Shown here one piece after another: positions 1 to 36,076 of a stretch of 36,076 bases of DNA. This stretch comes from Chiloscyllium plagiosum. Lineage: Eukaryota. The translations under genes and the position numbers were made by a program. Below the pieces are notes generated by a model that was not told where the DNA came from, searched no databases, and saw only the letters and a list, made by a program, of their open reading frames with translations. Positions within the stretch are counted from its first letter, which is position 1. The number at the start of each line of letters is the position of its first letter. The DNA lies in the NCBI RefSeq assembly GCF_004010195.1, contig NC_057719.1, positions 24,244,279 to 24,280,354 on the forward strand, read 5' to 3'.

Positions 1-85
1 TGAAAAAGGGCTTATGCCCAAACTGTCGGCACTCCTGCTTCTTGGATGCTGCCTGACCTGCTGTGCTTTTCCAGCGCCACACATT
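1..85 (+). mobile_element. Penelope-like element terminal-repeat fragment
   Basis: AGGGCTTATGCCC...CTTGGATGCTGCCTGACCTGCTGTGCTTTTCCAGC is shared with copies at 25832-25920, ~22990-23080 (-) and ~6780-6860. Confidence 0.75.
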
Positions 86-830
86 TTGACAAACATTGAT
101 AGTAAAGTAAGTTGTGTAGAGAATACTAGGAGGCTACAAAGATATATGTTAATTGAATGGCCAAGGTTGTGCCAAATGAACTATGACTTGGGAAAGGTGA
201 AGTTTTCCATCGCAATAGATATAATATGCTTTTTTAAATTTTCTCAGTGGTGAGAGATTGTAAAACTCTGAGGTGCAGAAGGATCTTAGTGTTCTTGCAC
301 TGGAATCACAAAAAGTGACAGCAAGTAATTGAGAAGGAGAAAAACATCAGTAATCAAAAGGGAAATTGAATACAAAAGTAGAGCTTATGCTTCAGTTATA
401 CAGGGCAGGATTGAAGCTTCATCTGGAATATTGTGCACAGTGTTTGTCTCCATTTTAACAAAGGATGTATGCATTGGAGACAGTTCAGAGCAGGTTTACT
501 AGACAAATCCCCTCAACTGGCAGGGTGTCTTATGAGGGAAGTTTGGATAGGCCAAACCTGTATCCACTGACGTTCAGAAGAACAGGCAACATGATCAAAA
601 TATCCTGAGATGTCTTGACAAAGTTCCACCATAGTTGGTACTTTATGCTGCTTAGAGTTATAACTGGTGCAAGGGGAGTTGGTAGTGTCCTAGGTCTAAT
701 CATCAGCTGCTTCATCAAAAACCTTCCCTCTGTCATAGGGTCCAATTTCCACAATACTTTTTGTTTAAATAGGAAATTAGTTAATTTGTGGAATTTAATA
801 AGTAGATTTCTGTTCGAGCCCTATGCAGAT
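86..830 (+). mobile_element. Degraded CR1-clade LINE 3' fragment
   Basis: Remnants of the CR1 RT C-terminal region (CTGGAATATTGTGCACAG, ACAGTTCAGAGCAGGTTTACTAG, TATGAGGGAAGTTTGGATAGG), similar to other CR1 copies in the window. Boundaries are approximate. Confidence 0.7.
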
Positions 831-977
831 AGAAAGTAGGTGAAGACTGACCAGAATCTCTTGGAAAGGTTGTCCCAGTATGGTCTGTTCTTTACCCATT
901 TCTTCCTCAAATTTTAATTCTTAAAAATGGAACTACTGAATTCATTAATATCTCATTCTAAATCTGTACCTTTACAG

Positions 978-1131
978 GGATCAGAACTGCAATAATTGTT
1001 GGCGGAATGGCTGCTCAGAAGCAGGCAAGGATTTTGAATGGCAGACCAGAAATTGTGATTGCAACGCCAGGGAGATTATGGGAACTGATAAAGGAGAGAC
1101 ACTCACATCTCTCTCATTTGAAACAGCTCCG
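978..1131 (+). CDS. DDX24: DDX24 internal coding exon (motif Ib region)
   Basis: tttacag| acceptor and |gtgag donor. Translates (G)IRTAIIVGGMAAQKQARILNGRPEIVIATPGRLWELIKERHSHLSHLKQL(R), containing the GG doublet and TPGR motif and matching vertebrate DDX24. Upstream exons lie outside the window. Confidence 0.95.
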
Positions 1132-1234
1132 GTGAGCCAGAATTAATTTGAATGCATTGCAGTGGTGATGAGTAGTACCGTTGAATTTTTTGCATTACCT
1201 GGGGAGGAAAGAAAATACTGGCCTTAGCATAAGG

Positions 1235-1345
1235 TCTTAGAAAATCAAAGCTCCCTTGGTACTATGTCAAAATGTCAGCCGATATTATTGTGATGTCCTC
1301 AAGGGAGCTTGATCCCAAATTCATCTGTTTCAAAGGTGAAGGCTT
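1235..1345 (-). mobile_element. Highly degenerate tRNA-derived SINE head
   Basis: The minus strand has a B-box-like GGATCAAGCTCCC followed by ...AATATCGGCTGACA...GTACCAAGGGAG, resembling the DeuSINE-type head of shark SINEs. Confidence 0.35.
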
Positions 1346-2101
1346 TAGTTTCAGAATTTGAAGTTTTGATCTGAAAACAGACTTGATTTATACACAGGTG
1401 AGGCTATTGTTGCAACATTTGCTGAAATCAAAACACAGTAAAGGAGAAGAGAAAGACCTTTACCTCGTTGCCCTAATCCTTCTGCAGTTTTTTTGTAGTG
1501 ATCAGAATATTTGCAAGCCATGCTAAGTCACTTCAGAGGGCAAATAAGAGGCAACTCCTGATAAGAATTGCTAGTTCCTGTTCTAAAATATATTGATGAA
1601 GCAGTTAGATATTTGTAACAAGACAAGCTTTGTCTCCCCATTTCCAAATTATTTTTAACTAAGTTCAAGGTCTTAAAATTAACAAAGTGGCATCTCACAT
1701 TCAAGATCTCTGGATTATTTGTCCAGTAATATATACTATTCAAGCATTTGACATCGTTTTCTGAGTTCTGCTTTGAATGGAGTATGTATCTTAGTTTGTA
1801 TGAATATCTGTTTCTGACCAAATTAAAGTCAATATTGTTTTTATAATGCTTAGATATTTTTAGCAACTACTTAAATGAGAAAAAAAATCCCCGATAGCTG
1901 ATGTTTACCTTCAACATTGCTACATCGATAGGTGCATGCTGGATTTGAATTAAGAATGTGATACAATAGATCCAGTTTACAATATTATAAAAGCAGATGA
2001 TTGTCTTTCCATTAGTGATACTTCAATGTAAATGATCAATCATGTGCACAGTACACTGCTGATCTTCAAATTCTGAATAACTTATTATCCAATTAACTTA
2101 G

Positions 2102-2617
2102 GTGCCTGGTTATTGATGAAGCAGATCGCATGGTTGAAAAGGGACATTTCGCAGAATTGTGTCAGCTATTGGAAATGCTGCAAGACAAGGAATACCATCC
2201 AAAAAGAAGAATCTTCATATTTTCTGCAACTTTAACCATGGCTCATCCGGCTCCTGCAAGAATACTGGGAAAGAAGAATGTCAAAACAATAAATACAGAA
2301 ACAAAATTAGAAGCCCTGATTCAAAAAGTAGGCATCAAAAGAAAACCAAAAATAATAGATTTATCCAGGAAGGAGGGTACAGTTGAGACTCTCACTGAAA
2401 CTAGGATCCACTGTGAAATAGAAGAAAAAGATGTCTACCTATATTATTTCCTGCTTCAGTATCCAGGCCGAACAATGGTCTTTGCAAATAGCATAGATTG
2501 TATCAAACGTCTGAACTCATTGCTCACTATCCTAGAATGTAATCCACTGCCACTGCATGCAAATATGCATCAGAAACAGAGGTTGAAGAATTTAGAAAGG
2601 TTTTCTGAAAGAGAGAG
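2102..2617 (+). CDS. DDX24: DDX24 coding exon with DEAD (motif II), SAT (motif III) and motif IV
   Basis: ttag| acceptor and |gtaag donor. Translates CLVIDEADRMVEKGHFAEL...IFIFSATLT...YPGRTMVFANSIDCIKRL...LHANMHQKQRLKNLERF. Phase fits both neighbouring exons. Confidence 0.97.
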
Positions 2618-3149
2618 GTAAGTTTCTAAATCTAAGAAAAAGTAAACTGAATGAACCTCCCAGAACTGTTAAATTTTCTTGGGAGTTGTGTTAGCAGTTT
2701 ATAAATGCTGTTTACTATTGAAATGTTGACTGCTTGGAGGGAATTTCTATACATGCATCTGGATAGCTGTTTGCAAAGTAGTTTCCTGGCAGTGGAGAAT
2801 TACATTTGGGGCTAAACCATATGGACATGATAGTGACTAACCAAATTTGTACTGGATAATGGCCATGGAATAGTCAAAATGGTCAGGTCATAAAAAGGAA
2901 ATAAATTGCGTGTGACAATAACGTACATTGTTTCTCAATAAGTTTCACATTTTCATTTTGGGATTTAATTAGAGCAAATTTAATAGTGAATTTGAATCCA
3001 GTAAGTGTAAATTTTATGTTGGGGAATATCAAAAAGGAACCTGTTTTTGGCTGGTTGAAAGGTAATGCTTTTGTTGCAAAACTTGTTGTGGAAACTTTGA
3101 CGTTCAGTCCAGATGTTTTCATTAGCTTGTCTTTCTTATTATATTTCAG

Positions 3150-3225
3150 TTGTGTTTTATTAACCACTGATGTTGCAGCTCGAGGTCTGGATATTCCAAA
3201 TGTACAGCATGTTATTCATTATCAG
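3150..3225 (+). CDS. DDX24: DDX24 coding exon (motif V)
   Basis: tttcag| acceptor and |gtgag donor. Translates CVLLTTDVAARGLDIPNVQHVIHYQ. Confidence 0.96.
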
Positions 3226-3485
3226 GTGAGACTGAAAGTGAAATCTGAATGCTTGCTTGGATTTCGTTTGGAATTATCTATGGTTATGAACATTTATAAA
3301 TAAATCATATGGTGAATAATACCAAATTGCAATAAGTTTGACAATTGTATCAAAGTTCCTCCTTGTTGTTTTAACGGTAACTAAGATAAAATACAAGTAT
3401 GACTTTGGTACACCAAGTAACAGACATGATTCAAATCCAAAATCAATTTTATCCTAATTTAAGATTAATATGCCTTTTTTAATAG

Positions 3486-3674
3486 GTTCCTCGCACCAGT
3501 GAAATATATGTCCACAGGAGTGGGAGAACAGCTCGAGCCACAAAAGCAGGTCTCGCATTGATGTTAGTTGGGCCAAATGATATGATTCACTATAAAAAGA
3601 TTTGCAAGACATTGGGCAAAGATGAAAATATTCCTCTGTTTCCAGTACAAGCTAAATGTATGTCTGAAATAAAG
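3486..3674 (+). CDS. DDX24: DDX24 coding exon (motif VI)
   Basis: tttttttaatag| acceptor and |gtaaat donor. Translates VPRTSEIYVHRSGRTARATKAGLALMLVGPND...MSEIK, with the HRSGRTAR motif. Confidence 0.96.
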
Positions 3675-5864
3675 GTAAATATCAAGACAGCATCTTTTTT
3701 CCAGTTTCCTATATCAGATTTGACTCCTTATCAGCTTTTAGAAAATTAACCTTGTCATGGAAAATATGCTGACCAGTGCTTTTGGTATTAATGTTTTGAA
3801 AAACAAATTGATTTACTTAATTGACATTTGGGTAAACGTCTAAAGTAAATTTAAAGTAAAAGTAAGTTTTGCTTTAGTTAGTGGGACAATGGTGGTGGCT
3901 AATTATATTTGGAGACTTAATTTTATTAAATAATCCTGTAACTTTTACTGTTCCAACTATAATAAAGTCCAATTTAGAACATTTCGGAAGTAAACAAACA
4001 TTTTGATTGGAATGTAAATTTTGGTCATTGTAAAACAAAAGCTACTCTACAGTAGTGTCAATCCAAGTAATGGTTTGGAAAGAGATTTGATTTATTGCAG
4101 TTGAATCAGTGTTCCATAAACTCACTTGGATTTGATGTTAAAATTTTCTAACTTCAAGCTAGCAGGGTACGGGACTTGAAGGTCCTGTTGCTTAATGAAT
4201 AATATGGATAGCATTCCCTCTCTGGTCTCTGACTTCTCCCAGGTTCATGTGAACACCTCAAAAGTCCCAACCCCATCTGAGTTGAAAATATTTCACTGTT
4301 GCATCGTCACTGGATCAAAATCTTGGAGCTTCTTGCCCATCAACTCTGTAGAAATTGTAACCACACAACTGAACCCAATCAAGACGGTTCATCAACACAT
4401 TAATCCAAAATATTAACTGCCAAAACTGTTAAAATATAATCAAATCCACTGTGTTGATCTGAATTAAACCTAATGTCATGCATGCTCTCCTTCAGGATTA
4501 AATTATACCTATACTGTGAAGAGTTAAGGTAAAAACATCAAATAGCAAAAACACGCCCCTATAATTTGAGACAAACTGTAATTTGGGGGTGGCTACTGTA
4601 AAAGGAGAGTGTTAGACACGCGGAGGTTGAAGTAATCACAGTCCCTGCTGCTGGCGAACTCAGCAACGCCTACCCAAGTCCTCAAATAGCACTTGCTCTC
4701 TAAATAAATGTGGTATCAAAAGTATTAATACTAATTTTTTAAAATACAACTGGTAATTGCAGCTAAGTAAATTTGGGATGAATATTGTGATGTAAAGTTT
4801 TGGTTTACCTCATGTTGTTTCAAAGAATAGAATTTATTCTTATTTAGATTCATTATATACCATCCATAGCATCTGAGGCAATAGTGCCTTAATTCCTAAT
4901 TAGTTGTATTTAAATAGTGAAGAATGGCAAAAACTCTCTTGTGATGATGGATCTCCATATTTTGTACTGATTTAGAATTAAGTATTACCTAGCACATTCC
5001 TCCAAGCCAAACTTTAGTTTTTGTTCATAAAACATTTTTAGCTAACACAAATGGCCTTCAAAAGGTGGTATGAACCACGTGCCTAAACAGTTGCAATCTG
5101 GGTAGTGAATGTACTTTCACTGTCTCATCTAGAATGGAAGTTTAGTGATTTTGATATTGAGGTGAGTGTAGCATGCAGTTTGGAATGAATTTTACAGGTG
5201 GTGGTGTTGTTGTCAACGCATCCTTTGCATGGGTTTAGGATATTTTTTAAAGGAACATTTTTTAAATAGTACACACAGGTACTTGTCCCAAAACCAGTGA
5301 AATTAAGCAGACTTCTTTATATATGGCGGTATCTTGAGCATTGTTTTAAATAAAACTGGTAATTGCAGCTAAGTACATTTGGGATGAATATTAGGAAGTG
5401 AATTTTTGGTTTATCGTATTTGTGTAAATAAATTGGGAGTATTTCTTCCCATTCTTGATTTGTGCCTTTATAGATAAATGGTAGAAAGGCTTTGGGAAGA
5501 TTGTGCCACTTGATGAAAAATTCTCAACCTTCAAAATATTCATAAATACTTAACTCTAAACAGTTCAATGGATCTGAACAGGAGATAATGAAAATAGCTC
5601 TTCTATAGTTAAGAGGCTGGTCTTTTTTGTCTGTCTTAGCTCATTATTGGGTTGGGTGAAAATCAGTTTTTACATTGATTAGGAGATTGAAAAAGTTTTT
5701 TAAATTATTTAACTATGACATTTACTCCAGTTCATAAAATCAGTCTCAATTGTTATTGTAAAATTTAATATTAAGGCTTCAGTAAAAACTTATTGTGCAC
5801 TATTAATTTAGTGACCAGTTGGAAAAACAAGGCAGAATAAAACCACTCCTTTACCTATTCACAG

Positions 5865-5994
5865 ACCCGTGTTAATATAGCAAGAAGTATAGAAAAGATG
5901 GAATACCAGCACAACAAAGCACAGCAACATAACAGTTGGTTTCAGCAAGCTGCTGAAGCTCTTGAAGTTGATTTGGAGGATGATGTCCTCATGG
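5865..5994 (+). CDS. DDX24: DDX24 penultimate coding exon
   Basis: ttcacag| acceptor and |gtaagt donor. Translates TRVNIARSIEKMEYQHNKAQQHNSWFQQAAEALEVDLEDDVLM, resembling the DDX24 C-terminal HNSW..QAA.ALE segment. Too short for the ORF track. Confidence 0.93.
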
Positions 5995-6262
5995 GTAAGT
6001 ATTTACAAACAGTTTAATACTTTGGCCCAAAATTTGTATTAACAATAGTCACGGTATAGATAATCTGGTAAAAGATGCATATGAACAGACAGTAACAAAT
6101 TGGATCTTAGCGGTGCATTATCTCCTTGCCAAGCAGTATTGTACGCTTTCTAGATTATTAGGTTAACATTGAACCAGTTAATTATTTAGGGAAACCAATC
6201 ATTTCACAGCCCCTCATCATTGTTATTTTTACCTCCTTCCCATTTCAAGCAGTTTGATCAAG

Positions 6263-6865
6263 TTATTGATGTCTGTTGCTCTTGATGTGGTCTCTTCTAC
6301 ATCGGGGAGACAGGACGCCAACTCCAGAGAGTTTCCGGGAACATCTCTGGGTTACACACACCAAACAACCCCACTGTCCTGTGGCTGACCACTTCACTGC
6401 CCCTCCCACTCCACCAAGGACATGCAAGCCCTGGGCCGTCTCCACTGTCTAATCTATGCCACCTGACAACTGGAGGAAGAACGCCTCATCTTCCTCCTTG
6501 GGACCCTTCAACCACACAGCATCAACAATCGACTTCACTAGTTTGTGCATCTTACCTCTTCCCCTCAACCCCAACCACGACCACCACCACCACCACCTCA
6601 TCTCAGATCCAACCCTCCAACTCGGCACTGCCCTCTTGACATCTTCCTTCCCACCTATCCACTCTGCCCTATTATCCCCCCACACCTACATCTACCTATC
6701 GCTTTCCCAGCTATCTTCCCCCACTCCACTTCCACCCTCCTATTTATTCCACCCTTTTCACCCCCTACCCCCAACATTCATGACGAATGGTTTACACCCA
6801 AAACATCAGCTTTCCTTCTCCTCAAACGCTGCCTGACCCGATCTGCTTTTCCAGTATCACACTGG
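6263..6865 (+). mobile_element. Penelope-like element 3' fragment (GIY-YIG endonuclease remnant and terminal repeat) in a DDX24 intron
   Basis: Interrupted translation C.S*CGLFYIGETGRQL..FREHLW...PVADHF...KDMQALG...LEEERLIFLLGTLQPHSIN, then a C-rich tract and the terminal repeat. Confidence 0.85.
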
Positions 6866-6972
6866 AAAATAATTCAAATGTATTGATACAATTAAGAGCC
6901 CAATAATAGGCTCGAACTATGAACATCAAAGAACATATTTAACAGACATTGACACTGTGTACTTGATTTTAG

Positions 6973-7211
6973 ATGGAGGCTGTAACACTGATGAAAGGCA
7001 AAGGCAAAGGATGCTAAAAGCAATGAAGAAACAGCTGAAATATTTGCTTTTGCAACCAGTGTTTAAGAACTACCTGAAGACTAAGTACCCAACACAATTT
7101 GGTAGGCTAACATTGCCTAAGTTACCACTAGCCAGCCAAGAAACTGCTTTAAGCACTGTCAAAAAGCATAAAAATGCAAAAAAGCGTAAGTTGTGTGAAC
7201 AAATACAATGA
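6973..7211 (+). CDS. DDX24: DDX24 terminal coding exon
   Basis: gattttag| acceptor, phase 1 matching the previous exon. Translates (D)GGCNTDERQRQRMLKAMKKQLKYLLLQPVF...KTKYPTQFG...KKRKLCEQIQ*, with TGA at 7209-7211. Confidence 0.92.
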
Positions 7212-7282
7212 AAGAAGTATTCTTTTGTTAAAATAATTGATGCAACAAGCTCATTCCAGTGTATAATTCAGTGGCTATGCCT

Positions 7283-7288
7283 TTTATT
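7283..7288 (-). promoter_or_regulatory. Candidate OTUB2 poly(A) signal AATAAA
   Basis: TTTATT on + strand. It is the first canonical minus-strand AATAAA I found by eye downstream of the OTUB2 stop (~1.2 kb 3'UTR). Confidence 0.55.
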
Positions 7289-7294
7289 GCATTT

Positions 7295-7300
7295 AATAAA
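7295..7300 (+). promoter_or_regulatory. Candidate DDX24 poly(A) signal AATAAA
   Basis: First AATAAA after the DDX24 stop, ~85 nt downstream. Further + strand AATAAA hexamers occur later (~7404, ~7568). Confidence 0.6.
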
Positions 7301-8489
7301 AACCCAGAACTTGTACAGTACTATTGTCTTCAATATGAAGATTCAAAATCTTAATCAATTGGATCCTCAAAGCACAGAGGATACAAATCTTAAAGCATTG
7401 CAAATAAACAGCATGTCCAGAATGTGCAAGGCAGGTCTCTAAGAATTCTGATTACTAAACAAAGCAAGGCTAAACCAGTCTGAGTCACTCTCGGAACAAG
7501 TCGTCAATAAGATACCACATTTCATCCTACAGAAAATAGCATCTCCTACAACTGAAAGATTGTTAACAATAAATACTACTTGAAATGCAAGAGCAGCAGA
7601 AGAGATTTAGAAATGTTCATGAGCTTTACTTAAAAATACTTGGTAGTATAGAACTTAAAACATTATTAAAAGATAAAAAGCTTCTGTGTTTCACAGTGCT
7701 GATGAGTACAATCCAAAAGTGTGAACTGTTTCAGATGGTAAAGTGCTTATGTGGGAGAATTTGGTCCTACTATAACCATTTACTTTCCAAACATGTATTA
7801 ACTGAGAATACAAGCCATTGTGATAGTTATGAATATATACTTATGTAGAAAGTCACTTTTCACTATAGTTGTACCATTACATGTAATGCTTCCAATCCTT
7901 GCATTTCAATTTAGATATGATTGTTATTTGCAGATCAAAATCCATATTACTGCATGTGCTTATTCTGCGTAAAGAATCAAATGTTTTATCTGCTACAAGA
8001 GTGCTTGCATTGATTTTTTACCTACAATAAAGTCTACTTAATTACTAGATAGAAAATAAAGTCGTGGTAACATTAAAATTTTGGACTAGTAAAGATTCAA
8101 GTCTCACCTGTCTTTGTAAGGAGGATTTTTTTTTGTTCTGAAGGATAAGTCTCTATCCATGAATACTGTTTCAGTGTAGATCAAAAAATAAATCAAATGG
8201 CACACAGAAATGGTTATTGAAAGGAAAAAGGAGAAAAAGCCACTATCAGAATGGATTATTTGCTATATTGAAAGATACAGATATTTATACACAGTAGAAT
8301 ACAACCATGCTTTATAATTATGACAACAATACTAAATTAACTCTTTCATGAGGAATGTACATTCATTTTGTATTGTGCAGAAAGGTGGTTTAAAGATTGT
8401 GATCATAAATTTATCAAAAATTAGTTCCTCTTCCCTCATCCCTGTTCCAAGCACTATAACTGTTTTGATATCACAAGGCAAGCTGAAGA

Positions 8490-8699
8490 CTATTTTGGTT
8501 TATTTGCTTTATAAAGTATGTCATAATGGCCTGGTTTGTAAAGTAGGTAAACTGAAGGTTTTGCTCCTTCAGGAAAGACATGATGATTAACTTCAGTGTC
8601 CGTTTTGTCCATATATTCCACTTGGATTGGTAAACTCAGTGCTTGCGTCAGCGCGGTGATATGAATGTGATCACTCTCTATAGCCATTGGTTCCACTTC
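8490..8699 (-). CDS. OTUB2: OTUB2 exon 6 (terminal, catalytic His loop)
   Basis: tattgtag| acceptor. Translates EVEPMAIESDHIHITALTQALSLPIQVEYMD...NHHVFPEGAKPSVYLLYKPGHYDILYKANKPK*, with TAG at 8492-8490. Confidence 0.95.
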   Translation of the reverse strand, partial: EVEPMAIESDHIHITALTQALSLPIQVEYMDKTDTEVNHHVFPEGAKPSVYLLYKPGHYDILYKANKPK

Positions 8700-9065
8700 C
8701 TACAATAGGGAAACTTGGCATTAGTAATTTTATACAATGGAAATGAAAGTTCTGTTTCTGCTAGACTTCAAGATGTGAAACATTGAAATTAACTACTCCA
8801 CCCAGCAATGTCCAAAGTCAGTCCTTTTTTAGTCAGAGACCCAGCAATGTGTGTCATCTGACTAAGTATTTTTGCACAGAAATCTCAGCATAATCATTTC
8901 TATGCAGGAATCAGAATTTACAAAAGAAATCAGCTGGCAATCATCAAAGAGAAAGAAGGAAAGCTATTATGTAGATTAAAGGTTAGAACTGGACAAATTA
9001 TCAAGAGAAAGAAAAGAGATTTCCATTCTATTCCTCATTATCCATCTTCCAAATTTGGAAGTTGG

Positions 9066-9250
9066 AATACATTCTCCCTATATCTGTGTGGGTTTCCTTT
9101 GGGTGCCCAGAGATCTGCAGGCTAGGTCGATTGGCCATGGGAATTGCAGGGATACGGTAGGGGGTTGGGACAGGGTCGATGCTCTTCAGAGGGTCAGTGT
9201 GGACCTGATAGGCTGAATAGCCTGCTTCCACACTCTAGGGATTCTCTGAT
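9066..9250 (+). mobile_element. HE1-type SINE, internally deleted 3' part
   Basis: TGTGTGGGTTTCC...GATTGGCCATG...TTCAGAGGGTCAGTGTGGAC...GCCTGCTTCCACACT is the reverse complement of parts of the SINE at 21017-21322. Confidence 0.8.
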
Positions 9251-10455
9251 TTTTATATCTATATCAGGTACAGTATGAGTATCCAAAGTGTTTTCAGGAA
9301 ATCATCACCTCTAAACAGGTGATATATAAAAATAATTGCACGTGGCAACTTTGTCTGTCCATTTAAACTCCAGCAATGTTATTAGTGCATATAAGTTCTC
9401 AAACAGTGACTAGCTAATCTCTTTGGGAATATATGTTAAGGAAGAAACATTAAGCCCTAGGAGAATTCTTCAAATAATACCAAAGATCTTTAGGATCTCT
9501 ATAAGAATGAGGAAAACTCATATCAAGCCCATTCTTGGGATTACTGTGCAAATCATGCTTCACAAACCATCCCTGACAACTCGTGAGCAAAACGAAAAGT
9601 TATTTGTCAATTTCAAAGATGACATTGTGAAAAATCCTCTCCACTCACTAAAGCAAGATCCAGGACACGAGTTATTTTTGTCACTTGGCAGATGTGAAAC
9701 TTGTCTTTCTGACAATATATCTGAACTTGCTTATGAGTAGAATAGCACAATAAAGGGCTGGAAACAACCACCTCCTTCCAATTAGCTGGTCCTAAAATAT
9801 AATATTTCTTTCCCACACTTCAAATCGCACTTCAAAGGTTTACCAACCACCTTAAAATCAGACATTCTCCCCTTTTACTGCGTGCCCAAGTAAGCTGAGT
9901 ATTGAAATGTTTAAAATTAGCCGTACCTAACTTTTATCAGAGTTTGGTTCAAAGTTCATTTTGATTATTAGTGTTTTACTTGAAAATAAGTAAATCCTAA
10001 ATAAGACTACACATTTGGCCAGTATAAAAAGCATAAGTGCTGAAATCATTTATCATCTACCTTAGCTTCATGACATTTTTTCCAAAAATATCATGCTCTT
10101 CCATTGATTAATGGTTGTCCACTTCCCAACCTTTTCTCTTATTCCATCTTTTGATATACCTATGTGATAGTTTAATTGAAACCTAGTGACATCCAGGTAT
10201 CTATATGAAATTTTAATTCTACTTTCAACTAATTGAAAAGCCGAAGTAAGGTTAGTCTAACATTACATCCAAATGATGGCGTCTTTTCTTTGGTAGTGTA
10301 CTGAACTGATTAATCCACATTAAGAGTTCAATACTTTTACTTCCAATTCAGCTAAATGAGCTGTTTATTCAGCAAGAAACATTTTTCTGTCCTGAGATTT
10401 TAAAGGGAAATTAATGTTCGGTAGATTAATCAACATAACCAATTCTGGAACTTAC

Positions 10456-10650
10456 CTGAGTGCAGAAATCTTTAACACTTACACCTCCCTCAAGGAAAAG
10501 CTCAAAGAACTCAGACCGTTTCTGCAAGTATGCAGATGTTAGCAGTCGAAGATATTGTACTAGGTGATCTGAAACACCATGGTCGTTGAAAGCAGCAAGA
10601 AGTTTTGAAACCGAACCATCTGTTTCCACCAGGTCAATCATATCCATAAA
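10456..10650 (-). CDS. OTUB2: OTUB2 exon 5
   Basis: ttctag| acceptor and |gtaagt donor. Translates FMDMIDLVETDGSVSKLLAAFNDHGVSDHLVQYLRLLTSAYLQKRSEFFELFLEGGVSVKDFCTQ. Confidence 0.95.
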
Positions 10651-11033
10651 CTAGAATCAGAGAACCAAATAGTGTCAATGCTATCTGCATCAATGCATAT
10701 TTTTGTAAAAAGCAACTATAGAAGTTCCTTAGCAAAATTACAACAGAAAATGTAGATGACATATTTTGATCAATAAAAATATTTCTTAATTAAAGGCCAT
10801 AACACTCCAAAACAAATGCAAACTAAAGCCATACCAGTGGACTTCTATTTAAAACAATTAGATCTGTGACTAATAGCTTGCACTAGAGGAAAGAGTTGCA
10901 GTATCTCAAATTCTGAGTAAGGGTTTGAAATTAATCCCTTGTTAATTACTTTATGCCATTCAGTCAAAAAGCACAAGCAACAAAAGTTTCAAATTTGTCA
11001 TTTCCTTCAATTCTTCTTAAATGAAATACTCAC

Positions 11034-11118
11034 TGTGGTGAATGAATTTTCAAATCTGCTTTCAGCAAATCCAGCAGATGAAAGTTCTTCTCGACTTCGC
11101 ATTAAATTCTTTCTAAGT
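11034..11118 (-). CDS. OTUB2: OTUB2 exon 4
   Basis: ttcattttag| acceptor and |gtgagt donor, 85 nt. Translates LRKNLMRSREELSSAGFAESRFENSFTT. Phases match both neighbours. Confidence 0.9.
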
Positions 11119-11419
11119 CTAAAATGAAAGCAATTCAGATAAGTAGCGATTAGCATTTAAACTAATACCAGAAACATTATTGAGAGGATTTTCACTAATT
11201 CCTATTTGTCAGAAAATCATCACACCTGTTTTATTGTTGGCTATTAGTATCTTCACAATGTGTTTTTAAAAAAATCCCTACAAAATTCAAAATCTTTGAC
11301 TTTCAGTAACTTCTAAATTAACAGTGCTCTTCCTCGCCAATTTCTTGATAATTCTGTTGTAACATTTTGAAATAGTACAGCAAAACCCATTAAGAGTTGC
11401 CACATTGAGATGTTATAAT

Positions 11420-11745
11420 AACCAAAAATATTTAGATTGTGCCTTTACCATTATAAAATGCCCCACAGAGCCTCATGATGCTCTGACAAAATAAATCACA
11501 TAAGGAGAGATTAGATCAGATCATCAATAGCTTGATTAAAGAGGTGAGCTTTAATGAGTGTCTAACAGAACGACAGTAAAGCAGATGCAAACAAGTATGG
11601 AGTAGGATTCCAGAGCCAACGGCATTGGTTGCTGAAAGTACCAAGAAACAATTAAAATCTGAGGTGCATAAGTGGCCCAAACTAGCTGAGAACAGACATG
11701 AGGGTTGTGGTGCTGGAAGAGATTACAAAGACAGTGAGAATATAA
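11420..11745 (-). mobile_element. Old L2-like LINE 3' fragment
   Basis: AGCTTGATTAAAGAGGTGAGCTTTAA...GATTCCAGAGC...GGAAGAGATTACAAAGA resembles recalled elasmobranch L2-type tails. Degenerate. Confidence 0.45.
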
Positions 11746-12045
11746 AGGAATCTGCTCAGCTATTTTCTTTCTGCCTGATATTAGAATGCATTCACACCAT
11801 CTCTGTTGATTGTATAAATTAAGATTCAGTGTCTATAAGGGGAGGTGGCACTCATTAAAAATAACTTGTGCACATGACTGCCTGCTTATATCCATACTGG
11901 AGAAAACGCAATCACTAATGTACTCTACTTTTAAAAACACAAATCTGAACTTATTTGCATCACTACCTTGTGTCCATACAACTTTTCACTCAAACTATTT
12001 TACCATAATACAATATTATTAGCAATGACCATAAAATAAACTTAC

Positions 12046-12164
12046 TTTTGTATTCCCTTTTTACTTCCAAGTAACGATTCCAAGTAAGCAAAGCTTAGTG
12101 CTCGATAAAAGCAGTTGCCATCACCAAGTGTTTTTCTGAAGTAGGCATATTTTCGACTAATATC
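12046..12164 (-). CDS. OTUB2: OTUB2 exon 3 (catalytic Cys)
   Basis: tttaaag| acceptor and |gtaagt donor. Translates DISRKYAYFRKTLGDGNCFYRALSFAYLESLLGSKKGIQ(K), with the OTU GDGNCFYRA motif. Confidence 0.95.
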
Positions 12165-14849
12165 CTTTAAAGTAAAAACTCACATTTAAGTTAACAAGTA
12201 CTTTCCAATTCAGTTCTTTCAAATTTAAGTCACATGCATGAAGTTTGCTGAAAACCTTTACCCAATGAAATCAGCATTGGTTTTCCAGCAATAAATGGAA
12301 AGTAGGCCTTTAGGAATTTTGTTGAAGGGTGTCTTGGCATGCATATGAAAAAAGCAAATTGTTATATCAGCAATTTTTTTTTAAGCCAAAGATGAACTGA
12401 GTATTTGGAAAGTATTTGGAAATTTCACATTAGAGTCACATTAAAAAAAAATTAGGTTGAAGTTTTGGTGTTGAATTATCAGTATGACAAATGATACATT
12501 TTGTTGAAGCTTTGTTAAATGGTTGGTTCATCATAAGTCAAGCTATTATGCTTATTAAATTTACAAACTGGCTGGACTAGAGAGTTGTTAATGACCTGTC
12601 CACATACCACACAAAGGTTTGTTGGTTTGATCACAGTGGTAATAAGCTTGTTAGCCAAATATATTATTTGAAAATATATATGATTATGCGATGTTTTAAA
12701 ATGAAGTCCTAACAATACCCTTCCAGGAGATGAGAGAAAAAGCTATTAGATAAATAATCTTAAAGGCTCAGGCAAGCATTGGAATGACAATCTGAAAAAT
12801 GCTGAGAGACCAGGAAAAACTACTCGAGAGTCATTTATAAAACATTATTAACTACAATTAATTTCTTTGCATAAGTTAGATAAAATTGTTCACTATTTTT
12901 AAATAAAGATCGCTTTTAATATATGACCATTTTCAAAGCTGAAAATGGTGTATGATTGAAAAATAATTAGTGAATGATACCTTAACAAAAGATATATCTG
13001 AGTCTTAAAATAATAACCAACATTCAGGAGGTTTGAGGAGCCAGGTTCTTATAAATCATACAAGTGATTTATAAGAACCAGTATTCAGGACTGAAAGATT
13101 TAAGAAAACAAAATGCAACAACCCAACACACTAAAAAGAAGGAAAACAGTTAAAACTGTAATTGTTTGGACAGCATCTGTAAAGGAAGATAATGTTTTAA
13201 GTATAAATAACTGGCAAAGTTATTACACCTGAGCACCTTACAAGTTCATAAGGTAGCCATCTGTACAATGTTCCAATTCTGACCATACCCAAAAAGTTAA
13301 ATCTTCTCTCTTCTTAGAAGCTGCTATACTTATTGTATGTTAAGAATCAACTTTCTTAAGCATATAAGTGTGACTAGGGGGACAGGCTGACTTTAGATGT
13401 CATAATATGTTAAAGATACAAGTTTGACTGTATATGAAGCACATGTGGTTTTTATATAAGTCCAGCAAGAATTCCAAGAGTGGATATTTTTGGCTGGGTG
13501 TCCATATTAACCAAAAGGTCAATGATACAAGTCTTTCTTTTAAAAATGCACTGCAGTTCTGATCGAGAGAAATGTACACATCCACTATGGGAATTGTATA
13601 ATCTATCCAGTTTCTGAAATCAGTCTGATCATAAAGAATGTGTAGAGTGACTTTGGGCATAATGTGTAGCCCATGAATTTCTTAAACTAGTAATTCATTC
13701 TTGGACTAGATTTTCAGTGCCCAACTAGGATGTAGGTCATATTATAATCTGTTTATACATACTATTGGGTAATTAAAATAAAGTCATGTGTCCATTTCAA
13801 TTGCAGTGTGTAGTGCATTGTTAGGTGTGTGTGTGTTTAAAAAAAAAAATCAGTGTTATCTAATCCAATACTTATTGACAGCTGCCCAAACAGAAAAGCT
13901 TTGGAGCACAGGCTGTTGGCCCACCAGCTTGGCAGAGGTGAACCTCTGAACATCCTGAAAAACCTGTTAAATAATTTAAGTGTACAATGACTACTACAAT
14001 GCCATGTTTACTGCATGTAGGACTAAACAAGATGCTATCAAACAATAGATTTCCAGAACAGTTTACAGGACAGAATTAAGAAATTAGGCACAATTTAACT
14101 TGTAAAGTTTAAATTTTGAAAAATGGCAGTATCATGACTCGCCCCACACGACTAATATACGCAGATACCAATCTGACTCACTCTATAGTTTTAGACTGTA
14201 GGCATTTTTGCACAGAGAATTAATATTCTTCTCACAGCTGTCCAAAAAGGTTAAAGACCTTAATATAACATTGCAGGCACATGTTGGTCTAGATGTTACA
14301 GTCGTAATGGTAAAACCGTTAAGAGTTCACTCTCAATTCACCTCTGAAAGTGAACTTCTGGATTGCACATGTGCAGACGAATGCAGAAATCCAAAAGTTG
14401 CTGTCAGTATTTGTACTCTCTAACTCCAGACAGCAATCAATGGAAAATCAACTGAAGTGACAAAAAGTTGCACTCTAAATGTAGTCTCACTTCCTACACT
14501 TTCTTGAATTAAGTGTAACTGAGTGTACTGATTTAATAATTAGTGCTATTCTTAGCAGCCCTGAAAACCTAATTTGATATTTGTGGAGTATTAAATTTGT
14601 CAATAACAAAAATGATTTTTGAATCTGTTTTTAAATGTTCATCTTTATTTTAGTTTCTACCTTAAACTAAAAGTGAAGATTATTAATAGGTTTCTACTTT
14701 CTGGTTTGCCAATGTGATTGGCTCTTTACCTGCCCGCTGCTGCCAGCCAAAACATAATTGTGACCAGCTAGCTGTTTTAAAGGAACATTGGCAAAGAAGA
14801 AAACCACATTAAAAAGATCTTACCAGGGCAATAATGAGGGAACGTCTGG

Positions 14850-15350
14850 AATGTTTTGCGCAGTTTGCTCTTCTTACTTAGGAAAGAATATAATTACAAT
14901 CAAAGCAGATTGGTAAATTTTCATAGGACAAATTTCTGGGAAGATGGGTTGAGCAGACTGGGCTTATACCCATTAGAATTTAAAAGAATGCAAAACAATT
15001 TGATTGAAATGTTTGAGATTCTGAGTGGGTGTGAGGGGGTTTATGCTAAGAACTTGTTTCCTTTCCCCAAGACGGAGTCTATAAAGAAGTTTTACAATTA
15101 CAACTAGTTAAGAGGGAGATAAAGAGAATGCTTTCTTTTCTCTCAAAGTTAGTCTCTAGAATGATCTCCAGAGAGTAGCGGTGACGAGTCATTAAATATA
15201 TATAAAGTTAAATTGACTTTTGATCAGCTCGGGAATGAAAGGTATGGAGTACTGACAGGGAAACAGCATTGAGGCCATGAGCAGATCAGTCACGATTTTA
15301 TCAAATGGCAGAACTGACTTAAGGTGGCAAATGGACCTATCCTCATCTTA
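14850..15350 (+). mobile_element. Degraded CR1 3' end
   Basis: The ORF remnant LSRLGLYPLEFKRMQNNLIEMFEILSG is typical of the CR1 ORF2 C-terminus. The tail ends ...AAATGGACCTATCCTC. Confidence 0.75.
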
Positions 15351-15495
15351 ATTGTTTTCTTGTTTGTGGATAGCCTTCATTCAAACCAGTAGTGGGTGCC
15401 TTGCTTAAGCAATAACATAAACTCCAGGCCACAATTAGTGAATGCCATGGTAAACAGAAGCATCATCATAGAGTTATAACTGAACAATATCATAC

Positions 15496-15588
15496 CTGCA
15501 CTTTCTTTTGGTAAACTTTATCTTCAGGATGTTCTTCTCCAAGTGCGATTATATCATTTTTATCAGAGACTATAGAAACAGATCCAAA
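15496..15588 (-). CDS. OTUB2: OTUB2 exon 2
   Basis: tctttttccttctgttatgaag| acceptor and |gtatg donor. Translates FGSVSIVSDKNDIIALGEEHPEDKVYQKKVQ, aligning with the recalled OTUB2 N-terminus (LISEK.DI....DHPE...Y..KI). Confidence 0.88.
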
Positions 15589-16089
15589 CTTCATAACAGA
15601 AGGAAAAAGACCACTTTAAGAAAGCATGGAAATTAGTACTCAGAAGAAAATTTTTGTTTTTTAAAATCCACAAAGAAAAATCTGTGCATTTGACACCTGA
15701 GTAAAGATCCAATATACAAATATTTTGCAATCAATTTCTTGCTTATATTCCATGAGTTACAGTTTACAAATAGCAGAAAAACTAGAAGTGATTGATTTCT
15801 ACCTTTCCTCTTGTAGGAAACATGAGTGGAACAGCAATGAAAACATTAACCACTCAAGATGACAGGATTTCATAGATATTAAAGGCTGCACAGAATACAG
15901 GATAATAAAACAAGAGGTTGACAAGAATATAAAGGGCAGGCCATCTTAGTGTACAAGTAGTCAAGAAACTACAATAGTGAGCCATTAGTCATACCATTAT
16001 CTACTGTCTTTCAAAATAATGTAAAGGTGATTTTCTTTTCCTTCAGTGCACCTATTCAGCATGTTGTGCAGAAATGCAGATTATCAGAG

Positions 16090-18260
16090 ATAAGACCACA
16101 AAACATAGGAGCTGAATTAGGCCATCTGGTCATGGCCAAAATGTTTCTCAATCCCATTCTCCTGCCGCCTCCCCATAATCCTTGATTTACCCCCATCCTC
16201 ACCCCCACCCTTACCCCTACCCCTGCTTAACAATCAAGTACCAATCTATCTAGCTTAAATACGCTCAATAACATGGCCTCCACAGCAGTGAATTTCACAA
16301 ATTCACCACCCTCTGGCTGAAAAGATTCCTCCTTATCTCAGTTCTAAAGGGTCACCCCTTCACTCTGAGGCTGTCCCATTGAGTCCTAGTCTCTCGTATT
16401 AGTGGAAACATCTTCTCTGTGTCTAGGCCTCTCAGTATTCTGTAAGTTTCAATCAGATTCCCCCCGCCCTTATCCTTCTAAACTTTATAGAGTCCAATAG
16501 ATTGTTACTTGACAATCCCTTTATCTGCAATATCATTCATGTAAACCTCCTGTGCACCTACTCCAGTGCTGGCTCATCCTTAAATACGGGCCCAAATACG
16601 GACATAGTCTTCAGCAGACCTTGCTTCCACAACATAGCCTCAGCAGCACATCTCTGCTTTTGTGTTCTAGCCTTCTTGAAAAGAATGCTAACATTGCAAT
16701 TGCCCTCCTAACTGCAATTGAACCTGCATGTTAACCCTAACTGAATTAAGACTCCTAAGTCCCTTTGTACTTCAATTTCCAAAGCTTTTTCCTGTTTAGA
16801 AAACAGACTACACCTCTACTCTTCTTACAAAAGTACATATTCTCACACTTTCCCACATTGTATTCTATCTGTCACTTCTTTGACCATACTCCTAGCCTGT
16901 CCAAGTCCTTCTGCAGCCTCCTTGCTACCTCAATTACCTACCTCTCCACCTATCTTTTATGTCATCTGCAAATTTAGTAACAACGTCCTCAGTTTCTTCA
17001 TCCAGATTGTTAATGTAGAACATGAATTGTTGTGATCCCAACACAGATCCCTGCTGAATTCTATGAGTCACCAACTGCCAACCTGAAAAAGACCCCTTTA
17101 TCCCCACTTCTGCCAATCAGACAATCCCATATCCATGCCAATACCTTGGCCCAAACACCACGGGCATTTATCTTATTTAGCAGCCTCCAGTGCAGCACCT
17201 TTTCAAAGGCCTTCTGGAAATCCAAATAGATCAGGTATACTGGCTTTCCCTTGTCTGACTTGCTCATTATATCACTGAAGAATTATAACAGATTTGTCAG
17301 GCATGACCTCTCCTTCAGAAAGCCATGCTGACTAAGCTCTATTTTACCAAGCAATTCCAATACTCTGCAATCTCATCGTGAATAGATTCTGCGAATAGAA
17401 CCACAGCATGGATTCTAAATTCTTACCAATTACAGAAGTCAGGCAACTGGCCTATTGTTTCCTGTCTACTGCCTCTCTTAAACAGGGGTGTTACATAGAA
17501 CAGTACAGCATAGAACAGGCCCTTCAGCCCACAATATTGTGCCGACCATTGATCCTCATGTATGCACCCTCAAACGTCTGTGACCATATGCATGTCCAGC
17601 AGTCTCTTAAATGTCCCCAATGACCTTGCTTCCACAACTGCTGGCAACAAACTCCATGCTTTCACAACTCTCTATGTAAAGAACACGCCTCTGACATCCC
17701 CTCTATACTTCCCTCCAACCAGGTTAAAACTATGACTCCTCGTGTTAGCCACTTCTGCCCTGGGAAATAGTTACATTAACCATTTTCCAGTGCTGTGATA
17801 CCCTCCATGTGATTCAGTGTACAGATCACCACTAATGCCTCTTCAATCTCCTCAGCTTTCTCCTTCAGAATTCGGGGATGTAGTTCATCTGATCCAAGAG
17901 ATTTATTTACCTTCAGAACTTTCATTTGCCCTAGCATTTTCTCCTTAGTGATGACCAGTAAACTCACATCTGTCCCCTGACTGTCTGGTACGGTGTTGGT
18001 GTCATCCACTGTGAAAACTAATGCAAAGTACATATTCAGGTCCTCTGCCATTTCTTTGTTCTGTATTACTATTTCTCCACCCTCATGTTCCAGGGATCCC
18101 ATGTCCACTCTTGCCCCTCTTTCCTTTTAGCTATCTTAAAAGAAAATTGCAAGAGTTCTTTTATTATATTGCTAGATAGCTTACTTTCATATTTCATCTT
18201 TTCTCTCCTGTCATTTCTTTTAGAGTTATCTTCTCCTGTTTTTTGCTTCCCACTAAACTT
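16090..18260 (-). mobile_element. CR1 LINE, RT region to 3' end, degraded
   Basis: Minus-strand ORF remnants: NKEMAEDLNMYFALVFT, YLDFQKAFEKVLHWRLLNKI, QGSVLG..FMFYINNLDE...KFADD. Confidence 0.9.
17497..17769 (-). mobile_element. Nested CR1-type 3'-end insertion with 7-bp TSD
   Basis: Starts with the tail (c)atagaacagtacagcatagaacaggccc. GTTACAT flanks it at 17490-17496 and 17770-17776. Confidence 0.75.
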
Positions 18261-19321
18261 TGTTATACTGTATGCTTTTTCTTATGAATGCAAAAAGATT
18301 AGTGCAAAGATTGTCAGCAATTGCTTCATTGACCACTGCATCTGCCACCCAAAGAATACATTTGAACACAGCAGACTTTTACCACATAGCACAACAAATC
18401 CACAAAATTTCAAGTAATCAAATTCAGTGCATGGGTTGGAACACTGAACTATTGGAGTTTAGCTTCAAATCTAATTGGCAATCCCACTGAAAGCCTACAA
18501 GAATAGCTAGGTGGGAAAAATGGACATTTCACAACGATATAGTGCTGACATTAGGGTTATGGGACATTAATGGAGTCAGTTTAGAACAAAAAATTAACAA
18601 ACACCAAAAGAAACATCTGTAAACCCTGAACCAATACAGTGTAGCTTTATTAATACAACATAACTGTATAAACAACTGCATAATACAAATAAAAAGAAAA
18701 TGCAACATTGATCCTGTTTACCAAAGCAAAGTATCCATCAGGTTCACATTTCAGGTCTGTGGCTTTTTATCAGAAGATCTGAAATGTTAACTGTCAATCC
18801 ACAGTTGCTGCCTGACAGACTGACATTTACATCAACAAGCGCAGACTTTGCAGGAACTTATATTACCTGCCCACAAGAACAACACCTTTCCCCTTGGTTT
18901 AAGGAAAGCACATTTCATTTTAAATTCACACCACAATTAACTTGTTGCAAAACTCTTGCACACTTCAAAGGACAACCCACGAAGACGACAACTACATCTT
19001 CAAGCTCACTGCTTCACAGCAGACAGGTGAGAGCACAGGAAGGGTATGTATCTTGGTCAACAGAACTGGTTACACTTTCCCTGGCTTGGTGCTGTGACAG
19101 TGACAACTAATCTATAAAATCTACTGGGGAATAGTGGTCAACAGCCATCCTGTTTCATCTCAGTCCATCCATCCTGTAGCTGTATTCCTCAAAACACAAC
19201 CCTCCCCCCACCTCCCAACTCCATCCTTCGGAATTATGATTACTCCTCACATTGGCAGGAAGGTGGGCCGGGGTTAAGAGAAGGGAGTGAGGGGGGAGGG
19301 GGAAACCCCCCCCAGACTTAC

Positions 19322-19333
19322 TGCACCATCCAT
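19322..19333 (-). CDS. OTUB2: OTUB2 exon 1 coding part (MDGA)
   Basis: GCAATGG strong Kozak context, ATG GAT GGT GCA|gtaagt consensus donor, phase 0 joining exon 2, in a CpG-rich region. The spliced CDS totals 714 nt (237 aa). Confidence 0.75.
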
Positions 19334-19379
19334 TGCACCCACAGTGGAGGAGGACAAACGGTGGGTACTGAGCTCCTGC

Positions 19380-19530
19380 CGTGCACTGAGATGCAGCACG
19401 GAGCCCGCGATTGACACATTGCTCAGGAGGGAGACGTCACTGGCCCCGCCTACCCGACTGCAGGAAGTGACGTGGGGGACAAGTCACAATCAGTGGCCCG
19501 GCCCCCGCCGGGGGTCAGGTGGCGGGCCAT
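19380..19530 (-). promoter_or_regulatory. OTUB2 GC-rich proximal promoter: CRE-like site, GC box, ETS-CRE composite
   Basis: GACGTCAC at 19433-19440, CCCCGCC at 19444-19450 and GGAAGTGACGT at 19463-19473, just upstream of the putative first exon. CpG is much denser than in the flanks. Confidence 0.65.
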
Positions 19531-20412
19531 TCAGAGGATGAGGGGTGGGTGCAGGTGGTGCAATCAGAGCAGCGAGATGCTGAGGGAAAGGGAGGTGGTC
19601 CAATCAGCACAGCGGGAGGCTGAGTGAAGGGGAGATAGTCCAATCAGAGTAGCGATAGGCTACAGCGGAAGGATGGAGAGGCGATCCAATCAGAGCAGCG
19701 CAAAGTTGAGGTGTGGGAAGAGGAGGTCCAATCAAGAGGCTGGAGGGGGTGGAAAGAGTGGTCCAGTCAGAGCCGCGGGAGGCTGAGCGGTGGGTGTAGG
19801 CGGTCCATTCAGTGCAGTGTGAGGCTGAGGGAACGGGAGGCGGTCCAATTAGAACAGCGGAAGGCTGCGGGCAGGAGAGATCGTCCAATCAGAGCAGCTG
19901 GAGGCTGCGGGCAAGGATGATGGTCCAATCAGAACAGCGGGAAACTGCGAGCCGGGGAGATAGTCCAATCAGAGCAACGAGAGGCTGCGAGCCGGGGAGA
20001 TAGTCCAATCAGAGCAGCGGGAGGCTACAGGCAGGGGAGATGGTCCAATCAGAGCAGCGGGAGGCTGCAGGCAGGGGAGATGGTCAAATCAGAGCAGTGG
20101 GATGCTGCGAGCCGGGGAGATGGTCCAATCAGAACAGCGGGAGGCTGCAGGCAGGGGAGATGGTCCAATCAGAGCTGCGGGAGGCTTTAGACAGGGGAGA
20201 TGGTCCAATCAGAGCAGCGGAGGGCCGGGGAGATGGTCCAGTCAGAATAGCGGGAGGTTGCAGGCAGGGGAGATGGTCCAATCAGAATAGCGGGAGGCTG
20301 CAGGCAGGGGAGATGGTCCAATCAGAGCTGCGGGAGGCTTTAGACAGGGGAGATGGTCCAATCAGAGCAGCGGAGGGCCGGGGCAATGGTCCAATCAGAG
20401 CAGCGGGAGGCT
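19486..20412. repeat. ~40-bp minisatellite, ~22-24 units, each carrying a CCAAT-box motif
   Basis: Consensus TGGTCCAATCAGAGCAGCGGGAGGCTGCAGGCAGGGGAGA. CCAAT-like cores fall at 40-bp steps from 19805 to 20205, with 33-bp variant units. Degenerate at the left end. Confidence 0.95.
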
Positions 20413-20713
20413 CCGGGCGGCCGCGTTGGCGCCAGGAAGGTGGTCCGAAGATGTGTCCCAGTCCGTGTCTGTTGCTCGTGTTATTGAGCTGTTGGGATCA
20501 GTGTGTGTGTGAGAGACATTGTCAGAGGGCGGCATGTTCAGCAGCTTGCCATGTGGGCGACACTTGAGGTGTATTTTCAACCTTTATAACTCCTGTTCAA
20601 TGTATCAGACTGTCAGCATGGACAGGTTGGACTGAAGGGTTTGTTTAATGCTGTGCATCTCTGTGACTATATGGGACCAAGCAGATGATACAGGTTGTGT
20701 TGCAAAGGCACTT

Positions 20714-20845
20714 TCTGAAGAAGAATCATATTAGATTCAGTATTAACTCTGTTTTTCTCTTCACGAATGTTACCAGATCCCCTGAGTTTCTCCAACTCTT
20801 TGTGTGTTTGTTTCTGACTTCCAGCACCCGCAGTATTTTGCTTCA
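20714..20845 (+). mobile_element. Penelope-like terminal-repeat fragment (second subfamily)
   Basis: CTGAAGAAGAATC-atatta-GATTC...CTGAGTTTCTCCA...TTCCAGCA is similar to 24178-24300. Confidence 0.6.
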
Positions 20846-20891
20846 GTTAAAAGAGCTATTTAAATATGGCAATCGTGAGTGAGAAACAGGA

Positions 20892-21470
20892 ATGGTACCA
20901 CTGCTAAAAGTACTGAAGTACGAAGCTGTTTTCAAGCTAAAAGTCACAACATTCACTAACTTGTCAAAGAACTATGCTGTAGCAAAGGAATTCAAGAAAA
21001 AAAACTGATGTGAGGATAGATTAGATTCCCTACAGTGTGGAAACAGGTCCTTCGGCTCAACCAGTCCACACTGACCCTCCGAAGAGTAACCCACCCAGAC
21101 CCATTTCCCTCTGACAAATGCACCTAAACCTATGGACAATTTAGCATGGCCAATTCACCTGACCTGCACATCATTGGACTGTGAGAGGAAACCAGAGGAA
21201 ACCCACGCAGACATGGGGAGAATGTGCAAACTCCACACAGACAGTCGCCCGAGGCTGGAATCAAACCTGGGACCCTGGTGCTGTGAGGCAGCAGTGCTAA
21301 CCCCTGAGCCACCATGCCACCCTAAAGGGAGAAGGAGATAGAAGGAGAAGGAATCCACTTCGTAGAAGATCTGAAAGTAATTACATATCAGAACAGGGAC
21401 CAGCCTGTGGCCTGATATTGAGAAACATGCATTAGAATGGGTCTTCAAAATCGTCAGAATCATCATCACC
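20892..21470 (+). mobile_element. pogo-family (Tc1/mariner) transposase N-terminal fossil, interrupted by a SINE
   Basis: MVPLLKVLKYEAVFKLKVTTF...NYAVAKEF lies before the SINE and RTGTSLWPDIEKHALEWV after it. These resemble the Brinker-like DBD and CENP-B HTH of POGK-type transposases. Confidence 0.6.
21017..21322 (-). mobile_element. Near full-length HE1-type tRNA-derived SINE (V-SINE)
   Basis: The minus strand begins GGGTGGCATGGTGGCTCAGGGGTTAGCAC (A box), then GGTTTGATTCC (B box), the V-domain TGTGTGGAGTTTGCACATTCTCCCC, and an (AATCT)n tail. Confidence 0.9.
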
Positions 21471-22324
21471 CAACAATCACTTAAGTGTGATACAGTTACG
21501 AAGTTTATAAGGCTTTCATTGAATATCAGAAACAGGTTATTTTTCCAGAGATCTAGAGAAAGAGCATCTACAACTCTAAAGGACCTATGGTTCAACCTGC
21601 CAGAATGTATGTGGTCGCTCACGCTTGAAGTAACAAAAATCAAAAGGAGTTAAATGAAGTTGAAAGATTTACCTAGCACACACCAGAATGAAGATCTCCA
21701 GTAACACTCTCACTACAAGCATAGTTCTCAAGCTAGATGTTACCAGGTAGGTAAGGTTAAAAAGTAAGTTTCAAGTTAAGAATCATTTGGACTGATTCTG
21801 GGGGCATTGAACGCCCACTTAAAAAAAAGTGTTATGTGCACCAGTTGAGTGTTTTTGCAGTTGTGTTTAAAACAAGAAAAATATTAGTTTCTGTAATTTG
21901 AAGTGTAAGTTGCTAACGATAATAGTGATTAATTACTTAGGCTTTTAGTCTTTTCATTATAGTAAACATCTTGAGCGGCAAAATATTGGAATACCATCGT
22001 TTCAATAATTAATTGAAAGTTCACATTGTTTTTTAAAAGTTATCAATATATACTAATGTCCTAGTATGTGGCCCAAATTAAGCCTTAAGTCCAATAAAGA
22101 TTTCAAACAGCCAGTTGATGTAGACATTTTATGGGACAAAACAGCTCAATATTGTGACAGAAGACCAAAATTACTAAAATACTACACCAAGAGACCTCTG
22201 CTAAAATTACTGAGTTGCAATTCCTCATGATTAGAAAATGGTAAAACAAAAAGTATCCATTAAGTCACATTGGCAACATGGATTGAATGCCTATGGATTT
22301 TGATTTGCCCTGCATCCAATCTGT

Positions 22325-22930
22325 AGAATGCAAAGATGCCAACTCATCTACAAATTCCAAGACTTCAGACTTTGCTCCCCATTCTGCAACTGGATCCTTG
22401 ATTTCCTGATCCAGAGATCGCAATCAGTAAGGATAGGTGTCAGCACCTTCTCCATAATAATCCACAACATCAGTGCCCCACAAGGCTGTGTACTGAGCTC
22501 CTATACTTCTTATCCACACAACTGTGTGGCCAAATTCTGCTCTAATTCCATTTACAAGTTTGCTGACAACACCACGGCAATGGGTCGGATCTTAAACAAA
22601 GACAAAGCAATACAGGAAAGAGATAGAGAGCTTAGTGGCATGATGTAAAGACAACTACCTCTCCCTCAATGCCAGCAAAACAAAGGAGCTGGTCATCCAC
22701 ATCAGGAAGTGGGGTGAAGTTCGTGTCAATGGTACTGAGGTGGAGATGGTTGAGAACTTCAAGTTCGTAGGAGCAAATTTCATCAACAATCTGTCTTGGT
22801 CAATCCACATTGACACTACAGTCAATAGAGTACACCAACGCCTCTACTTCCTCAGAAAGCTAAGGAAGTTCGGTATGTCCACAAGGACTTTTGCCAATTT
22901 TTATAGATGTACCATAGAAAGCATCACAGT
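22325..22930 (+). mobile_element. Rex1/Babar-type LINE RT fragment
   Basis: Translates CNWILDFL..RSQSVRIG...APQGCVLS, IYKFADNTT, and VENFKFVG...LSWS.H...QRLYFLRKLRKFGMS...NFYRCTIES. Confidence 0.8.
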
Positions 22931-22954
22931 TTGGTTGAGTTTTTTTGAAAAGCT

Positions 22955-23450
22955 GAAAGTGAGGACTGCAGATGTAGAGATCAGAGTTGAAAAGTTTGGC
23001 CCTTGAAAAGCACAGAAGGTCAGGCATTATCTGAGGAACAGGAGAGTCAATATTTCAGGCATAAGCCCTTCATCAGGATTGTGCGGGGGAAAGGGGCTGA
23101 GCGATAAATAGGAGATTGGGGTGGAGGAAGGTAGTTGGGAAGACAATAGGTAGATGCAGGTGGGGGGTGATGGTGATAGGTCAGAAGGGAGGGTGGAGCA
23201 GATAGGTGGGAAGGAAGATGGACAGGTAGGACAGTTCAAGAGGGCGGTGCCAAGTTGGAGGGTTGGATCTGGAATGTGAAGGGGAGGTAAGAAAACTGGT
23301 GAGGTCGACATTGATGTTTGGTTGAAGAATCCCAAGGTGGAAGATGAATCGTCCGAGTGATTGGGGTGGCTTGGATTAGGCGGTGGAGGAGGCCCAGAAC
23401 TTGCTTGTCCTTGGCAGAATAGGAGTGGGAATTGAAGTGGTTAGTCACAG
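22955..23450 (-). mobile_element. Penelope-like element 3' fragment with terminal repeat
   Basis: The minus strand encodes NHFNSHSYSAKDKQVLGLLH... and is homologous to 6263-6865. It carries CTGATGAAGGGCTTATGCCTGAAA at 23076-23053. Confidence 0.85.
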
Positions 23451-23519
23451 GGCTATCTGGTCGTGTTGGATGAGAATCCTAATGCTCTCACTACCTGACA
23501 TCTCATGTTAAAGTGGCTG

Positions 23520-23800
23520 AGATGAATTGGTGGCTGTCACAAAGAGAGCATCAGTGCAATTCCAGATGCAGTAAAGTGCACAGAATTCTGAAATGTCACA
23601 GTCCCCAGTGCATCCCTGAAACACAAGCAACAAAATTAAGGGTAGCTGTTACATTTATGAATATCAGGATGTGATTGCTTCCAAGTCCATGCAACCTCAG
23701 ATCTTCATTCAGTACATGGCACAGTTGTGACATGAAGGCTCAAATCATTCTGAGACATTCCTGCGTTGTTCTGTACACTGGCTCTTACTCATCTGCGGCT
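23520..23800 (-). mobile_element. Harbinger (HARBI1-like) transposase fossil
   Basis: Frameshifted translation QMSKSQC... QLCHVLNEDLRLHGLGSNHILIFINVTATLNF / FQGCTGDCDISEFCALYCIWNCTDALF matches the recalled PIF/Harbinger pattern KVT.ALNF.A.GSFQ..TGD..GISQ.....CI..VTDALF. Confidence 0.7.
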
Positions 23801-24177
23801 AACGACCCCTAAGCCTCAAGATCCTGTTTGGAGCCAGATTTCTTAGACATGTGAGCTGTCATCCTGCTTCTTTTCCCTCTATAGATTGCGTGTCAGCTGG
23901 CAGCAGTTGCTGCGTCGACTCTGTGCTCTTCTACAACACTTTCTTTGTAACTTAGGATTGCAAAAGATAACTGCACAGTTGACATCTGTCATGCTTCTTT
24001 CACTTTCAGTAGATACTAAAGGGAAAAATCAGTAAAAACAGTAATACTTGAAAACAAACATACCCATTCTACTAGAACTCCTTTTTAATTCATTCATGGG
24101 AAATGTATATGGAAGAATACAAGTCAAACTAGTATACCTCATTTTTTATTCTTTTGTTTCCTTCATCCTTCAAAACA

Positions 24178-24300
24178 TTCTGAAGGGCCACGAGACCTCA
24201 AAATATTGACTGTTCTCTTTCCACAGACACTGCCAGATCTGTTGAGTTTCTCCAGCAATTCCAGTTTTTGTTTCAGAATCCCATCATAAACAGCTCTTTG
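24178..24300 (+). mobile_element. Penelope-like terminal-repeat fragment
   Basis: TCTCTTTCCACAGACACTGCCAGATCTGTTGAGTTTCTCCAGCAATT...TTTTTGTTTCAGA is the same family as 20714-20845. Confidence 0.6.
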
Positions 24301-24769
24301 TTTTATTCTTAGTAAGTGAAAGGACACTGTCTTAGTGAACACTGTCATAGTCAATTGGCATTGACATCCTTCCTCATTGTGTTCCATGCTATGCCGGCAC
24401 AGAGGTTCATCTTATACGTTGGCCAATGCCTCAGACACCTAAATATATGGGAAATTTGCTTCTTGAGAGGACAGATGTTTGCTGCCACCACAGGAACTTG
24501 CAGGCATCTACTACAGCAGGGTTACCTGCAAACCTGAAATCCCACTCCCATGCACATTAGTCATCCTAATGACTCGAATCAATAAATGTGGATGTTACCT
24601 TGGCATGAAGCAGCTTCTGCCGCGACACTGTCCTTTGAACCCTCTTCCAAACCCCTTCTTCTTGTCTGTGAGTAAATGGCAATGGCAGTGTGATGGCTTG
24701 GAGTTCCAGTAACTGAGACCCTGACTAATGGAGAAGACAAGGTACCTTGCTCTATTCTTCTAATTTTTT

Positions 24770-25032
24770 AAGATTAGATTACTTACATTGTGGAAACAGG
24801 CCCTTCGGCCCAACAAGTCCACACCAATCCACCGAAGTGCACCCACCCAGACCCATTCCCCTACGTTTACCACTGTACCTAACACTATGGGCAATTTAGC
24901 ATGGCCAATTCACCTAACCTGCACATTTTTGGACTGTGGGACGAAACCGGAGCACCCGGAGGAAACCCACACAGACACGGGGAGAATGTGCAAACTCCAC
25001 ACAGTCAGTCGCCTGAGGCGGGAATTGAACCC
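24770..25032 (-). mobile_element. 5'-truncated HE1-type SINE
   Basis: High similarity to 21017-21270, including the agattagatt tail. Ends at the B box (GGGTTCAATTCC on the minus strand). Confidence 0.9.
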
Positions 25033-25723
25033 AAGAGGTCACAAGATGACAATCAGGAGTTCAGGTTAGACTTCGATAGCATGTCATAGAGTCAAAGAGA
25101 TGTACAGCACAGAAACAGACCCTTCAGTTTAACTCATCCATGCCAACCCGATATAACCTGATCTGGTCCCATTTGCCAGCACTTGCTGCATATCCCTATG
25201 CACCCTTCCTATTCATATACTCATCCAGATGCCTTTTAAATGTTGTAATTGTACCAACCTCCACCACTTCCTCTGGCAGATCATTCCATACATAAACCAC
25301 CCTCTGTGTGAAAAGGTTACCCCTTTTATATCTTTCCCCTCACACCCTAAATCTCTGCCCTCTAGTTCTGGACTCCACCACCCCAAGGAAATGACCTTGT
25401 CTATTTATCCTATCTATGTCCTACATGATTTTATTAACCTCTGTAAGGTCCCCCCTTCAGCCTCCGACGCTCCAGGGAAAACTGCCCCAACCTATTCAGC
25501 CTCTCCCTATAGCTCAAATCCTCCAACCCTGGCAACATCCTTGTAAATCTTTTCTGAACCCTTTCAAGTTTCACAACATCCTTCCGATAGGAAGGTGACC
25601 AGAATTGCACACAGCATTCCAAAAGTGGCCTAAGCAATGTCCTGTACAGCCACAACACTCCCAACTTCTGTACTCAACACTCTGACCAATAAAGGAAAGC
25701 TTACCAAACACCTTCACTATCCT

Positions 25724-25920
25724 TGAGGAGAAAGTGAGGGCTACAGATGCTGGAGATCAGAACTGAAAATGTGTTGCTGGAAAAGCGCTGCAGGTCAGGC
25801 AGCATCCAAGGAACAGGAGAATCAACGTTTCCTGAAGAAGGGCTTATGCCCGAAACGTTGATTCTCCTGTTCCTTGGATGCTGCCTGACCTGCTGCGCTT
25901 TTCCAGCAACACATTTTCAG
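25724..25920. mobile_element. 197-bp palindromic Penelope-derived insertion with 15-bp TSD
   Basis: Inverted arms at 25763-25831 and 25852-25920 (one mismatch). CACCTTCACTATCCT is duplicated at 25709-25723 and 25921-25935. Confidence 0.9.
25828..25864 (+). ncRNA. Candidate minimal type I hammerhead ribozyme motif
   Basis: CTGAAGA-A-GGGC(TTAT)GCCC-GAAA-CGTT has both conserved core boxes, stem II and a palindromic ACGT stem III. Stem I is weak in this copy. Confidence 0.55.
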
Positions 25921-27503
25921 CACCTTCACTATCCTATCTACCTGCGACTCCACTTTCAAGGAAGTGTGAACCTGCACTGCAAGGTTTCTTTGTTCAGCAC
26001 ACTCCCCATTAAGTGTATAAGTCCTGGCCTGATTTGCTTTTCCAAAATGCAGCATCTCGCAATTTATCTAAATTAAACTCCATTTGCCACTGCTTAGCCC
26101 ATTGGCCCGTCTGATACAGTTCCCATTGTAATCTGAGGCAACCTTCTTCACTGTCCACTACACCTCCAATTTTGGTGTCATCTGCAAACTTACTAACTGT
26201 ATCTCCTATGTTCACATCCAAATCATTTATATAAATAATGAACAGCAGTGGACCCAGCACCAATCCTTGTGGCACTCCACTGGTCATAGATACTCTTAAA
26301 ATCATTTGGATCAAGTTAAACCAGATTGAATGAAATTAAAGGATACCAGCTACTTAATGGGGCACTTTAACAAAAATCAAATATTCAAATAAAAATTACA
26401 ATATTTAAATTAAATATGATATTAGATGGTAATAATACACTCCAGCCCTTGAGTGCACCACCCACAGAAAAGGTCAAGCATTCTGGTGCTGGACACTGTG
26501 TGCTTCCTCTTCGGGGCACTCAAGTATGGACATAGCTGCAGAAAAAGGGTGCAGTCGGGCCAAACAACTCCCTGACTGCACCCTCCCCACATCTCGGACA
26601 AAGTGACCGTGACACGCCTTAACCAACCCTTCCCCCTGCTCAACCTTCAAAACCGTGCAGTCCTCTCCCCCTCCTATTGGATCTCAGCCTGCTTTATTCA
26701 ATTCTTCTTTATAACTATGATCATTCCGTCAGCTAGTGAATGCAAACAGGACAATCCCAAGATATGAGCTGCTCATTTGGCCTTTGAACTGGCTGTGCTA
26801 GTCCATGAAGTTGTGACTGTTCCAGTGGTGATTTCACCTTTATTTCCTGTCGGCCCACATAACCCTGACCCCCTCCCCCACCCATCAAGATACTATCTAA
26901 TGCTCCCTTGAATCAATTCATTAGCCTAACCTCCATTTTCTATGCCAGAAATTCTGTTATGAAACTTATGAAGGGCTTACTCTTCTATACCCAATAAAAG
27001 GTTTGAATTTTGAAAACGATTCATGATAATACAACATTGTGAACAAATTGTATAAAAGGAAAAATATATATAGCTCACTGAAAACATATGGTGCAGTTGC
27101 CATGGTATCTGGGATAAGACAAGTAAAATATAAATAGAACAGGGCACAGAATAGGAACCACATCACAAAGAAAATGAAATGTAGAGGAAATCAAATAGTG
27201 AAAACAACCTAATATCTATGGGCAGGAATTTCTTTGTTTGAAACATAATATGGAGAAAAGTGGGAGGAACATCCATTAGGGACAGTTCAGGATTTCCCAC
27301 ACAATCACATTCTTCACAGCTTATTGTGTTATGCACATGTGGGTAAAACACCAAGTTTTGTTGGCAGGAAGTTCTGAAGCCTTCTGCGACCATCTTGGCT
27401 CTAATGTGCAGACGGTATGTTTGAAAGATATCGAGAAGCACTTAACTCTGTGCATCCCAGAAGCATCTCTTAACTTCACCTCCACCCAGAGACCAGGCAA
27501 TGA

Positions 27504-27690
27504 GTGATGCTGAGCTTCAGCAATGCCTTGTTAGATGTTCTCCTGAGGCTGTCCAGGACAGAGCAAGCTCTTTTCCTTGAGGATGGCAACAAGAGGTTAT
27601 CCCAGTGCCTGGACAGATGTGGCTCCACACCATCAATGTCTGTGGACTCAAGAGATTCTTACAAGAAGATGAAAGATTTGTGTTCTTATG
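27504..27690 (+). mobile_element. Harbinger-associated Myb/SANT-like gene fossil
   Basis: FSNALLDVLL...ALFLEDGNKR, a frameshifted AWTDVA (GCC TGG ACA GAT GTG GCT) and YKKMKDL fit the F(S/T)..E...L / W..VA / KK..DL pattern of Harbinger second ORFs. Confidence 0.55.
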
Positions 27691-28209
27691 GGGCTTGTGC
27701 CACTATCTAATCAATACTTGCTGTTCCTAGGAATGAAAATTAGTATTGCAAAGTTGTTACTGGTGACGACAGTTACACAGAATGTTGAGTGGCTGGCAGC
27801 TCCACCAGATGCTTCATGCACAATCACAGTTCATTACAGATACAGCTGTGACACTATTGGCTCCACAGTGGCACTGCCTTTCCCACATCTGCCAGGGGTC
27901 ACACAAAACATCAAAAGAGCTACAACACACAGCAACGTACGCACAATTACATCACTGATCTCCCATTGCAATTAAGAGAACATACATATTTGATAATGTC
28001 TCATCAAAGGCTTGTTTTGGACAAGGACACAACCACTGAAGATGTCCTTTGGAATTAATCCTCCTTTGAAGTGAGATGTTCTACCAAAGTAAGTAATGAG
28101 TGTGTAGAGAAAATAGCTATTATGATAGTTAACCCTGGCAGTGTTCAGGCACATTATTCTTGTGGTAGCTGGAGGACAACTTATGCACTTCCTGGCCCCA
28201 CAGAAACAA

Positions 28210-28330
28210 TTTTAGATATTTTCTAATCAACCCATTCAGCGATATTATGACACACCCAGGAGCAAGTAGGACTTGAACCTGGGTCTCCTGGCTCACAGGT
28301 AAGGATATTACCACTGTGTCTCAAGAACCC
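28210..28330 (-). mobile_element. Short tRNA-derived SINE
   Basis: The minus strand has TGAGACACAGTGGTAA (A-box-like) and GGTTCAAGTCC (B box). Confidence 0.65.
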
Positions 28331-30357
28331 TCACAGATGTAATTTTAGACATTTCTGAAAAGGCCTCTTTTGCTATTCTTCCAAGTATTACAGAGGAGAT
28401 AATCCACAACAAATGACTTTCCCAGTAAGTAGTTAAAATGCCGTTGGGATCTTACGTAGGTGATGAGACCCTGCTAATAAATTGATGTAGCTGCTGTTTG
28501 ATTTGGGTAGGTGCCTTCACCACCCAGCAAAATGCGCTGGTAATGGGCCCAAGAGTAAATGTACCACAGTCCAATTTATCTCCGCTGCTGCCTATGTTTT
28601 ATTGGCCAGTGAGAGTTAAAATCTGAACTCCTGTTTTTCTGATAAATAGTTCATAATATTCATGTACATGATTCCAAAAAACAACCATATTTCCATCAGT
28701 TGTAAACTGTAGCAATAGAGAAGGTTGCGTTAACTTTGAATATTAAATAAGTATAATTTGATACAAGACACAACTGTAATGAAATGTTTGTGAATCAAGT
28801 GAATAGCTTTGGTATGAATTGAACAAATTGACCCAGGTATGACCTATGGAGTTTATTTATAAGGAACGCAATAATAGTGCGCTTGACATTATGGTCACAA
28901 TGAACTTGAGAACTAACTACCACCAGCTCAAAGAAATGTTTTATAGGATTATCAAGAATTTGACCTATTGTTCTATTATGCACATCATACATATCATTCT
29001 GGAGATATTTCGGTACACTCCCCAAGTAACTCAATTACAACTTATTAACTGCAACTGACTCCTTCATGTGGCTGCATTCTTCAACCTGGAAAAAAGTGTT
29101 CTTTGCCGATTTTTAACTCAATTAAATTATTTTGAATGGCGGTAGAGGTACTTAATAATTTCGTCAGATTTCAAATTATTCCATGTTAATCATTGGAATT
29201 GTTGATATGCCAACTTGCTTAACAGGTTAATTTGGCCAAGTAATGCAACTGCACATCTCAACTCAAATGAGAAGAAATGGATTGTGAAAGGTCCCTGATA
29301 GATTATCTATTGTATGTTGCCAGGCACTTCATGCAAAGCTGAAAGTTGTATTAAAGTTATTCAATGTATTCAAACTTGAACTGAGCATTGTTTCGTCTGT
29401 TTTAACAGAAGTTATTTTCTCATTTCTCTCTCCATAATCTTCCTTGGAGAAGTCAAGCTTGTTTTTTGGGCCTACTATAGAAAGAAAAATGTAAAATCTC
29501 AATTGCTATTATCGTGTCCCGGTACAGTCTGAATGTCAAATTAATTTTTATATTTTAAAACTGACCACAAAGGCTGAAAATGATGGCCACCTGATGATCC
29601 AACAGGTTTGGGAAATTTAGGGATTGGAACCCCTCCTCTATCTCAAGAAAGTAACAAAAGGAACCTTTTGGACTGAATTGGTACCAATGCACTTTCATGA
29701 AACTAATTCAAAAGGTTTATATCAATTGTATGGGTCTTTCAAATTAAAATGCAACAATCTTTTCAGGTTCTCAAGACAAAATCCACATCACAGGATTTAT
29801 AATGGACCTAATGACCCAAATTATTTGGAAAAGGATTCTGGACTTGTAGCAGGTGAAAGAAAGCCATTTTCTCTACTTGCTTTTAAAAATCCAAGAAGCT
29901 GCCTTGAGTACATAGTGCCATTCAAAAATCCATTGAAATAGCTGGAAGTCATCTAAGCAGCCAAGGTAAAAAATAGCTATGCTTTGAAAGTGGAAGAAGG
30001 ATTTCTCCCTGTTCATGTTTACCTGAGGGGAAAGAACATGAATTTTAAAAAAGTAAAACTAGAAAATGAACATATGGGTCATACTGGATTTCAATTTACA
30101 AGTATACCAGAGAAGTCAGACCAATTTCCATTATTTCCATGTTTTAGTTCTGGAAATTTGACTACTGTACCAGAAGCCTTGCAGCTTACGAAGAGTCCAA
30201 TGTTTTACAAGATCTTCACAACTACAGCATCAACTCACCTAAGCCACAAAAGACACTGAAGTGCTAAATTATAATTATTGTTTAACTTTCATCTGTATCT
30301 ATATTTGTGTATGTGAGATAACTGAATGAAAAATTATATTTTAAGTGTCCAGGGTAA

Positions 30358-30474
30358 CACGAACGATGTTACCTAGTGTGGTGACGAAATGTCTGAGAAC
30401 AGATCTACCAGCTCAGTGAGCAAACTTACAACCTGATCCACATCCTGAGCTACAAATCTTTTCCAAAATCATGA
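30358..30474 (+). mobile_element. 117-bp insertion with 10-bp TSD, probable solo Penelope-type terminal repeat
   Basis: TCCAGGGTAA occurs at 30348-30357 and 30475-30484. The internal GTTACC-tagtgt-GGTGAC-GAAATGTC is hammerhead-like. Confidence 0.65.
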
Positions 30475-30759
30475 TCCAGGGTAATTGTGCAACTATAAAT
30501 AACCTTCTAAATTTTAAAACTCTCAGCTTGCTGTTGGAATTATTGAATTAAGACAATCACTTTAAGAGTTAAAAAAAAAACTCAGGTACTAACATGTTAA
30601 TCATTTGCAAAGGAAAAACAGAATCACAAATTCTGTCTCTGAGACTAAGGAATCTGAGTTTATGCACAGCTTGACTCATCAGATCACATATTATTGATAA
30701 TTGTGTTTGATCATTTTACAAGGCACTTTATTTTGCTGCAATGCCAAGGCATACAGACA

Positions 30760-32655
30760 GGCCCATTAAATGTGGTCAAGCCACATATTTATTACAGACT
30801 GTCAACATACTCTGCATCTTTACAGATTTAAGAGCGTGTTGCAGCTGTAATAGGTGGGAACTATTGGATGCTGGTTTGATCCATGGTGACCATATTTGCA
30901 GCAAGTGTTGGCTGATTGAGGAACTTTAGCTGGAATCTGAGCTGCAGATACTGTGACACATCAGAAAGGGTGAGAGGTACACTGTTTGGGGATGCAATCA
31001 CACCACTTAATTACATCAAAATTGGTCTGTGATCTGGGCAGGAAGGTGTGACTGCAAGCGAGGCAAGTATAGGGAACCAGAACTTAGGTTTGGAGAAGCC
31101 TCAGCTAATGCCCTTCTCCAATAGCTACAAAGGCACAGATTGAAATGAGGATAAGCAAACTCAACACAGTGATCCAGAACCCATTTAAGTTTGGGGCTGA
31201 GAAGATAAGTGTATTCGTAATAGAATACAGCATGATTAGGGGAGAAGATACTATTCTCTGCAGCAATGTCAGAGTCCCAACAGCTGTGTTTCCTATCAGG
31301 TGTCAATGTTGGGAAAGGAGAGAGTTGTTCCATTGAGATGGGTTTCATTTGCATCATATTGGGACCAGTGTCCTGAAGAATCATACAACTAGGGTTGCAA
31401 ACAGAGCTTGAAAATAATTAGTGGAAGGGCAGATGAAGGTTCAATTAAGGGGAAGTTGAAATGAGACATTGGAACTGCAGGTTAGTGAAAGGGCAAACAA
31501 TAATCAAAGTGTGACAGGTAAATGCATATGCAGAAGAATGCAAGAGAAAACAGAATAATATTGCTTTAAAAATTAAAGTTTAAGGCTCTTTATTTGAATA
31601 CACATAGCATTTATAGCAAAATAGATTGGCTGACAGCATAATCAGAAATAAAGGAATGACCTAAAAGCTTTTATAGAGACGTGGTTACAACATGACCAAG
31701 ACTGGGAACCCAATATTCAAAAGTATTTGAAGTTCCAGAATAATAGGCAAAGAGGAGAAGTCTGTTAATAAACAACTGTATCAGCATGGTGAGCAGTGAT
31801 TTAGGTGTAATATATTTTGATGGAAACAAAGTTTGGATGGAAACAAGGACGACAAAGAAAATAAATCATGGGTGGGAGTCATCTATAGGCCCTTGTGTCA
31901 CCTCACTCTAGGACAAGGTTAAATCCGGAAATCATGGAGGTGTGTAAGAACAATTGTCAGGGTGATTTTAACCTTTACAGTGACTAAACAAATCAGATTG
32001 GCATGTGTGACATGCAAGATAATTTCAGAGACTGCTTCTTAGAACATTATACTGCTGAACCTACCCAAGAGCAGGTTATTTTAGATCTAGTAATAAATAA
32101 TGAGGTAGGATTAATTACAGATCTTGTAGTTAAAAATACTCTAGGGGGTAGTGATCACAGCATGGTAGAATTTCCAATTCAGTTTGAGGGAAAACAAGTT
32201 GGGGCTCAAACCAGTGTCAACTTTAAAAAAAAGGACAATTACAGAGGTCTGAAGGACAGTTGTCTCAAGTGAGCTGGGAAATAGACCAAGGGGAAAGTCA
32301 ATGGATCAGCAGTGGAAGATATTTATGTAGATGTTTCATAATATTCAGTAAAACATTATTCTGGCAAAAAATGATTCAATAAGAAGGATGATCCACTTGT
32401 GGTTAACAAAGGTGATCAAAGAGAACAACTAATCAAAAACTAAGAAATACAAAGCAGTGAAAACTAGTGGTGGGCCACAAGGATTGTGATACTCTTTTGG
32501 AACTGATGGCAGAAGACTAAAAGGCAGAAAAGGGGAATATTGATTCTGAAAGTCAATTGCTAAGAAATATCAAAGCAATCAGTAAAAGCTTCTACAAATA
32601 TATAAAAAGAGTAGTTAAAGTACTGTTGGACCTTTGGAGAACGCAGCTGGGGAAG
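30760..32655 (+). mobile_element. Degraded CR1 5' half (ORF1 zinc finger and ORF2 endonuclease region)
   Basis: Contains CCSCNRWEL...DHICSKCWLIEEL (ORF1), ETWL / GVIYRP / GDFN-like remnants, and EPTQEQVILDLVINNE...LGGSDHSMVEF. Confidence 0.8.
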
Positions 32656-33637
32656 TGTCATTTTGTCATTTACTATAAAGTTTTGTTTGTCTTTATGTTA
32701 CAATTCACAAGTCATTCTTGTCAATATTTCGTATCAAAACCCCATGCAGACAAATCCCTTGGTAAGCATCAAATTCAGTTTAATGGGAAGTACAAACTGT
32801 GCCTGTTCCATTTTAACAAAATATGTGACAGCCACTCAATGGTTCATTCCTCAGGACAAGGTCATGAGCAATCTAAACCAACCTGCCTTGAATAACATTT
32901 TAAAAAGCCTTGCAGTTAACTATGCATCAGCATTCATAGGTAATGCTTGTACCAATCAGAATCAACTTGCCAATTAAACAGCAATTAAAACTCTCCTGGC
33001 ATGCAATCTAAATGTTGGGTTTTCCCCCTAATTTGGTACTCTTGTGAAATGTTGTGATGACGGCAAGATGAAAACAAAATGTATCTTATTTCAAAAATTT
33101 AAAAATGAATCTGTGGGCAAGTACAATAGTTAGGCCAGAGTCTACTATTATGTGAAGATTTAGAGACACTAACGCCATAAGAATTAATACAGGTTTACTA
33201 AGACATTGTCAGTAATGGGAAACCATGCTGAAGAGGAAAGTTTTGAGATACTGGAGGTATTTTCATGGAGGCAAAAATGAAATTCAATTAAGGTTTATTA
33301 AAATCCTTTATGATTTTAAATAAGGGGAATATGGGAAAAAGTGTCCCCTGGAGAGAGAGATTGCTGTAACAACGTCTCACCTTGGATACATTGAATTAAA
33401 TGTTCTTCATCTACTCTGTAAATTTGTAAAGATGTTTTGGATTTTTACCATCACAAAAACAAACTTGTCTGATATGTAATTAAAAGAAAGTTTAATCATC
33501 ATGAGCTCCTATGAACTAATCGCAATATTGTCAGTAGCAAAACGATAATGATAGATGTGTTAAATAATCATGTTGTATTTACTAACTTTCAATTGAAGCA
33601 GGGATTCACTATAATTATCGTAATCATATTAACAACA

Positions 33638-34330
33638 ATGAGGAAGATTATGTCAATGAAGAGTAGTAAATTTCCAGGACCAAATGGTTTTCAACTTAGG
33701 AATTTAAAGGTAGTGGGCGAGAATATTGCTAACAACCTAACTATGATCTACCAAAGTTCTTTTGATTCAAGAACCATTCCTCTAGTTTGGAAAATTCCAT
33801 GTGTAATTCTCCTAATTGAGAAAGAATTAGATGGAAAGAAACCAGGTAATTTTCATCAGTTGACATACCATCTCACTAGTGTCTATAATTAAAGATGGAA
33901 CAATTAAACACCTTGAGAATCTTCAGATGATCAGACATTTCAGGAAAGATTTATACAGGATAGGTCATACCTGATGAAGGGGAAACTAGAATAGTAGCTG
34001 GAGACAGATCAATGGATGTTATTTAAATGTACTTCCAAAAAGCTTTCAGTGCAGTCTGTCATTAGAGACTGCTAGTTAAAGTCAAAGCTCATAAAAAGTG
34101 ACGGCAAATTATCAACCCATTGAGGAAATTAGCTGACTAGCTGGAGATAGAGAATAGGGTTAATGGGCAGATACTCTAATTGGTCTTGTGAACTTGTATT
34201 GTCCCAAGGATCATGCTTGGGTCTCAACTAATCACTATATTTATTAATGACTTCAATGATACATTAGAATGTCATGTATCTAAGATTGCCAATGACAGAA
34301 TAACGTGTGGCATTGTAAGCAGCGTAGGTG
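33638..34330 (+). mobile_element. Degraded CR1 RT region, probable continuation of 30760-32655
   Basis: Translates MKSSKFPGPNGFQLRNLK...IYQSSFDSRTIPLVWK. YFQKAF, VPQG-like and IFINDF remnants follow. Confidence 0.8.
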
Positions 34331-34334
34331 TATG

Positions 34335-34800
34335 ACCTCAGCCAATGGAGAGAATCTCTCTCCACTACTTTCAATTTTGTTTGGGTTCCTTGAAGCACTG
34401 GGTAAATGCCTTTGGACATCAAGACAGTGACTCCCACTTTGTCTTTGGATTTCAGTTCATTTATCCATGTTGAACCAAAGTTGTAATCAATTTTGAAAAG
34501 TGGTCCTTGCTGAACCTAAACTTAGCAGCAGTGAACAGCTTGTGTCTGAGTATGTGTCACTCTATAGTACTGTCAACAACATTTTTTATCACACCAATGA
34601 TGACTTAGAATTGACTTATGCACTAATTGGCCAAATTGGATCTGTTATGGTTTTTTTGGCCAAAATATATCTGGCCAATTTTCCACAAATAGATGCTTGT
34701 GCTGTGATGGTATGGTAACAGTGTAATTAAACAGCACAGCTAATTCTGGACCATAATACTTTATTACGACAATTAGAATGGTAATGGGGATCTGTATAAA
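34335..34800 (-). mobile_element. Old LINE RT fragment (clade uncertain)
   Basis: Includes GCCTTTGGACATCAAGACAGT and GTGGTCCTTGCTGAACCTAAACT (minus strand approx. QFRFSKDH and LDVQRH), resembling RT motifs. Confidence 0.45.
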
Positions 34801-34859
34801 CGAAGCATTGAAAGAGAACCAAATACTTGTCTTCATATCTAGCAAATAGAATCTCACAG

Positions 34860-35492
34860 TTACATGAATCCCTGGTCCTTCTCGGTAGGCAATGCCTTGT
34901 GGTTGAGGATTACTTGCTTTCACACTAAAAATGAGTTCTCAGTTGACTGACAAATCCAATACACGAGCTGCAGTCTCTGTCACACTTGGGGCAGATGGTG
35001 ATTGGGAGGGTGGGAAGCCCAGGTTGCCACAAGCTCCTATCACTGTCAACACTCACTGCTGGTAAGACTGGAGATGTACAGAGCCTTTCCAAATGCTACT
35101 CTCCATTTTAGGCAGCCTTGGGTTTCCTCAATGTCAATGGGAATATTGCTCTTTTATAAGGATGGTGTCCTTGAAATGCTTCCCCTGCCTTCCTGAAACT
35201 CACTTGTCATGTTGAAGCTCCTAATAAAGCCCTTGTGTCAGAGAGACTTTGTCAGGCATGTGGACTGGTCCATCCACTGGAGCTGGACAATGTTCACGAT
35301 GTCAGTGCATTTAGTGTGCCCGTTCTGCCATTGGTTTTGGAGAATTGTGTGGTACTTCTCCAAGGTTTTGAGGTGTCTGCTGTAAATGTCCGTGAATCTG
35401 AGCCACATAGGAGAGTGAGTATCAATAGTGCTTCATACATCATGAGTTTGGTGCTGAGGTTGAGGTCCGAAGCTTCAAATACTTCAAGGAAT
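34860..35492 (-). mobile_element. RTE-clade LINE 3' fragment
   Basis: VFEASDLNLSTKLMMYEALLILTLLCGSDS is an RTE-type post-RT motif (TKL.VY.A.V...LLYG.E.W). RHFKDTI and WRVAFGK remnants follow. Confidence 0.7.
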
Positions 35493-35494
35493 TG

Positions 35495-35610
35495 AAGCCA
35501 TAAAATCACAGAATCTTTACAGTGGAGGCAGAGGGCATTCAGCCCATCAAGTCTGCACTGACACGCCAAACAGCATCCCACCTATCCCTGTAACCTCACA
35601 TTTACCATGG
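35495..35610 (-). mobile_element. HE1-type SINE tail fragment
   Basis: ACAGAATCTTTACAGTGGAGG...CAGCCCATCAAGTCTGCACTGAC is similar to the tails at 21017 and 24770. Confidence 0.65.
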
Positions 35611-35624
35611 CTTCAGCATCAGAG

Positions 35625-35800
35625 GCTGTGGGTGAACTTTGAGATTTATAAAATCGTAAAGGGTGTAGATAGGGTCGTTTCCGCAAGGTGGGGGAGTCCA
35701 AAACTAGAGGGGATAGGTTTAAGGTGAGAAGGGAAAGATTCAACAGGGACCTAAGGAGCAACTTTTTCACGCAAAGGGTAGTGTGTGTATGGAATGTACG
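35625..35800 (+). mobile_element. CR1 3' fragment
   Basis: Translates GESKTRGDRFKVRRERFNRDLRSNFFTQRVVCVWN. Confidence 0.85.
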
Positions 35801-36076
35801 TACCAACGCCATAGGTATAAAGAGGGATAGAGATGTAAGGCAGGATTTCAGGGAGCTAGGGTGGAAGCTGAGAGCTAGAACAAACAGTTGTTATCTCTGG
35901 TTTGTTACCCATGCCACATGATAGTGAGGCAAGGAATAGGGAGAGATATCAGCTGAACATGTGGCTGCAAGGATGGTGCAGAAGGGAGGGTTTCAGGTTC
36001 TTGGATAATTGGGGCTCATTCTGGGGAAGGTGGGACTTGTACAAACAGGATGGTCTTCACTTGAACCAGAGGGGTA
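35800..36076 (+). mobile_element. CR1 ORF1 SGNH-esterase fragment (runs off the window)
   Basis: FRELGWKLRART...QLNMWLQGWCRREGFRFLDNWGSFWGRWDLYKQDGLHLNQRG contains the DGLHLN block V of CR1 ORF1 esterases. Confidence 0.85.

Follow-up and report, generated by a model that had tools for sequence, protein, structure and literature searches.

The 197-base insert at positions 25724-25920 of the window (the whole 36,076-nucleotide stretch of Chiloscyllium plagiosum DNA analyzed here) belongs, as an ordinary case, to a known class: insertion products of Penelope-like elements (PLEs) that are truncated and inverted. It quite probably arose as a one-off, dead-on-arrival insertion of an endonuclease-bearing (EN+) PLE of the Neptune/Nematis type, by way of two nicks and two joined cDNAs. 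The first of the origins offered in the original prediction, an extremely 5′-truncated and inverted PLE insertion, is supported by this result, and a tail that had been overlooked gives the insert its textbook form.

Positional analysis demonstrated two identical 15-mers (15/15 bases) at 25709-25723 and 25921-25935, the left copy consisting of CR1 sequence. In the whole window, outside the tandem array at 19.4-20.5 kb, this pair is the sole perfect 15-mer repeat at a spacing of 51-400 bases. The 197 bases between the copies, and the perfect 15-bp duplication around them, had both been predicted and were confirmed by position and identity. The first base of the right duplication copy is also the family majority base, which leaves an uncertainty of 1 base in the boundary (read row 25762; loose ends at 25921). 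Within the insert, two inverted arms of 69 bases each (25763-25831 and 25852-25920) enclose a loop of 20 bases (25832-25851). The arms differ at one of their 69 positions, as predicted, and the mismatch was located at 25789. Arms and loop, of which alone the insert had been said to consist, add up to 69 + 20 + 69 = 158 of the 197 bases. The remaining 39 bases (25724-25762, minus strand) lie outside the left arm in a single copy, so that the left arm begins 39 bases inside the insert and no inverted repeats were found at its very termini. These 39 bases were identified as an inverted Penelope tail because the tailed copy near 23 kb continues the arm into them (22955-23078). No ORF sequence was found inside the 197 bp, in agreement with the claimed lack of coding sequence; the insert has no RT-EN ORF of its own and is a stub.

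In a self-search of the window, the insert was the sole long short-range inverted repeat. Its hairpin was computed at −142.7 kcal/mol (z −20), and none of 200 shuffles was equally stable. Rfam models of the miRNA type also hit the insert (MIR528, 33.5 bits; cut-off, 62); these were generic hairpin matches far below the cut-offs and were rejected.

The insert is composed of 108 inverted bases with the tail and 89-92 direct bases without a tail, joined via a 3-base overlap. The left arm, an inverted pLTR end on the minus strand, stops at the hammerhead GAAA without a complete core, and no CUGANGA was found on that strand. The right arm is a direct pLTR end on the plus strand without a tail; it stops at about the point where two other copies in the window (1-87 and 6777-6864) stop. 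Both outer ends of the insert are element 3′ ends, one tailed and the other tailless. The overlap, TTC at 25829-25831, is the inversion junction and is assignable to either piece, as judged from family reads and from the sequences natively upstream of the core, which end in TTC (6.8-kb copy) or ATC (23-kb copy). The loop and the tailless arm are collinear. The tail end (25724-25740) is also similar to the family sequence directly upstream of the hammerhead core: each is pyrimidine-rich and ends in CCTCA. Such likeness could favor head-to-tail joins or clustering of 5′ ends.

The insert lies in a decayed CR1-type LINE fragment on the minus strand (25080-26335, bounds approximate). An RVT_1 domain was detected at 26012-26335 (E value, 8e-10), removal of the insert and of one copy of the duplication leaves the reading frame of the host uninterrupted at the site, and repeat-level read depth drops to single-copy level near 26335. 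The predicted location inside a CR1 is borne out by this RT-bearing LINE and its continuous frame, with the host taken by us to be CR1 by resemblance. Other CR1s have the duplicated target sequence once, and there the stretch appears about 3 bases longer (joints skip 209 versus 212 bases; loose-end consensus at 25924). Both duplication copies carry the shorter form; therefore, it was at this locus that the duplication formed.

Of the 127 open segments, 78 were scanned, and none of these gave an exon near the insert. Farther away, exons of a DEAD-box helicase, presumably DDX24-like (2097-3303, plus strand), converge with otubain (Peptidase_C65) exons (8493-12200, minus strand). The stretch 19520-20420 is a degenerate tandem array, rich in GC, in which CCAAT-like words recur and CpG is raised (o/e 0.46); it may sit at a promoter located upstream of otubain. 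A weak Latrotoxin_C Pfam match at 28798-29034 (minus strand; E value, 0.0075; 16.5 bits against a cut-off of 25) falls in a segment that looks non-coding and is probably a chance match among 78 segments. The segment at 35872-36075 (plus strand) is GDSL-lipase-like (E value, 4e-6, below cut-off) and is, we assume, probably a LINE ORF1 esterase remnant. Three related SINE-like repeats were observed at 24771-25031, 21018-21267, and 9069-9245, one of which directly adjoins the host CR1.

As judged by sequence, the arms derive from the terminal repeat of a PLE with an endonuclease, to which they are linked through older relatives at 71-84% identity. The window contains three such copies. The copy at 22955-23451 (minus strand) is older and non-inverted, comprises the tail, the 3′ UTR, and a GIY-YIG C-terminal remnant, and matches the insert at 84% (77 bases) and 79% (103 bases); core, arm, and tail form one uninterrupted run in it. 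A more distant older copy at 6256-6864 (plus strand), tailless and with a GIY-YIG remnant, matches the insert at 71% over 85 bases through its end sequence at 6777-6864. In both of these non-inverted copies, the end sequence follows downstream of the decayed coding remnant. The third, a related tailless end at 1-87 (plus strand), is cut by the window start and is 84% identical over 87 bases. None of the three is a fold-back of the insert's form, one of them being cut by the window start. The tailed copy lies beside or inside another LINE remnant (an ALKBH8_N-like Pfam match at 22644-23003), and no duplication of at least 7 bases was found around it.

When the coding remnants were searched with tblastn, the copy at 22955-23451 matched P0012 with an E value of 7e-8, and the copy at 6256-6864 gave E values down to 1e-16. 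A phmmer search with one coding remnant returned nine proteins, of which three repetitive ones were dropped before alignment and six were kept. A profile built from the six found 66 longer proteins, with PF26215 in many, PF00078 in several, and GIY-YIG (PF01541) in some. These related proteins, with RT, HTH, and GIY-YIG domains, match both window remnants (E values, 1e-16 to 6e-4). The two best profile matches bear the source names whale shark and zebra shark. A CX5CxxC motif precedes the GIY-YIG core in five of the six related proteins checked; the window remnants stop short of this region. A CX2-5CxxC motif between RT and GIY-YIG is a mark of the Neptune and Nematis clades (PMC8557442), and the source clade is likely Neptune/Nematis by this comparison of proteins. 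In the annotated protein P0013, the reading frame extends through the 3′ UTR, and the final residues look like a translation of the same hammerhead region, which suggests an identical layout in another shark.

Several searches with the same material were negative. Pfam did not recognize three pieces of the ORF remnants, a word search with one of the pieces gave no match, and a PDB sequence search returned only E values above 0.3. Pattern scans with a 22-mer found no loci in metagenome or viral contigs and one in bacterial genomes, and a 20-mer found 17 metagenome loci; none of the 18 loci matches beyond 18-29 bases, and they were dropped as chance hits.

Four of the 24 listed public sequencing runs were compared with 25040-26640 at 90% likeness. 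Organism A differed from the unique flank by one difference and one gap in 381 bases, and organisms B and C are relatives. The arm region was 5-6 orders deeper than the single-copy flank in all three organisms, as summed contig depth, which is not a copy number, and the depth of the tail region was below that of the arms; on the left arm, depth is confounded with ties between the two arms. The source family is very abundant. The RNA evidence comes from one poly(A) single-cell run. Run X21, of which 2% was read, showed no pile-up of starts or ends and had no reads on the unique flank; its library type is unable to show a cleavage site, and neither result enters the evidence. Among the 15 joints listed of about 1900, 14 were CR1 skips and one was a short internal skip; none of these 15 crosses the inversion, and among the pieces listed none spans the insertion. 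Among the 24 loose ends listed of about 4460, those at 25726, the tail end, comprised 305 RNA reads that depart into mixed sequence (agreement, 0.56), and those at 25917-25921, the tailless end, comprised 166-374 records per run from contigs and reads, also departing into mixed sequence (agreement, 0.38-0.49). Both outer ends of the insert are usual ends of the abundant family. Loose ends were also listed at 25829 (245 RNA reads into mixed sequence; agreement, 0.58), and family reads match from this position on. The loose ends at 25829 are ambiguous, because every native copy must depart from the reference there.

The base at 25824/25859 is common to both arms, and 77/79 and 26/28 RNA reads have the other base. 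The two arms sharing a minority base implies that they had the same source or were later homogenized. The insert is loosely supported by sequence as fairly recent: one change was found in 138 arm positions, with a 95% interval of 0.02-4%, and five CpGs are retained in a window with a CpG o/e near 0.2. The earlier description of the insert as young holds in this loose sense, the interval being wide, and homogenization of the arms, if it occurred, would make their identity overstate that youth.

A search with the hammerhead core pattern demonstrated a single match in the window and none in any of 100 shuffles, which upholds the proposal that the 20-nt loop and the adjacent bases form a hammerhead core. 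The core occupies 25832-25859 on the plus strand: C3-A9 at 25832-25838, an extra A at 25839, helix II at 25840-25851, G12-A15.1 at 25852-25855, and then C15.2, G16.2, U16.1, and U17, the last at 25859. It has the features of a minimal hammerhead, namely the CUGANGA and GAAA boxes, an extra base 9/10.1, G10.1-C11.1, and a palindromic C15.2-G16.2 without a loop. No Rfam hammerhead model matched at the insert. Helix I has 2 bp next to the core, and the native upstream sequence also looks weak; in minimal PLE hammerheads helix I has 4-5 bp, with a 2-bp case reported for D. virilis (PMC4209133). Position 17 is U, and the RNA reads have the base for C in the counts given above.

Folding predicted the hammerhead GAAACGUU to be paired with a probability of at least 0.996, and 25852-25859 to be paired with the antisense copy with a probability of at least 0.996, as expected from the suggestion that the hairpin sequesters GAAA. 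By computation, freeing the core would cost 14.8-18.1 kcal/mol, and a dimer helix would return about 3.5 kcal/mol; the folding prediction did not leave the core free to form a dimeric helix III. The minus strand lacks a core. Minimal PLE hammerheads have been described as showing no cleavage as single copies and weak cleavage as dimers (PMC4209133). The hammerhead of this copy is predicted to be inactive, locked by the hairpin, and the motif is most likely a passenger that is switched off.

The second option of the original prediction was a non-autonomous MITE- or retrozyme-like family. A non-LTR retrozyme spreading by self-cleaved circular RNA would, like the insert, be a short repeat without coding sequence that has a type I hammerhead motif, and retrozymes have been argued to derive from pLTRs (bioRxiv 10.64898/2026.07.22.740005). 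Against this, the insert has one core and an inverted rather than tandem layout, its ends are not at the cleavage site, and its motif is minimal, not canonical, with the core predicted to be paired. Membership in that class fails on the single core and the missing tandem, and we consider the reading extremely improbable.

For the preferred reading, we infer a route of two nicks and two cDNAs in which the hairpin was formed at insertion. A GIY-YIG enzyme would nick both CR1 strands 15 bases apart, and each nick would prime reverse transcription on a pLTR-bearing RNA. One cDNA would begin at the tail end, with 108 bases copied, and the other at the tailless start, giving a copy of 89-92 bases that extends across the core. 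After meeting, these cDNAs would anneal by TTC/GAA and be filled in, giving the hairpin and the 15-bp duplication. The whole length of the insert is accounted for in this way. The hammerhead would be the ordinary motif of the family, and its position about 90 bases from the element end would explain why it was included. Self-priming on an antisense template is favored for such inversions in PMC3846280, and a single tailed strand that folds back and primes itself was considered here and ranked lower. It would put the loop on the tailed arm, whereas here the loop is on the tailless arm; this collinearity, at one locus, makes two primed cDNAs appear the simpler explanation.

Random truncation would not lead one to expect a direct piece that begins 0-3 bases ahead of the core, and this counts against the preferred route. 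The template may instead have been a short transcript of about 130 bases starting just before the core, a SINE-like pLTR RNA rather than a partly copied full-length RNA. Both the onset of the direct piece, 0-3 bases upstream of C3, and the mixed loose ends at 25829 point in this direction. However, two of the three other window copies extend several hundred bases upstream, the third being cut by the window edge, and identical ends would result if RT stalled at the structured motif. A short template is compatible with two nicks and two cDNAs and is a tentative possibility.

Long palindromes are unstable, and an originally longer head-to-head palindrome could have lost its center asymmetrically through a later deletion at the TTC overlap. 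The 3-base overlap at the junction would fit such an event, and microhomology deletions have been reported in Penelope copies (PMC3846280). The direct piece, however, begins at 25829, where 245 family RNA reads also depart, which fits a usual start point; this argument is weakened because all native copies must depart there too. Overall, a later deletion is considered unlikely.

Another origin considered was descent from a fold-back master that already existed, a non-autonomous, MITE-like retroelement of which a Penelope enzyme would have made a full copy. The minus-strand transcript of such a master would end in a sense arm and tail, so it would carry start sites. The clean ends with a duplication and no coding part, the minority base common to both arms, and the finding that pLTRs alone can mobilize enclosed sequence in trans (PMC3846280) are in line with this origin, but the junction occurs in one of the four family copies of the window, with no second, and the start sites would lie buried in a 69-bp helix. 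A MITE-like fold-back family would also have its inverted repeats at the very termini, whereas the left arm here begins 39 bases in. Descent from a master appears improbable to us. We give an equally low rating to the fuller version, in which the hairpin would replicate as a fold-back retro-MITE of 197 bases. A Neptune-type enzyme would copy it in full, its inverted arm would silence its own hammerhead, and it would yield a 69-bp dsRNA against the family. If it were true, the dsRNA would target a family among the most abundant repeats of the genome. A MITE-like family copied as a hairpin found no support in the tests run, and we attach little credence to it.

As a single locus, the insert means little, being another dead end piece of an abundant repeat. 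It is nevertheless a clean, nearly unmutated record of how PLEs form inverted ends, a process that is still called unresolved in the available parts of the literature. Two separately primed cDNAs are favored over a simple fold-back by the placement of the loop, which is on the tailless arm, and by the overlap of 3 bases. This view of the route comes from one locus, at which a longer palindrome that later suffered a deletion would present the same picture, and a population of such stubs, rather than this copy alone, would bear on it. In a literature search of titles and abstract openings, with subscription literature mostly outside, no miniature fold-back stubs in sharks were found.

Among known systems, non-LTR retrozymes are likewise short, non-coding, and pLTR-related, with a type I hammerhead, but they are described as direct tandem repeats with at least two hammerheads, whereas the insert is a single inverted unit (PMC7229834; bioRxiv 10.64898/2026.07.22.740005). 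The minimal PLE hammerheads have the same core boxes, extra base 9/10.1, G10.1-C11.1, and palindromic C15.2-G16.2, with no loop 3, and solo motifs from truncated elements as well as pairs on opposite strands have been noted in metazoan PLEs (PMC4209133). The motif in the insert differs from those by its 2-bp helix I, by U at N17, where family reads mostly have C, and by a core predicted to pair with its own antisense copy. In vitro, Anolis Poseidon cut both strands and extended both, two start sites bracket its tail, and insertion was independent of hammerhead cleavage (PMC11167929). Poseidon belongs to another clade, the linker here pointing to Neptune/Nematis, and no reconstitution of inverted products was seen in the available text (PMC11167929).

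The closest likeness is to Pen2a_Av and Pen2_Av. A one-sided 39-bp tail, a head-to-head inverted copy, and a target-site duplication, the features of EN+ PLE insertions, were all found in the insert. Pen2a_Av and Pen2_Av have the same head-to-head inverted, 5′-truncated piece with a one-sided tail of 30-40 bp (PMC3846280; PMC8557442, legend to Figure 2), and they likewise have a junction overlap and a target-site duplication; the layout in these papers includes a shorter inverted pLTR and a duplication of 9-10 bp (PMC3846280; PMC8557442). The insert differs from the published units in its total length of 197 bp without an ORF or a full pLTR between the ends, in its duplication of 15 bp rather than 8-10 bp, and in its overlap of 3 bp rather than 15 bp. 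It is thus a miniature form of the "inverted pLTR plus tail" insertion already published.
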